Source: an uncultured delta proteobacterium (lineage in GTDB: Bacteria; Myxococcota_A; Polyangia; Polyangiales; Polyangiaceae). From it: DNA of 64,000 nucleotides. This document shows, in pieces, positions 1-64,000 of the stretch (position 1 is its first letter; each line of letters starts with the position of its first letter). The position numbers were made by a program, and so were the translations under genes. The stretch covers positions 608,001 to 672,000 of the forward strand of contig CAWKKR010000008.1 in NCBI GenBank assembly GCA_963850305.1, written 5' to 3'. A model generated the notes under the pieces. It did no database searches. It had not been told where the DNA came from and saw nothing but the letters and a program-made list of their open reading frames with translations.

Positions 1-221
1 GTGCCATTGTCATAGCCGGCAGAACCCATCTGCTCGCCGCCGGTTCCGTTCATCGCCCCGCCGGAGTCCGAGGGACCACCGCCTGAAGTCGTGTTGGGCC
101 CCTGGGCGGCGCCGCTGTCATTCAGATAGCCCGCGAGCGACTGGTTTTCCGGGGACGCGCAGGCCGCAGCCATGCACGCGATCGTGGCGAGGAGTGCCCC
201 ATGGCGAATCGAGCGGACCAT
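1..221 (-). CDS. Lipoprotein, N-terminal part (runs off the left edge)
   Basis: Manual translation from ATG at 221: MVRSIRHGALLATIACMAAAC-ASPENQ..., a signal peptide with lipobox followed by a G/S-rich linker; open to position 1. Confidence 0.65.
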   Translation of the reverse strand, partial: MVRSIRHGALLATIACMAAACASPENQSLAGYLNDSGAAQGPNTTSGGGPSDSGGAMNGTGGEQMGSAGYDNG

Positions 222-296
222 GCCCTCTACTCGCTCCGCGAGCGAGCGCCGAGGAGGACCCGACGGGCCAACATAGGGGACTTTTCCGGCCAGAGG

Positions 297-653
297 CTAA
301 GTCGTCGGAAATGGCTCTCGCGTGGCGTCCTTGACATTCGACTCGTCGGTCCCGGACGCGAACTCGGTTGCGGCGGCGGTTTCGATGAACGGACCCCCAT
401 CTTCCTCGATGAGCTTCCGATCGAGAACGTCCTGTCCCTCGTTTTGGGCACTGGTCACGGTCTCGATGAACTCTTCCCCGAACTCGGCGGCGTCGTCATC
501 TCGACCGTCCGCGGACTTCAGGAACGGAACGGCATCCGCGCTGCGCAACTCGCGACCGTGCGCGAGAAGCTCGGCAGCGTACTCGGGCGAGATGTGGCCC
601 GCACCGTCACGTCGTCGAAGTTGCGGGGCTCGCGAAGGCTTCTTGGAATTCAT
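297..653 (-). CDS. Acidic hypothetical protein of a type seen in myxobacteria
   Basis: MNSKKPS...AAEFGEEFIETVTS...GGPFIET...EFASGTDESN...REPFPTT; coding-like composition. Confidence 0.7.
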   Translation of the reverse strand: MNSKKPSRAPQLRRRDGAGHISPEYAAELLAHGRELRSADAVPFLKSADGRDDDAAEFGEEFIETVTSAQNEGQDVLDRKLIEEDGGPFIETAAATEFASGTDESNVKDATREPFPTT

Positions 654-765
654 GTCGATTGACCTCGGTTCAGATGTAGCACGCGGTAAAGCGTGAAGCC
701 TTAAGTCCGTCCGTCGCCGAGCAGGAGTGCTCGGACGACGGAATGATGCCACCATCCAGGTCTTC

Positions 766-2049
766 ATGGCGGATGCCTTTCACGCCTATCCCGCCGAACT
801 CGCGAAGTATGCGCGAGAACGCTGGCCTCCCTCCGCGGTCAGCGCGTGTCCGCCGCCGACCGTGCTCGAAGAACTACTGTCCACAGCGTACCACGCGTCG
901 CTTCTCCGAGAAGAGGAGCGACCCGTGAATTGTCGCGTGCTCTTCCTCGAATCCGGCGAGTTGCCGGAGACGGGGGGTCCACCGACGGGCCTCCACAGAT
1001 TGGTCTTCGATCGCCCTCGGCCCTACACGGACCACGAACTCAGACGCCTTTCCCCGGCGGCGAAGTACCCGCGCGCGCTCATAGGCGTCCACCTCGGACC
1101 GGCCGGAAAATTGGAAATCTGGGGCATCGTGCAATCCGGGCCACGCTGGATGCTCGAGGCACTGGGGGCCCGGACCAGCGCCGCGCCGTTGCCCCGTGTC
1201 CCGGTCGCGCGAATCAGCGGCCCGGGACGGATCGCGCTCGCCTGCGGCTCCCAGACGATCGCGGAGCTCCGGGGAGGCCGACTGACCGACGTCTCCATGG
1301 ATGTGTTCGCATCCGACTGGTTGTCGAAGCGATTCGCGGATTTGCGACGCGAGCTCACCGAGCTTCACGCGGAGGCCGAGCGGAGCGAAGGGGCGCGGTG
1401 GGCCAAACTCGAGCACGACGTGCTGCGTCTCGTATCGCAGCACGTCCTGAAACGGCTCATCGCGACGATCCGGTCCGCGCATCACGGAGGCGCCGTGCTG
1501 TTGCTACCAGCAGCCTGCATCGCCGGGATGGGCGAGGGTCGATTCGTACAGCTGAAATACGCGTTCCGCGACGAGGAACCACGGCGACGGTACCGGACGC
1601 TCGCGCTCCAGATCATGCGAACGCTCGCCGAAGGAACCGACCCCGACGGGGCGCCCGTCGGATGGGACGCCTATCGTACGTCGCAGAAGCTGGCGGACCT
1701 CGACGAAGCCCTGGTCGAGATCTCACACCTCTTCGCGGCGCTCGCCGACGTGGACGGCGCGGTCGTCGTGTCGGAAGATCTCGAGTTTCTTGGGTTCGGC
1801 GGGGAGATCACCGGCGATCTGCCGCACGTCGACATCGTCGAGCGCGCCCTCGATCTCGAAGGAGGTACGCGCGTGCCCGAAGTGGTCGACTCGGAGGGCA
1901 CGCGGCACCGTTCCGCATACCGTCTATGTGCCCGCTTCCACGACGCGCTGGCGCTCGTCGTGTCCCAGGACGGCGCGGTCCGTTTCATCGCATGGCACGA
2001 GGGCGCCGTCACGTATTGGGACCATGGGGCGCTGGGGGCCGAAGCCTGA
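766..2049 (+). CDS. Diadenylate cyclase (DisA_N/DAC domain) with N-terminal putative sensor domain (DACNV-like)
   Basis: DAC motifs DVDGAVVV, GTRHRSA and VSQDG near the C-terminus; N-terminal AYHASLLREEERP segment; no TM helices. Confidence 0.8.
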   Translation: MADAFHAYPAELAKYARERWPPSAVSACPPPTVLEELLSTAYHASLLREEERPVNCRVLFLESGELPETGGPPTGLHRLVFDRPRPYTDHELRRLSPAAKYPRALIGVHLGPAGKLEIWGIVQSGPRWMLEALGARTSAAPLPRVPVARISGPGRIALACGSQTIAELRGGRLTDVSMDVFASDWLSKRFADLRRELTELHAEAERSEGARWAKLEHDVLRLVSQHVLKRLIATIRSAHHGGAVLLLPAACIAGMGEGRFVQLKYAFRDEEPRRRYRTLALQIMRTLAEGTDPDGAPVGWDAYRTSQKLADLDEALVEISHLFAALADVDGAVVVSEDLEFLGFGGEITGDLPHVDIVERALDLEGGTRVPEVVDSEGTRHRSAYRLCARFHDALALVVSQDGAVRFIAWHEGAVTYWDHGALGAEA

Positions 2050-2149
2050 TTGTGCTCGGAATCCGTCCGCGAACATGAGAAAAAGGGCGGTCGCGGGCAA
2101 GCCAGGCGCGCTGGGAAACGTTCGCGTCGCAACCAAGGAGACACTCATC

Positions 2150-2752
2150 ATGGCAATTCTTCGCTTCGCTTTTGCAATAGGGGTGATCGGTGCCGTCGCC
2201 TCGTCCGCATGCAGCAGTAGCAGCGGCGGCTCGGGAACCTTCTCGAGCGGGCTTCCGTCCAGCGACACCCTGAGCGGTCTCAGCGACTCGGACATCCAGA
2301 AGCTCTGCGGTGAAATAAGTTCGTTCACGGACTCCTACGCGTCCAATACCGGGGCATGTAACATCGCCGGCTACGCGGCTGCGGCTTTCAGCAAGCAACT
2401 TGGCGGGACGACCGACACGACCACCCTGCGGCAACTGTGCTCCGCGGCAGTCTCGCAATGCCAGGCCCAGAGCGGGCACATCGACGCCGGCGTCTCGGCG
2501 TCGACGTGCCAGAAGCCGTCTTCGACTTGCACGGCCACCGTCGGAGACCTCGAGGCGTGCTTGAACGATGCGAAGACCGCCGCACAGAAGGAGTACGCGG
2601 GTATCCCATCCTGCTCGACCCTCACGGCGGCCGATTTGAGTTTGACGGACGGCAGCCTCTCGGTCGGCACGGCGAGCGAACCCGCGTCGTGCGCGACGCT
2701 CAATCAAAAATGTCCGGACTTCGCGAGCGGGTCCAACAGCGGTAGCCCGTGA
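2150..2752 (+). CDS. Cys-rich lipoprotein
   Basis: AAGGAG RBS; MAILRFAFAIGVIGAVASSAC lipobox; paired cysteines. Confidence 0.8.
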   Translation: MAILRFAFAIGVIGAVASSACSSSSGGSGTFSSGLPSSDTLSGLSDSDIQKLCGEISSFTDSYASNTGACNIAGYAAAAFSKQLGGTTDTTTLRQLCSAAVSQCQAQSGHIDAGVSASTCQKPSSTCTATVGDLEACLNDAKTAAQKEYAGIPSCSTLTAADLSLTDGSLSVGTASEPASCATLNQKCPDFASGSNSGSP

Positions 2753-2788
2753 ATCGCGGGAGTCATCGGAACCGGGGAAGCGCATCTG

Positions 2789-3199
2789 ATGTCGGACGAC
2801 AACTCGCACTCACCTTCGGACGAAGCCGCGGAAGAACCGCCCCCGTCCTCCGCGAGCCGGAGACGGGACACGAGGTTCCAGGTGGAAGCGTCCATCACGC
2901 TGGAGAGCGAACACAATCTCTACGCCGGATTCGTCGAGAATCTGTCCGTCTCCGGGGTCTTCATCGCAACCCATTCCTTGCGCAGGATCGGGGAGCAAGT
3001 GGAGTTCTCTCTCCGTCTGGGTGAACGAGAAGACACCATCGCGGGGGTCGCGGAGGTCCGCTGGATCAGGGAATATTCGGAGACGAGCGACTCACCTCCG
3101 GGCATGGGTCTGCGTTTCGTCGAACTGGACGCCAACAGCCAGGCGCACCTGGAAACGTTCATTCGCTCGCGCGAGCCGCTATTCTTCGACGACGACTGA
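2789..3199 (+). CDS. Stand-alone PilZ protein (TIGR02266-like)
   Basis: RRRDTR and ENLSVSG motifs; VRW...PGMGLRF; REPLFFD tail. Confidence 0.9.
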   Translation: MSDDNSHSPSDEAAEEPPPSSASRRRDTRFQVEASITLESEHNLYAGFVENLSVSGVFIATHSLRRIGEQVEFSLRLGEREDTIAGVAEVRWIREYSETSDSPPGMGLRFVELDANSQAHLETFIRSREPLFFDDD

Positions 3200-3364
3200 C
3201 CGGCGGAGCCGAGTTCACGGAATTTTTCCGAGGGCGATCCTGAAATTCGCACTCAACGACCTCAATTTCGTCTCGTGTCGGTTGAAATTGGGCAAAGTGA
3301 TGTATCTAATGTGATCACACGCGGTGCGGAGACGTCCGCAACCAGCCAAAAAGGATCGAGAGAA

Positions 3365-3865
3365 ATGCCCAAGACCCCCGCGAAGGCGAACAAAAGCGCT
3401 TTCATCCGCAGTCTGCCGGCCGACATGCCTGCGGTAGACGTCGTGGCCAAAGCCAAGGCTGCGAATCTGAAACTCACGCCGGCATTCGTCTACGCGATAC
3501 GTAGCAAGTCCCGGAAGCATGGGGCCGGAGGTTCCGACGGCACGCCCGCAAAGCGCGGCCGCAAGCCCGCGTCGGGAAAGCCCACGGCGAGTGAGTTCGT
3601 TCGATCCCAGCCGGTGACCCTCAAGGCAAGCGAAGTGGTCGCCGCCGGGGCGAAAGCGGGACTGACATTTTCGACGAACCTCGTCTACGCGGTGCGGTCC
3701 AGCGGCGGCGGTCGCAAGGGTGGCGCGCGCGGCAAATCGTCAGGAACCTCCGGCGCGCTCGAGATGACATTGCGGCGCGCGGCACTCGATCTGGGAATCG
3801 GCCGCGCCCGTCAGGTCATCGATGACCTGGAGCGCAGGCTCCGCGATCTCATTGGCGCTGGCTAG
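3365..3865 (+). CDS. Small basic protein with two internal ~40-aa repeats; putative DNA-binding protein
   Basis: NKSAFIRS...VYAIRS and TASEFVRS...VYAVRS repeats, KRGRKP linker, C-terminal helical hairpin. Confidence 0.75.
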   Translation: MPKTPAKANKSAFIRSLPADMPAVDVVAKAKAANLKLTPAFVYAIRSKSRKHGAGGSDGTPAKRGRKPASGKPTASEFVRSQPVTLKASEVVAAGAKAGLTFSTNLVYAVRSSGGGRKGGARGKSSGTSGALEMTLRRAALDLGIGRARQVIDDLERRLRDLIGAG

Positions 3866-3923
3866 TTCCGAAGAACGCACGTCGGCGGGATGCCTTTCCC
3901 CGCCGACGATGCCGGCGGCTTGT

Positions 3924-4352
3924 TCAGGCGACAGCTGGAGCGCGAGCGCCGTCCGCCTTCCGGTGCGGCTGAGAGGTCCCGATCGCATCGGTGAGCGTGT
4001 TCGTCGCGAGATCGGTGACGCCGTGGCCCGTGCGCCGCAGCATACGTGTGACCACCATGGCGGTTGCTTCTCCTCGCCCGAGCACCTCTGCGGAGATCCG
4101 ATCTAGACGGTCCACGACCTTTCGGGCGTACCGGAAACCGCCGACGCCCATCTCCTCGGCGAACGTCAGGGTGGCATCGACGCGACGCCGAATCTCGACG
4201 CGGGAGTCCTGGACGATGCCGAAACCGAAGCCCCAGCTCGCTTCGGTCATTCCTATTGCTAGCTGCCACCACGATCCGACTACCCCATGCTCGCTGTCCG
4301 CCACGATCTTGGAGCGGTCATGCGGCTCTGCTTCGATGTTCTGGATGGTCAT
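3924..4352 (-). CDS. Helical hypothetical protein
   Basis: Strong RBS (GAAGGAGAGG) before ATG 4352; amphipathic helical sequence. Confidence 0.7.
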   Translation of the reverse strand: MTIQNIEAEPHDRSKIVADSEHGVVGSWWQLAIGMTEASWGFGFGIVQDSRVEIRRRVDATLTFAEEMGVGGFRYARKVVDRLDRISAEVLGRGEATAMVVTRMLRRTGHGVTDLATNTLTDAIGTSQPHRKADGARAPAVA

Positions 4353-4585
4353 CAGGCCCTCTCCTTCACGACGAGTCGCGGACGCCCATTTGCCCCGCGC
4401 GACGTCGTCGGACGAGCCTTCCATCTGTCAGCGCGCCCGTAAAGACAGATAATTGCGGCGCGACTGAACCGATCAGCCGGACAGGGTGCCGACCCGGCAA
4501 TGGCTCAGCCTCACCGCAAGGTTTGCAGCAGGCGGGCCTGCGACGTCCCCCAAGGCGAACCCCGTTCGCGAAGCGAAGGCGGCGG

Positions 4586-5767
4586 TCACTCCGCCGCGTG
4601 AACGCGCTCGACCCGAGGTGGCGGTTGAATCACGCCCTGCCGGTCGCCGAACACCGCGGGCTTCCGGCCAATCCAGCGGAAGCGGTCGAATGCATCGAGA
4701 TTCTTGTTCAGCACGACCTGGAAGCATGCGGCGTTGCCCTGCATGCCGATGATGACCGACCACGCGAGGAACAGATGCCAGATGCGGAACCAGCGCTCAC
4801 CGTAGGCGGCGACGACGGCGTCCTTATTGCTGAGCCAGTTGTCGTGCCAGCGCTTGATTGTCCAGCTGTAGTGAGGACTGATGTTCTCCACGCTGTGTGT
4901 CTCCCAGCCCGCCTTCTCCATCGCCGTCAGCATGCCCGACGGGGCGAGACTCGCGTCCGCACCGGGGAAAATGTACTTGTTCATGAAGAGACCCCAGATG
5001 AGGTCTTCCGGGCGAAGACCGCGGCGCAGGCCGGTCCACTGGAGCAAAAAGAGCCCGTCGTCAGTGAGCAGATCGCGCACCTGCTCATAGAACGAAACCA
5101 GGTTCTTCACTCCGACGTGCTCCACCATCTCGAGACTCGAGATGCGGTCGTATTTCGTCTGAGGGATGTCGCGATAATCTTTACAGAGGATGCGGGCGCG
5201 ATCCTGGACGCCCCACTCCCGTGCGCGCTCGTTACCGAACTCCGCTTGATTCTGCGCGATCGTCACGCCCGTCGCGTCGGCACCGTAGTAACGCGCGGAG
5301 TGGCACGCGAGGGTGCCCCAGCCGCAGCCGATATCCAGCATCCGATGTCCGGCCTCGAGTTGCAGCTTTTGACACACGAGGTTCAGTTTGTTGTCCTGCG
5401 CCTGCTCGAGCGTCTCGTCCGGATTGGTGAAGAACCCCGACGTGTAGATCATTCGCTCCCCGAGGAACCAACCGAAGAAGTCATTGCCGCGATCGTAGTG
5501 TTCGCGGACGATGCGCTCGTCTTGCTTCTTCGAGTGGATCGCAACCTCGGGGACGAAGTTCGTCACCATCCACTTGAGGTGCTTCGGCGTGAGCGTGTAC
5601 TTTACGAAGAGGTCACGATCCTTGAGGAGCGCGTAGATGTCGCCCGGGATGTCGATGGCCCCGTCGAAGTACGCCTCGTACAGAGTCGCCATCGGAATGC
5701 GCGCGTGCGCGTACTTCCGCGCGAGCTTCTTGTCGTTGAACACCACGTAGTCGGACAGGCTCTTCAT
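4586..5767 (-). CDS. CFA-synthase-family SAM methyltransferase (sphingolipid C9-methyltransferase-like)
   Basis: EHYDRGNDFF, MIYTSG, AQDNKL, LDIGCGWG, SLEMVEHVG, KYIFPG motifs. Confidence 0.9.
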   Translation of the reverse strand: MKSLSDYVVFNDKKLARKYAHARIPMATLYEAYFDGAIDIPGDIYALLKDRDLFVKYTLTPKHLKWMVTNFVPEVAIHSKKQDERIVREHYDRGNDFFGWFLGERMIYTSGFFTNPDETLEQAQDNKLNLVCQKLQLEAGHRMLDIGCGWGTLACHSARYYGADATGVTIAQNQAEFGNERAREWGVQDRARILCKDYRDIPQTKYDRISSLEMVEHVGVKNLVSFYEQVRDLLTDDGLFLLQWTGLRRGLRPEDLIWGLFMNKYIFPGADASLAPSGMLTAMEKAGWETHSVENISPHYSWTIKRWHDNWLSNKDAVVAAYGERWFRIWHLFLAWSVIIGMQGNAACFQVVLNKNLDAFDRFRWIGRKPAVFGDRQGVIQPPPRVERVHAAE

Positions 5768-5984
5768 CTCTGACCTTTCGATTCCCTCGGATCCAGGGCC
5801 CAAGAGCCCAACATGCTTTTGTGACGAGAAGGTAGGGAATTCGACTCGACACGCACGTCGACGATAGATTGTCGGCCCGAAAATCCGGGCTGCGTAGCAG
5901 GCTATGCACCACGGCGCACCGACAGCAACGCTCTCCCTTGGACACGCATTCTCTCCGGTGAAGGAGAGCTCAGCGGAACATCCG

Positions 5985-6437
5985 ATGAATCGACCACAAG
6001 CCGATGGATTCTTTGAGCGATCTACATTTCGTATTGTGCGGATCAGCGTGGTCGCGCTGGCATGTGCGGTCGGCGCGCCGACCGCGCATGCCGAGCCGCG
6101 CGAGGTGAAGATCACGAACATCGGCCTGCACGTCGGCGGTGGGCCGAACGACGCTCGGACCAAGCTGCCCTTTTTGCGCGCCATCGCAGCCCGGTTCGAT
6201 GACTTTCGAGCGTGCTACGACCGTTTCGCGGGCGGCGCGCACGGCACGTTCGGCGTGGACCTGCTCGTTCCGCGCGGGGGCGGGCACCCCTCCACATCGA
6301 ATCCGCGCACGGCGATGTCGGGACCGGATTTCCGAGCGTGCGTGGTGAAAGCGTTCGAGGCAGTCGTGTTCGAACGCCCCGCGCGCGGAACGACGAAGCT
6401 CAGCTACGCGCTGGATTTCGAGCGAAGTTCGCACTGA
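5985..6437 (+). CDS. Secreted protein with TonB-C/AgmX-PglI-like domain
   Basis: Signal peptide ending AHA|EP; FRACY...G.F.V...FRACVVKAF...F pattern; start uncertain. Confidence 0.6.
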   Translation: MNRPQADGFFERSTFRIVRISVVALACAVGAPTAHAEPREVKITNIGLHVGGGPNDARTKLPFLRAIAARFDDFRACYDRFAGGAHGTFGVDLLVPRGGGHPSTSNPRTAMSGPDFRACVVKAFEAVVFERPARGTTKLSYALDFERSSH

Positions 6438-6498
6438 CCCCGGACGTCGTATTCGAAGTCGACCGCGAGTGACTGCAAATCAGGCTATGGTTCCATCC

Positions 6499-8576
6499 AT
6501 GGCGACGGGCGGACCTCCAGGCGGTGCTCCGCGGGGGATGGCGCGCGCGAAGGACGCCCCGATGTCGGCGGGAAAGTACGTACTCCTGACCGAGGTGTCG
6601 CGCGGCTACATAGGCGCGTTGTGGCTCGGACGCGACCCGCGGGAGGGCGGCGCCGTGTTCGTGCGCCGCATCGCGCCCCTGGTCTCGTCGAGCACGCGGG
6701 CTGCGGTGCTGGACGCCGCGCGCTGGTCGCAGACCACGGATGAGACGGGCACGACCGAGCTCGTCGAGGGGCGCGCCAGCGTCGATGTCATTTCACGATT
6801 CGGGGATGGCGAGCTCCTGCGTTCCCTGCTCCGCACTGCAGCCTTGAAACACATCGCGGTGGAGCCGACCGTGCTGCTCGGCATCGCGCGTGATCTGCTC
6901 GCGCGGCTGAGTGAACTCCACGCGCAGGCCGCTCGGGACAAGTCGCTGCACGAGTTTGGCGGCGTTCACCCCGACAGTATTTTCGTCGGCGCCGACGGTA
7001 GCGTCCGACTGCTCGACGCGGGCGTGGGAGCGGCGGCATCGGCGCGGGAGCCGTGGCGGAGCGATCCCCAGCGGATCGGCTATTTTGCGCCCGAACAGAT
7101 CGACCTGAGGGGCGTGCTGGGACCCGGCACGGACGTCTTCGCCGTCGGTGTCGTGCTCTGGGAGGCGCTTTCGAATCGTAGGCTCTTCCCCGGAAACGAC
7201 GCCAAGACGACTCGCGAGCGCGTTCAGAGATCGCCGATAACACGACTCGACGCGGTCGGCCGGACCGGTGTGCCGGGCGTGGCGACGGACATTGCCGACA
7301 TCGTGAGCAAAGCTCTGGAGCGGGATCCCGCCGCGCGATTTGGAAGCGTGGCGGAGATGGCCGAAGCGGTCGGCCGACTCGCATGCGCGAACGGCGCCGA
7401 CATCGGGGCATGGGTGGCCTTGCTTGCCGACGCGGCCATCGGGAAGCGCCGGCAGTTGCTCGAGCGCGTCGCAGGCGGCGGGAGTATTCCCCCGCCGTCT
7501 GGGCCGGTCAGCGTCGAATCCGGCGAGCGACGTGAGTCCGTCGATCCCGCCGAGCGCACCGCATCCCGAGGTCGAGGACGGCGAACCGCCCCTGGTCGTG
7601 CGGGAAGAGACGGTGGCTCCGGCGGTGGCGCCCATCGCCGCGGAGTCGACGCCCGAGACGACCGCAACGCCGAGCGGCGCGCCCGTTCCGGATTCCACGA
7701 CAGGCCGTGCGGAGACGGGCAACGCGACGCCCGGAGGCTCAGCTAGCATCGATTTCGACGATCCTCCCGCGAAGAGCGCGAGCGTGAGGTCACCGGCAGT
7801 GGAAGCCGAAACGATCGGCGTGGCCGACGGCAGCCGCGCATCCGCGACGCCGGCCGGCGAGACCGAGAAGACGCCCACGTCTGCAGCGCCGCACAGCGAG
7901 AATCGACCGAACGCCCCCCCCTCCTCCGCCTCCGTCCATGCGCCCTCAGTTGCCACGCGCCCCGCCGAAGCCGAGCCGCGCGCCACGCATCGCGCGCGAC
8001 GAGGACGGCGAGGATGTGCTGACAGCGCCGCGAACGGCGCTCTCGAGTCCCATCCAGACCTCGGCTCTGCATTCGTTGATGGCGCCGGCGCCGCGACGAA
8101 GAAGCGTGCCGCTGCGTGCCGTCACGGCCGTGGTCGTGGGCCTCGGGATGTCCGTGGGTGGCTACCTCCTCGGTCGAGCGCATCCAGTGGTTCAACGCGT
8201 GCCCCTCCAAAATAAATCGACCACTCCCCTGGTCATGGCGAACGGGAGAGCTCCCTCGACGGCCGTCTCGGGCGGAACGGCAACCGCCGTCGCCACGCCT
8301 TCGAGCTCCGAGGCGAACCCCGCGCCTGCACATCCTGCCCCGACGGAGAGCTCGACCCCAGCCCTGCCGTCCGGGGCGCTTCCGTCGACGCCCGCCGTCT
8401 CCGCGACCGCAAGCGCAGCGCCAGCCGTCGCGCCCGTCGCGAGCGCGCCGGACCACGCTGAATCTCCCCGGGAAGCCGCGGCAGCCGCGGCTGCCGCGCC
8501 CAATCACGGACCCTTGCACCGGCCCCCGCCCTCGCACTCCACTGCCAACTCGGCGTACAAACCCGGAGGGATTTGA
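6499..8576 (+). CDS. Ser/Thr kinase-like pseudokinase with TM segment and Pro/Ala-rich tail; two frameshifts (~7505, ~7918)
   Basis: YFAPEQ and DVFAVGVVLWE retained; VHPDSI and DAG replace HRDxKxxN and DFG; protein continues in frames of ORFs 7340.. and 7938..; ends YKPGGI. Confidence 0.75.
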
Positions 8577-9616
8577 ACTTGCTGCGGCCCTCGCCTTTTT
8601 TCGCCATCGCGGTGCTCGCTTGCCTTCCCTCGGTGGCCCTGGGAGCGGGAAAATCCGTCGACGAGGCGACGGCCGCTGAGAAGGCCGAGGCGAGCAACGC
8701 CTTCACGGCGGCGATGGCCAACTTCGACCACGGCGATTTCAAGCAGGCTCTCGCCGGGTTCAAGGCTTCCTACGACGAAGTCCGGAGCCCGAACTCGCAT
8801 TTCATGATCGCGCGAACGATGGCGAAGCTGGGGCAAAACCCAGAAGCTTATGCGGAGCTCGAGGCGGTCGTGACGGAAGCGGACGCCCTGAACGGGCGCT
8901 ACGCGGATACCTCGACGGCCGCGCATGCGAAGATGGACGAGATCCTCCCGCGCATCGGGCTCCTCGTCGTGACGCTCGAAAATGCGCCGAAGGGCACGGA
9001 CGTTCTGGTCGGAAATGACCGCGTCGATCCGGCGCAGCTCGGACAGCCGCTCCCCGAGCTACCCGGGGCGACGATCGTGACCGCCGTCACGCCGACCGGC
9101 GCTAGCTATCCGCACAAGGTCACCCTCGTAGCGGGAGACAAGACCACCCTGCCGATCGACATCGCCGCGGATGCCGCCGCCGCGGCCCCGGCTGCACCAA
9201 AGACATCGCCGCGAACGCATTACCGTGTCGAGATCGAGGGCCACGTCATGGGCGAGACGCTAGGACCGCAGTCGGCGACGCGGGGAGCGGGTTTCGGGGC
9301 GCTCGCGGCGCTCGAGCTCCTGCACACGGGGGTGTTCGGGTTGGGCGACAGTTTCGCGGTGGCCGCCGGGCTCGACTGGAGCGCGACGAGCACGGATCCA
9401 CACTTCTGGATCCCCGTCCTCGCGCAGTGGAACGTCTGGCTCTTTCCGGCGCTGAGCTTCCGCCTCGAGCCGGGCGTGGCCATGCTGACGGGAGCGGGAA
9501 CGCGCGTCACGCCCGCGCTCTACGCTGGGCTACGGTATCAGGTCTACAAGCGCCTCTGCATCACGGGTCGCGTCGGTATTCCAGGAGCGACGATCGGCGC
9601 GTCGCTGCTGCTGTGA
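8573..9616 (+). CDS. Secreted TPR + PEGA-like protein with C-terminal beta-barrel-like region
   Basis: Signal peptide, TPR-like FKQALAGFKASY...SPNSHFMIAR, PEGA-like beta region; 4-nt overlap with the kinase. Confidence 0.75.
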   Translation: MNLLRPSPFFAIAVLACLPSVALGAGKSVDEATAAEKAEASNAFTAAMANFDHGDFKQALAGFKASYDEVRSPNSHFMIARTMAKLGQNPEAYAELEAVVTEADALNGRYADTSTAAHAKMDEILPRIGLLVVTLENAPKGTDVLVGNDRVDPAQLGQPLPELPGATIVTAVTPTGASYPHKVTLVAGDKTTLPIDIAADAAAAAPAAPKTSPRTHYRVEIEGHVMGETLGPQSATRGAGFGALAALELLHTGVFGLGDSFAVAAGLDWSATSTDPHFWIPVLAQWNVWLFPALSFRLEPGVAMLTGAGTRVTPALYAGLRYQVYKRLCITGRVGIPGATIGASLLL

Positions 9617-10573
9617 GGACGGCCGTCCTCGCGCCGGTTCTTCTTTCGGCCACTCTCGCGTTCGCGATTGCGGTGGTTCGCGGCAATCACGGCATCCGGA
9701 CGACGCGCTACGAAGCGACACGGATTCGCGGCAGCGTATTTCCCGAAATCGCTCGACGACGGGCACCGGGCCACGATCCTCGCGCGGCCACCGAAGCGGA
9801 TTGCCTCTCTGACGGTGACGACGGACGAGATCCTCGCTTGCATTGCCGACCCCGGGCGCATCGTCGCGGTCACGCCGTTCGCCGACGATCCGGCGATCGA
9901 GTTGACGGCAGGACGCGCCCCACCCGGCGCGGCGCGTGTCCGCGGCGTCGACCCCGAGATGCTCATCGCGCTGGAGCCGGATCTGGTGTTCGTCTCGAAC
10001 TTCACGCTCGAGTCGGGCGTGGAGATCCTGTCGGCGGCGTCGATCCCCGTGGTCAGGTTACGCGACACCCGATCGTACGACGACGTCGCGAGCAACGTGC
10101 TCCTCGTCGCGGACGCGCTCGGCTACGTCGGCCGCGGGCAGGCGCTGGTCGCCGAGATGAGAGCGAAGCTCGGCGCCCTTCGAGCAAAGACGGCCGCGCT
10201 CCCGGCGCCGCGTGTCCTTTATTACTCCGCCGTGGACTACACGGCAGGAACGGGCACCCTGGTGGACGAAAAGATCCGTCTCGCGGGAGGGCGGAACGTC
10301 GCCGCCGAGGCGGGCCTCGTGGGATTCGAGAGCGTCGCGCTCGATCTGCTCATCGCGCTCGACCCGGACGTCATCGTCGTGCCGCAGTGGTCGGCGAACG
10401 AGAACCCGACGCGCACGCTGACGGAGAGCGCTGCCTGGCGAGACGTCAGCGCCGTCCGCAACGACCGCGTCTATGCCGTGTCGGCGGCCGCGCTCACGTC
10501 CGAGTCGCCCGAAGGCGTCGCGGGCGTCGAACGACTCGCGCACTTGTTCCATCCCGAGGTGTTCCGGTCGTGA
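9613..10573 (+). CDS. ABC transporter substrate-binding protein (BtuF/FecB family); frameshift ~9742
   Basis: PKRIASL...DEIL, EMLIALEPDLV, AGGRNVA, LIALDPDVI, WRDVSAVRNDRVY; signal peptide lies in another frame from GTG 9613. Confidence 0.85.
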
Positions 10574-11607
10574 CCCGCCGCGCGCCCGCCGCGATTCTGG
10601 GAACCGGCACGGTCGCCCTCGTCGCGTTCATGCTGCTCGGCGTGCAATTCGGCGCCGCTCACGTGGGGGTTGGAAAGCTCGCCGCCGTGGCCGAAGCCGC
10701 GATCGGTATGTCTTCGCATGCCGCATTCCGGCCCTGGGAAGCGACCATCCTGCTTTACGTGCGCTTGCCGAGAGTCGTGACGGGCGCGTTCGTCGGCGCG
10801 GGCCTCGCCATCACGGGTGCGGCACTCCAGGCACTGTTCCGGAATCCGCTCGCCGATCCCGGGGTTCTCGGGGTGGCCTCCGGCGCGTCGCTCGGAGCGG
10901 TGACCGCCATGCAACTCGGCCTCGCGTCCGCGACGGCATGGGCAATCCCCGGCTTCGCCGTCGCGTTCGCGGGCGGAACGGCCTTCGCGATCTATGCCAT
11001 CGCGTCGCGCCGCGGGCACCTCCCGGTCGGCACCTTGCTGCTCGCGGGCGTCGCGCTCGGCAGCCTCGCGAGCGCGCTGACGACCCTCCTTCTGTCCGTC
11101 TCGCTCGAAGAATACGACCGCGGTCGCGAGATATTCCGCTGGTTGATGGGGGGCCTCGAAGCGCGCACGTGGAGCGACGTCTGCCTCGTCGCTCCGGCGA
11201 CGCTGGTCGGCTCGGTAGTCGTGCTCGCGTCGTCGCGAGAGCTCGATGCGCTGCTGCTGGGCGAGACCGAGGCCGTCGCGCTCGGGGTGGACGTGCCTCG
11301 CGTCCGGCGCCGGCTCATCTTCGCCACTTCGCTGATCGTGGGCGCCGCCGTCGCCGTGTCGGGCGTGATCGGTTTCGTGGGCCTCGTCATTCCGCACCTC
11401 GTCCGCCTGTTCATCGGACCGTCGCACAGCGTGCTCTTGCCGGCGTCGGCCGTCTTCGGCGCAGCCTTCGTGGTGGGCGCCGATCTCCTGTGCCGGACGG
11501 TCGTCGCGCCCGAGGAGATTCGCCTCGGCGTGATGACGGCGAGCCTCGGCGCGCCGTTCTTCCTGTTCTTGCTCTTGACGCGGAAGCGGGAAATATCCAT
11601 CGAATGA
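10570..11607 (+). CDS. FecCD/BtuC-family ABC permease
   Basis: RLPRV, LQALFRNPLADPGVLGV, LGETEAVALG, GVIGFVGLVIPH, LGAPFFLFLL. Confidence 0.93.
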   Translation: MTRRAPAAILGTGTVALVAFMLLGVQFGAAHVGVGKLAAVAEAAIGMSSHAAFRPWEATILLYVRLPRVVTGAFVGAGLAITGAALQALFRNPLADPGVLGVASGASLGAVTAMQLGLASATAWAIPGFAVAFAGGTAFAIYAIASRRGHLPVGTLLLAGVALGSLASALTTLLLSVSLEEYDRGREIFRWLMGGLEARTWSDVCLVAPATLVGSVVVLASSRELDALLLGETEAVALGVDVPRVRRRLIFATSLIVGAAVAVSGVIGFVGLVIPHLVRLFIGPSHSVLLPASAVFGAAFVVGADLLCRTVVAPEEIRLGVMTASLGAPFFLFLLLTRKREISIE

Positions 11608-12434
11608 CGTCGCTGCTCGAGTGCCGCGACCTCGCTTTCGCGTACGGTGACCGACCCGTCCTCGACGGCGTGACGCTCTCGCTGGCGCGCGGCGAGCTGG
11701 TGGCGCTCGTCGGCCCGAACGGCGCGGGAAAGAGCACGTTGCTTCACGTCCTTCTCGGGCTCCGGCACGTCGAGCGCGGCGGCGTGTTCTCGTCGGGGGA
11801 ACCCCTCTCGTCCCTGTCCCGGCGCGAGGTCGCCCGCCGGATCGCGTTCGTCCCACAGGAGACGCGCAACGACTTCGACTTCACCGTCCGCGAGCTGGTC
11901 GCGATGGGGCGCATGCCGCATCTGGGTCGCTTCGAGCCCGAGCGCAGGACCGACGTCGAGGCCATCGAGCGCGCGCTCGAGCTGACCGAGACGCGCCGGT
12001 TTTCCGACCGCACCCTTTCCGAGCTCTCGGGCGGCGAGCGCCAGCGAGTCCACATTGCACGCGCCATCGCCCAGGAAACCGACGTTCTCCTTCTCGACGA
12101 ACCCACGGCGAACCTGGACGTCGCGCATCAGCTCGAAGTGATGTCCCTCATTCGAAGGCTGGTGCGCGCGGGGAAGGCCGCGGCCATCGCGCTTCACGAT
12201 CTATCGCTCGCGGCGCGCTTCGGGGACCGTATCGTCGTGCTCGGCGAGGGCCGTCTGGTTGCCGACGGAAACCCGGCAGACGTAATCACGGAGCCCATGC
12301 TCGAGCGATATTTTCGCATCCGAGCGCGCATCGAGCGCGACCCGGTCGACGGCGGGGTCCTGGTGGTCCCGCTGTCGCCGCTGGCGGCTCCCGAGCTCGA
12401 GAGCGAGCGAAGAAAATCCGCCGGCGTGCTATGA
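11604..12434 (+). CDS. ABC ATP-binding protein (BtuD/FepC/HmuV family)
   Basis: GPNGAGKS, LSGGERQR, LLLDEPTANLD, LHDL. Confidence 0.95.
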   Translation: MTSLLECRDLAFAYGDRPVLDGVTLSLARGELVALVGPNGAGKSTLLHVLLGLRHVERGGVFSSGEPLSSLSRREVARRIAFVPQETRNDFDFTVRELVAMGRMPHLGRFEPERRTDVEAIERALELTETRRFSDRTLSELSGGERQRVHIARAIAQETDVLLLDEPTANLDVAHQLEVMSLIRRLVRAGKAAAIALHDLSLAARFGDRIVVLGEGRLVADGNPADVITEPMLERYFRIRARIERDPVDGGVLVVPLSPLAAPELESERRKSAGVL

Positions 12435-12449
12435 AAGGGCTGGTTTCCC

Positions 12450-13541
12450 ATGGCCGGACGAGACCAGCGCGAGCACGTGAGGGTGGACGCGTCTTTTCGC
12501 GTCCGCTCCACCGCGCTCGATCCGGACGCGCTGTGGGGAGGCAACGTCTCTCGCGGCGGCATCTTCGTGAAGACGACGCGCTTCCTGCGCATGAACGCCG
12601 TGATCCGACTGTCCATCGAAGCTCCGGAAGCGGGCATCGCGATCCCCGCGACCTGCCGCGTCGCGTTCATACGGGACGCCGCGGAGGCGGTGACCTCCGG
12701 CAAGCCCGCGGGCATGGGACTCGAACTGCTCGACCTCGCCGAGCGCGATCGCCCCATGCTGGAGAAGCTCCTCGCGGGACGACACTCCAAAGAAACGACG
12801 CCGGCGCCCCCTGAAGCTCCGGAAACGTTGCGCGTCGTCGTGGTCGACGATGACGCGCGCTATCGCGAGCTCGCGGCCGAACCCTTCCGGAAACGCGGCG
12901 ATACCGTGTACGCGACCTCCGACGGCCTCGAAGCGCTCGCCCTCTGCATCAAGGACCCGCCCGACATCATTCTGAGCGACGTGCAGATGCCGCGGATGGA
13001 CGGGTGGCAGCTGCTGCGGCTGATCCGTGCTCGCCCCGCGCTTTCCGGAGTGCCCGTGGTGTTCCTGACATCGCTCGGCGGCGAATCGGAGCGCCTCCTC
13101 GGCTATCAGCTCGGCGTGGACGCGTATCTCCCGAAACCGTACGACCCTGCCGAGTTGCTGGTACGGGCGCATCAGATTGTCCGTCGCGCTCGCGCTTCCG
13201 AGAGCGCGCGGTCGTCGCGGACCACGTTGCGCGGCGAGATCGAACACGTGGGACTGTCGTCGCTCCTCACGTTCCTCGAGATCGAGCGGAAGACCGGCGT
13301 GCTGCTCGTCATCGGCAACGACGTCTCGCGACTCTTCTTCTCGGGCGGGCGCCTGCTTCGCGCGGAAGTGGAAGGCGGTTCCGGCGAGTCGCCGAGAAAA
13401 ACGGCGATGCGGGTGCTGGACGCGACCAGCGGCCAGTTCGAGTTCACCTCCGAGGAAGTGAACCCCGAGGATCAACTCGGGACGTCGGTGACGGCGCTGT
13501 TGCTCGAACACGCGCACCTGACGGACGAGCGGAAGCGCTGA
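12450..13541 (+). CDS. PilZ + receiver + DUF4388-like signalling protein
   Basis: REHVR...NVSRGG; VVVDDD...SDVQMPRMDG...KP; LRGEIEHVGLSSLLTFLEIERKTG. Confidence 0.88.
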   Translation: MAGRDQREHVRVDASFRVRSTALDPDALWGGNVSRGGIFVKTTRFLRMNAVIRLSIEAPEAGIAIPATCRVAFIRDAAEAVTSGKPAGMGLELLDLAERDRPMLEKLLAGRHSKETTPAPPEAPETLRVVVVDDDARYRELAAEPFRKRGDTVYATSDGLEALALCIKDPPDIILSDVQMPRMDGWQLLRLIRARPALSGVPVVFLTSLGGESERLLGYQLGVDAYLPKPYDPAELLVRAHQIVRRARASESARSSRTTLRGEIEHVGLSSLLTFLEIERKTGVLLVIGNDVSRLFFSGGRLLRAEVEGGSGESPRKTAMRVLDATSGQFEFTSEEVNPEDQLGTSVTALLLEHAHLTDERKR

Positions 13542-13624
13542 AAATGGCTCGTGCCGTTGACACCGCGGCGCACCCGAGGCTACTGCGATGTGCATGAGGT
13601 AGCCGCAGCCGAAAATATCTAGAA

Positions 13625-13799
13625 TCGTTCAGCTGCCCATTCAGGGCATAAAAGGGAAGCCGGTGCGAAGCCGGCGCGGTCCCGCCACTGTAAGTGGGAA
13701 GGTTCGAGCATCGACGCCACTCGACACGTTCGGGGAAGGCTGCTCGGAACCGCCGGGGGAAACCTCGAGACCCGCGAGCCAGGAGACCTAGCTGAACGA
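13625..13799 (+). ncRNA. Cobalamin (B12) riboswitch
   Basis: AAAGGGAAgccGGTGcgAAgCCggcGCggtCCCGCCACTGTAA, GCCACT, GGGAAGGC and B12-box GAGCCAGGAGACCT; closing helix TCGTTCAGCT (13625-34)/AGCTGAACGA (13790-99). Confidence 0.95.
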
Positions 13800-13860
13800 A
13801 GGGCAGCTCGACCCGCGTGGAAACGGGTGGCTCACCCGAGCTCTCTATGGAGTTTCGTGT

Positions 13861-13893
13861 GACCCCTCGTTCCCGCTGGTCGAGGGGTTTTTT
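13861..13893 (+). terminator. Intrinsic terminator (riboswitch attenuator)
   Basis: GACCCCTCG-N11-CGAGGGGTT stem with a 6-T run, between aptamer and first ORF. Confidence 0.8.
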
Positions 13894-13962
13894 CGTTCAT
13901 GGGGAACGGAGAGCCCGGCTCCCGATTGGTGCCGTCGAAAGAACGGCCCAGTGGAGACGAGC

Positions 13963-15430
13963 ATGAAACTGAATGACAAGTGGTATGGCCAGGTGCTGTT
14001 TGCAGTCATCGCCGCGAGCGCGCTAGCCGCGCCCGCCTGCAGTTCGTCGGACAAGAAGCAGACGGGAGCCGATGCCGGCGCGAACGATGCCGGAGCTGGA
14101 GGCCAAGCAACGGGAGCGGGAGGCTCAGCCGGCAGCAGCACTGGGGGGGCATCGACGGGAGCGGGAGGCTCGGCCGGCAGCAGCACCGGGGGTGGATCGA
14201 CGGGAACCGGAGGTGCCCGGGCGTACGTCGATGCGTCCACGGACGCTTCTGATGGGGCAACCGTCACGCAGCCGGACGACGCGGGGCCGAGCGCCGCCTC
14301 GACCCTTTGCGCGGGAGCCAGCAGGCCCGACGCGGGCACGGCGCCGCACGTACTTCTCGTCGCGGGAACGGATTACGTCACCACGACGGAAACGGCCGCG
14401 ATCGATCTCGACCACGGATGTGTCCTTGGCCGAAGCTCCGTCGCGGATGGCGACGCGATCGCCGCGACGAGCTCGGGCCGCGGTTTCACCCTCGAGCGCA
14501 GCAACGGCGCGCTCGACGTACTGGCCGCGAACGGAGCGGTCGAGACCCGCATCGATCTCCACACCGACGATGGCGGACCGACCTACCTGGACCCGCACGC
14601 CGTCGTCGTACCCGGTCCGGGCTCGACGAAAGCTTACGTTGCGCTCTTCGGCGGCGACGGCATCGCCGTCGTGGATCTCGCCGGGAAGGCCGACGCGCAC
14701 ACGATCGATCTGTCGTCGATGGTCGCTTCGAACGACGCGGACGGGTCCGCGGACGCGGACGGCGGCTTCTACGACGCCGCCACCGGACGCGTCGATTTCG
14801 TCCTCGAGCGCATCGATCAAACGACGATCGCGCCGCCGAACTACGAACTTGCTTGCCCGACCGTACCGGCGGAGCTCATCGCCATCGACCCCGCGAGCGA
14901 CTCGCTGATCGATCTCAACGGCGCGAGCGCCGGAGTGGGCATAGATCTGACGCTCGTGGCGCCGACGGACATCGCCGTGGACGCGACGAATCGCACTCTC
15001 TACCTTGCAGACAACGGGTGCTTCGCCGGCCCTGACGGCGGAGCCGTCCGCGTCCATCACGGCGTGGAAGCCGTGAACCTGGACACGCTGCAGGCGCGCG
15101 TCGTGTACGCGCCGACGACGCAGGATCTCGTCAACGGGCTCGTGCTCCTCGGCTCCGACTCGAGCGCGCTCGACACTTACGACACGCTCTACGTCGAACA
15201 CTGGACCCTCCTCGACACGACCACGGGCACACTCGGCGCAGCGCTTGCCGGGGTCCCGCAGGGCGCGGTCGCGGAGAGCCCCGGCTCGATTCGTCGGCGT
15301 CAACGTCGTGGACCAGGTGCGCGCGGAGGTCGTCCGCTATTCCGTCGCGACGCAGACCTCGACGATTGTAACCGAGCGTCCCTGGTCGACGCTCGTCACG
15401 GGTGTGTCGAACACCGCGGTCCTCCGGTGA
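13963..15430 (+). CDS. B12-regulated lipoprotein, probable beta-propeller (YncE-like); frameshift ~15290
   Basis: Lipobox APAC, G/S/T linker with 45-bp duplication, DPH...KAYV...TIDLS blade-like pattern; C-terminus in frame of ORF 15245..15430. Confidence 0.75.
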
Positions 15431-15434
15431 CCCG

Positions 15435-16307
15435 ATGACGCGGTCGCGAACGTGGGACCTCTCGATCCTTCATGGCGCGGCGCGCGCGACGCCGATGTTG
15501 CTCCCGCTCGCGCTTGCTTCGTGCTCGTCCAGTCCGGCCGTCCACGAGGACGCCAGTCGCATCGCCCGCGACGCTTCTCCGGACGCCCTCGTGAACGACG
15601 CCGGAGCTGCCGACGCCGCCGCCCACCGAGCGCTCGACGGCGCGGAGTCGCTTTCACCGGAAACGGACGGCGCGATCAGGGATGCGGGCTCGTTTCCGGA
15701 GTCGGACGCCGCGACAGGCGATGGCGGCTTCGTGTGCCACGGACCTGGCGCTCGTTTCGCGACGGGCGTGATCGGACATCAGTGGGGGCCCGGACAGGAC
15801 ACGGGACAGAATCTGTTCCCGACGCCCGTGCTCGGACCGCCGGAAGGCGGCGGCGCGTGTCAGGGATCGACCGACACGATCTCTCTCGGCAACGGCGGAT
15901 GGATCGCGCTCGAATTCGCGGGCAACGAGATCGTGGACGGGCCGGGGCCGGACTTCATCGTGTTCGAGAACCCCTTCGAGATCGACTGCGACCCGTCGAA
16001 CATCTTCGCGGAGCTCGGCACCGTCTCCGTGAGCGAGGACGGCGTGACGTGGAAGGACTTTCCGTGCACCGCGACGCAACCGCCGTACGGCCTCTGCAGC
16101 GGGTGGCACGTCGTCTACGCGAACGCCGAGACCAACACGATCGATCCGACGGACCCGGCCGTCGCGGGCGGCGATGCGTACGACCTGGCGGACATCGGCG
16201 TCCACGTCGCTCGCTACGTCAAGGTCACCGATCGGCCAGACCTGGTCGGAGAGAACGGCGTGTACGATCTCGACGCGGTGAGCATCGTGCATCCGATGTG
16301 CCCGTGA
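15435..16307 (+). CDS. B12-regulated cell-surface lipoprotein
   Basis: Lipobox LASC; SLGNGGWI, GPGPDFIVFENPF, ELGTVSVSEDG, GGDAYDLAD, YDLDAV motifs. Confidence 0.8.
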   Translation: MTRSRTWDLSILHGAARATPMLLPLALASCSSSPAVHEDASRIARDASPDALVNDAGAADAAAHRALDGAESLSPETDGAIRDAGSFPESDAATGDGGFVCHGPGARFATGVIGHQWGPGQDTGQNLFPTPVLGPPEGGGACQGSTDTISLGNGGWIALEFAGNEIVDGPGPDFIVFENPFEIDCDPSNIFAELGTVSVSEDGVTWKDFPCTATQPPYGLCSGWHVVYANAETNTIDPTDPAVAGGDAYDLADIGVHVARYVKVTDRPDLVGENGVYDLDAVSIVHPMCP

Positions 16308-18283
16308 CCCGGAAGCTCGCCTCGATGGGCGCCCGTCGCGGCGCGGCTTGCCTGGTGCTGGTCGCGACGGCAGCGCGAGCCGCAGATGCGCCGCCGACCG
16401 ATGACGTCGTCGTACACGGCGCGCGACCGGCGGCAGGCCCGCGCGACGACACGGCCGCGTCCACCGTCGTTGCCGGAGAAGCGCTGGAGGCACCCGGCAC
16501 GAGCTCCGCGGACGTCCTCGCGCGCGTGCCCGGCGTCGAGGTCTCGCGCACGGGATCCTCGTCGGACCTGGCGACGGCGGCAATCCGCGGCGCGACCAGC
16601 GCCGAGACCCCTGTGTACCTCGCCGGCATCCGGCTGAACGACGACGTCACGGGTACGGCCGATCTGTCGACCATCCCGCTGTTCATGATCGATCGCGTCG
16701 AGGTGTACCGTGGCAACGCCCCGCTCGCCGCCGATCGGCTCGGCATCGGCGGGGCCGTCTTTTTCGAACCCCGGTTCCCGTCGAAGACCCAGGTCACCGC
16801 GGGGCTCGGCGCCGGCAGCTTCGGCGAGCGCGCAGCGTGGGCGACGGCCGCGGCGGGGGACGACCACGCGGCGGCGCTCTTCGCCATACGACACGACGGT
16901 GCCGAGAACGATTTCCCTTATCGCGACGACGACGGCAACGTGCTCACGCGGCACAACGCGGACTTCGAGGCGACCGATGCCTGGGCCCTCGCGCGCTTCA
17001 GGTTCGACGACGGGATCCGCGTCACGGCCCTCGCGCATGCGTACGACCGCGATCAGGGCTCGCCCGGTGTGGCTCCGCTCGAGAACGACGCGGCGCGCAC
17101 TCGCGTCGAACGACTTCAGGGCGCAGTCTCGGCGCGCATCCCGTGCGGACACGACGCGGCAGGCGTCGAGAGCTGCGCACTGGAACTCGTCACGAGCGGC
17201 ATTCACGCGACCTCCGTCGTGACCGACCCGCTCGGGACGCTCGTCGGCGGACCCTTCGTTGCGACGACCGGAGAGCGGCTCGAACAAGAGGCACGCGTGA
17301 CGGCACGCGCAGGCGACGCGTGGACGTTCGGCGGCTCCGCGGTCGTCTCGGACGAGCACATCGACCTTGCACGACCGTCCGCGACGACGCGCGCGGGCCG
17401 CATCACCCTGCGCCCCGCGGCGACCGCGTCGTTCCGCCCGATCTCGACCACGGAACTGGTCGCTACCGGGACGGTCGAGTGCCACTCCACCGCGTCCGGC
17501 GACGAGAGCACGAGCGCGTGCCCGTCGCCCGAGCCGTCCGGTCGCGTCGGACTGCGACAGACCCTCGGCAGTGCCGCCGAGCTGCGCGGGAACGTCGGTT
17601 ACTACGTCCGTGTCCCGACCCTCGGCGAGCTCTACGGCGTCTCCACCGTGGTCCGCGGCAATCCCGCCCTCGTCCCCGAGTCGGGCGCAACTGCTGACCT
17701 CGGCGTCCACGCGCACGGCGAAGCCGGACGTCTCGGCCTGAACGCGGACGTCTTCGGCTTCGCCCGGAGCGTCGAAGATCTCGTCGCATACCGGCAAAAC
17801 GTCCTCGGCGTGATCGTGCCTTACAACGTCGGTCACGCACGCGTCCTCGGCGCGGAGATCGCCGCGAGCGCCAACTGGTCGCGCTTCGTGCGCACCGAGC
17901 TCGCCGCCACGCTCATGGACCCCCGCGACACGACCCCCGATCGCACCGTCGCAAACGACATCTTACCGTTCCGGTCGCGACTCGTGCTCTCGGACTTCAC
18001 GGAACTCTACGCCGAGGACGGGGTTCCCCGGTTCGGCGTGAATCGAGCCTCCATCGGCGTTCGACTCACCGAGCGGACGTCGCGTTACGCGGATGAAGCC
18101 GGGCTCATCGTCATTCCCGAACAGACGATCTTCGACGTGGAAGGGTCGCTGCACTTCTGGAACCGACGGCTCGCCGTGCGCCTCGCCGTGCGCGACGTCT
18201 TCGACGCGCGCGAGGTCGACGCAATCGGTCTTCCGCTCCCCGGTCGCGGCGCGTACGCCAGCCTGGAGGCTCGGGTCCCATGA
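16304..18283 (+). CDS. btuB: TonB-dependent receptor, probable cobalamin receptor
   Basis: Plug motifs DVLARVPGV, AIRG, DLSTIP..IDRVEVYRG; PTLGELY, GNPALVPE, LPGR; downstream of a B12 riboswitch. Confidence 0.85.
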   Translation: MTRKLASMGARRGAACLVLVATAARAADAPPTDDVVVHGARPAAGPRDDTAASTVVAGEALEAPGTSSADVLARVPGVEVSRTGSSSDLATAAIRGATSAETPVYLAGIRLNDDVTGTADLSTIPLFMIDRVEVYRGNAPLAADRLGIGGAVFFEPRFPSKTQVTAGLGAGSFGERAAWATAAAGDDHAAALFAIRHDGAENDFPYRDDDGNVLTRHNADFEATDAWALARFRFDDGIRVTALAHAYDRDQGSPGVAPLENDAARTRVERLQGAVSARIPCGHDAAGVESCALELVTSGIHATSVVTDPLGTLVGGPFVATTGERLEQEARVTARAGDAWTFGGSAVVSDEHIDLARPSATTRAGRITLRPAATASFRPISTTELVATGTVECHSTASGDESTSACPSPEPSGRVGLRQTLGSAAELRGNVGYYVRVPTLGELYGVSTVVRGNPALVPESGATADLGVHAHGEAGRLGLNADVFGFARSVEDLVAYRQNVLGVIVPYNVGHARVLGAEIAASANWSRFVRTELAATLMDPRDTTPDRTVANDILPFRSRLVLSDFTELYAEDGVPRFGVNRASIGVRLTERTSRYADEAGLIVIPEQTIFDVEGSLHFWNRRLAVRLAVRDVFDAREVDAIGLPLPGRGAYASLEARVP

Positions 18284-19560
18284 AACGCGTCTCACTCACC
18301 TTGTGCCTCGTCGCGTGCAACGTGCCCGTGCCGCACGGCTCTCACGGAGTCACGATTGACGGCGGCGCGGATGCGTCCAGCTCGAGGGACGGCTCCGCCG
18401 GCGCGTGCGGCCGCGGCATCGTGGTCGTCGAGCAAGGGAGCGGGTTCGCATCGACCAACGTCGGCCTCGTCGCTGCCGACGGCACCGTGCTGTCCGGTTC
18501 GATCGCGTCGAGCGCAACGGCGTCCGTCGGGCTCTCAGCGCCGCTCAGCGGCGACGTCGTCCCTCCGACGGATCCGGTGCTCGGCAGCGAGATTGTCCTC
18601 ATCGATCAAGCTCAAAGCACCAACCGTATCGTCTGGGTCGACGTCGCGACCGCCGCGCGCCGCACGCTCTCCGTCGAGACCGGCTTCTGGTCGGATCCTT
18701 CGGACTATGTCCAGCTCTCGCCGCACAAGGCGTACGTCCCCCGCCTGGGTCAGAACGCGACCCCGGGCGAGCAACCCTTCGACATGGGGAGCGACGTCCT
18801 GGTCGTCGATCCGACGTCGCTCGCCGTCACGGGTTCCATAAATCTGCGTCCGGCACTCGGAAGCGACGCCTCGGACGCGCTTCCGGACGCAAACAAGATC
18901 ACCGTCGTGAAAGGCCGGGCCTTCGTCCTGCTCGGGGCCCTGGCTCCGGAAACCTTCTCGGCGAGCATCCCCTCGCGTCTCGTGACGCTCGACGTGGAAA
19001 CGGATGCCATCACGAGCGTCCTCACTCTCGACGGCTTCGAGAACTGCACCGGCCTCGCGACGTCTCCTTCCCAGAATACACTCGCGATCTTCTGCTCTGG
19101 CGAAGGCAGCATCCAGAACGATCCCACGGACGTCACGGGCTCCGGCATCGTCGTGCTCGACATCTCCGGCACCCCGCGGATGACTTCCAGCATCCCCGCG
19201 GCTCGCATCGGCAACAATCGTGTGGGCTTCTACGGCGACTTCGCGTCGGAAGACGCGCTCGTGGTCCAGACCTTCGGCTACACCGACGCTACCTCGGGCG
19301 TCACTCTCTCGACGGACACCCTGAATCGCATCGAGCTCGCGACGGGCACGTCCGAGCTCGTCCTAGACGGCGATCCGTTCACGATCGGCGGAGTGGCCTG
19401 TCTGCCGGATTGTGGCACGTGCTTCGTCGCCGACGCCGGTCGACAGGGCGGGATCGTGCACCGCTTCGCCCTCGACGCGGCCGGCGAGCTCTCCGACGAC
19501 ACGCCCATCAAAGTCGAAACGAACCCCGGATTGCCCCCGCAGACGCTCGGCAAGTTCTGA
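18280..19560 (+). CDS. Second B12-regulated beta-propeller-like lipoprotein
   Basis: Lipobox LVAC; DPSDY..SPHKAYV...SINL; translationally coupled to btuB. Confidence 0.8.
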   Translation: MKRVSLTLCLVACNVPVPHGSHGVTIDGGADASSSRDGSAGACGRGIVVVEQGSGFASTNVGLVAADGTVLSGSIASSATASVGLSAPLSGDVVPPTDPVLGSEIVLIDQAQSTNRIVWVDVATAARRTLSVETGFWSDPSDYVQLSPHKAYVPRLGQNATPGEQPFDMGSDVLVVDPTSLAVTGSINLRPALGSDASDALPDANKITVVKGRAFVLLGALAPETFSASIPSRLVTLDVETDAITSVLTLDGFENCTGLATSPSQNTLAIFCSGEGSIQNDPTDVTGSGIVVLDISGTPRMTSSIPAARIGNNRVGFYGDFASEDALVVQTFGYTDATSGVTLSTDTLNRIELATGTSELVLDGDPFTIGGVACLPDCGTCFVADAGRQGGIVHRFALDAAGELSDDTPIKVETNPGLPPQTLGKF

Positions 19561-19604
19561 CGGCCAACGGCACGCGAGCACTCGTCGTCAGCGCGTGTGC
19601 GAGC

Positions 19605-20285
19605 TTACGGCAGGGTCTTCGTCGCGTCGCTGCCCTGCCCGTTCAGGCGAAACCCGCTACTCTTGGACGATGGCGTGGGAGGTGCGCTCGCCGACGACAG
19701 GTGAGTCACCTGGCATCGCTCGCCGTGACCGCCGGCGGCGCGGCCGTACGGGAGCTTGGCGTCGACCGGGCGGATGTAGACCTGCCCGTTACCGATCGGA
19801 TGCGGAATGATCGCGCCGCTCGCCACGGGCCTGCCCGGCGCCGCTCGCTCCACGACCACCACGATGTCGTTGCCCCTCTGCTCGTAGCCCCAGTACGACG
19901 CCCCGAGCGCGTCCGCTCCCGCGGCAGAGCAACTCACCCCAGCCGAGGTCAGCGCGACGGCAAACTCCGTATCAGGATTCGTGTGGGGGACCTGGCCCGC
20001 CCATTTGAACGTCGGATCGTCCGGCTGCCCCACTGCAACAGCGAGGCACTCACAGGTCGCGTTCGCGGGACCCGCGTAAGTCAGATCCTGTCGCGCGCCG
20101 AGCAACGCCGTCTCGGCGGGCGGCGCCTCGTACGTCCTGGTATCGGCCGCGGCGCTCGTATCGAGCGGCTTGTCGAAGTCCGCCACCTCGGCCTGCGATT
20201 TCGCGGGCGAATTGGCTTCGTGCTCGCCGGATTCGGCACAGGCGACCGCAAGCAACACGAGACCGGGGACCAGGAAAAGCCTCAC
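19605..20285 (-). CDS. Hypothetical lipoprotein
   Basis: GTG 20285 start gives VRLFLVPGLVLLAVAC lipobox; CECLAV, GASYWGY. Confidence 0.7.
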   Translation of the reverse strand: MRLFLVPGLVLLAVACAESGEHEANSPAKSQAEVADFDKPLDTSAAADTRTYEAPPAETALLGARQDLTYAGPANATCECLAVAVGQPDDPTFKWAGQVPHTNPDTEFAVALTSAGVSCSAAGADALGASYWGYEQRGNDIVVVVERAAPGRPVASGAIIPHPIGNGQVYIRPVDAKLPYGRAAGGHGERCQVTHLSSASAPPTPSSKSSGFRLNGQGSDATKTLP

Positions 20286-20381
20286 GAACGAAAGCGTGGC
20301 ACCGGCCCTGCCCGGCGGGCAAACTTTCGAGCGCGGGGGGTCTGGAAGGGCGCGGGGAAAGCCAAGCCGGACGGGACAACG

Positions 20382-20486
20382 TTGCAACCAGTAGCGGCGA
20401 TGGCACTCATCGCCGCCCTGGCTGCGGCCTGCGTCCAGGTCGGCTCGCGCTTGTCTCAGCCAGGCCTTCAGTTGCTCGTCGGCCAT
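20382..20486 (-). pseudogene. N-terminal fragment of a HEPN-domain protein
   Basis: MADEQLKAWLRQARADLDAG...ECHRRYWLQ fits the HEPN start pattern WLxQAxxDL, then similarity stops. Confidence 0.55.
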
Positions 20487-20490
20487 CCGA

Positions 20491-20772
20491 TCAGGCGGCG
20501 TGCGACAGCTCGCGTGCGAGCTCGACGAGGGGCTTCGCGTCGCCGCGATCGAGCATCACCCGCCCGTCGAGCACGGCGCGCGCCAGATCCGGTTTGCGGC
20601 GCAGCGCGGCCTCGAGGCTTTGTCGATTGCCGGCTATGAGCGCGAGAGGGAATCTGAACCCGACGCCGGGGCTGAAGAACGTCGGCTCGTCAACCTTCTC
20701 GTCATCGCTCATCGTGGGGATCACCTCGACGAGCCAGACCTCCGCGGCCCCCGTGTTTATCCAGATTGCGCG
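20491..20772 (-). pseudogene. 5'-truncated small gene, probable partner of the HEPN gene
   Basis: Coding-like RAIWINTGAAEVWLVEVIPT...PLVELARELSHAA; stops 4 nt before the HEPN ATG; no upstream start. Confidence 0.5.
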
Positions 20773-20774
20773 GC

Positions 20775-20867
20775 CCGCTCGCGGAGGCGCTCCGCGCCGT
20801 TGCGAAGGCCCTTGCGGACCTGCCTGTCCCGGGCGTGCTGATCGGCGGCATGGCCGTCATCGCCCGG
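20775..20867 (+). pseudogene. N-terminal fragment of a nucleotidyltransferase (AbiEii-like) gene
   Basis: Manual translation PLAEALRAVAKALADLPVPGVLIGGMAVIAR, similar to the start of the 22446..23015 protein. Confidence 0.6.
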
Positions 20868-20893
20868 CACGAACGTTGCTGCGAACCCCTTGC

Positions 20894-21649
20894 ATGAAAG
20901 GCACGAACGTCGTGTTGCGGTTCGCAGTCGCCGTTGTGGTGCTCTCCGCACCCGCGCGTGCCGCATCTGCGAGCGCGGACTTTCCCGACGAGCCAATGCC
21001 GGCCGCATCGAGCGCAGCGCCGGCTCCGCCGACGCTGCCTGAAGTTCCCGTGCAGCTCCCTCCTCGAGCGCGGCCGCCCTCGTCGCCGGCTACAGCCGCC
21101 CCAGCGCTGACGACGGTTGAGCCAGCGGTCCCGCGCGCGCAGATCGACGGTCGGCTCGCCTTGGCCGTGGCCGTGGACAACAGCATCTACGCCTTGACGC
21201 AAGTCGACGCCACCTACCGTATCCTTCCGTTTCTTCTCGTCGGCGGGTACGTCGAGCACCCGTTCGTGTTGACGGTCAATGACGATGAATTTTGTGGGAA
21301 TGGCGGAGTCTGTCCGGTGAACTACTTCGCGTTCGGCCCTCGCGTGGAACTGCAACCGTTCCCCGAATCGATCGTCGGACCTTGGCTCGGCGCCTCACTC
21401 GGCCTAGCACTGCTCGACGGACTAGCAGCGAAGGTGGCCGCGGCGCTCGAAACGACCTTCGATGTCGGGGTGGAGATTCGCCCCGTCAAAGCATTGGCGA
21501 TCGGCCCTTACCTGGCGACGAAGGTATTTCTCACCGATCCCTACAAGATCGAGCCCGAGAACCCTTCCCCAGAATACAACGGGGTGGTTTCACTGGGGGT
21601 GGTTTCACTGGGGGTCCGCGCGGCGGTCCGCGCGGCGGGGCGGTTATAA
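20894..21649 (+). CDS. Secreted/outer-membrane beta-barrel-like hypothetical protein
   Basis: Signal peptide APARA, Pro-rich linker, alternating beta strands; more A/T-ending codons than its neighbours. Confidence 0.7.
   Translation: MKGTNVVLRFAVAVVVLSAPARAASASADFPDEPMPAASSAAPAPPTLPEVPVQLPPRARPPSSPATAAPALTTVEPAVPRAQIDGRLALAVAVDNSIYALTQVDATYRILPFLLVGGYVEHPFVLTVNDDEFCGNGGVCPVNYFAFGPRVELQPFPESIVGPWLGASLGLALLDGLAAKVAAALETTFDVGVEIRPVKALAIGPYLATKVFLTDPYKIEPENPSPEYNGVVSLGVVSLGVRAAVRAAGRL
21581..21637 (+). repeat. Two adjacent tandem duplications (15 bp x2, 12 bp x2)
   Basis: GGGGTGGTTTCACTG at 21581 and 21596; GTCCGCGCGGCG at 21614 and 21626. Confidence 0.9.
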
Positions 21650-22201
21650 CGGGCCGCGACTTGGGCTGCTTGCGGTTTCCCTCGCCGAGCACTTGCGCTC
21701 CATCAGCCAGCTCGAGGCAAGCCGGCTCCTAAACCTGAGCATGGGCACTAGCCTGGTGTCACGGACCGGGTATCGGTTGCACGAACCCGGCATCCACGCC
21801 GGTCCCCGGAGGAGACCGAAGCCGCTGCGGTCTGCGCCGGTGGAAGGCACGCTGCCCGGGCCGCCGACGCCCGTCGTGCAGCCGGGCGGATCTAGGCTTG
21901 CCCAGGTTACCGCCCCGCCGCAACGCTGACCCGTTTCCGACCGTCCGATCGTCTCGACTCCGTACACCGCTGTCGGGTTCCCGCACACTCGGATTTTATT
22001 CCCGCGTTCGAGATCCTTCGACCAGGGCAACGTCCGACGCGCCAGCCGGATCGCGTGCGACGCGCTCGTCGCTTCGCGGTGGCCCCGTCTTTGCTATGTC
22101 CCTCGCGTCCATATCGAGAGCAATTTCGCTCCCGGAGGCACTCACCGGGGACGCGGCGCCCCCCTCACGGCGTCGCGTGCGGATCTGCTACGCTCCAGAG
22201 C

Positions 22202-22456
22202 ATGTTGACGCGCCTGCCGGGCTGGGTGGTCGACGACGTGACGTCGGTGCGCGCCGAGGTCGCGGAGTGGGCGCGGCTGACCGCGGCGGAGCGCTGGCAG
22301 CTTGCCCGGCTGTGCGCGCGCGATGCACTCTGGGCGGCGCGAGCGAGCGGTCATCCGGAGCGCGTCCTGGAGCAGACCGATCCGCTCCCGGCGAGCACGG
22401 TCGCCGCCCTGTCGCGTCTGAGAAGGGACGCAGGCTGGGGCAACGGTGGTCGCTGA
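22202..22456 (+). CDS. Small protein, putative antitoxin/partner of the nucleotidyltransferase
   Basis: 84-aa ORF (MLTRLPGWVVDD...LTAAERW) overlapping the next gene. Confidence 0.7.
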   Translation: MLTRLPGWVVDDVTSVRAEVAEWARLTAAERWQLARLCARDALWAARASGHPERVLEQTDPLPASTVAALSRLRRDAGWGNGGR

Positions 22457-23015
22457 GCGGAGCGCCGTAGAGGCGGCGCAGCGCATCGCGGACGCGCTCG
22501 AGCAGGCCGGGATCTCTCACGCCATCGGTGGGGCGCTGGCCCTGGCGGTCGCCGGGGTACCGCGGGGTACCGCGGACGTCGACGTGAACGTGTTCGTTTC
22601 GGGCGATCGCGTCCTGGGTGCGATCGAGATATTCCGCGCGCTCGGGGTCGGCATCGATTCTGCGGCTGCAGTCACGCGGGCAGAACGGGAAGGGATGTTC
22701 GTCGGGCGCTGGGATGGGATGCGCATCGACGTGTTCCTTCCCAGCATACCGTTCGCGCGAGAAGCCGAGCTCACCCGCATTCGCGTGACGGACGGGACGG
22801 GGTGGTCCGGATGGTTTCTCTCCGCGGAAGCGTTGACGATCTTCAAGCTGCTCTTCTTCCGGAGCAAAGACATCGTCGACCTCGAACGGCTCATCGCGGT
22901 GCGTCCCGAGCTCGATCGCGCCTACGTCCGCCGCTGGATCGTCGAGATGATGGGCGAGGACGACGAGCGCACGGCCAAGTGGGACGAGCTCGTGGCGCTT
23001 TTCGCGCCGGCCTGA
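22446..23015 (+). CDS. Pol-beta-superfamily nucleotidyltransferase (AbiEii/MenT-like)
   Basis: IGGALAL...PRGTADVDV and FKLL..RSKDIVDL motifs. Confidence 0.8.
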   Translation: MVAERSAVEAAQRIADALEQAGISHAIGGALALAVAGVPRGTADVDVNVFVSGDRVLGAIEIFRALGVGIDSAAAVTRAEREGMFVGRWDGMRIDVFLPSIPFAREAELTRIRVTDGTGWSGWFLSAEALTIFKLLFFRSKDIVDLERLIAVRPELDRAYVRRWIVEMMGEDDERTAKWDELVALFAPA

Positions 23016-23052
23016 GCGGGCATACCGGCGAGCCACGAGTGGACGGCTTCCC

Positions 23053-23880
23053 ATGCTGCTCATCGTCTCGACTCTTCTCGCGCTCGCTGTCGGGGCTGGC
23101 TTCGTGGGCGCGCTGTCGGGGCTCGGCGGCGGGGTGTTCATCGTGCCGGCTCTGGTCATCGTCGCGCACTTGCCGATGCACGTCGCGGTCGGCGCGAGTC
23201 TCATCTCGGTGGTCGCCACGAGCGCCGGCGCGAGCGTCGCGTTCGTCAAGGACGGCTGGACACACCTGAAGATCGCGATGGTCCTCGAGTGCGCGACCGT
23301 GACCGGCGCCGTCCTCGGCGCTTACGCGACAGGGCTCGTACCCGCCGTCGTGCTCGAGCTGCTCTTCTCGGCAATGATGCTCGTGTCTGCGTACTTCAGC
23401 CTGAAGAAGCACGACGAGAGCGGCGTGCCCGTCGGGGATCCGATCGCGCGACGCCTCGGCCTCGTGGGCGACGTGCCGGGCGAAGACGGCAAGCCCCTTC
23501 ACTTCGAAGCGGTGCGCTTGCCCGGCGGCGCCGCGCTGATGGTCGTCGCAGGCCTGCTCTCCGGGATGCTCGGCATCGGTGCGGGCGCCGTCAAAGTAGT
23601 CGCGATGGACCACGTCATGCGCTTGCCGCTGAAGGTCTCGAGCGCGACGAGCAACTTCATGATCGGAGTCACCGCGGGAGCCGGCGCGCTCGTGTTCCTC
23701 GCACGCGGCGACATCTCGACGACCATCGCCGCGCCGGTTGCCGTCGGTGTCACCGCCGGTGCGCTCGTGGGAGGCCGTCTCCTGCCCCACGCGAACCTCA
23801 AGAGATTGCGGCTCGGCTTCGTCGTCGTACTGTTCCTCGTCGCCGTCGAAATGGGCTGGCGCGCCCTGAGCGGGATCTGA
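23053..23880 (+). CDS. TauE/SafE (DUF81) membrane exporter
   Basis: GLGGGVFIVP, SGMLGIGAG, VSSATSNFMIGVT; multiple TM helices. Confidence 0.92.
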   Translation: MLLIVSTLLALAVGAGFVGALSGLGGGVFIVPALVIVAHLPMHVAVGASLISVVATSAGASVAFVKDGWTHLKIAMVLECATVTGAVLGAYATGLVPAVVLELLFSAMMLVSAYFSLKKHDESGVPVGDPIARRLGLVGDVPGEDGKPLHFEAVRLPGGAALMVVAGLLSGMLGIGAGAVKVVAMDHVMRLPLKVSSATSNFMIGVTAGAGALVFLARGDISTTIAAPVAVGVTAGALVGGRLLPHANLKRLRLGFVVVLFLVAVEMGWRALSGI

Positions 23881-24297
23881 ATGACCCTACCGCCCTCCGA
23901 AGCATCCAGCGACGCCTCCGCCGTGGAAGAACGCATCCTCCGCACCTGGACGCCCGTGCTCCTGCGCGGCATTCTCGCGACGTCGATCACCCTCATCGTG
24001 ACCGGCCTCGTCTCGATGGCGGTCCGCGTTCCTGGTGACTACGTCGAGCACTACGAGCGCGTCAAAGCCGGACATCTCCATCAGCGGGAGCACGTCCTCG
24101 ATCTTTTGGCCGGCGCCGCGCACGGCGACCCTTACGCCCTCCTGGCAACGGGCCTCTTCGTGCTCACGCTCGTCCCCCTCGCCCGGGTCGTGTTCTGCTT
24201 CCTGCTATTCGTGAAGATGCGGGACCTCACCTACGTCCTCTTCACGGCGTACGTGCTCCTGGGGCTCGCAGTGGGGATCGTGCTCGGACAGGTGTGA
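23881..24297 (+). CDS. DUF1634-like membrane protein
   Basis: LLRG...GLFVLTLVPLARV; usual partner downstream of this TauE subfamily. Confidence 0.8.
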   Translation: MTLPPSEASSDASAVEERILRTWTPVLLRGILATSITLIVTGLVSMAVRVPGDYVEHYERVKAGHLHQREHVLDLLAGAAHGDPYALLATGLFVLTLVPLARVVFCFLLFVKMRDLTYVLFTAYVLLGLAVGIVLGQV

Positions 24298-24444
24298 GCG
24301 GAGATCGCGCCACCTCCGCGGCATTTCACGGAGTGACTCGGCGAGCGAAGACGGTGCAGAAGGAAGGCCCTGACGAGCGCCGCGAAACCCGCGCGCGTTT
24401 CGATCGGGACGCCGCTCTGCGCGGCCGCTATCGTGTCGGGTCCC

Positions 24445-25766
24445 ATGCCACCGGAAGGCTTCGATTGCGTCATCGTGGGCGCGCGCTGCGCGGGAGCGCC
24501 TCTCGCGACGCACCTTGCTCGTGCGGGGATGCGAGTGTGTATGCTCGACGCGGACAAGATCCCGAGCGACCAGCCCTTTTCCACTCACGCCATTTCGTCT
24601 CTCGGCATGGATCTCCTGGACGAGCTCGGCGTCGGAGAGAAGATCCGTCGCGTCGCGCCCATCGTGCAGAGAGGGCGCATCGCCGTCGGCTCTGCCGTCG
24701 TGGACATGCCGCTGCCCGAGAGCCGGGCCATGTACTGTCCACGGCGTTCGGTCCTGGACCCGCTCCTCAGCGAGGCCGCGACCTCCGCCGGCGCGGTGCT
24801 CCACGACGAGACTGCCGTGCTCGACGTGATCCGGGAAGGCGAGCGCGTCGTCGGCGTTCGCGCCAGGCACGGCTCGGGGACGCGCGAGATCCGCGCGCGC
24901 GTCGTCGTGGGCGCCGACGGACGAAACTCCACCATCGCGAAGCGCGTCGGCGCGGGGGAGTATCACGCCGCCGACGGCGAGCGCGGCGGGTACTGGACCT
25001 ATTTCCGATCACGAAGAAATTCAGCGATCTGCCGTTTCAGACCAGCATCGAGATCAACGGCACGAGCGCCCGCTTCGCGTTCCGGACGGACTCGGACCTC
25101 GTCATCGCGGGCGCGCTGGATCGCCCGAGCGTGGCAAGGGGATGGGCGAAGGACCCCTGGCCGCACGTCATGGCGTCGCTCGCGAGCTCGAGCACCTTGC
25201 GTCACCTGGTCGAGAACAACGCGCCCGCGTCTCGATGGATCGGGATCTTGAAGGGGCACTGGTATTTCCGGGAGCCTGTCGGTCCGGGCTGGGCTCTCGT
25301 CGGTGATGCCGGCCTCCACAAAGATCCGACGCCTGGCTACGGCATCACCGACGCGCTCCGCGACGCGAAGGCGCTCGGCCGCGCCATCCTCGACGGACGC
25401 GAAGCCGCGATGGAAGTGTACTGGCGGCGGCGCGACGTCGAGTCCCTCCCCTTTTACGAGAACGCGCTCCTCATGGGGGCCCTCGACTACGACAATCCCC
25501 TGAACGAGCTCATCCTGTCGAAGGCGAGCGAGAGCCCCGCGATGGTCGACCGGCTCCGGCTCACGTTCGAGCGCAAACTATCGCCGTTCGACGCAATCCC
25601 TGCGTGGCGAGTGCTCGCCTGGGCGGGCGGCGCGCTCGTGCGCGGAAAGACCGAGATCCTCCCGCACCTCGCGACCGCCATGCGGCGAAACGCGCGCGTT
25701 CAAAAGGAGCTCGCGATCCGACGCACCCTGCTCGAGCGCGCCGAGGCGACGCTCGCGGCGTCGTGA
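24445..25766 (+). CDS. FAD-dependent oxidoreductase/monooxygenase; frameshift ~25005
   Basis: VIVGARCAG, VVGADGRNS, then in the next frame LVGDAGLHKDPTPGYGITDALRDA. Confidence 0.85.
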
Positions 25767-25871
25767 CCACAGTGCGCGTGGTCCCGGCGGGCACACGACG
25801 CGCCATGCCGAGCCTCCGGTTCCTCGCGGCGGGCTCGAGACTCGCGCCGCCGAACGAGGAGCGAAGTGTCT

Positions 25872-26276
25872 TCACACGCTGCGAACGAACTCCGAGCCCA
25901 CGTGGTAGCGCGCCATGTCTTCGGCGTCGCTCGTCCAGACGAGGCTCCGCGTCGACCGTGTGGTGAGCGCCACGTGAGCGTCCACTATGTCGGGCTTCTG
26001 CAGCGCGGGCAGGCGGAGGCTCGCAATGAACTCGCCAATCTCTCGTGCAGAGCGCTCGTCCACCTGGACTACCGAACATGGCTGCTTGAGCAACCGCGCC
26101 AGCGAAGCGTTTCGAGGCCCGCCGCGCCACGACTGTGCGAGCGCCCCGGCCGGGATTCGGATCGGCAACCCGAGGTCGTGGGCCCTTTCGAGATCAGCGA
26201 GCAGCCTGATCGGGCGAGCCTCGAGAGCCTGCAGTGCACCGGCGTCGAGCACGAGCCCCGGCGACGAGTCAGCCAC
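25872..26276 (-). CDS. vapC: PIN-domain toxin (VapC-like)
   Basis: LVLDAGAL, LAQSWRGG, DIVDAHVA, TSDAED. Confidence 0.85.
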   Translation of the reverse strand: MADSSPGLVLDAGALQALEARPIRLLADLERAHDLGLPIRIPAGALAQSWRGGPRNASLARLLKQPCSVVQVDERSAREIGEFIASLRLPALQKPDIVDAHVALTTRSTRSLVWTSDAEDMARYHVGSEFVRSV

Positions 26277-26280
26277 TCGA

Positions 26281-26568
26281 TCAACCGACTTTGCGCGCGG
26301 CCTTTTCACGCCGTTTCCCTTTGCGAACCAGGCCCGCGCGTTCGAACGCCTTCTCCGACTCGTCGCGGGCCGCGCGGATCTCGGCTTCCGTGGCGCCACT
26401 CTCGCGCACCCAGTCCGCGATCATTTCATCGAACGTCTCGGTTGCATTCGCGTCGTCGATCAGGCGCGCGATGTAGTTGCTGACGCTCGGGATCCTCCGG
26501 TCCCTGACGGCCGCCCGAGCCTTTCTAAGGGTGACATCCGGCAGGCTGATCGCGATCTTCCTGGTCAT
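26281..26568 (-). CDS. vapB: Ribbon-helix-helix antitoxin (VapB-like)
   Basis: MTRKIAISLPD...SVSNYIARLI; directly upstream of the PIN gene. Confidence 0.8.
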   Translation of the reverse strand: MTRKIAISLPDVTLRKARAAVRDRRIPSVSNYIARLIDDANATETFDEMIADWVRESGATEAEIRAARDESEKAFERAGLVRKGKRREKAARKVG

Positions 26569-26761
26569 ACTGCGAGCATACCACCACTCGAGTCCGCGCG
26601 CTCTCGATCACCGTCGACTGACGCGAGCCTCGGGAGACCAGTGATCGTCGGGGCCGTCGGTCGAGCCGGCGCGGACGCCCTGTGTCGCGTTCGGATGACA
26701 GTCGGGCACCTTGCCAGCGGGCGGGCGAGACGGAAAGGGCCCCGCTCCCACTCTCCGCCGG

Positions 26762-26843
26762 CTCCCTCCCTCGGCGCGCGCAGCCGTTGCGGCGAGCACG
26801 ACGATTGGGAGGGGCGCGGCGCGCGAAGCGCGCCGGGGGTGGG
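26762..26843. repeat. REP-like palindromic element
   Basis: Perfect hairpin CGGCGCGC-GAA-GCGCGCCG (26817-35) and CTCCCTCCC/GGGAGGGG arms. Confidence 0.45.
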
Positions 26844-26870
26844 CACCAGATGGGCACCAGGTGGGCACCA
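26840..26870. repeat. Three TGGGCACCA direct repeats at 11-bp period
   Basis: Copies at 26840, 26851 and 26862. Confidence 0.85.
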
Positions 26871-26928
26871 AGGAACACCGGTGTCGTCGCGGTGGCGGCT
26901 CGTCGCGCTTGCTTGTAGCGTCGCGGGC

Positions 26929-28242
26929 GTGGACGTGGAGCGATTGCGGGCGGACCTCCGGAGTGCGGGCGCGGGGCGCGGCGCGGGGCGCGTGTCGGGC
27001 GTCACTGGCCTCGCACTCACGGCGTCCGTGCCGGGCGGGCGCGTCGGAGACGTCATCGTCGTGCGACGGCGCGGCGAACCGCTACTCGCGGAGGTCGTCG
27101 GATTTCGCGATGGGCTCGTCGTCGCGATGCCGCTCGGCGATACGGCGGGCATCGGGCCCGACGACGCGGTCGAGACGACGGGCGCGCCGCTCGAGGTGCG
27201 CGTCGGACAGCAGTTGCTCGGGCGCGTCGTCGATGGCCTCGGACAGCCGATCGACGGCAAAGGGCCGCTCGGCGGAGAGCCGGTGCCGGTGGAGCGAGCG
27301 GCGCCGCGCGCACTCGCTCGCGAGCGCGTGACGAAGACCATCGCGACGGGCATTCGCGCGATCGACGGCCTCGTGACCCTCGGCGAGGGACAGCGCATCG
27401 GGCTCTTCTCGGGGTCGGGCGTCGGCAAGAGCACGCTGCTCGGCGCGCTCTCGCGAGGCACGGACGCGGACGTGGTCGTCGTCGCGCTCGTCGGGGAGCG
27501 CGGGCGCGAGGTGCGCGAGTTCATCGAGGGGTCGCTCGCCGGCGCACGCGAACGCACCGTCGCGGTCGTCGCGACGAGCGACGCGCCGGCAATCGAACGG
27601 GTGCGTGCCGCGCAAGTGGCCACGACAGTGGCCGAGTCTTTCCGCGACGACGGGCGACGAGTGCTGCTCCTCGTCGATTCGGTGACGCGCGTCGCTCGAG
27701 CGCAGCGAGAGATCGGACTCGCGGTGGGCGAACCTCCGGCGCGCCGCGGCTATCCGCCGAGCGTGTTCGCGATGCTCCCGCGGCTCCTCGAACGCGCGGG
27801 TCAGGGAGCGCGCGGCAGCATCACCGCGATCTACACCGTGCTGGTGGAAGGCGACGACCTGGACGAGCCCATCGCGGACGAAGTACGCGGGATCCTCGAC
27901 GGCCACGTCGTCTTGTCGCGCAGCCTCGCGGCGAAGCACCATCATCCCGCCGTCGACGTGGGCGCGTCGATTTCGCGGGTCATGAGGACCGTCGTCTCGA
28001 GGGAACACGCGGAGGCCGCGGCCGCCGTCCGGCGCCTCGTCGCGACGTGCGAGGAGAAACGCGACCTCGTCGCGCTCGGAGCTCACAAGGAGGGCGCCGA
28101 CGCGTCGGTCGATGCAGCGCTCCGCGCCGAACCCGAGATCCAGCGATTCCTTCGCCAGCGGCCCGAGGAAATGTCGGCCTTCGGTGAAACCGTCGCCGAG
28201 CTCGAGCGCATCGCGGCGAGATACGCGCCGCGACGCTCGTGA
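26929..28242 (+). CDS. FliI/YscN (SctN) type III export ATPase
   Basis: SGSGVGKS, GERGREVREF, LLLVDSVTR, GEPPARRGYPPSV, LLERAG, VLVEGDDLDEPIADEVRGILDGH. Confidence 0.93.
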   Translation: MDVERLRADLRSAGAGRGAGRVSGVTGLALTASVPGGRVGDVIVVRRRGEPLLAEVVGFRDGLVVAMPLGDTAGIGPDDAVETTGAPLEVRVGQQLLGRVVDGLGQPIDGKGPLGGEPVPVERAAPRALARERVTKTIATGIRAIDGLVTLGEGQRIGLFSGSGVGKSTLLGALSRGTDADVVVVALVGERGREVREFIEGSLAGARERTVAVVATSDAPAIERVRAAQVATTVAESFRDDGRRVLLLVDSVTRVARAQREIGLAVGEPPARRGYPPSVFAMLPRLLERAGQGARGSITAIYTVLVEGDDLDEPIADEVRGILDGHVVLSRSLAAKHHHPAVDVGASISRVMRTVVSREHAEAAAAVRRLVATCEEKRDLVALGAHKEGADASVDAALRAEPEIQRFLRQRPEEMSAFGETVAELERIAARYAPRRS

Positions 28243-28299
28243 CGGTAACGGTTGCGTCGAGAGGCGCGCTCACCTACTCCGTCGAATCAAGGAGACACC

Positions 28300-28878
28300 A
28301 TGCGAACAATCCTGAAATTGGCCGCTGGCACCGGGCTCGCCGCGGCACTCTCGGCAACGACGCTGGCCACTTCCGCGAGCGCGGGCACGTTCGGGGACAA
28401 GGGGACGCTCTCGTTCGGAGTCGATCGGCTGATGGGCATCTACTTCTACGACGAAGACCCGGTGAACGAGACGCTCATCGGGATCGGCGCGAGCGCCCCC
28501 GCGCAGGTGTATACGCAGGCACGGTTCGCGATCGATGGGTTCATCATCGATCACCTCAGCATCGGGGGCTCGTTCGCTTTCTGGAGCTTCGACGAGAAAC
28601 ACGCCGGAAATTACTCCGGGGTCCTCCTTGCGCCACGCGTCGGGTACACGATTCCGTTCAACGACTCGATCGGTTTCTGGCCGCGCGGAGGCTTCACGTA
28701 CAGGAACTTCAACGGGAACGACGAGTTTGCGCTGACGCTCGAAGGGGTGTTTTACGCGTCTCCCATGGACCACTTCGCGATCACGTTCGGCCCCGTCCTG
28801 GATCTCGGCCTCGCCGGCAGCGGCAGCGAGTCGCGGAATTTCGGACTGCTGACGGCTGGGCTCATGGGCTGGATCTGA
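28300..28878 (+). CDS. Small outer-membrane beta-barrel protein
   Basis: AAGGAG RBS, signal peptide, LAPRVGY/FWPRGGFTY strands, C-terminal GWI. Confidence 0.8.
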   Translation: MRTILKLAAGTGLAAALSATTLATSASAGTFGDKGTLSFGVDRLMGIYFYDEDPVNETLIGIGASAPAQVYTQARFAIDGFIIDHLSIGGSFAFWSFDEKHAGNYSGVLLAPRVGYTIPFNDSIGFWPRGGFTYRNFNGNDEFALTLEGVFYASPMDHFAITFGPVLDLGLAGSGSESRNFGLLTAGLMGWI

Positions 28879-28891
28879 GGAGCTTTCTTCG

Positions 28892-29800
28892 ATGCGTTCC
28901 CCACGGCTATTTCTCGGCCTCTTTTTTGTTGCTGCGACCATGGGGACGGACGCTTCCGCGTTCACGCACGTGGTGCTGCCGGGCGAGACGCTCGCGTCGA
29001 TCGCCGAGCGTGTCTACGGTCGCATCCAGGAGGAGCAGATCCTGGTCGCCGCGAACGAGCTCGACGTGCAAGGGGGGCTCTCGATCGTGCCGGGCATGCG
29101 CCTGGAGGTCCCGACTGTCTCCTACCGGCGCGTGAAGAAGGGTGACACGTGGCAAACGATGGCCGCCGAGCGGCTGGGTTCGCCCAGGCGCGCGGACGCC
29201 CTCGCCATCGCGAACGGCACGAGCCCCTGGCTGCCCCCGGACGAGGGTGCAGAGATAATCGTGCCGTACAATCTGCGCGTCGTGGCAACGTCGCCGGACA
29301 CCTATCCGCAGGTCGCATACCGTTATCTCGACGACGCGAAGAAGGCGTGGGCGCTCCTCCAGTACAACGACAAGAAGGAAATCGAGATCGCGCGCGGCGA
29401 CACGGTGCTCGTGCCGCTCACGAACCTCCCGCTGACGGCCGAGGGCAAACGCGAGGCCGCCGCAGCCGCCGCCGTGGAGACGACGGAGTCGCAAGGAGAG
29501 ACGCGCACCGCCCAGCACCGGGTCGCGAACGAGATCCCGGCACTGATCGCGGACGTGCGGGACGGCCGTTACGTGGACGCGGTCCGTCGCGGCACCGGAT
29601 TTCTCGCCGTCGCGGGCCTGACGACGCATCAGCTCGCCGAGATCCACCGGCAGTTACTGGAAGCGTACACGGCGCTCGGCACGACGGGACTCGCGGCGGC
29701 CGAGTGCGACGCGCTTCGCAAGGCGGACCCGAACGCTTCGTTCGACCCGATGTGGACCAGCCCCAAGATCCTCGAAGCGTGCCACCACGGCGGCTCGTGA
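28892..29800 (+). CDS. Multi-LysM peptidoglycan-binding protein
   Basis: HVVLPGETLASIAERVYG, VKKGDTWQTMA and a third degenerate LysM; C-terminal TPR-like helices. Confidence 0.85.
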   Translation: MRSPRLFLGLFFVAATMGTDASAFTHVVLPGETLASIAERVYGRIQEEQILVAANELDVQGGLSIVPGMRLEVPTVSYRRVKKGDTWQTMAAERLGSPRRADALAIANGTSPWLPPDEGAEIIVPYNLRVVATSPDTYPQVAYRYLDDAKKAWALLQYNDKKEIEIARGDTVLVPLTNLPLTAEGKREAAAAAAVETTESQGETRTAQHRVANEIPALIADVRDGRYVDAVRRGTGFLAVAGLTTHQLAEIHRQLLEAYTALGTTGLAAAECDALRKADPNASFDPMWTSPKILEACHHGGS

Positions 29801-30720
29801 CGGACGTGCCCCTTCTGCGCGACGCCATCGACTGGGGTCGGCTCGCGCCGCTCCGGTTGCGAGCGCGCGCAGTCGCGGAGGGCGTTTACGCGGGCGCACA
29901 CCGGAGCCGTCGCCGCGGACCCGGCGTCGAGTTCGGTGGTCACAGGATGTACGTCCCGGGGGATGATCTGCGGTTCCTCGATCGACGCGCAACGATGCGT
30001 CACGGCAAGCTCTTCGTGCGCGAGTTCGAGACCGAGACCGATCGAGGACTTCGGCTGATCGTAGATGCTTCGAGCTCGATGGGTTACCGCAGCGCAGACG
30101 CGCCCTGCACGAAGTTCGCGTTCGCCGGGCTCGTCGGAGCGGCGCTCGCGCGCGTCGTGATCGGCGGCGCGGATACGGTATCGCTCGACTGGATCGGCGG
30201 TGCCGACGCACGCTCGCTCGGCGCCGCGGGCGGCATGGAAGCCTTCGATCGCATCGCGGACACGCTGGAAGCAACGCGTCCCGCCGGGGACGTCCTCGAA
30301 GATCCGGGTTCGCTGGATCGCACTTTCGAGCTGGTGTCCAGGCGGGCGCGACGCGGTTCCGTGGTCGTGCTCCTGAGCGACTTTCTGGATCTCCCGGACA
30401 TCGCGGAGGACAGACTAGGGGCGCTCGCCTCCAGAGGACGCTTGGTCGTCGGTCTGCGCGTGCTGGATCCTGCCGAAGCCAATTTCCCGTTCGAAGGGCC
30501 GGTCCGGCTCAGGTCCAGCGAAGGGGGCAAATTCGTCGAGACGGAGGCGGGCGCGGCGCGCGCGGGTTATCTCCGCGCGCTGGCTGGCAAGATGACGCGC
30601 TACCGCGAGAAGCTCATCGGTCAGGGCGGAAGGTTCGTCGAAGCGACGACGCTCGACGATCCGGTCGCGGTCGTGCAGAAGCTGCTCGCGGCTCTCGACG
30701 GCCAGGGAGACGGCGCGTGA
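29797..30720 (+). CDS. DUF58 protein
   Basis: GAHRSRRRGPGVEF..HR.YVPGDDLRFLD, VREFETE, VDASSSM, LSDF. Confidence 0.92.
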   Translation: MTDVPLLRDAIDWGRLAPLRLRARAVAEGVYAGAHRSRRRGPGVEFGGHRMYVPGDDLRFLDRRATMRHGKLFVREFETETDRGLRLIVDASSSMGYRSADAPCTKFAFAGLVGAALARVVIGGADTVSLDWIGGADARSLGAAGGMEAFDRIADTLEATRPAGDVLEDPGSLDRTFELVSRRARRGSVVVLLSDFLDLPDIAEDRLGALASRGRLVVGLRVLDPAEANFPFEGPVRLRSSEGGKFVETEAGAARAGYLRALAGKMTRYREKLIGQGGRFVEATTLDDPVAVVQKLLAALDGQGDGA

Positions 30721-32759
30721 CCTTCGTGGTCTGGGCCGCGCTCGCCATCGCGGGGTTCGTCGTCGGCCCGGTGGTCGCGCATCTGCTTCGCCGCGGGCGC
30801 GCGACGGAACGCGAGTTTCCCGCGGCGGCGCTCGTGCCTTCCATGACGAGCACCGCGCGCCAGCGAAGCCGGCTCGAGGATTGGCCGCTGCTCGTCATCC
30901 GGTCCGCGATGATCGTCGGGCTGGCGGTCCTCGGCGCCATGCCGCTCGTGCGGTGTGATCGGCTGTCGCTCGCACGCGCTTCGGGCGCCTCCGTCGCACT
31001 CGCCCTGGTCGTGGATGATTCGCTCAGCATGCGCGAGAGTTCGCCGCGCGGGGCGTCGCGGTGGGACCTCGCCGTGAGTGGTGCCTCCGAGCTCCTCGGT
31101 TCGGCGCGTGAGGGCGATGCGGTGACGATCGTGCTGGCGGGGCGGCCCGCGCGCATGGCGCTCGCTCCCACGACGGATCTCGCGGCCGCAAGGCGAGCGC
31201 TCAGGGAGCTCCGCCCGTCCGATCGCGCGACGGACCTCGTCGCGGCCGTCGAGCTCGCGCGGACTGCGATTCACTCACTGCCTCAAAAAGATCACCGGGT
31301 CGTGCTCCTGAGCGATCTCGCCGGGGAGCCCATCCCCGACGGGGTGCCCGCCGTCGCAACGCCCCTCGCGGAGCTGACGAAACCCGCGGCGGATTGCGGC
31401 ATCTCGTCGGCGACGCGAAAGGGGACCAAGATCGCCGTCGCCGTCGCATGCTCCTCGGACACAGCAGCAGTGGGGCGGACCGTCGAGCTCGTCGTCGCGG
31501 AGGCGCGTTCGAGCGGGGCTGCGGACGGCGGCGCGCCGCGTACCGCGGGCGACGTGGTCACTCAAGTACCGCTGGCGGCTCGCGGCGGCGAACAATCGGT
31601 GGAGCTCCCCGTCGACGGCGCAAACGCGACCTTCGACGTGCGACTCACGGGCGCCGACACGTCGAAGCACGACGACGAGGCCGCCGTCTCGGAAACGTCG
31701 AGCGTGCCCGTGGTCGCCGTCGTGGCGGATCCCACCGATTCGAGCGCGAAGACCGGCGGCGCCACGGTCGCGGAGCAGGCGCTGAACGCGCTCGCGGAGG
31801 GGTGGACCGTGCGGCCACTGCCCTTCATCCCCGATGACGAGAAGGGCCTGGACGCTTTCGGCGCGCTCGTCGTCGATGATCCGCGCGGGTTTTCGCCGGA
31901 AGCGCGCGCGACATTCGCACACTTCCTGGAACGTGGGGGCGTCGCGCTCGCGCTCCTCGGTCCGCGTTCGGCGAGCACGGAGCTTGGCGGCACGCTCGAG
32001 CCCTTCGCGCGGGGAGCGGCTCGGTGGGAAGACGCACAGGGCGTCGGCATCGACCCCCGGTCGGTCGCGTGGCTCGGACCGGAGTCGGCAAGCCTCGGAA
32101 ATCTCGTGAGAAAGGGACGTGTGCGTCTCGACGCTGCAAAGTTCGAGGGAGCACGCGTGGTCGGGAAGTGGACGGATGATGTTCCCTGGCTCCTGGAACG
32201 ACACGTGGGGCGAGGGTTGGCGTTGACGTCGGGATTGCCCGCTTCGCTCGAAGACAGCGAGCTCGCGCTCCGTCCCGGGTTCCTGGCGCTGCTCGATCAC
32301 GTGCTCACCCAGGCGGATCAGCGCGGAGGCTCGCGACGCACGACCGCCGGCGCCACGTGGACATTTCCCGAGGCGAAGCACGTGACCGTCCGCGGCCCGG
32401 ATGACGCGGTACCCGTCGTCGCCGAACCGAGCGACGAAGCGTGCGCCGAACGCGGTGCCCAGCCAGGCTGCGGTGACACCATCCTGGCCGCGACACCGAC
32501 AATCCGCGGCCGGTACGCCGTTCACATCGACGGTGCGACGGAGACGCGCGTCGTGACGCTCGACCCTCGGGAGATCCTCGACGAACCCCACCCGCGCGCG
32601 ACAGCGTTTCGAGCCGCGGCGGATTCCGGGGGCGCTCCGGTCAGCGCGTCGCGCGAAACCGCGACCGTTCTCATCGCGCTCCTCGCGCTCGAGCTCGCCG
32701 TGCGGCTCTTCCGCAAATGGACCGCGCGACGTCAGGATGATTCCGCGACCGCGACGTGA
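30717..32759 (+). CDS. BatA-N + VWA membrane protein
   Basis: PVVAHLL..R...FP, VVDDSLSM MIDAS, LLSD, C-terminal TM. Confidence 0.85.
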   Translation: MTFVVWAALAIAGFVVGPVVAHLLRRGRATEREFPAAALVPSMTSTARQRSRLEDWPLLVIRSAMIVGLAVLGAMPLVRCDRLSLARASGASVALALVVDDSLSMRESSPRGASRWDLAVSGASELLGSAREGDAVTIVLAGRPARMALAPTTDLAAARRALRELRPSDRATDLVAAVELARTAIHSLPQKDHRVVLLSDLAGEPIPDGVPAVATPLAELTKPAADCGISSATRKGTKIAVAVACSSDTAAVGRTVELVVAEARSSGAADGGAPRTAGDVVTQVPLAARGGEQSVELPVDGANATFDVRLTGADTSKHDDEAAVSETSSVPVVAVVADPTDSSAKTGGATVAEQALNALAEGWTVRPLPFIPDDEKGLDAFGALVVDDPRGFSPEARATFAHFLERGGVALALLGPRSASTELGGTLEPFARGAARWEDAQGVGIDPRSVAWLGPESASLGNLVRKGRVRLDAAKFEGARVVGKWTDDVPWLLERHVGRGLALTSGLPASLEDSELALRPGFLALLDHVLTQADQRGGSRRTTAGATWTFPEAKHVTVRGPDDAVPVVAEPSDEACAERGAQPGCGDTILAATPTIRGRYAVHIDGATETRVVTLDPREILDEPHPRATAFRAAADSGGAPVSASRETATVLIALLALELAVRLFRKWTARRQDDSATAT

Positions 32760-32774
32760 TAATCCGTGCGGGCC

Positions 32775-33338
32775 ATGAGACGCGCCTTCGTAGCGTTTGC
32801 CACGGGTCTGCTGTGGACGGGAGCAACCGCGATGCTCACCGCGTGTGGTTCGGCGGGTCCTTACGGGCATAGCCGCGTTTACTCCCCTCTCGACGAGGAG
32901 AAAGTCGCAACGACCAACTCTCTCGAATACGACCCCGTCATGGCCAAGCGGTCCCCCGAGAAGTGGAAGGGGAAGCTCATCAGTCTGTTCGGTGTGGTCG
33001 TCGACCGGCAGCCGGGCTCGGGCGGGAACGCGGAAGTGAAGCTGAGCGTCCGCACGCTCGAGCCACGCAATCTGTGCGATTCAGAGGACGAAGACTCGTG
33101 CCGCGTGACCGTGAGCGACCATGAATACGACGTGGTGCACGCGCTCCTGCACCTTTCGACGGCGGACGATCTGGGCGAGCACAGCGTCGGGTTGGGCTCG
33201 CTGGTGCGGGTGGTCGGCACGCTGAGCGACGATGTCGACCCGTCCGACGGTGAGCCCATACTCAAGGCGACGTACTATCGTCACTGGCCGCGCGGGTTCT
33301 ACGTGACGACGGCCGATCGTTCGCTGATGCGCCGCTAG
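32775..33338 (+). CDS. Lipoprotein with OB-fold-like domain
   Basis: LTAC lipobox; PEKWKGKLISLFGVV; YYRHWP. Confidence 0.75.
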   Translation: MRRAFVAFATGLLWTGATAMLTACGSAGPYGHSRVYSPLDEEKVATTNSLEYDPVMAKRSPEKWKGKLISLFGVVVDRQPGSGGNAEVKLSVRTLEPRNLCDSEDEDSCRVTVSDHEYDVVHALLHLSTADDLGEHSVGLGSLVRVVGTLSDDVDPSDGEPILKATYYRHWPRGFYVTTADRSLMRR

Positions 33339-33485
33339 GGCCAGAGTGGCCGGCGCGGGCCGTCAGGACCGTGCTCCGAAGCAAAGTGCCGGTCCGGCCC
33401 CGAACCTCTCCACGCTTTCACCTTCCTGTGCGTCCCGGAAGGCACTGCCTCGTCAAACGCCGCTGCGGATGTTAAAAGCGCTCGC

Positions 33486-34472
33486 ATGAACCTGCCCGCG
33501 CGACGAACTCGACGGTCCGCGGCTCTCGGAGCCGGCCTCGTGTGCGTGGCGACGATGGCGCACGCGACGATCGTGGAGCGGGTCGTTGCGATCGTCGGAG
33601 AGCAGGCGATCTTGCTGAGCGATCTGCGCGATCGGGCCAAGCCGTACCTCGCGCGTATCGAACAACAGTCGCCGGACGACGCACAGCGAGCGGGGGCGAC
33701 GTCGACGCTGTACGGCACGCTCGTCGAACGGCTGGTCGAGGAGCAGCTGGAGCAGAAGGCCGCGGCACACGCGAACATCACGGTGACGGCGCACGAGGTC
33801 GACGAGGCGCTCGACCGGATCGCGTCGCAGAACAACGTGCCGCTCCAGCGAGTGATGGACGAGGCGACGAAGAGCGGGCTCACGGAACAGAGCTACCGCC
33901 AGGAGATCCGCCGGCAGCTTCTCGAAGCGAAGCTGATGAACCTGCGGATCCAGGGGAGGCTCCGTGTGACGGACGAGGACGTCCACGCGGCATACCAGCG
34001 TCTCGTCGCGGACGAGCGCAAGACCCTCGGGTTCAGCGCAGCGTGGATCCGCGTTTCGGCGCCCCACTCGCTCGATGCAAAGACGATGCGGGCTCGACGC
34101 ATGGAGGTCGATCGGATCGTCGCGGCGGCGCGGCACGGAGCAGACTTCGGCGCGCTCGCCCGGGAGTACTCGCAGGACCGGGGCACGCGCGACTCGGGCG
34201 GCGTCATCGGCAAGCTCAAACCCGGGCAGCTGCCGGCGCAGCTCGACGCGGTCGCGATGAGCCTCGAGGTCGGCGACGTGTCCCCGCCGATCCGCTACGG
34301 CGACGACTTCGTCATCTTGAAGCTGGTGTCGCGCGACGAATCTCAGCTCCCGGGTTTCCAGGAGTCTCACGACGAGCTCGCCCAGCGCGTCTACATGGAA
34401 AAGATGAACGAGGCGCGCAAGCGCTGGCTCGACAACCTTCGCCGACAAACTCACGTCGAAGTACGGCTCTGA
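33486..34472 (+). CDS. surA: SurA-like periplasmic chaperone/parvulin PPIase
   Basis: VERVVAIVG..ILLSDL; GADFGALAREYSQD...GG; LEVGDVSPP. Confidence 0.85.
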   Translation: MNLPARRTRRSAALGAGLVCVATMAHATIVERVVAIVGEQAILLSDLRDRAKPYLARIEQQSPDDAQRAGATSTLYGTLVERLVEEQLEQKAAAHANITVTAHEVDEALDRIASQNNVPLQRVMDEATKSGLTEQSYRQEIRRQLLEAKLMNLRIQGRLRVTDEDVHAAYQRLVADERKTLGFSAAWIRVSAPHSLDAKTMRARRMEVDRIVAAARHGADFGALAREYSQDRGTRDSGGVIGKLKPGQLPAQLDAVAMSLEVGDVSPPIRYGDDFVILKLVSRDESQLPGFQESHDELAQRVYMEKMNEARKRWLDNLRRQTHVEVRL

Positions 34473-34535
34473 GCCCAGCGGGACGCGCACCCGTCGGGCG
34501 CCAAGCGGCAAGGGGGCCAAGCGGCAAACTGGACG

Positions 34536-34648
34536 GGGGAAGCCAAGGAAGAACCCCGGGGAGTTTGATTGTGTGCGCCTCAACAGGACGCGCAGGCCCA
34601 AATATGGCCTCGTGGGGGTGCGTGAGGTACCAAAAGCGGCCATTCCCC
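34536..34648 (+). ncRNA. Candidate structured RNA of unknown family
   Basis: Nested inverted repeats forming a ~113-nt rod, including G-U pairs on the + strand. Confidence 0.3.
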
Positions 34649-34652
34649 GTGC

Positions 34653-34682
34653 TTGACAGTCGCCGGCCGACTTCGAAATAAT
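34653..34682 (+). promoter_or_regulatory. Putative sigma70 promoter of the HK/PDE operon
   Basis: TTGACA-N18-AATAAT. Confidence 0.45.
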
Positions 34683-34789
34683 GCGACGATGGGAGGTAGC
34701 TTCGTGTTCCGTGCCTGCAGAGACAACGCAGCCACGCGGACACGCCGATCCAACGCGACGCTGCGGAAGCGATTCCGGACGGGCCGTTT

Positions 34790-36022
34790 GTGACCGACGC
34801 GAGCGCAGAGCGGCCGACGGCAGAGCAGCCCCCGCTACCGGGCGTGCTCGTAGTGGACGACGCGGAGGCGAGCCTCGTGGCACTGAGCGCGCTGCTCGGC
34901 GACATGAAGTGCACCGTCTCCTTGGCCCGTTCGGGCAACGACGCGCTCCGGCAACTCCTCGAGCGGGACTTCGCGGTGATGCTGCTCGACGTCCAGATGC
35001 CGGACATGGACGGCTACGAGGTCGCGCGACATGCCCGACAGAATCCGGGGACGCGAAACGTCCCCATCATCTTCGTCACGGCGAGCCCCGACACGGAAGA
35101 CACGCTCCTTCGAGGCTATGGGACGGGCGCGGTGGACTTCCTGTTCAAGCCGATCAACGGAGAAGTGCTGCGGAGCAAGGTCCGCGTCTTCCTGGATCTG
35201 CACGCGGGGAGCCAGCGCCTCAAGCGGGCGAATGCCGAGCTCGAGCAAGCGTATAGGGATCTTCGAACCACGCAATCTCAGCTCATTCAATCCGCGAAGA
35301 TGGCGTCCCTCGGCGAGCTCGTTGCCGGCGTTGCCCACGAGATCAACAACCCTCTCGCCTTCGCCCTCAGCCACCTCGACACGGTCGAGCGCAGTCTTTT
35401 ACGATGCAAGTCGGAGATCGGCACCGCATTGCCGGGAGCCGCCCAGGAGCAGTGGGATCGCGCGACGAATCGACTGGAGGAGATGCGCATCGGACTCGAG
35501 AGAATCCGTCATCTCGTATTGAAACTGAGAACCTTCTCCAGGCTGGACGAGGGAGAGCGGACGCTCATCAGCGTCAAGGACGGCATCGATTCGATCCTGA
35601 CGATCCTGGGTCATCGGTTCGGCGATCGAATCCAGGTGGACGTCACGATCGGCGAACCCGACATGATCGAGTGCAGTCCCGGTCTCTTCAATGAAGCGCT
35701 CGCCAACCTCGTGTCGAACGCCATCGATGCGATCGACGGCAAGGGGACGATCACGATTCAGGCGGGACGCTCCGGCGATTCGTATTCCATCTCGGTTTCC
35801 GACACGGGCCGAGGGATCCCCGAGTCGCTGCGCGAGCGAGTGCTCGATCCATTCTTCACGACCAAGCCGATCGGAGAGGGTACCGGGCTCGGGCTCTCCA
35901 TCTCTTACGGCATCGTGCGCAAGCACGGGGGAGTTCTCGAGATAGGAGCCGCCGAGGGCGGCGGGGCGCGGGTCGCCATTTCCATCCCCCTCGCACCGGC
36001 CGAAAACGAGGGATCATCATGA
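34790..36022 (+). CDS. Receiver-histidine kinase hybrid
   Basis: VVDD/LLDVQMP receiver; AGVAHEINNPL; NAIDA, DTGRG, FFTTK, GTGLGL. Confidence 0.93.
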   Translation: MTDASAERPTAEQPPLPGVLVVDDAEASLVALSALLGDMKCTVSLARSGNDALRQLLERDFAVMLLDVQMPDMDGYEVARHARQNPGTRNVPIIFVTASPDTEDTLLRGYGTGAVDFLFKPINGEVLRSKVRVFLDLHAGSQRLKRANAELEQAYRDLRTTQSQLIQSAKMASLGELVAGVAHEINNPLAFALSHLDTVERSLLRCKSEIGTALPGAAQEQWDRATNRLEEMRIGLERIRHLVLKLRTFSRLDEGERTLISVKDGIDSILTILGHRFGDRIQVDVTIGEPDMIECSPGLFNEALANLVSNAIDAIDGKGTITIQAGRSGDSYSISVSDTGRGIPESLRERVLDPFFTTKPIGEGTGLGLSISYGIVRKHGGVLEIGAAEGGGARVAISIPLAPAENEGSS

Positions 36023-39009
36023 TGACCGCGAAGAAGGAGCGGGTCCTCGTCGTCGACGACGAGCCGCAAGTGCTGGTGGCGCTCGAGGATCTCCTCGACG
36101 ACTCGTATGTCGTTCTCAAGTCGGAATCTCCCGAGCGCGCGCTCCGGCTGGTCGAAGCCGAGCCGGACATCGCGGTCATCCTCTCCGATCAGCGCATGCC
36201 GCACATGACGGGCGATGAGTTCTTCGCGCGTCTGGATGGACGGTCCGAGGCGACGCGCATCATGGTCACCGGATTCGCGGATCTGTCCGCGGTCGTCCGA
36301 GCCGTGAACGACGGAAAGATCTTCGCGTACGTCACGAAGCCGTGGAACCCGGAAGACCTCAAGCTCGTGGTCCACAAGGGCGCCGATTACTTCCGGCTCG
36401 CGAAGGAGCTCGCGTACGAGCGCCAGCTCTTGCACGATCTGATGGACAACGTTCCGGACGGCATCTATTTCAAGGATCTCGACCTTCACTTCGTGCGAGC
36501 GAACCGCCCCGTCCTCGCGCTGCTCGACGGCGGGGATTCGGCAAAGCTGGTCGGAAAGCGTCTCGTGGACGTTGCACCGCATGAGTCCGACGCGCTCGCG
36601 ACGGAAGCCGAAGAGCGCCGGATCCTTCTTCATGGGCGACCCGCCCTCGACGTGGTTCGAGGTTTCCCGCGGCACGGACGTCAACTCTGGATTTCGGAGT
36701 CCAAGGCGCCCATCCGGAGTCCGAAGGGGGAGATCATCGGCCTCGTCGGAATTTCACGAGACGTCACCGAACGCATCGAAATAGAGGAAGCCTTGCGTTC
36801 GAGCGAGGAGCGGCTGCAGCTCACGTTTCGCGGCTCCGCCGCGGGGCTCTTCGACTGGAACATCATCACCGGCGAGATGCTTTTTTCCCCGAGCTTCGGT
36901 GCCCTTCTGGGCCACCCGGAACCCGGATGGACGGAGTCGCCGGCGGTCCTCGCCGCGCGATTACATCCCGATGACCTGCCGAACGTTCGCCAGGCGCTCC
37001 GTCGGCATTTCGATGACCACGAGCCTTTCAACAACCTCGAATTGCGGGGGCTTCGCGACGGGGAGTATCACTGGTTCCTCGCGAGCGGGCAGGCCGTGTG
37101 GAACGACGCAGGCGACGCGACGCGCCTCGCCGGGTCGATCACCGACATCACCCTGCGCAAGGTCCAGGAAGCGCGTATCAATCGGCTGACGCGCATCCAC
37201 GCGGTTCTGGGCGGCATCAACGCAGCGATCGTACGAACCGTGGATCGGGATTCGCTCATCCAGGAATCGTGCCGGATCGCGGTGGACGTCGGAGAGTTCG
37301 CGCTCGCCGTGGTCGCGAGCGTCGACCCCGTGGAGTTGATTGCTTGGGAGAAGGCACGAGCTCCATTCATCGAGGTCGTGAAGAGCGCCATCGCCGGCGG
37401 CGGCGTCCTTCCCGGCGGGCTCCTGGAACGAATCCGCGACACCCGGCGTCCGCTGGTCTTCAACGACGTCGCCGCGGACGCGACCATCCCACTGGGCCCC
37501 GACCTGATCGGGCACGGTTACCGTGCGCTCGCGGTGTTCCCCTTGCTCACGTCCGGACGAGTCGACTGCGCGCTTGCGCTGTTCTCGGAACACAGTGGCG
37601 TCTTCGACAGCACCGAGGTGAAGCTGTTGACCGAGCTGGCCGAGAATATTTCATTCGCTCTCGAACACGCCGCCCAGGCCGAGCGGCTCAATTTCCTCGC
37701 CTACTACGACGCACTGACGAGACTGCCGAACCGCGATCTGCTCCGAGATCGCGTGTCCCAGCAGATCGCAGCCTGCCGTGGCAACGGGTTCAAGCTCGCG
37801 GTGCTACTCATCGACATCGGGCGATTTCGTCACGTCAACGAGACGCTCGGGCGCCGCGGCGGCGACGACCTTCTCGTGCAGGTAGCCGGCCGATTGAAGG
37901 CCGCCTTCGCTCCGCAAGACACTGTCGCGAGGTTCGACAGCAATACGTTCGCCGTGGTCATCGGCTCCGTCGACGAAGAATCGGATGTCGCGCTGTTCAT
38001 CGAGAATCGGCTCCTGCCGGAGCTCCGGGAGTCCTTCATGGTGGAAGGCACGGAGCTCCGGATCTCCGCGCGCTGTGGCATCGCCCTGTCCCCCTCGGAC
38101 GGCCAGGACCCGGACGCATTGCTCGGCAACGCGGAAGCCGCAGTCAAGAACGCAAAGTCAATCGGTCAAGCGTACATGTTCTACGCGCCGAGCATGAACG
38201 CGCGCGTCGCCGAAAAGTTGACGCTCGAAACCAAGTTGCGCCGGGCGGTCGACAAGGACGAGTTCCTGCTGCATTACCAGCCCAAGGTCGACTTCAAGAC
38301 GGGCTCCGTCGTCGGACTCGAGGCGCTCATCCGCTGGCGCGACCCGATGAATGGCTTGATCCCGCCGGGCCAGTTCATTCCCGTGCTCGAGGACACGGGG
38401 TTGATCCTGGAAGTGGGCCGCTGGGTGCTCAGGCGCGCGGCCGCGCAATATACGGAGTGGGTGAACCGAGGGCTTGCACCTCCTCGAATTGCGGTAAACG
38501 TGTCTGCCATACAGCTCGCGCAGAAGGACTTCGTGAACTCGATAGATACGATGCTCAAGAACCATCCCTTGGCCGCCGAGGGTGTGGATCTCGAGATCAC
38601 GGAGAGCGTGTTCGTCGAAGACCTGACGGGCAACGCGGAGAAGTTGCGATTGGCCCGAGCGCGAGGGCTGGAGGTCGCCATCGACGATTTCGGTACCGGT
38701 TATTCGTCCCTCGGGTACCTGAGCCGGCTTCCGATCGACGCGTTGAAGATCGACAGATCCTTCGTCATTCGGATGCTGGAGGATCCGCGCGATACGTCGA
38801 TCGTGACGACAATCATCTCCCTCGCTCATTCCCTCGACTTGAAGGTCGTCGCGGAGGGCGTCGAGACGACCCAGCAAGCGCATCTCCTTCGGCTCCTCAA
38901 GTGCGACCAGATGCAGGGTTATCTCGCGTCGAAACCGCTGCCTCCCGAGGAGCTCGAGAAGGTGCTGGGGACGACTCTCCTCGAGTTGAACACCAAGGAC
39001 TCATCCTGA
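36019..39009 (+). CDS. REC-PAS-PAS-GAF-GGDEF(degenerate)-EAL phosphodiesterase
   Basis: EALIRW, DDFGTGYSS, KIDRSF and EGVET intact; A-site reads RFDSNTF. Confidence 0.92.
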   Translation: MMTAKKERVLVVDDEPQVLVALEDLLDDSYVVLKSESPERALRLVEAEPDIAVILSDQRMPHMTGDEFFARLDGRSEATRIMVTGFADLSAVVRAVNDGKIFAYVTKPWNPEDLKLVVHKGADYFRLAKELAYERQLLHDLMDNVPDGIYFKDLDLHFVRANRPVLALLDGGDSAKLVGKRLVDVAPHESDALATEAEERRILLHGRPALDVVRGFPRHGRQLWISESKAPIRSPKGEIIGLVGISRDVTERIEIEEALRSSEERLQLTFRGSAAGLFDWNIITGEMLFSPSFGALLGHPEPGWTESPAVLAARLHPDDLPNVRQALRRHFDDHEPFNNLELRGLRDGEYHWFLASGQAVWNDAGDATRLAGSITDITLRKVQEARINRLTRIHAVLGGINAAIVRTVDRDSLIQESCRIAVDVGEFALAVVASVDPVELIAWEKARAPFIEVVKSAIAGGGVLPGGLLERIRDTRRPLVFNDVAADATIPLGPDLIGHGYRALAVFPLLTSGRVDCALALFSEHSGVFDSTEVKLLTELAENISFALEHAAQAERLNFLAYYDALTRLPNRDLLRDRVSQQIAACRGNGFKLAVLLIDIGRFRHVNETLGRRGGDDLLVQVAGRLKAAFAPQDTVARFDSNTFAVVIGSVDEESDVALFIENRLLPELRESFMVEGTELRISARCGIALSPSDGQDPDALLGNAEAAVKNAKSIGQAYMFYAPSMNARVAEKLTLETKLRRAVDKDEFLLHYQPKVDFKTGSVVGLEALIRWRDPMNGLIPPGQFIPVLEDTGLILEVGRWVLRRAAAQYTEWVNRGLAPPRIAVNVSAIQLAQKDFVNSIDTMLKNHPLAAEGVDLEITESVFVEDLTGNAEKLRLARARGLEVAIDDFGTGYSSLGYLSRLPIDALKIDRSFVIRMLEDPRDTSIVTTIISLAHSLDLKVVAEGVETTQQAHLLRLLKCDQMQGYLASKPLPPEELEKVLGTTLLELNTKDSS

Positions 39010-39024
39010 AGTAAGAGGGCTCGG

Positions 39025-40284
39025 ATGGATCGGAGAGAGATCGTCGTGAACACCCAAGCGTCGCCGAACGAATCCAGCATCGTGGATCGCCGTTACTTGT
39101 TACGAAGAGAGGTCGGCCGCGGAGACGTCTGCGTCGTGTACGAGGCCGTACACCAGATCACGCGGAGGGTCGTTGCGGTCAAACGCCTCCTGGAGTCGCA
39201 TCAGAACGACGAAGGCCTCCGGGGCAGGCTTCTCCACGAGGCTCAGGTGATCGCAGCGGTGTCACATCCGAACGTGGTGCAGGTCCTGGATGCGGGTCGA
39301 GACGAGACGGGCGTCCCTTACGTCATCCTCGAATACCTCGAGGGACGTTCGCTCGAGGGGTTGATCTCCGCTCGCGGCTTTCTCCGAGTGGTGGACGCCC
39401 TGCACATCGCTAAGGAAGTCTGCAGCGCCCTTTCGTCCATTCACGAAACCGGCGTCGCCCACCGAGACGTGAAGCCGTCCAACATTCTCGTGCTCGCCGG
39501 TTCGTCTTACGAAAACCTTCAAACCGCGCGCATCAAGCTCATCGACTTCGGCAAGGCCACGTCGTCGAGCCTCGGCGCGGCAGGAGGGGCGAAGGGAGGC
39601 GCCGGGGCCGACGAAACCGGACGACCCGAGTGGATGCTCGGAACCGAGGATCCCAACGTGGCCGCGGAGGACATCTTCGGCGTCGGCGCGACCTTGTTCG
39701 AGTGTCTCGTCGGGCGAAGCCCGCTGCGCGGTGGCCAGAGCGGATCGGCCTCCAGGACCACCGCGGCCCCTGTTCCTTCCCTGAAGGCGCTTCGCCCCGA
39801 GGTCCCCGACGTCGTCATGAGGCTCGTGGAGCGGGCACTTCACCGCGGCAACGAGGATGGCTTTTCCGACATGGCCGAGATGCAGAAGGCGCTCGTCGCG
39901 GCGACGGAAGCGATATCCCTCGATTCGCCCGTCGTGGATCGGTCGCGCCGGCGCCACGTACGCGCGCCGTACATCACGCCCGCTCGTTTGACGGTCGGTA
40001 CGCAGACCATCGACGGGCGAACCGAGGATCTCTCGGCCAACGGCCTGATGCTGCTCTTGCCCACCATGCCCGCGCAAGACGCGCGAGTTCAGATCAGATT
40101 CGCGCTGCCGACCACCGGCGCATACGTGGCGACGCAAGCCATCGTTCGGTGGAGGCGCCAGCAAGAAGGGCGCGCGCTGTCCTGCGCCGTCGGTATCGAA
40201 TTCACCGCGCTCCAGGCGGACGCTCGCGCGGCCATCGAGACGTTCGTTCGTATCGTCGGACAAGAGATGGACAGGCGAGGCTGA
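39025..40284 (+). CDS. Ser/Thr kinase fused to a C-terminal PilZ domain
   Basis: VAVK, HRDVKPSN, DFG; RRRHVR and DLSANG. Confidence 0.88.
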   Translation: MDRREIVVNTQASPNESSIVDRRYLLRREVGRGDVCVVYEAVHQITRRVVAVKRLLESHQNDEGLRGRLLHEAQVIAAVSHPNVVQVLDAGRDETGVPYVILEYLEGRSLEGLISARGFLRVVDALHIAKEVCSALSSIHETGVAHRDVKPSNILVLAGSSYENLQTARIKLIDFGKATSSSLGAAGGAKGGAGADETGRPEWMLGTEDPNVAAEDIFGVGATLFECLVGRSPLRGGQSGSASRTTAAPVPSLKALRPEVPDVVMRLVERALHRGNEDGFSDMAEMQKALVAATEAISLDSPVVDRSRRRHVRAPYITPARLTVGTQTIDGRTEDLSANGLMLLLPTMPAQDARVQIRFALPTTGAYVATQAIVRWRRQQEGRALSCAVGIEFTALQADARAAIETFVRIVGQEMDRRG

Positions 40285-40320
40285 CTCCGTGAGACCCGAG
40301 CGGAGGTCGAGCTCTCGGGT

Positions 40321-41427
40321 CTACGCAACCGTCCTCTTGCCAAAGACGGGGCCCGAAGACTCTGCTTTCTCCGTACGATTTCGGCCGGCGGCTTTCGCGG
40401 CATACAGCGCCGCGTCTGCAGCCGCGATGATCGTGACGACGTCCTCGTAACCCTGATCCGTTCCGGCCACCCCAAAACTGGCGGTGACGGACAGCATCGT
40501 TCGAGCCGCTTCGACCGACCTGCCCGAAAGAGAGCTACGGAGACGCTCGGCCACCCCCATGGCGTCGTCCGCTGGACACTCGGGCAGCACCGCGAGAAAT
40601 TCTTCCCCGCCCCATCGCCCGATGTCGTCGTGGATGCGTACGATTCCCTTCATCCGCTCCACGAACTCGACGAGCACCGCGTCTCCCGCGGGATGACCGT
40701 GGACGTCGTTGACCTGCTTGAAGTGGTCCACGTCCGAGAGAATCACCGATACCGGCCGGTGCGTGCGCTGACTTCGTGAGAGCTCCCTGCGAAGAACGTC
40801 CGCGATCGCGCCACGATTTTTCGCACCGGTGAGCGAATCGTAAAGCGCGCGCCGCTCGAGCTCCACCTGGGCTTCGAGCAACCGGTCCTGCAGGAGCACG
40901 ACCCGGCGGCCTGCGCGGATCCGGACTTCCAGCTCCTGCAGATCGATCGGTTTGCGGACGTAGTCGTCGGCGCCCGCCGTGAGCCCGTTGATCAGGTGCT
41001 GCTGACCGTCGCGTCCCGTGCAAAGAAGGACATAGACGTAGGGATCGTCGACGCGACTCCGGAGAACCCGGCACACCTCGATACCGCTCAAGCCCGGCAT
41101 CTCCCAGTCCAGCATGGCGAGGCGAGGCGCATCCGGTTTGAGCAGCATCGCGAGGGCTTTGGCGCCGTCGTGGGTCGCCGTGACGTCGTAACCCCACGAC
41201 GTGAGCGTCTCCTCGAGGTGCTCTCGAGAGAGCCGCTCGTCCTCCGCGAGAAGCAGCTTCACGCGACCGTCCGCGTTGCTCGCCGGCCTCCGGGTGGACG
41301 CGGGCGCCGCGATTATCTCTGGCGGCTGCGACAGGCGAACAGCCGGGTCCAGCGCGGCTTCTGGCGCGTCCGGTCCCCACGAGATCTTCACGCACTCATG
41401 AATACCCCAACCGGTCGAAGAGCGCAT
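40321..41427 (-). CDS. Receiver-GGDEF diguanylate cyclase (start uncertain)
   Basis: LLAEDE, LDWEMPG; DVDHFKQVND..GH..GD; I-site RIHD; GGEEF. Confidence 0.92.
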   Translation of the reverse strand: MRSSTGWGIHECVKISWGPDAPEAALDPAVRLSQPPEIIAAPASTRRPASNADGRVKLLLAEDERLSREHLEETLTSWGYDVTATHDGAKALAMLLKPDAPRLAMLDWEMPGLSGIEVCRVLRSRVDDPYVYVLLCTGRDGQQHLINGLTAGADDYVRKPIDLQELEVRIRAGRRVVLLQDRLLEAQVELERRALYDSLTGAKNRGAIADVLRRELSRSQRTHRPVSVILSDVDHFKQVNDVHGHPAGDAVLVEFVERMKGIVRIHDDIGRWGGEEFLAVLPECPADDAMGVAERLRSSLSGRSVEAARTMLSVTASFGVAGTDQGYEDVVTIIAAADAALYAAKAAGRNRTEKAESSGPVFGKRTVA

Positions 41428-41556
41428 CTACGTCGCGAATCCTCGTGAACCAGCGGTCGTGTGCGCTCCCAGTCCTTGCTCCTCGGGTACCGTCCGGAGT
41501 CCGGGCCTGCGTGATGTCTTGGCGCGGATTGTGCTCAAGCCGCTGCGGACGGCCAT

Positions 41557-41997
41557 GTCCGAAGCGCGGACGCGTCCGTCCGCGCCGGGACCATGCACGT
41601 CCTCGGCGCGGATGCCTCCGTCCTCGCTCAGGACGCGTGCATCCTCGACGACATCACGCACGTCCTCGCTCAGGACGCGTGCATCCGCGGCGCGGACGCC
41701 TCCGTCCTCGCTCAGGACGCGTGCATCCTCGGCGCGGACGCCTCCGTCCTCGCTCAGGACGCGTGCATCCGCGGCACGGACGCCTCCGTCCTCGCCGGGA
41801 CCATGCACGTCCTCGGCGCGGATGCCTCCGTCCTCGCTCAGGACGCGTGCATCCGCGGCGCGGACGCCTCCGTCCTCGACGACATCATTCACGTCCTCGC
41901 TCAGGACGCGTGCATCCGCGCTGACATCACGTCCGTCCTCGACGACATCCTCGCCGATCACAGCGCGATCGTTCGTGATCTTGCTGCGATCGTTCAC
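41557..41997. repeat. Array of about 21 tandem 21-bp units
   Basis: GTCCTCGCTCAGGACGCGTGC exact at 41620, 41662, 41704, 41746, 41830 and 41893, interleaved with related 21-mers. Confidence 0.95.
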
Positions 41998-42410
41998 GAT
42001 CGCGGGGCGGGCGTGAGTGAATGACCGAAGTCGCGGGGCTTCCGCAAGGAGCTCCCCACGACGACCTTCGCAGTCGTGGCCGAACGAGGGCGGCATTCAC
42101 TCCGAGCGAGCACTCGCTCTTCGCTGGTGCCCTTCGTCAGTGCAGGACGACGACTCGTCGTTCGCCGAGCAATGCTCGGTGTCGAGTGTCCCGCGATCCG
42201 AAAGCAGGACCCGCCGATCCGGCGGTGCGGACAGGCTTGGAAATCCCCCTACTTCCGCGATGGCGCCTGCCGTCCTGACGGCGCGCCGTGCGCGCGCTGC
42301 CAAGTTGACACGATCCGACACCCGACGGGTCTGTCGGAAAGCGCGTTTTCCGCGATGACAAGCGATTTGCGGTGCGGCACGCTCTGTGCTCAATGTCCGG
42401 CGGAAACGTC

Positions 42411-43651
42411 ATGAGAAAGAACTTGCTTCGGGGCGTCGTCCTTGGCGGCGCGGTGATGGCGGGGCTCTCGGTTGCGGAGACGGCGGGGGCGCAGACCATC
42501 CAGCTGCCTTTGCAATTCGAGCGTTCAGACAACGATTTTCGATCCGCGAGCCAGTTGCCTCTCTGGGTGAATTACGCCGACTGCGAAAACGACGTGAAAC
42601 TGACGTTTCAGAGCGCTCATTCGCGAACTACGCGACAATCTCCGGGCTCATCCTTCAGGTATGGGCGGGTGGCACCGCCTGCTCCGACGTCGGATCCCGA
42701 ACGACCACGAGCACTGGATGCTGGCTCGTGTACTCCCAAACACCGACCAGTTCGTCACCGATGGACGTGACGATCGCAGCGCGAGATATCGTGGGACAGG
42801 ACAGCATTCTCACGTCGGCACCACTGACCGTCGTCCCGCACAAGCCCGGCGACAGTGCGTGCCAGGATCAAAACGGCGCTCACACGTCCCTCGTGCTCGA
42901 TTTCATGTTCGTGGACGCGTTCGGCAACTTGACGGGTACCGACTCGCAATGGACTCAGACGGGCTTCGACATCACTCCACCCGCACCCCCTGCCGACATC
43001 ACAGTGAGCCCAGGAGACACACGTCTCCACATGACCTGGGGCACCGTCACGGACCCCAACATCATTCAGTATCAGGTGTATTGCACGCCGCCGCCGGGCC
43101 CCGTGCTCTTGCCGGATGGCGGCTACAAGACGTCCTCGTTCCCGGCTGCGCCGTCACTCAAGCCCGAATCCCTCCTCGGCGATGCGGCGTCCATATTTCT
43201 CGGAGCCGGCGGGAGCAGCTCCATCACGACCACGACGCTGCTCGACGGTGGCGAGATCGTCAATCCGGCGGAGCTCGCCGCGGAGAGTTGCGATCCCACG
43301 TCGGTGCTCACGCCTGGCGGATTCCCGAACAGCAAGTATCTCTGCGGCACCGCCGGACAGACCGCGGTGAACGCGACGGCCTCGGGTCTCGTCGACGGGG
43401 TCGGATACGAGGCCGCCATCTCGGCGGTCGATCAGGTCGGCAACGTCGGCCGGCTCTCGGCGAACGTGTGTTCGTCGCCCGAGAAGCTGATCGACTTCTT
43501 CGAGCTCTATCGCGACGCGGGCGGCCAGGGCGGCGGTCTCTGCTCCATTTCGAGGCCGGGTGGGCGCTCCGCCCCGCCCTGGCTCCTGCCGCTCGCCGGT
43601 GCTTTCTTCGCGCTGGGTGCCGGGCGGCGCATTCTCCGGCGGCGTTCGTGA
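42411..43651 (+). CDS. Secreted FN3-like protein with MYXO-CTERM-like tail (MXAN_2561-like); frameshift ~42620
   Basis: Signal peptide; PPAPP..ITVSPGDTRLHMTW; AVDQVGNVG; DFFELY..AGG..GGLCS + TM + RRRS. Confidence 0.75.
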
Positions 43652-43690
43652 TAGAGGACGGCGGACTCGACCCGCAGAAGCGATGACGCC

Positions 43691-44491
43691 GTGAAGCCGA
43701 CTGCCTCTCTACGGATATCCATCGGTTGCCTGGCACTCGGCGCGTCCCTCGCCGTCGCGGAGACGGCCAGCGCCCAGCTGACAGGCGCCCCGACGGCGGG
43801 CATCGATGACCTCGGCGTCTACGGTAACACTCACAATCGTGGTGCGACGGAGTCCCCACAGCACGCGGCCCTCGAGCTGCGCATCGGCCGCTACACCCCC
43901 AAGATCGACAACGAGTTCGCGACGGCCACGCCGTACAAGTCGATGTTCGGCACGGACAGCCGGTACGCCGTCGGCGTGGAGATGGACCTACAGGTCCTGC
44001 GGATCCCGTATCTCGGCACGCTCGGCGTCGGCGGCGCGCTCCAGTACACGAAGATGTCGGCACCGGCGTTCGTCGCCAGCAACTACTCGCGCGGCGGCGA
44101 GGACACGACCCTCACGATCTTTCCGCTCTATGCGGTCGCGGTCCTCCGGGCGGACTACATCGCGCGCAGCACGCCGGTCCCGCTCGTGCCCTACGCAAAG
44201 CTCGGTATCGGCGCGGGCCTCTGGCGCGTGACGAACGGCGGCGGCACCTCGGACGTCGGCGGCGTGAAGGGCAACGGGCTCTCGATAGGCCCACAGTTCG
44301 CCCTCGGCGGCATGCTCCTTCTCGACGCGTTCGACCCCGACGCCGCGTCGTCGCTCGACGACCAGCTCGGCATCAACAACTCCTACGTGTTCGTGGAGTG
44401 GTACGATTCCTTCTTGAACGATTTCGGCACGGGCCGGCAGATGCAGGTCGGCACGAACTCCTGGGTGCTCGGGCTCGCGTTCGAAATGTGA
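43691..44491 (+). CDS. Outer-membrane beta-barrel (MXAN_2562-like)
   Basis: ESPQHAALELRIG.Y.P.ID, PLVPYAKLG, GINNSY, GLAFEM. Confidence 0.8.
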   Translation: MKPTASLRISIGCLALGASLAVAETASAQLTGAPTAGIDDLGVYGNTHNRGATESPQHAALELRIGRYTPKIDNEFATATPYKSMFGTDSRYAVGVEMDLQVLRIPYLGTLGVGGALQYTKMSAPAFVASNYSRGGEDTTLTIFPLYAVAVLRADYIARSTPVPLVPYAKLGIGAGLWRVTNGGGTSDVGGVKGNGLSIGPQFALGGMLLLDAFDPDAASSLDDQLGINNSYVFVEWYDSFLNDFGTGRQMQVGTNSWVLGLAFEM

Positions 44492-44551
44492 TCCGCTCTA
44501 GGAAAGGGGGTCTTGACCCCCGCGGCTGCGCTGCTCGTCGATGCGGAACTA

Positions 44552-45319
44552 CTAGCCTCGCAAGAGCCGGGCGATGTGCGCCTCTTCCCAGGCAATCGCG
44601 CGCTCGTAGTGACGGAACTGTCGCTCGCGTCGCATGAACTCGGGAGGGTGCAGGATGACCTGCCCCCCGATGCGCACCGGCGGCACCAGATGATGCACCA
44701 GCTCGTGATAGACGATGTACGACACGAAATACCGCGGCACCCAGGGCTTATCGAGCACGGGGTGAACACGCACCAACCGCTCTTCGGCGCTGTAAGAGCC
44801 AAGCTTGATCGTGTGGCGCGGCGCTTCGCCAGGTCTCGTCCGGCGACCCCACGTGATGAGGACGTCCCCGAGACGTGCCCCAAAATACGTTTCGTTCACG
44901 CGGTCGAAAATTTCGCGAAGATCATGCGTCTTGCCGCGCGTCCGCAGGGGTCCACGAACGCGACGCGACGCCCGGATGCGGTGGGTGTTCGCGTCGATAT
45001 ACGTCCCGACCGCCTGTGACGCTTCCCGATCCGCGCCGAGCACGTAGTGAATCAGCGCGTCTTGAACGCGCTCGGGCGCGTCGAGAAACATCATGTGGAT
45101 CCGCACGCGTAGCGTTCCCCGCTCACGCGTGTGCGTGATCATCCGCTGCCGGTTATCGGTGACGGCGAGCTGAACCGGGCCCCCGATCGCCAGTTCGAGC
45201 TTGCGTTCTAGCGCCTGTCGCGCTCCTTCATGGACGAAGATCTGCGGGCCACCCGATGTGAACTGGAGCGGCAAGGACACCGTGCCCGGATCGGGAATGC
45301 GAACGGCGGCGGTCGCCAT
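44552..45319 (-). CDS. SprT/YgjP-like zinc metalloprotease
   Basis: KLGSY, HPVLD, YIVYHELVH; start uncertain. Confidence 0.8.
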   Translation of the reverse strand: MATAAVRIPDPGTVSLPLQFTSGGPQIFVHEGARQALERKLELAIGGPVQLAVTDNRQRMITHTRERGTLRVRIHMMFLDAPERVQDALIHYVLGADREASQAVGTYIDANTHRIRASRRVRGPLRTRGKTHDLREIFDRVNETYFGARLGDVLITWGRRTRPGEAPRHTIKLGSYSAEERLVRVHPVLDKPWVPRYFVSYIVYHELVHHLVPPVRIGGQVILHPPEFMRRERQFRHYERAIAWEEAHIARLLRG

Positions 45320-45628
45320 GCGCGGAATCACGGCCGTTCGCCCGCGTGCCTGCTTCACGCCAGCAAGCACCGAAGGCCACGAAAATACCGCCGGGAGAGA
45401 CATGCTCCCCTGGGGGGTATGGGACGGGGTCCATGGCGTCAAGGAATGCGCCTTTCTTTTTTGGTTTCAGCGACTTAGAGGACGTCCGGCGGACCCACGA
45501 ACGGCGAAGCCTAAACCCGCGAACCGGCGTAGGTTCCAGGCACCGCCCCCCGTTTTGCGCCGCGAACGCGACCTTTCACTCCCCGGGTCGGCCCACAGGC
45601 ATTTCCCAGGTTTTCCACAGGGCTCCGC

Positions 45629-46783
45629 TCAGTTTGCGCGAGCTGGGGTGGCGCGCTTGGTGCCCTTGTCGTCTGCGTCGCCGGGCTTGCTGCTCGCCGT
45701 TTGCGGAGATGACTTCGCGGTACCGCCACCCGTGCCCGATGCATCCCCGTCCACGCCGTTGCGGCGCACTTTGAAGTGCGCCAGCAGCTTCGTTTCGAGC
45801 TTGTTCATCAGGGCCGGGTGTTCTTCCAGATACTGGCGCGCCACGTCCCTGCCCTGTCCGATGCGCTCGCCGTCGACGGAATACCAGGCGCCGCTCTTCT
45901 GTACGATGCCGACATCCGCCCCCATATCGAGCACTTCCGCCGATTTGCAGATGCCCTGACCGTAGAGAATGTCGAACTCCACCTCGCGGAACGGCGGGGC
46001 CATCTTGTTCTTCACTACCTTCACGCGCGTCCGGTTACCGACGACCGCGAGCTCTCCCTTCTTGTCGGGGATCGACTCCTTGATCGCCCCGATACGGCGG
46101 ACATCCAGCCGAATCGAAGCGTAAAACTTGAGCGCCTGCCCGCCGGTCGTGGTCTCCGGACTGCCGAACATCACGCCAATCTTCATTCGAATCTGGTTCG
46201 TGAAGACGAGCAGTGTCTTCGAACGGGAAACCGTGCCGGTCAGCTTGCGGAGCGCCTGGCTCATCAGGCGCGCCTGAAGCCCGACGTGCGAGTCACCCAT
46301 GTCCCCCTCGATTTCCGCCTTGGGCACGAGCGCCGCGACCGAGTCCACCACGACGATGTCCACGGCGTTCGAACGGACGAGCATGTCGGCAATCTCGAGC
46401 GCCTGTTCTCCGAAGTCCGGCTGGCTGATGAGGAGCTCGTCGGTCTTGACGCCGAGCCGCTTGGCGTACGTCACATCCAGTGCGTGCTCCGCGTCGATGA
46501 ACGCCGCGACTCCGCCCATGCGCTGAACTTGTGCGATCGCGTGAAGGGTGAGCGTCGTCTTTCCGCTCGACTCGGGGCCGTAGATTTCGGCGATGCGGCC
46601 ACGCGGATAACCACCGATGCCGAGCCCGATATCGAGCCCGAGCGAGCCTGACGGAACGACCTGGACATCTCCGCCGATCGACTCACCGTCCCCGAGGCGC
46701 ATGAGCGCGCCTTTGCCGAACTCCTTTTCCACGCTTGCGATCGCGATCTCGAGGGCTTTGCTGCGCTGCTGCTTGTCGTCCAT
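45629..46783 (-). CDS. recA: Recombinase RecA
   Basis: [50 protein letters not shown]. Confidence 0.99.
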
Positions 46784-46870
46784 CGTTCTTCTCCGTCCCT
46801 GAATGCGACCGCTCTTTATCTGCGGTCCGTCCTGAGAATGCGCTTCGGGTCATCCCCGGCGCGTGACCAG

Positions 46871-46899
46871 TGGATACTGTGCGGCTGTTCAGATGTCAA
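46871..46899 (-). promoter_or_regulatory. recA promoter with LexA (SOS) box in the spacer
   Basis: Minus strand TTGACA-N17-TATCCA; CTG-N10-CAG (CTGTGCGGCTGTTCAG, 46877-92). Confidence 0.75.
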
Positions 46900-46957
46900 C
46901 TTTGCAAGGGATGGCGAGCGGACATTGATTGGCGTCCCGGCCCGGTTTCCTCGGAGC

Positions 46958-47482
46958 TCAACGCCGAGCCGACCCATCCGAGCCAGAGTCGCGTCCTGAC
47001 GCTGCGCCTGAATCGGCGCAAGACGTCGCGGCTCCGGGCGCGCAAGCCCTCGCCCACGAGAGCATGACGTCCTTTTCCACAGCGGTCAGCCTCTGGACGG
47101 GAGGTTCTATGGCCGTCGTCTGATACGGCATGAAGCCGCTCGAGATCACGTCTTCGAGGCGATCGACCGGGCGTTCTCCGTCCGCAAAATTACGCCGCGT
47201 GTCTGACCAGACCAGCAGCGGAAACGGCGCGCGAACGCACGTGTCGTTCGCAACGCAGACGTCGAGGACCGCGTCCGAATCGTGACAGCGCCGGCACTTC
47301 GCCGAGAGGACGGCCTCGACGTCGCAGGGGAAGAACTCACCAGCCACCGCACCCGAGTCGGCGCAAGGCGCCGGCCCTGGGTCCGTGGTGGCGTCCCCTT
47401 CATCGGGAAGACCGCCTCGTCCCGTCGTGCATCCGATTGCACCGCACACCAACGCCACGCCACCGAGGCGGCTCCAGCCCAT
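46958..47482 (-). CDS. Lipoprotein with CxxCH heme-c motif
   Basis: AIGC lipobox; KCRRCH; distal MP; LSW. Confidence 0.75.
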   Translation of the reverse strand: MGWSRLGGVALVCGAIGCTTGRGGLPDEGDATTDPGPAPCADSGAVAGEFFPCDVEAVLSAKCRRCHDSDAVLDVCVANDTCVRAPFPLLVWSDTRRNFADGERPVDRLEDVISSGFMPYQTTAIEPPVQRLTAVEKDVMLSWARACAPGAATSCADSGAASGRDSGSDGSARR

Positions 47483-47564
47483 GAAGCCATGATACGCAGG
47501 GAGGGCGCCGATTGGTTGCTTCAAAAATGACGAGGACGCTTCGCGGCACGACCCGGGGACGACC

Positions 47565-48810
47565 CTAGGGTCCCGGGCGCGCCGGAGCTGGCGGCAAGCG
47601 GCGGATCTCGACGCGCTCGGCGCGCCGCGGCGAGGCTTGCGTGACCACGAACTCGAGCCCCTTCCACTCCGCTCGATCTCCGACGCGCGGGACGCGCCCG
47701 ACGATCTCGGCGACGAGGCCGCCGACCGTCACGGCCTGGAGCTCTTCATCGTCGACGCCGAAGCCGCCGAGGACCGCGCGCGCCTCGGCCCAGCCGCGAC
47801 AGACGAGGGAGCCGTCGCTCCGCTTGGTGATGAACGGGTCGACGCGGTCGCTCTCGTCTTCGATGTCGCCGACGATCTCCTCGAGCACGTCCTCGAGCGT
47901 GACGATGCCCTGAGCCCCGCCGTACTCGTCCACGACGAGCGCGAGGTGCCGGCGCTCCTGCTGAAACATGCGGAGGAGCCGTTCGAGCGTCGTGGCGGAA
48001 GGGACGACGAGCGGTTTCGTCGCCAGCCCCTCGAGGTCGATCGTCTCGGGAGCCTCGTGGAGCGTGAACATCAGGTCCTTCACCAGGATGACGCCGTCGA
48101 TGCCATCGAGGTCGCCGCTCGGCGTGTAGGGAAAGCGGCTGTGTCCCGTCCGCTTGACGACGTCCAGGTTCTCGGCAAGCGAGCGCTGCCCCGAGAGATA
48201 GACGACGCGAGCGCGCGGCACCATGACGTCGCGGGCACGAAGTTCCTTCAACGTCGCGACGCCTTCGATCATGTCCGCGGCGAGCGTACCCAGGACGCCC
48301 TCGGTGCGACCGAGCGACGCGAGCAACCGAATTTCGTCCATCGAGGTAACCGGACGCGCCGAGGGCGAGCTCAGTCGTCGCGCGATGGATCGCATCACGC
48401 GAAGCAGCGGCCCGAGCACGACGACGAGTGTCGCGACGCCGTACGCGACTGGCGTCGCGAGGGTGCCGGCGGACGCGACGCCGATGGTCTTCGGGATGAT
48501 CTCCGAGAACAGCAGCACGGCAAGGGTGAACAGGATCGAGAAGACCCAGAGTGTCTTCGGGTCGAACACGTCCGCGTAGAATGCGCCCGCGACCGACGCC
48601 CCGACGGTGTTCGCCGTCGTGCTCAAGGTGAGGATGGCGGCGAGCGGCAGATCGATCTCCCGCTTGTAGCGCCTGAGAAGATCGGCGGCGCGGCGACTTT
48701 CCGAGCGCCTCGATCTGGGCGTGACTCACGCTGAGCAGCACCGCCTCGGAGAGCGAACACACGAAGGACGACACCAGCGCCAGGGCGATGGCAAGGCCGA
48801 AGGCGAGCAT
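47565..48810 (-). CDS. CNNM/HlyC-CorC family protein (DUF21-CBS-CorC); frameshift ~48690
   Basis: SFVCSLSEAVLLS (other frame), SEIIPKT, VMVPR, HSRFP, VVDEYGG..GIVTLEDVLEEIVGDIEDE. Confidence 0.9.
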
Positions 48811-48814
48811 CCGC

Positions 48815-50062
48815 TCAGCGCTGTCCCGCGGCTCTCGACGCCGCGCCAAACCCTCGCGCCGCGGCGACGGCGAGATCCCGCGGAGCGTCGGGTCGCGGTA
48901 CGCCGGGCGGCGTCTGAACTGCCACCGACGCACCGGGCGACGACGTCGCAGCGTGAAGGGTCGAGAGCTCGGCACGGTCCGTCACGGCTGACGGGCCACC
49001 GAACGCCCACGCTGCCGTCGCTCCGATGATCACGCCGCCGAGGGCACTCGCCACGCCCACGATCGCGGGCCGTGCCCGGAGCTTCGAGAGCGAGGCGAGC
49101 TCATCCGGAGCGAAAACGCCAGGCCGAACTCGTCCATTGGCGACGCGCGGGAGTCGGTCGGTCGCGCGACGCCGCGGGGAGGTGTCGAGACTCGCCGGCC
49201 CCGCGAGGCGCCGTGCAATCCCTCCGAGTCGATCCGAGACCTCGCGCGCCGTCTGGACGCGCAGCTTTCGATCCTTTGCGAGACACGCTTCGACGAGTCG
49301 CGCGAGCTCCGGGTCCGTGGCGGGCGCGACCTCGAGGAGAGGGCGATGCGCCTTCGTGATGATCGAAACCATGAGCGCGTTGTAGTTCTTGCCGCGAAAC
49401 GGCGCGGCGCCCGTGAGGCACTGATAGAGCACCACGCCGAGCGACCAGACATCGGTACGGCCATCGACCTGCTCCGCACCGCGAGCCTGCTCGGGGCTCA
49501 TGAACTCGGGACACCCGAGCACCGCGCCGTGCCCCGTCTCGGTGCGGTCGCGTGCCGCGGGGCCAAGCGTCTTGCTCACGCCGAAGTCGAGGATCTTGGC
49601 GATCGGACGCCCGCCCTCCGGGTTTCGCGCGAGGAACACGTTCGCGAGCGACAGATCGCGGTGCACGATGCCAGCGCGGTGAGCGAGGTCGAGCCCGTCG
49701 GCAATCTGCGCCAAGAATGCCGCTACTTCGAGCGCGGAGAGCGGGCCGGTGCGCTCGAGCCGAGCCTCCAGGCTCTCTCCCGCGAGCAATTCCATGACGA
49801 TGAAAGGTCGTCCGTCCTCGGCCTGCGCGACGTCGAACACGTCGACGATGGCGGGATGGTCCAGGCTACCGGCCGTCTCCGCCTCGCGGATGAAGCGCTC
49901 GAGCGCGTCGGGCCGCTCGGCCAGCGCAGGCAACAAGAACTTGATGGCAAAGTTCTTCTGCGTGAGCTCGTTCTTGGCAGCCCAGACTTCGCCCATCCCG
50001 CCCACGTCCAGGAGACGAAGCAGTCGGTAGCGCTCGGATATGACGTCGCCTGGCTGCACCAC
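48815..50062 (-). CDS. Membrane Ser/Thr protein kinase
   Basis: GGMGEVW, FAIK, VHRDLS..N, DFG, FMSPEQ, DVWSLG; C-terminal TM. Confidence 0.92.
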   Translation of the reverse strand: MVQPGDVISERYRLLRLLDVGGMGEVWAAKNELTQKNFAIKFLLPALAERPDALERFIREAETAGSLDHPAIVDVFDVAQAEDGRPFIVMELLAGESLEARLERTGPLSALEVAAFLAQIADGLDLAHRAGIVHRDLSLANVFLARNPEGGRPIAKILDFGVSKTLGPAARDRTETGHGAVLGCPEFMSPEQARGAEQVDGRTDVWSLGVVLYQCLTGAAPFRGKNYNALMVSIITKAHRPLLEVAPATDPELARLVEACLAKDRKLRVQTAREVSDRLGGIARRLAGPASLDTSPRRRATDRLPRVANGRVRPGVFAPDELASLSKLRARPAIVGVASALGGVIIGATAAWAFGGPSAVTDRAELSTLHAATSSPGASVAVQTPPGVPRPDAPRDLAVAAARGFGAASRAAGQR

Positions 50063-50202
50063 CCGCGATTTGACCGGCCTAGACGAGAACGGCCAACAAT
50101 CCGTGCGACGCCCCGCCGGCGGCACGAGTCTTTCGTTAGAAGTTACCGACGCTTACCGAGGAAACAGGTCAACGACCTGAATCCTGGCGCCGGGCGTCGA
50201 AA

Positions 50203-51351
50203 TCAGGCGGGGCGCGCGCCCCCCGAGCCCGGCGTCGAAAGCCGCTGCTGCTGCTGCTGGAGATACTGGGCGACGAAGCGGGAGCGCTCGATCGCAAACT
50301 GTTTGACCTCACGATTCGGCGAACCCGCCAGCGCGTTCAGGAGGCGCGTGACCTTGTCCAGATCACGCGCCTGGAACAACGCCTCGAAGTAGTTGTTCGC
50401 GAGCCGAACGTCGCGGGCCATCTTGCCCTCGTGCGGCTGAAGAAGCTCGATGACCGATTTGAGGTCGCCTTTTTGCCCGTAGAGCGCGGAGAGCGAAATG
50501 AGCGCGAGCGCGTCGTCGGAGTTCCGTTCGACGCCCTTCTTCGCCCATTCGACGGCCTTCTCGCGCGTCTCCTCGTTCGCGGAATAGATCCCCTGGATCG
50601 CGACGAACGGGGCGGCGCTTTTCTTGTTCGGAGCGGCCTCCGCCAGCGTCGACACGGTGCGGATCGCTTCTTCCTCGTTCGACGTTTCGCGTACGTGGGA
50701 AAATAAGAGGGCCCAGGCGTCCACGCAGCTCGGGTCGATGGTGATCGCGCGTTCGATCGCCGCGCGCTCCTGGGTGCGCTCCTCCCGAGCTCGATGCACG
50801 CGCGCGAGGTGCAACGACGGATAGGGGCTTGCCGGCAGCAGATTCTGAGCTCCCTTCAGGGTGCTCTCCGCCTTCTCCCACCGCTCGAGCTGCATCTGGG
50901 CGACGCCGAGCCCGAGCCAATCGTCACCGCCCCCGCCGGCGGCGACGACCTTTGCGAGCACCTTCTCGGCCTTCTCGGCGCGGCCGTACTTCATGAGCTC
51001 CTGGGCGAACAGGCGACCGCGATTCAGGTCGTCCTTGCTCTCGTTCCAGTGCTTCTCGAGACCATCGAGGAGATCCTCGAGTCCGATGGTGATGGGGCGT
51101 CCCTCGGCATCCTGTACCTGAACTGCGGGCCCGTTGAACCCGAGGAGCTTCCACATGTCCTCGGGAGCCACCACGACGGGTCCGGACTTCAGCTTCGTCG
51201 TGAGCTCGTCCCCGAGTTTGTTGATCGGCAGGACGACGAGGGCGTTCTGCGGAATGCCTCCCTGGAAGGCGCCCACCGGGGCGATGATCGCCGCGGCGCC
51301 TCCAACTTGAAGGTTCGCGGCAGCGCCCTCGGGAACGTTCGGCTGGCTCAT
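50203..51351 (-). CDS. TPR-repeat protein
   Basis: Several TPR-like helical pairs; start at MSQPNV after AAAGG. Confidence 0.8.
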   Translation of the reverse strand: MSQPNVPEGAAANLQVGGAAAIIAPVGAFQGGIPQNALVVLPINKLGDELTTKLKSGPVVVAPEDMWKLLGFNGPAVQVQDAEGRPITIGLEDLLDGLEKHWNESKDDLNRGRLFAQELMKYGRAEKAEKVLAKVVAAGGGGDDWLGLGVAQMQLERWEKAESTLKGAQNLLPASPYPSLHLARVHRAREERTQERAAIERAITIDPSCVDAWALLFSHVRETSNEEEAIRTVSTLAEAAPNKKSAAPFVAIQGIYSANEETREKAVEWAKKGVERNSDDALALISLSALYGQKGDLKSVIELLQPHEGKMARDVRLANNYFEALFQARDLDKVTRLLNALAGSPNREVKQFAIERSRFVAQYLQQQQQRLSTPGSGGARPA

Positions 51352-51600
51352 CTCGTACCTTTCGCGAAGCTCGATGCACTGCGGCGCGACACTCGCGGCG
51401 CGCAGCAGCATGGAGCGCGGATCATGCAGAAAACGCGGGCGGACCGTAGCAGCGGCCAGAGGGTCCGGCAATAGCAGCACGGTCGGGCCCTCGGAGGACT
51501 CGGGGGGAGGGACCGAACACATTCGTCCCGGCCGCACCTCCGATCGGGCAGTCAACCGATTGGCGGCTCGCGAAGGGCGGGATTATATGGATCATCTCGC

Positions 51601-52635
51601 ATGAGCGGACAGGCTATCGTCCTCGCGGTCTTCGGCCTCGCGCTACTGATGGTGATTCACGAGGGCGGGCACCATTTCGTTGCGCGGGCCTTCAAGATGC
51701 GCGTCCTCCGGTTCAGCATCGGCTTCGGGCCCGTGCTGTGGCGGCACCAACCCCGCGGAAGCACGACGGTCTATCAGATCGCGCTGATTCCGTTTCTGGC
51801 CTACGTACAAGTCGCGGGCATGAACCCGTTCGAGGAGATCGACCCCGACGACAGCGGGAGTTACGCCAACGCCTCGCTGGCTGCGCGCATCGCAACGATC
51901 GGAGCCGGCCCGCTCGCAAACTACTTCTTTGCGTCGGTACTCTTCTTCGGCAGCCTCATGCTCGGGGGCGAGGCCGTGCCGTCGAATTCCACCGTGGTCG
52001 AGGTCATGAAAGGCGGCGCGGCGGCGAGCGCGCAGATGAAAACGGGGGATCGCATCCTGTCGATCGACGGTGCGCCGATCGACACGTTCGACGAACTGCG
52101 CCACATCGTGCTCCTCCATCCCGGCACCCGGCTTCGCATGGACGTGGACCGGAAAGGCCAGCAGCTCACCCTCGACGTGACGCCGGAACCGAAGGGAGAG
52201 AATGGAGGTGGTCAGATCATGGTGCAGGCAAGGATCGACCACATCCCGGTGACGGCGAAGCAGGCTGTCGTCAAATCGCTCGTCCTTCCTGCCATCGTCG
52301 TCGACCATCTGGTCGTCGGTCTCGCCCGGATCATCACGCGGAAGGAGAAGGCGGATCTCGCCGGACCGGTCGGCATCGTCAAGATCGCCGGCAATGCAGC
52401 CGAGCGTGGCATGGGCGAATATCTGGAATTCCTCGGAATGCTGAGCGCGTACCTGGGTGGGTTCAACTTGTTGCCTCTCCCGGCGCTCGATGGCGGACGG
52501 CTCGCCTTTCTCGGGTACGAGGCCGTCACCCGGCGCCGCGCGAACGCGCGCGTGGAAGCGGGAATCCATTTCGTGGGCCTCGTGATGTTGCTCACGTTGC
52601 TCGCCGTCGTTACCGTCTTCGACTTCAAGCGGTGA
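51601..52635 (+). CDS. rseP: RseP-like M50 intramembrane protease with PDZ
   Basis: IHEGGH, FSIGFGP, AGPLAN, GDRILSID, NLLPLPALDGG. Confidence 0.93.
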   Translation: MSGQAIVLAVFGLALLMVIHEGGHHFVARAFKMRVLRFSIGFGPVLWRHQPRGSTTVYQIALIPFLAYVQVAGMNPFEEIDPDDSGSYANASLAARIATIGAGPLANYFFASVLFFGSLMLGGEAVPSNSTVVEVMKGGAAASAQMKTGDRILSIDGAPIDTFDELRHIVLLHPGTRLRMDVDRKGQQLTLDVTPEPKGENGGGQIMVQARIDHIPVTAKQAVVKSLVLPAIVVDHLVVGLARIITRKEKADLAGPVGIVKIAGNAAERGMGEYLEFLGMLSAYLGGFNLLPLPALDGGRLAFLGYEAVTRRRANARVEAGIHFVGLVMLLTLLAVVTVFDFKR

Positions 52636-53459
52636 ATCCCCCGGCGCTTCGTGCAATCACGCTGACTGGCATCGGGCTGCACTCCGGACGCGCTGGTTCG
52701 CTCACGTTGTCGGCGATCGAGGGCCCGGTCGTCTTCCGAACTGCGCGCGGCGACGTCCGGATCGCGGACCTGGACGTGCTGCGAACGGATCTCGGCGTAC
52801 GCGTGGCGTGCCCGCGCGTCGGGCTGGACGTCGACAGCGTGGAGCACCTGCTCGCGGCGCTAGGCGGCCTGTCGCTTCACGACGGCGTCGCCCTGGAGGT
52901 CGAGGGCCCGGAATTGCCCCTCTTGGACGGCGCGGCGCGCGTGTTCGCCGATGCGCTGGTCACCCTCGGCGCACGGGCGCGAACGACGGATCTGGTCGTC
53001 GTCCGCGCCGGTATGGTCGAAGTCGGCGAGGCAAGGTACGAGTTCGAGCCCGGTTCGACGGTCGCGCTCGCGGTGAAGATCGCCTTTGCCGAACCGGGGA
53101 TCGGCACGGCCGACGCCACGTGGGACGGCACTTCCACGTCGTTCCTCGCGGACATCGCGTGGGCCCGAACGTTCGGGTTTCGCCGCGACGCCGGGCGGCT
53201 GAGGGCAACGGGGCGCGCGTCCGGCGCGAACCCGGAGGCCGTGATGATCCTGGACGATGCGGGTCACGTCGAGGCGCCCGGCGCCCCGGCGCAACCGGGT
53301 GAATTCGCGCGACACAAGCTCCTCGACCTCATCGGCGATCTTCACCTGTCCGGGGGGCCTCCGGTGGGGACCGTCCGCGCTTTTCGGCCCGGACACGCGG
53401 CGACCAACCGGGCGATGAAGGAAGCGTTACGTCGCGGACTCGTCGCGCCGCGAGCCTGA
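52632..53459 (+). CDS. lpxC: UDP-3-O-acyl-GlcNAc deacetylase
   Basis: GIGLHSG, VEHLLAAL, ELPLLDG, ARTFGF, RHKLLDLIGD, GH. Confidence 0.9.
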   Translation: MNPPALRAITLTGIGLHSGRAGSLTLSAIEGPVVFRTARGDVRIADLDVLRTDLGVRVACPRVGLDVDSVEHLLAALGGLSLHDGVALEVEGPELPLLDGAARVFADALVTLGARARTTDLVVVRAGMVEVGEARYEFEPGSTVALAVKIAFAEPGIGTADATWDGTSTSFLADIAWARTFGFRRDAGRLRATGRASGANPEAVMILDDAGHVEAPGAPAQPGEFARHKLLDLIGDLHLSGGPPVGTVRAFRPGHAATNRAMKEALRRGLVAPRA

Positions 53460-53474
53460 TACCCTCGACCTGCC

Positions 53475-54134
53475 ATGAAGTCCCTCGGGCTCGCCCTCGC
53501 CGCGACGGTCGCCCTTGTTTCGGCGATCGCGTGCGGAGCGGGCACGGTGAGTCTCGCAGGCGGCCCACGCGAGTACGTCGCGACCGACTACGAACGCGTG
53601 CTCGGCCGATGGACGCGTACGGAGATGCTCTTCGTCCCCGGTGAGCTGGACGACATGCTGACCGTCACCGCCACGTACGAGTCGTGGGACTTTCGCTGGG
53701 CTTACGTGGTGCGGTACGCGGAGGATTACCGCCTCACGGTGGAGCAACGAGGGGCACTCCTCGAGCGATCGCTCGACGAATCGGGTCGCTTTCATTCATT
53801 TTATGTCGCGCTCTACGCGCAGCGGCATCAATGGTCGGACCTCACGGCCGACAACGCGGCGTGGATCGTTCGGCTGATCGACGACCGCGGGGACGAAACG
53901 GCGCCGAGCGAAATCGACCCCATTCGAAAACCCGGAGCGATCGAACGAACCTATTTCCCCTACACATCGCCATGGCGGCGCGCCTACAGGATCCGATTCC
54001 CGGTCGCGCGCTCCGATGGGCGCCGCACGATCTCTTCGAACGCGCAATGGTTCGGGCTCAGATTTGCTGGCGCGCAGGGCAACGAACAACTCGTGTGGCT
54101 CGTCGATCGAAGCCAGCCCATGCAAAGTCCCTGA
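53475..54134 (+). CDS. Hypothetical lipoprotein
   Basis: AIAC lipobox; YERVLGRWTR, ATYESWDFR. Confidence 0.75.
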   Translation: MKSLGLALAATVALVSAIACGAGTVSLAGGPREYVATDYERVLGRWTRTEMLFVPGELDDMLTVTATYESWDFRWAYVVRYAEDYRLTVEQRGALLERSLDESGRFHSFYVALYAQRHQWSDLTADNAAWIVRLIDDRGDETAPSEIDPIRKPGAIERTYFPYTSPWRRAYRIRFPVARSDGRRTISSNAQWFGLRFAGAQGNEQLVWLVDRSQPMQSP

Positions 54135-55808
54135 TCACCCTGCGAGAATCTCGACGAGCGGGGGCACGCTCATCAAAAGTTCGTGAGCGACGCTGCGGGA
54201 GGCGAAGAGCACGAGCGCGCCCGAGGGACCTGCCCGAGCCATCGCTTTCGCCTTGCCCGCGCCGAGCACCTCGGCCGCGAAGAGAAAATCGCCGGGCGAA
54301 GCCTCGTCCGTGACCGCCTCGCCGCTCACGAACTCGACGCGGCCCGCGCCGACGACGTGTAGCCCTGGTACCACCTTCCCGGCGGGAACGATCGTCTCGC
54401 CGGGCGCGAACGACTTAACGTCCAGGCGCGAAAAGACCATCCCACGAAGCGAGTCATCCAGCCTGTCCCCGAGCGGACCAAGCGTTGCGCCGGCCAGAGC
54501 CTGAAACCGATCTCCGACGCCCTTGAGCTCGTCCGCGACCCACGGGCAATCCGACATGCTCGCCGCGAGCTCTTCGGCGCTCCATGATGCGACGACGGTG
54601 CCGTCCTCCAGCGCGACGACACGCACGGAGACCGCTTCTTCGAGCGTCCCGCCGGTGAAAACCACGTCTCCTGCAGCCGCGGTGCTCGCTGCCACATCGG
54701 CGATCGCCGGCATGATGCCGACCTTGCCCCGGGTTACGAGCGCGGCGCCGAACGAGCTGACCTCCTCTTCGGCGGCAAGCGACGTGAGCACGGCCGACGC
54801 CGAGAGACGGTATTGCGACGGCTCCGGTAGATCCTCGAACCCGCGGACCTGATCGAGTGCCACGCCGTCCACGAGGAGAGTCGGCGAGGGAATGACTTCC
54901 GCTTCCGGCTCCGCGTGGACGGAGGGCTCGGAAAAGGCATCCATCGGCGGCGACGGTGCAACCCAATCCATCTCGGGGCTGGCAGACTCCGGTTCGGCAA
55001 GGTGGTCCATGTCCGACGGCGGCCGAGGCTCATCGCGGTGACTGACCGGCGCCGAGACGCGAGCTCCGAACGGCTCGTCCTCGGTATCGAGCGCACTCGA
55101 CCCTTCCGGGTCCGCGAACGGGAAACGGTCGTCCTCGGATTCCGTCGCGACCGTGTTCGCGTCACTGACGTGTCGCAAATCTTCCGGCGGGAGCGGAGAT
55201 GATCCGAAGATCGCGTCTGGCGAGACGGAGCCTGAATGGCGCTCGGGACGCGCGCTGAAAATCTCGTCCGGATTGACGTCGAGCTCTTCTTCGGTTTGTT
55301 CCTCGTCATCGGGCTCGACGCTGACGGCGCTCGCGCGAGGCGGGGGCACGGACGAGTCGCTCGCGCCACCGGTACTCGGCGGCGGAATCGTCGGCGCATC
55401 GTCGTCGAAGTCGTCGTCCTCGCCGTCGTCGAACTCGAACGGGATCTCGCTCGTGAGCGAGTGTGCGCTCTGTCGAAACTGCGGCCGCGGAGGAGCCGGA
55501 ACCGAATCGCGGAGGAGCGCATCGACGTCCTGGTCCTCGCGCGATCCCCCGCTCGGCGGGGCAATCGAGTCGGGTGCCGCAAGCGCCTCCATGACGAGCC
55601 GATCCGCAACGTTGGCCGCCAGCCGCGTCAGATCGCGAGTGCGCTCGGGATTCCCCGCGCTGATCGCGGCCTCGACGGCGCGACGGAGCCAGAGAACCGC
55701 ATCGGCTCGGGCGCCGCGCTGCCATTGGACGGCGGCGGTCTGCAGCGCCCAGGCGACGTCATCGTCGTCGCCATCGAGCGGCGCTGGGATTACGGGCTCG
55801 CCATGCAT
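54135..55808 (-). CDS. Protein with tandem cNMP-binding-like domains and acidic disordered linker
   Basis: FAPGETIV..G....LHVVGAGRV...PGDFLF; a second degenerate copy upstream; helical N-terminal domain. Confidence 0.75.
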   Translation of the reverse strand: MHGEPVIPAPLDGDDDDVAWALQTAAVQWQRGARADAVLWLRRAVEAAISAGNPERTRDLTRLAANVADRLVMEALAAPDSIAPPSGGSREDQDVDALLRDSVPAPPRPQFRQSAHSLTSEIPFEFDDGEDDDFDDDAPTIPPPSTGGASDSSVPPPRASAVSVEPDDEEQTEEELDVNPDEIFSARPERHSGSVSPDAIFGSSPLPPEDLRHVSDANTVATESEDDRFPFADPEGSSALDTEDEPFGARVSAPVSHRDEPRPPSDMDHLAEPESASPEMDWVAPSPPMDAFSEPSVHAEPEAEVIPSPTLLVDGVALDQVRGFEDLPEPSQYRLSASAVLTSLAAEEEVSSFGAALVTRGKVGIMPAIADVAASTAAAGDVVFTGGTLEEAVSVRVVALEDGTVVASWSAEELAASMSDCPWVADELKGVGDRFQALAGATLGPLGDRLDDSLRGMVFSRLDVKSFAPGETIVPAGKVVPGLHVVGAGRVEFVSGEAVTDEASPGDFLFAAEVLGAGKAKAMARAGPSGALVLFASRSVAHELLMSVPPLVEILAG

Positions 55809-55881
55809 CCGGAAGGAGTTTCATACCATTCCATCGCCCGAGGTGGCGAGGCGGATGGAGACCCAGCTCCGCTCCGAACCC

Positions 55882-58491
55882 TCAATGCGCCTGAATCAGG
55901 ACTTCGCGATCCTTGGCGCCGTTCGGAGGGCCCACCATTCCGAGCTTTTCCATCATCTCCACCATCTTTGCGGCTCGGTTGTAGCCGATCGTCATCTTGC
56001 GCTGCAGCCAGGAGGTCGAGCAGCGACGCGTCTCGGCTACGATGCGAACGGCCTCGTCGAAGCGCGAATCCTGCGGGTCGTCGTCCTTCTCGCCGTCTTC
56101 TTCGTCGTCGGCACGCTGCAAGATGGCGTCGTGGTACGTGGGCGTCCCCTGAGCCCTCAGGAAATTCGTGAGCAAGTCGACCTCCTCCTCGCTCACGAAA
56201 GGACACTGGACGCGTCGCATCTCGTTCGAGCCGTTCATCTTGACCAGCATGTCGCCCTTGCCGAGCAGGAGCTCGGAGCCCTGCTCGTCGAGGATCGTCC
56301 GGCTGTCGACCTTCTGCGCTACGCGGAACGCAATGCGCGTCGGAAAGTTCGCCTTGATCATGCCCGTGATGACGTCCACGCTCGGCCGCTGCGTCGCGAG
56401 CACGACGTGCATCCCCGCGGCGCGCGCCTTTTGCGCGAGTCGTGCCACCGCAGTCTCCACGTCTTTCCCTTGCTGCATCATCAGATCGGCAAACTCGTCC
56501 ACGACGATGACGATGAACGGAAGCTTGCCCGGGAGGATCGCGCCGTCCGCGCCCTCCTTCGCGGATGGGACGCTCACGAGCTGACCGTCGGCGGCGATCG
56601 CTTGAACCTCGGTCGGGTCGGGTGGCGGGATTTCACCGTCCTCGATGCGCTTCACCCAGCGGTTGTAGGTGCCGATGTTCTTCGTGCCCGCGTTCGCGAA
56701 CAGCTGATACCGACGTTCCATCTCGTCGACGGCCCACTTCAGCGCCTTCGCAGCTTGCTTCATGTCCGTCACTACCGGAAGGAGCATGTGCGGAATTCCA
56801 TCGAAAGGCGCGAGCTCGACGACCTTGGGATCGATCATGAGCAGCCGCAGCTCGTCCGGCGTTCGACGGAACAGCAAGCTCGTGAGCATCACGTTGAGGC
56901 CTACGCTCTTCCCTGCGCCCGTCGCGCCGGCGACGATGACGTGAGGCATCGAAGCGAGATCCGCGTAAAACGGCGCGCCCACGATGTCGCGCCCGAGCAC
57001 GACCGGCAGCGGCGCCTTCTCAGCGAGCTGGTCGAATCGCTTGTCTTCGACGAGCTCCCGTAACCCCACCGGTTGTCGCTCGTCGTTCGGCAGCTCGAAC
57101 CCGATGCGGCTCTTTCCCGGAATCGGCGCCACAATGCGTACTTTGCGCGACAATCCGAGCGCCAGGTCGTCTGACAGGCTCGCGATCTTGCTCACCTTCG
57201 TTCCCGCCTCGGGAGCAACTTCGTACGTGGTCACCGTCGGCCCGGGATGAATCTCGACGACTTTCCCGGTCACGCCGTAATCGAGCAGCGTGCGCTCGAG
57301 CCGCTCCGACAGCTCGAACACGCGACGCTTGTCGACCTCGTTCACCGTGGGCGCCGTCGCGGCGAGAATATCCGTCGATGGCAGCTGAAACCCGCTCTTC
57401 TTCCGCGCGGGCCCACGGAGCGCGCGCTTCACCTCGAGCTCCTTGCTCGTGTCGACAATCGTCGGTTCGGCAGGAGCATCTGCCTTCGTAGCTCTGCGAG
57501 GCGGACGTTCGCCGACCGCTGGGACGACGCGCGGCTCCAGGATTTCTTGGTCGGGGGGCTCTCCCGCGTCGTCTTCCGTCAAAGTACCCTGGACCTCTTC
57601 CGGCCCCGCGTCGACGAATGGGACCCTCGAAAAGGGCGCAGGCATCGTGCCTGCGAGCGCCATGTTCCGTCGCGCCACGCCGTCACGCAGCGCCTCGGAC
57701 AGCGCGATCGGCGGGGGCCCAGTGCGCTCGACGGGCAACCAATCCGTATCGTCCTCTTCCAGGTGTGCGAGGATGGCATCGTCACGAGCGCTGTCGTCGA
57801 TCACCGGCGCGGCGGCGGAGCGCGCCGCATCCTCACGCGCGCGCCGGAGCGTCCGCGCTTCGCCCCATGCAACCCGCGAGCGCGAGAGGAGTCGCACGAG
57901 CGCGCCTTCGATGAATGCGACGAAGCGCGATACCCGGTCGACCCACTCGATGAACGAAAACTGGCTGCGGCCGATCAAAACGAGGCACGCAACGGTCGCC
58001 CCGACGAGGAACGACCCCACGGCCGAAAACAGCGCCTGCATCAGCTCGCCGAAAAACAGCCCAACGTTGCCACCCGCGGGCATGCCGCCGAAGACGTGGG
58101 CCGTCGGAGCCGCGATGTGAACCAAAGCCGACAGCACGACCCCCAGCACGAGATCGCCAGCGATGCGGAACGAGGTCACGGGCATCCGACCCGGACGGAA
58201 GAGCGGCCACGCGATCAGCCCGAACTCGACCGGCAGCAGCCAGGCGACGACTCCGAATCCGCGCGCAAGGGCTTCACCGATCGCCGTCCCGACAGGCCCT
58301 GCTGGCTCGGTGCCGATTACCGACGGATCCGCCGGGTCCACGCGAATTCCGGCGAGGGCCAGGACCAGGTACGCCGCCGCGGCGACGAGGAGGAGCGACG
58401 CCGCTTCGCGCGGTTTCCCCGCCGACGGGACGCTACCCTCGGTCCCCGGCGAGACCCCGAGCCGTCGAGGCGTAAATAAGTGTACGCTCAT
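55882..58491 (-). CDS. ftsK: DNA translocase FtsK
   Basis: 4TM N-terminus; AGATGAGKS, IDPK, VVDEFADLM, ATQRPSVDV; gamma domain LQRKMTIGYNRAA. Confidence 0.97.
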   Translation of the reverse strand: MSVHLFTPRRLGVSPGTEGSVPSAGKPREAASLLLVAAAAYLVLALAGIRVDPADPSVIGTEPAGPVGTAIGEALARGFGVVAWLLPVEFGLIAWPLFRPGRMPVTSFRIAGDLVLGVVLSALVHIAAPTAHVFGGMPAGGNVGLFFGELMQALFSAVGSFLVGATVACLVLIGRSQFSFIEWVDRVSRFVAFIEGALVRLLSRSRVAWGEARTLRRAREDAARSAAAPVIDDSARDDAILAHLEEDDTDWLPVERTGPPPIALSEALRDGVARRNMALAGTMPAPFSRVPFVDAGPEEVQGTLTEDDAGEPPDQEILEPRVVPAVGERPPRRATKADAPAEPTIVDTSKELEVKRALRGPARKKSGFQLPSTDILAATAPTVNEVDKRRVFELSERLERTLLDYGVTGKVVEIHPGPTVTTYEVAPEAGTKVSKIASLSDDLALGLSRKVRIVAPIPGKSRIGFELPNDERQPVGLRELVEDKRFDQLAEKAPLPVVLGRDIVGAPFYADLASMPHVIVAGATGAGKSVGLNVMLTSLLFRRTPDELRLLMIDPKVVELAPFDGIPHMLLPVVTDMKQAAKALKWAVDEMERRYQLFANAGTKNIGTYNRWVKRIEDGEIPPPDPTEVQAIAADGQLVSVPSAKEGADGAILPGKLPFIVIVVDEFADLMMQQGKDVETAVARLAQKARAAGMHVVLATQRPSVDVITGMIKANFPTRIAFRVAQKVDSRTILDEQGSELLLGKGDMLVKMNGSNEMRRVQCPFVSEEEVDLLTNFLRAQGTPTYHDAILQRADDEEDGEKDDDPQDSRFDEAVRIVAETRRCSTSWLQRKMTIGYNRAAKMVEMMEKLGMVGPPNGAKDREVLIQAH

Positions 58492-58775
58492 CTACTACCT
58501 GTGCATACATAGACCTACCCAACCGGAGATACAAGAACTCCGTGACGGAGCAATGCCCTTGCGAGGTTCACTTAATGAAGGAATCCGGTGAGATTCCGGA
58601 CGGAGGTGGAGCCACGCCGGAAAAATCCCACCAATCCGAGAATGGACACGGAACCTTTGGAGCAAGCTTGAGTGCACGCGAAAGTAGGTCGTATTATCCC
58701 GACTCCCCTGGCGATGAACGCCGGGAACGCGACGGCTCACGTCGCGAATTTGCACGGGGAACGGTAGGGATTCCA

Positions 58776-60344
58776 ATGAAGTGCCGCTCGCGCGCCGGCC
58801 GACTTTCGTCCCGGAAGGGATTGGTCGTAACGCTCGCACTTTTCGTCGCGGTATCCGGTTGTCGCACCACGGACGAGGACGTCCATCGCTGGGCCAACAC
58901 GGCCCAGGGTCCCCGCAAGCTGGTGGCGGTGCTGGAACACGACAAGTACCCGATGGATCTCCGCATCGAATCGGCGCTGACGCTGGTCGACATGAAGCCG
59001 CGCGCAGGTCGCCGGATTGGCATCGGTGACCTCGTCGACAGCCTGAACGAGCTTCCGGCGTCCGAACGCGCGAAGATCGTGACGGGCATGGTGCCGCGCC
59101 TGGACGCGGAAATCCGGAAGCCGGCCACCGGCACTGGCGAATCCCGCGTCGATACGTCGATCCCATACAAGGACGCGGCGTACGCGCTCCTAACCAATGA
59201 CGGAGGGCCGCTGGTCACCGACAGGGCGCAAGTCGAGACATTGCATGCAGCGCTCACTCAATGGGCGATGACGGATTTTTCCGCGCGAATGGACGACTCG
59301 TCGCAGGCATACGGGATGGAGCAGGTGCTCCGCATGCTCGGTGCAAGCGGAGTGCGCGGGTTGCCGGCGCTCATCCAGCTGGATTTCCCGAAACTGGATC
59401 GCGTTTCCGATCTGATCTCGGACCTCGGAGACCCTGCCACGAAGCTCGAGGCGAGCAAGAAGCTCGTTGCGGTCGCTCAGGCCATCAACGCGGACACGTG
59501 GATCAAAACCTGGACGCCCAAGCTCGAAGCCGCCGACGAGGCCCAAAAGCTGAAGCCAACGAAAGATCAACTCGCGAAGCAGGTGGAGCAGTACCAGGAG
59601 GAAGAGCTCCTCCGCGTTTTTGGATCGATGAAGAAGATCGGGCAAGAACCGATCGTCGAGTACCTCTTGAACTTCGCGCTCGACAAGTCCCAGAGTGAAA
59701 AGCGACGGAGCACGGCGCTCGTGGCGCTCGAAGGGCAAATCGACAAGGACAACAAGAGCCAGGTCGATCGCGTCCTGTCCCTCGCGAGCGGAGAAGACAC
59801 GCCCGATGCGGTGCGCGATGCCGCTTTGCGCATCGCGGGGGATCTCCCGCGGCCGCGCGTCGTCGAACGCCTCTACGCGATGTTCGACAACAAGGAGTGG
59901 AAGATCCGGTGGGTCGCGGCGGAGCTGGTGCTGAAGATGAGCGACAGCTCGCAGATCGACGAGTTCATGGCGCACCTCGCGCACGCCAAGGGCATGAGCA
60001 TCACCGAACCGCTCCGCTACGGAACGCTCATCGGCCAGCTGAAGAAGGTGAAGGTCGATCCGATCGCCGCCATCGACCGCTACACCGATCCGCAGTACCC
60101 AGTCGAAGATCGATTGAGCGCGCTCGGCTATTACTACGAAGGCGGCACGAGCAAGGACCTGCCGAAGGTCGACCGCTATGCATCCGACACGACCAAGGTG
60201 CCCGAGTGCCTGCCTGCAGCGAAGGAGTGCGAGTGGAAGTGCACCGTGGACGCCGGGGAAAAGACCGTGGCGACCGTCGGAGACTTCGTCACGTTTTGCG
60301 TGAAGCCTGCTCTAGAGAAACGTGCGCCCTCGAAAGGCAAGTAA
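58776..60344 (+). CDS. HEAT-repeat-like lipoprotein
   Basis: VSGC lipobox; all-helical repeats; Cys-rich C-terminus. Confidence 0.75.
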   Translation: MKCRSRAGRLSSRKGLVVTLALFVAVSGCRTTDEDVHRWANTAQGPRKLVAVLEHDKYPMDLRIESALTLVDMKPRAGRRIGIGDLVDSLNELPASERAKIVTGMVPRLDAEIRKPATGTGESRVDTSIPYKDAAYALLTNDGGPLVTDRAQVETLHAALTQWAMTDFSARMDDSSQAYGMEQVLRMLGASGVRGLPALIQLDFPKLDRVSDLISDLGDPATKLEASKKLVAVAQAINADTWIKTWTPKLEAADEAQKLKPTKDQLAKQVEQYQEEELLRVFGSMKKIGQEPIVEYLLNFALDKSQSEKRRSTALVALEGQIDKDNKSQVDRVLSLASGEDTPDAVRDAALRIAGDLPRPRVVERLYAMFDNKEWKIRWVAAELVLKMSDSSQIDEFMAHLAHAKGMSITEPLRYGTLIGQLKKVKVDPIAAIDRYTDPQYPVEDRLSALGYYYEGGTSKDLPKVDRYASDTTKVPECLPAAKECEWKCTVDAGEKTVATVGDFVTFCVKPALEKRAPSKGK

Positions 60345-60400
60345 GCTCCGCGTCGCGAGAATAGCGACGATCCCAAAAGCACCGTAAGGCCCCCGCGGAA

Positions 60401-61186
60401 ATGTCCGACGCGAACAAGAAATCAGCCCGCAATTTCCAGTGTCGTGATGCGCTCTGGGAAAAGTTCGAGCAAATGGCTCGCGAGCTCGAATGCTCGATCG
60501 ATTACCTGGTGAACGACGCCATGAAGCAATACCTGCGACAGCGCGGGTACGGCAGCACGGCCGCATCGATGTCCATCGCACCGGGTACAGGCAACGGACC
60601 TCCATCGCCGGCCGCGGTTGCAGCCCCGCCGCCGCCGCCGCCGCCACCGCCGCCGGCCGCGCCACCACGCGGGTCATTCGCGCCCCCACCTCCCCCGCCG
60701 CCGCCACCCGCCGCAGCCCGAGGCTCGACGGGCCAGTTGCCGCCATTGCCACCAGGAGCGTCAGGGGCCATGAGCGCGCGGCGCGGACCGCCGCCCCCTC
60801 CCGCCGCGCGCGCGATGAGCCGTGCGCCCACACCGCCACCAGTTCCCGCGCCTGCCGCGGCCGCGCCTCGCGGGGGACCGCCCCCGATGGCGCCCATGCA
60901 GCGCGCCGCGCAGCTCTACATTTACTACATGGGGGAGCGCTTCCAGGTGACGAAGGAGCGCTTCATCATCGGGCGCGGCAAACAATCGAGTGATCTGACC
61001 ATCAAGGATCCGAACGTCTCGCGGCAACACGCGATGGTCGAGTATCTGAATGGCCAGTATTACATCGTCGACATGGGCTCGACGAACGGCGTGGAGTACA
61101 ACGGCCAGCGCGTTCAACGTCGCGTCATCAACGATGGCGACACGTTCCGAGTCTGCGACCACGAACTTCGCTTCGCGCTGCAATAG
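60401..61186 (+). CDS. RHH + proline-rich linker + FHA protein
   Basis: RNFQCRDALWEKFEQMARELECSIDYLVNDAMKQY; IGRG..SD...DPNVSRQHA..DMGSTNG. Confidence 0.85.
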   Translation: MSDANKKSARNFQCRDALWEKFEQMARELECSIDYLVNDAMKQYLRQRGYGSTAASMSIAPGTGNGPPSPAAVAAPPPPPPPPPPAAPPRGSFAPPPPPPPPPAAARGSTGQLPPLPPGASGAMSARRGPPPPPAARAMSRAPTPPPVPAPAAAAPRGGPPPMAPMQRAAQLYIYYMGERFQVTKERFIIGRGKQSSDLTIKDPNVSRQHAMVEYLNGQYYIVDMGSTNGVEYNGQRVQRRVINDGDTFRVCDHELRFALQ

Positions 61187-61196
61187 TCGTCGGCGC

Positions 61197-62453
61197 GTGC
61201 AGGGACGGAAGCGCGTCGCAGCCTTCTTGAGCCTATCGGCCGCGACCGTGCTGGCCCAGGGCGCGCCTCCCTGGACTTTACGGGATCGGCCTGGGCTGCC
61301 GGACGATGCACGAAGCGTAACGATCGTTCGGAAGAACGAGCCCATCTTCACGAGTCCGGACTCGAGCGCCCCACGCCGCGGCGCAGCCGCGATCGGCGCG
61401 CGGCTGCCGCTCTACGGCGCCAGGCGAGGCCCCGGGTGCAGGAGCGACTGGCTCCTCGTCGGCCCCGTCGCATGGATGTGCGGCGACGCGACGGAGGTCT
61501 CTACGGAACCACCGCTCTCCGCAGACTCGGACACGCCTTCGAGCGCGGACGGGTTACCCGAGAAGTATTCTTTCATCGGCGATGAAGGAGCTCTCGCCTA
61601 CGCCGACCTCGCGTCTGCGGGCGAAGAGGCGCCGACGGAAGAACTGCAGCCCGGCTTCGCCGTCTCCATCACGGAGACCCGTAACGGGCCGCGCGGTGAT
61701 CCGTTCTCGCTCACGACGAAGGGACTCTGGATCGCGGCCGCCAACCTCGTCCCGGTGCGGCCCCTCGACTTTCATGGCTACGCCGTGATCGGCGGGGAGC
61801 TCGATCACGGCTGGGTGGTAGCCGACGTCGCGAGAGTGCACGCGACGCCCGGCGAGCCGAAGCTCACGGGCGCGGTGAGACGCCGCTTCGAGACGTTCCC
61901 CGTGCTCGAGTCGCGCGACGTGAAGGGACGAACGTGGGTCCGCGTCGCAGAAGGTGCGTGGCTCGACGGCGACGACGTCCGTGTACCCGTCGCGAGCGCG
62001 CCCCCCGCCGAGGCACGTGCCGGCGAACGATGGCTCGACGTGGATCTGGAGCACCAGGTCGTGACGGCGTACGAGGGTGAGCGCGCCGTCTACACGACGC
62101 TGACCTCGACCGGGGTGGGGCGTGGCGACGACGTCACCGCGACCCCGCTCGGGGTCCACCGGATCTGGGTCAAACTCCGCACGACCGACATGACCAACCT
62201 CGAGGATGCCGAAGCCCGTCGCTATTACGCGATCGAGGATGTGCCCTGGGTGATGTTCTTCCAGAAGGGTTACGGCTTCCACGGAGCGTTCTGGCACCGA
62301 TCGTTCGGACACGTCAGGAGTCACGGATGCGTGAACCTGACGCCGCTCGACGCGGAGCAATTATTTCGATGGGCAAGCCCACGCTTGCCCGCGGGCTGGA
62401 CGGCCGTGCTTCCCACCGAATACGACCCAGGGACGCTCGTTCGAGTACGATGA
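61197..62453 (+). CDS. L,D-transpeptidase (YkuD family)
   Basis: TPLG, FHGAFWH, SHGCVNL. Confidence 0.9.
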   Translation: MQGRKRVAAFLSLSAATVLAQGAPPWTLRDRPGLPDDARSVTIVRKNEPIFTSPDSSAPRRGAAAIGARLPLYGARRGPGCRSDWLLVGPVAWMCGDATEVSTEPPLSADSDTPSSADGLPEKYSFIGDEGALAYADLASAGEEAPTEELQPGFAVSITETRNGPRGDPFSLTTKGLWIAAANLVPVRPLDFHGYAVIGGELDHGWVVADVARVHATPGEPKLTGAVRRRFETFPVLESRDVKGRTWVRVAEGAWLDGDDVRVPVASAPPAEARAGERWLDVDLEHQVVTAYEGERAVYTTLTSTGVGRGDDVTATPLGVHRIWVKLRTTDMTNLEDAEARRYYAIEDVPWVMFFQKGYGFHGAFWHRSFGHVRSHGCVNLTPLDAEQLFRWASPRLPAGWTAVLPTEYDPGTLVRVR

Positions 62454-62472
62454 CCCTCGTGGAGACGCTCGC

Positions 62473-64000
62473 GTGGTCTCGATAGTGCACGCCGCGCGCG
62501 ACATCGGTCGCGTCCGAGACATTTCGGCGGTCCTCGCTCGCTACGGATTCGGCGAGGTGCTGGGGAAAATGGGCTTCGGACCGAAGCGCAGCGAGCCCGC
62601 GGACTCGGAGGCGAGAGGCCGGTCGTGGGCGACGCGGCTCCGCATGGCGCTGGAAGAACTGGGGCCATCGTTCGTGAAGCTCGGGCAGATCATGTCCACG
62701 AGGGCGGACCTGCTCCCGCCGGAACTCATCGCCGAACTCACCAAGCTTCAAGACTCGGTACCGCCGGTGGCGTTCGCGGAGATCAAGGAGCAAGTGGAGC
62801 GCTCCCTCGGCGCCGACCTCGGCGAAATCTTCGCGGAGGTGGACGAGACGCCGCTCGCAGCCGCCAGCATCGCTCAAGTGCACCGCGGAAAGCTGCGTAC
62901 GGAAGATGGCTTAATGGATGTCGTCGTCAAGGTGCAGCGCCCCGGCATCGGCGACACCATCTCGAGCGACCTCGACATCTTGCACACATTTGCCGCGCTC
63001 CTCGAGCGCGCGGTCCCGGAGAGCCGGATCTATTCGCCGGTCGGGCTCGTGCACCAGTTCGACCGAGCCATCACGAGCGAGCTCGATTTCGTGACGGAAG
63101 CGGAGAACGCCGTTCGCTTCGCGCAGAACTTCGAAGGGTACAAGAACGTCAAGTTCCCGAAGGTCTATCGCCGGGCGACGAGCAAGCACGTGATCACGCT
63201 CGAATATCTCGACGGGAAAAAGATCTTCGACGCGATCGCGGCGGGACATTCGGGGAAGACGCTCACGCGACTCGCGATGGACGTCCTCGTGAAACAAGTG
63301 TTCGAGGACGGGTTTTTCCACGCCGACCCGCACCCCGGGAACGTTCTCGTCCTCGGCACTCCCGAGGACCCGACCTTGGCGATGCTCGATCTCGGCATGG
63401 TCGGCCGGCTCAGCCCCCGTCTTCGTGATCTCGCCGTCGATCTCGATGATCGCGGCGGTGCGGAAGGACTGCGAGGCGATCGCCGACGTTCTCTATTCGA
63501 TCGGCACACCGACGAAGAAGATCGACATGCACGCGTATCGTGCGGAGGTCGCGATGCTGGCGGAGAAGTACCTCGGCAAGCAGCTCAAGGACATAGAACT
63601 GTCGGCCATCATCCGGGACATTGCACAGGGCGCGATGAAGTTCGGGCTGGAAGTGCCCACTGATTTTTTGTTGGTCGGCAAAGCTTTGATGACGACCGAG
63701 GGCGTGGCCAAGGCCGTCGCGCCCGATCTCGACGTGTTCGAAGAAGCGCGACCGCTCTTTCTCGACCTCGTGAGGAAGCGGTACTCACCGGAGAGGCTCG
63801 GCAACGAGTTGCTCCGGCGCCTCGAGCGGCTGAGCGGCGCAACGTCGGATCTGCCGGAGCAAATTCGCGACGTCCTCGACGATCTGCGCTTCGGCCGGCT
63901 CACGGTGCGCACGACCAATCCCGACTCGACCGGTGCAAGCGATCGTCTCGGACGACGGATCTATTCCGGAATGGTCGCAAGCTCGCTCATCTTGTCGGGA
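62473..64000 (+). CDS. AarF/ABC1/UbiB-family kinase; frameshift ~63445; runs off the right edge
   Basis: ELGPSFVKLGQ, AAASIAQVH, VVKVQRP, FFHADPHPGN, LDLGMVG. Confidence 0.92.

Follow-up and report, generated by a model that had tools for sequence, protein, structure and literature searches.

The operon described here most likely encodes a B12-repressed unit for the capture and import of cobamides, of the Btu type known from Bacteroides and located in a member of the Myxococcota; we assign this reading a probability of about 0.78. The operon lies in an uncultured myxobacterium, within a window of 64 kb (the whole stretch of DNA that was analyzed), and consists of a cobalamin riboswitch followed by genes for lipoprotein A, lipoprotein B, a TonB-dependent transporter (TBDT), and lipoprotein C. 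In the proposed model, scarcity of cobamide would lead the riboswitch to permit the operon to be read. Lipoprotein C would act as a lid on the TBDT, as in the predicted complex, while B, a BtuH-type protein standing by itself at the end of a long flexible tether, would bind cobamide and pass it to the lid. Lipoprotein A would be a second, accessory propeller, likewise with a long tether; as its gene is usually controlled by a separate riboswitch and has no tie to a TBDT gene, its role would be comparable to that of BtuK or BtuJ. All three lipoproteins would presumably be exposed at the cell surface, with hand-over running from B to the lid.

Operon structure and regulation

The features of the region are as follows:

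9668-10573, 10570-11607, and 11604-12434, + strand: btuF-, btuC-, and btuD-like ABC cassette (PF01497, PF01032, PF00005)
13614..13809, + strand: cobalamin riboswitch aptamer (RF00174; cmscan 105.8 bits, E 1.8e-25)
13807..13893, + strand: probable expression platform (alternative pairings, from folds)
13963..15430, + strand: lipoprotein A (lipobox Cys26, Gly/Ser/Asp-rich linker, putative beta-propeller paralogous to C; frameshifted)
15435..16307, + strand: lipoprotein B (lipobox Cys30, disordered linker, modeled BtuH-type beta-sandwich domain at residues ~101-290)
16304..18283, + strand: TBDT, BtuB-like by context (Plug PF07715 and barrel PF00593)
18280..19560, + strand: lipoprotein C (lipobox Cys13, modeled seven-bladed beta-propeller, predicted BtuG-like lid of the TBDT)

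The original prediction placed a B12 riboswitch ahead of a tightly coupled operon, and both points were borne out. The aptamer, which covers model positions 1-189 (full length), scored far above the RF00174 gathering score of 31.5; it was the sole Rfam match within the window, and a genome-wide Rfam check found no RF00174 match elsewhere in the source genome. The genes for B and the TBDT overlap by 4 bases, as do those for the TBDT and C, and the ATG of B starts 4 bases past the true end of A (15430). A Pfam search placed none of the three lipoproteins in any family. A simple lipobox pattern test (not SignalP) was passed by 18 of 22 members of the A family, 85 of 119 of the B family, and 56 of 61 of the C family, as compared to 2 of 190 internal segments used as a control.

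The riboswitch probably acts by transcription attenuation. A terminator-like hairpin (13861-13889), with a T run after it, competes with a candidate antiterminator, in which 13807-13813 is able to pair with 13878-13884, and a comparable alternative pairing was observed behind the riboswitch at two loci of the same genus. On folding, the hairpin reached -18.2 kcal/mol, with z -1.1 alone and z -2.6 for a long form. A terminator scan missed this hairpin 3' of the riboswitch, and a sigma-70 promoter scan returned no match.

Lipoprotein C and the transporter

The structure model of C is a seven-bladed propeller (pLDDT 91), and its closest structural matches support a BtuG-like identity, in agreement with the expectation of a BtuG counterpart. 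The first 14 matches listed by Foldseek (ranks 1-16) belonged without exception to BtuG1-3 or to 3dsm, the homologue from B. uniformis; the best (E 9.8e-13) stood above other propellers, and structures of XusB appeared at rank 22, behind BtuG by about four orders of E-value. VIA likewise gave BtuG as best match, and its alignment to BtuG3 had Z 31.1 and rmsd 3.1 with 313 aligned, a score to be read against the Z of 29.6 reached by an archaeal YVTN propeller, since seven-bladed propellers score high mutually.

At the level of sequence the relationship is remote. Searches of the PDB with C as a single sequence, with a close profile, and with a broader profile gave no BtuG match, the broader profile finding only DFPase-type propellers (E 9e-4 or weaker); no Pfam match to DUF5074 (PF16819) was found in C or anywhere in the genome. 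Only a joint profile of A and C reached BtuG1, as its first PDB match (E 5.4e-5), and C is thus best regarded as a remote homologue outside the BtuG sequence family. An Asn-Pro motif of the C family aligns with Ser131-Pro132 of BtuG2, a corrin-contacting position if full-length numbering is assumed; Ser131 was the sole corrin-binding position of BtuG that could be mapped onto C, where the family has Asn and the protein in the window Asp139. At conserved polar positions this protein departs from the family consensus with Q110 for R and T129 for Q, and further with D139 for N and D203-A204 for R-P. We consider it quite probable that C binds corrinoids.

The best NCBIfam model for the TBDT was TIGR01779 (B12 receptor), at 101.7 bits as compared to a cut-off of 599.7, and the BtuB equivalog NF007926 scored 82.7 against a cut-off of 836. 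Its putative B12 role rests on the riboswitch and the neighboring genes, not on membership in the BtuB equivalogs. When residues 74-659 of the TBDT and 13-426 of C were modeled together, C was placed on the transporter, as expected of a BtuG counterpart, with an ipSAE of 0.84 (best of three controls, 0.00), a score that may echo memory of solved structures because a solved BtuB-BtuG complex exists. Agreement in contacts between prediction runs was 82% or more, partner pLDDT was 85 or more, and the ipSAE mark was attained by 116 of 157 solved pairs and 2 of 215 mismatched pairs. The predicted interface takes in the anchor segment of C (13-18) and TBDT segments 451-455, 496-501, 546-560, 592-606, and 638-644, which would be long loops 7-11 of the outer face when strands are counted back from the C-terminus. 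As predicted, C would cap the TBDT as a lid.

Lipoprotein B

As modeled, lipoprotein B is a stand-alone BtuH-type domain, in line with the proposed BtuH counterpart. Its best matches among 48,161 chains were two BtuH domains, BtuH2 (7biz; Z 13.7, rmsd 2.8, 161 aligned) and the H-domain of BtuG1 (8blw; Z 12.7), with the next unrelated chain at Z 9.2; the fold is also like that of CBM32 modules (Z 8-9). Foldseek alone gave no E below 0.001, yet BtuH2 stood at rank one. Single-sequence and close-profile PDB searches with B gave no useful match, and a B profile gave 8blw_B as its sole match (E 0.016). Two of the 150 best distant relatives of B (P0268 and P0333) carry a C-like propeller fused to the B domain, the layout of BtuG1. 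Against NF033170 (LIC_13355), B scored 39.9 bits (cut-off 120), with E 2.8e-10 over its core.

Residues N179, F181, E193, D278, and D280 are conserved in 97-99% of 145 diverse sequences. On alignment to the BtuG1 H-domain, N179 and E193 (98-99%) fall at its GNA and AEPG motifs. The phosphate/metal site of BtuH2 was compared at Asn399, Glu406, Ser582, Glu584, and Asp522; by position only, D278 and D280 may correspond to Ser582 and Glu584, and no counterpart of Asp522 was identified in B. For the corrin-contacting residues Tyr510, Trp511, Trp577, and His476, judged by conservation across the 145 sequences, no highly conserved aromatic set stood out. On balance B is likely to bind corrinoids.

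Lipoprotein A

The motif shared by A and C had been taken as a sign of paralogous propellers, and profile comparison strengthened the case: BLASTP found 25% identity over 145 aa (E 0.004), and two profile-profile comparisons scored 98.7% and 99.6% (the latter by HHalign, E 1.8e-24, 309 columns). Judged by its sequence, A is a paralogue of C and probably a propeller. Its PDB profile matches are propellers, led by glutamine cyclotransferase (E 5e-7), with weak matches to BtuG3 and BtuG2 (E 5e-4 to 3e-3) and no BtuK structure among them. In the Atlas, A is equally near XusB and DUF5074, and XusB clusters (0.90-0.92) are found among the neighbors of both A and C. The odds that A itself binds corrinoids we place slightly better than even.

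The gene for A is frameshifted near 15285-15292, probably through an assembly error. The last ~46 residues of its homologues match another frame, which stops at the TGA at 15428-15430, and the GC3 signal changes frame at the break; the tail of the 491-aa open reading frame was rejected as real protein on these grounds. One DNA run (share 0.09) had no coverage of the break.

Distribution among relatives

The association of these homologues with B12 riboswitches and transporters, which the original prediction implied, was found repeatedly. Among 79 C loci of the order, the TBDT gene adjoins C in 51 and lies within 4.5 kb in 55, and a sense riboswitch lies within 5 kb upstream in 52. The TBDT is lacking at 24 of the 79, with a riboswitch still present at 12 of these; the remaining 12 have neither. 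Beyond the order, 19 of 20 loci have a TBDT beside C and 14 of 20 a riboswitch. Within the source family, C has a strong match in 27 genomes, every one of which carries the matching TBDT clade (in one case as a fragment at a contig edge); in the 11 genomes whose TBDT is only a more distant one, C has no strong match. No locus was confirmed when named genomes were scanned with protein C.

Of 40 loci with lipoprotein A, 37 have a cobalamin riboswitch immediately ahead of its gene, mostly at a site away from any TBDT; six weak riboswitch calls at A loci were submitted to Rfam and all six were confirmed. The picture of three lipoproteins around btuB consequently stands for the layout in the window and not for A as a fixed member of the operon, since A is a separate riboswitch-controlled gene in most relatives inspected. 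At the 12 best B-anchored loci, A is adjacent in six and B has its own riboswitch in four more. A count placing all 42 B genes within 1 kb of A, C, or the TBDT was set aside because the loci had been chosen around A or C.

Genomic context

The ABC cassette upstream is likely the inner-membrane step. The best NCBIfam models for its permease and ATPase were corrinoid/B12 ABC models, below cut-off; the cassette is without a riboswitch of its own, and among related loci a btuC-like gene is found close to C in 22 of the 79 within the order and 10 of the 20 beyond it. Two other neighbors were rejected as parts of the system, a response regulator (12450-13541) with no fixed position beside C among 80 loci and a TPR-like gene (8573-9616) that recurs in 1 of 80. 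The genome carries MetH and methylmalonyl-CoA-mutase-family genes (B12 enzymes) and a weak MetE-like match (E 6.7e-9). The synthesis markers CbiC and CobS were not found in it, and from its gene content the organism seems unable to make the B12 cofactor; the genome is 94.8% complete, so that absent synthesis genes are no proof of auxotrophy.

Alternative explanations

Import might be the work of the TBDT and lid C only, with A and/or B being non-binding, B12-regulated lipoproteins of a structural, adhesive, or chaperone nature. We consider this improbable, in spite of the CBM32-like aspect of the B fold, its weak match to LIC_13355 (a reported laminin and plasminogen binder of Leptospira), and the example of BtuK2 of B. 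thetaiotaomicron, a Btu-locus propeller without cobamide binding. Against it stand the riboswitches directly preceding A (37/40 loci), the presence of A or a separate riboswitch at most of the best B loci, and the retention in B of residues aligned to the BtuH phosphate/metal site.

An arrangement in which the lipoproteins face the periplasm from the inner leaflet of the outer membrane, where they would buffer corrinoids or hand them over between the TBDT and BtuF rather than serve as surface lids, appears more improbable again. It would fit the description of an export signal for lipoproteins that only Bacteroidota have, the confinement of most known lids to Bacteroidota, and the frequent separation of the A, B, and C genes from the TBDT gene; the predicted interface, on long loops assigned by inferred numbering to the TBDT's outer face, argues for the opposite orientation, that of BtuB-BtuG. 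We give least credence to a B12-regulated unit whose cargo is something else, be it cobalt, a metal chelate, or no more than cobinamide-type precursors, and in which C functions in the manner of the siderophore lid XusB. Cobalamin riboswitches also control cobalt transporters, the TBDT is far under the BtuB cut-offs, and XusB is a near neighbor of both propellers. Nonetheless, BtuG outranks XusB in the structural search, B12-binding domains are the best matches of B, the ABC cassette in the neighborhood comes closest to corrinoid models, and a genome in which CobS and CbiC were not found would gain little from cobalt or precursors.

The cobamide capture and import unit that we favor could also be part of something larger, a tentative and rather doubtful extension. 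The Myxococcota might operate an extracellular cobamide relay of their own, made up of several proteins, in which the TBDT is lidded and lipoproteins reach the cell surface by a route outside Bacteroidota. The lid gene would have been duplicated, C staying with the transporter and A becoming a transporter-independent, tethered catcher with its own riboswitch, paired with B; such catchers could be shed on vesicles or shared between cells, harvesting cobamides from lysed prey or neighbors. For prey as the source of the cobamides, which the original prediction raised as a possibility, the analysis found evidence neither for nor against, and it was rejected as a supported claim.

Significance

BtuG has been described as found only in Bacteroidetes (PMC6143338; 10.1101/2024.02.16.580637) and BtuH as predominantly from Bacteroidota (PMC13616437); why TBDT lids are tied to Bacteroidota has been raised as a question, with the guess that lipoproteins of this kind cannot be exported by other diderms (10.1101/2023.03.17.533168). 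A literature search on BtuG- and BtuH-like proteins, on Myxococcota with cobamide, TonB, or lipoprotein, and on Sorangium B12 uptake, in which few subscription papers were covered, found no description of such a system; the sole paper found to contain both BtuG and Myxococc* refers to Myxococcota solely in connection with DUF4465/BtuJ. The present results suggest that lid-assisted B12 scavenging, so far known mainly from gut Bacteroides, is also used by myxobacteria, the complete unit of riboswitch, BtuH-type, TBDT, and BtuG-like genes being common across the myxobacterial order and extending to other orders of the phylum. If this is true, a function can be named for three unannotated protein families, surface-lipoprotein export and lid-assisted transport become testable in myxobacteria, and soil and water myxobacteria would be strong competitors for cobamides. 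A known mechanism would thereby be extended, rather than a new one revealed.

Comparison with known systems

The match of B to LIC_13355 of Leptospira is a weak profile match over the B core, well under the cut-off; PMC11891782 treats LIC_13355 as a host-matrix adhesin, with no link made to B12. With the accessory lipoproteins BtuK1/BtuK2 and BtuJ (PMC13616437, PMC13398666), A shares its status as an extra riboswitch-controlled lipoprotein beside a core pair. BtuK, a seven-bladed propeller with its own riboswitch, is found together with BtuH1, an arrangement resembling that of A and B. Unlike BtuK and BtuJ, A is a paralogue of C, the predicted lid, and has no PKD domain; DUF4465/BtuJ was not found in the source genome.

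BtuH is known as the stand-alone BtuH1, as BtuH2, and as the H-domain of BtuG1/BtuGH (PMC8941943, PMC13616437; PDB 7BIZ). B shares with these the fold, the SLG-x-GG, N-x-F, and E-x-G motifs, and the character of a lipoprotein adjoining a TBDT or propeller, with propeller fusions among its relatives. It differs in its smaller domain (~190 aa), disordered tether, 16-20% identity, and a conserved Cys211/Cys221 pair, and the corrin-contacting Tyr, Trp, and His of BtuH2 have no evident conserved counterpart.

The closest parallel to the transporter and C is offered by the lid complexes that BtuB forms with BtuG in Bacteroides thetaiotaomicron (PMC6143338, PMC10404256; PDB 8BMX, 8BLW, 8P97, 8OKV). 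The host phylum is different, C has 13-16% identity to BtuG without a DUF5074 match, its family has an invariant Cys256/Cys272 pair, and the TBDT is not a BtuB equivalog member. Whereas btuG is described as always beside btuB, 24 of 79 loci have the C gene and the TBDT gene detached from each other. In common are the cobalamin riboswitch, a TBDT adjoining a seven-bladed propeller lipoprotein, and, in the predicted complex, the lid position itself, with the lipid-anchor segment of C touching the barrel.

Operon structure and regulation

A full-length cobalamin riboswitch (RF00174, 105.8 bits) precedes the operon, as the original prediction had proposed. It was the sole RNA family that Rfam identified in the window and the only RF00174 match in the whole genome (6.26 Mb in 11 contigs, 94.8% complete). 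The features of the locus are as follows:

9668-12434: btuF/btuC/btuD-like cassette (Pfam and NCBIfam matches)
12450-13541, + strand: gene with PilZ, response-regulator receiver and DUF4388 domains, between the cassette and the riboswitch
13614-13809, + strand: cobalamin riboswitch
from 13963, + strand: lipoprotein A, 3' of the riboswitch
15435-16307, + strand: lipoprotein B
16304-18283, + strand: TonB-dependent transporter (TBDT), plug and barrel domains
18280-19560, + strand: lipoprotein C, last of the four genes behind the riboswitch

The tight coupling proposed for these genes is borne out by their common strand and by 4-base overlaps at B/TBDT and TBDT/C; the PilZ/response-regulator gene is not a fixed neighbour in related loci. 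Just 3' of the aptamer, the RNA can form either a terminator-like hairpin followed by a run of T or a competing antiterminator pairing, an alternative echoed in two loci of the same genus, and attenuation is a plausible mode of action. Pfam returned no match for A, B, or C. Each carries a lipobox, as do most of their homologues (A 18/22, B 85/119, C 56/61; control 2/190). Named homologues came from Polyangiaceae, Sorangium, and Minicystis; the nearest Atlas clusters were unnamed Myxococcota proteins. The best NCBIfam models for the TBDT were B12 receptors, at scores far under the cut-off.

The genome encodes MetH, eight TBDT barrels, and four methylmalonyl-CoA-mutase-family matches, and has a MetE-like match that is weak; CbiC, CobS, and DUF4465 were not found in the 94.8% complete assembly. 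This gene content fits a cobamide scavenger, with the caveat of an incomplete genome.

Lipoprotein C and its predicted complex with the transporter

Lipoprotein C was modeled as an all-beta propeller (AlphaFold2, 62 sequences; pLDDT 91, pTM 0.90). In a Foldseek search with this model, each of the 14 entries listed for ranks 1-16 belonged to BtuG1-3 or was 3dsm, a homologue (best E 9.8e-13). Next came a YVTN propeller from an archaeon (4.8e-10), and XusB appeared at rank 22; the expected resemblance to BtuG was recovered. The fold is only moderately specific for BtuG, since in VIA-align the YVTN propeller reached Z 29.6, as compared to 31.1 for BtuG3 (rmsd 3.1, 313 aligned). Sequence and profile searches of the PDB with C alone did not reach BtuG. 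A joint A and C profile ranked BtuG1 first (E 5.4e-5), with the remaining BtuG entries (E 0.009-0.026) interspersed with unrelated propellers.

When C (residues 13-426) was predicted together with the TBDT (74-659), the complex scored 0.84 while the top-scoring of three controls reached 0.00, with at least 82% of contacts common to the runs and partner pLDDT of at least 85. Among solved pairs, 116 of 157 attained the mark used for such scores, as against 2 of 215 among mismatched ones; these counts are only rough with the alignments used here. Because BtuB-BtuG has already been solved, the pass indicates likeness of the modeled pair to that complex rather than binding; C as a lid on its receptor is a prediction. 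The predicted interface takes in the C anchor segment 13-18 and several TBDT loop segments, which by count would be outer loops 2, 3, 4, and 7-11; according to the available text, loops 2 and 11 of BtuB2G2 hold the linker in place (PMC10404256).

The window's C departs from its family consensus at positions 88-96% conserved (R110Q, Q129T, N139D, RP203-204DA). D139 aligns, in the joint profile, with Ser131 of BtuG2, described in the portions available as a corrin contact (PMC13616437; 10.1101/2024.02.16.580637). Such changes of polar positions possibly reflect altered ligand preference or relaxed selection, judging from the alignment.

Lipoprotein B, a BtuH-type domain

In the model of B, the first ~100 residues were disordered and the core confident. 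In a structural comparison with 48,161 chains, BtuH2 came first (Z 13.7, rmsd 2.8, 161 aligned), the BtuG1 H-domain second (Z 12.7), and a CBM32 next (Z 9.2), in agreement with the proposed kinship to BtuH. The sole PDB match of a diverse B profile was again the BtuG1 H-domain (E 0.016), in an alignment that pairs SLG-x-GG, N-x-F, and E-x-G motifs. Residues N179, F181, E193, D278, and D280 are 97-99% conserved (145 sequences). According to the available parts of two sources, Asn399, Glu406, Ser582, Glu584, and Asp522 of BtuH2 hold Na/Ca at the B12 phosphate (PMC8941943; PMC13616437). Through the BtuG1 alignment, N179 and E193 would be equivalent to the first two of these; the equivalence of D278/D280 to Ser582/Glu584 is putative, by position only. 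No strongly conserved set of aromatics stands out in B to match those that contact the corrin in BtuH2.

The B family counts 1,782 representatives at E 1e-10. Several of the best 150 relatives have added Ig-like domains, and two fuse a C-like propeller to the B domain, the layout of BtuG1. The B core also matches the Leptospira LIC_13355 family (NCBIfam NF033170), published as an adhesin, but weakly and below threshold. On this sequence resemblance, that family may likewise bind B12 in the manner of BtuH; the parts available of PMC11891782, PMC3493377, and PMC3953431 draw no link between LIC_13355 and B12.

Lipoprotein A

The window's A gene is FRAMESHIFTED, with a change of reading frame near its 3' end: it aligns with its homologues up to ~15291; their last ~46 residues match another frame at 15290-15427, ending in TGA at 15428-15430, and the GC-rich third codon position changes frame there too. 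The break is more likely due to an indel in the assembly, because 7 of 84 conserved genes of the assembly break likewise in a crude genome-wide test. The one public sequencing run located has no coverage of this position. Elsewhere in the window, an FAD-dependent oxidoreductase-like gene is split over two frames (24294-25766 and 24433-25251, + strand), likely by another such indel.

The paralogy suggested for A and C holds: the two families are homologous across most of the domain (profile-profile, 99.6%, E 1.8e-24), and their shared motif coincides with the stretch of A that matches BtuG3 in the PDB. The PDB matches of the A profile were propellers (glutamine cyclotransferase first, then BtuG3, a YVTN protein, and BtuG2). 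The Atlas placed an intact A homologue near XusB and DUF5074 clusters (0.91-0.92).

Genomic linkage in relatives

The order sample comprised 201 Polyangiales genomes, among them the window's own and G123, which is unpublished and supports no other claim made here. At E 0.001, C matched 172 of them, many by weak cross-matches; the TBDT profile matched 189, B 134, and A 70. For C, 80 stretches from 76 of the matching genomes were picked, with preference for long contigs and a range of families; one was left out since its match proved to be an A gene. Riboswitches were called in relatives with an nhmmer profile, which had no match on resampled sequence and one in the window's genome; an Rfam check confirmed 6/6 weak calls, and 2/2 negatives stayed negative.

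The TBDT adjoined C on the same strand in 51 of the 79 loci and lay within 4.5 kb in 55. A sense riboswitch lay at most 5 kb upstream of C in 52 (42 of the 69 outside the training set) and was present in 12 of the 24 loci without a TBDT. Either element accompanied C in 67 loci and neither in 12; B was also found in 16, A in 5, and a btuC-like gene in 22. Across the phylum, 66 of 151 sampled genomes had a C match, which was strong in 24 genomes outside the order; at loci from 20 of these, the TBDT adjoined C in 19, with a riboswitch in 14 and B in 10. The linkage turns up in many families and under varied gene orders, although kin are not independent. Within the window's family, by hand reading, 27 of 39 genomes held a strong C, and each of the 27 had a TBDT of the close clade, in one case as a fragment; all 11 genomes with only a more distant TBDT were without a strong C.

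For lipoprotein A, 40 loci were inspected in 38 genomes out of the 70 that matched, leaving out six loci already met near C. A riboswitch lay directly upstream in 37, B nearby in 15, and a TBDT in 1; with the six restored, a TBDT was nearby in 6 of 46. The expectation that homologues track with riboswitches or btuB-like receptors was therefore confirmed for C (67/79) and A (37/40). At the best 12 B loci, A adjoined in 6, B had its own riboswitch in 4, and neither lay within 1.5 kb in 2. The order A-B-TBDT-C recurred behind a riboswitch in two loci (L032, L060), by coordinates in genome G009, and in L144, where both the TBDT and the propeller are more distant.

Several other arrangements were observed. 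In seven loci of one family (L057, L058, L059, L065, L073, L074, L097), the TBDT and C follow a riboswitch each, in the tandem order riboswitch-TBDT-riboswitch-C, and a divergent btuCDF-like cassette accompanies them. In L034, L035, L056, and L076, a C detached from the TBDT keeps its riboswitch and adjoins genes that, from their translations, are methylmalonyl-CoA-mutase-like or cobQ/cobS/cobO-like. Strong C homologues in L033, L036, L038, L041, and L042 have neither element nearby, and their genomes hold the TBDT elsewhere, often beside B; in L033 and L041 they adjoin selB-like genes and tRNA-Sec. In other orders of the phylum (L114, L118, L120, L125), the interval from the riboswitch to B/TBDT contains further unannotated lipoproteins of ~320-760 aa, candidate cobamide accessory proteins.

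In L172-L175 and L144, the TBDT belongs to a second, more distant clade, and a propeller gene comes after it. Of 7 such distant TBDTs inspected in the window's family, 5 have an A/C-type propeller other than C on their 3' side. Because the propellers in four of L172-L175 and L144 score better with the A profile than with the C profile, A may have originated as the lid of a different TBDT clade.

Proposed mechanism

We interpret the operon, with a probability of roughly 78%, as a unit for cobamide capture and import. Low cobamide would turn the operon on through the riboswitch. C would cover the TBDT at the cell surface, take up the corrinoid, and hand it inward, A and B would act as accessory binders on long tethers, and the BtuFCD-like ABC system would finish import.

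One rival view is that A, B, or both are not binders, which seems unlikely to us. The lipoproteins might instead reside in the periplasm, which we regard as quite improbable; that an operon behind a cobalamin riboswitch serves a cargo other than cobamide is less probable still. Cobamide capture and import by the lidded transporter remains our preferred reading.

Comparison with known systems

Lipoprotein partners of TBDTs outside Bacteroidota include TbpB and HpuA of Neisseria, and lipoprotein help to TBDTs is therefore not new in itself. The proposed working of the operon is like that of the Btu relay of B. thetaiotaomicron. C lies outside the DUF5074 sequence family and the TBDT outside the BtuB equivalogs; both are remote homologues or counterparts. 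Lids on TBDTs have been considered nearly confined to Bacteroidota, with ElpS as the exception (Price 2023, 10.1101/2023.03.17.533168). In the portions available of each source, BtuG was called exclusive to Bacteroidetes from BLAST of 313 gut genomes (Wexler 2018, PMC6143338) and likewise restricted in a 2024 preprint (10.1101/2024.02.16.580637), BtuH was assigned mainly to Bacteroidota, plus three Firmicutes (Putnam 2022, PMC8941943; 2026 review, PMC13616437), and BtuJ/DUF4465 was already known outside Bacteroidota, including in Myxococcota (PMC13398666). Our literature search found no account of this myxobacterial system; supplementary homologue lists may include such proteins.

The folds of B and C, the paralogy of A and C, and their linkage uphold the original prediction of a myxobacterial counterpart to BtuG/BtuH, in which the lid is predicted and corrinoid binding would follow by likeness. 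It is well supported that lid-assisted B12 capture extends to a second phylum by way of three unannotated families, and the least familiar feature, when compared with the known systems, is the detachable second propeller, A.
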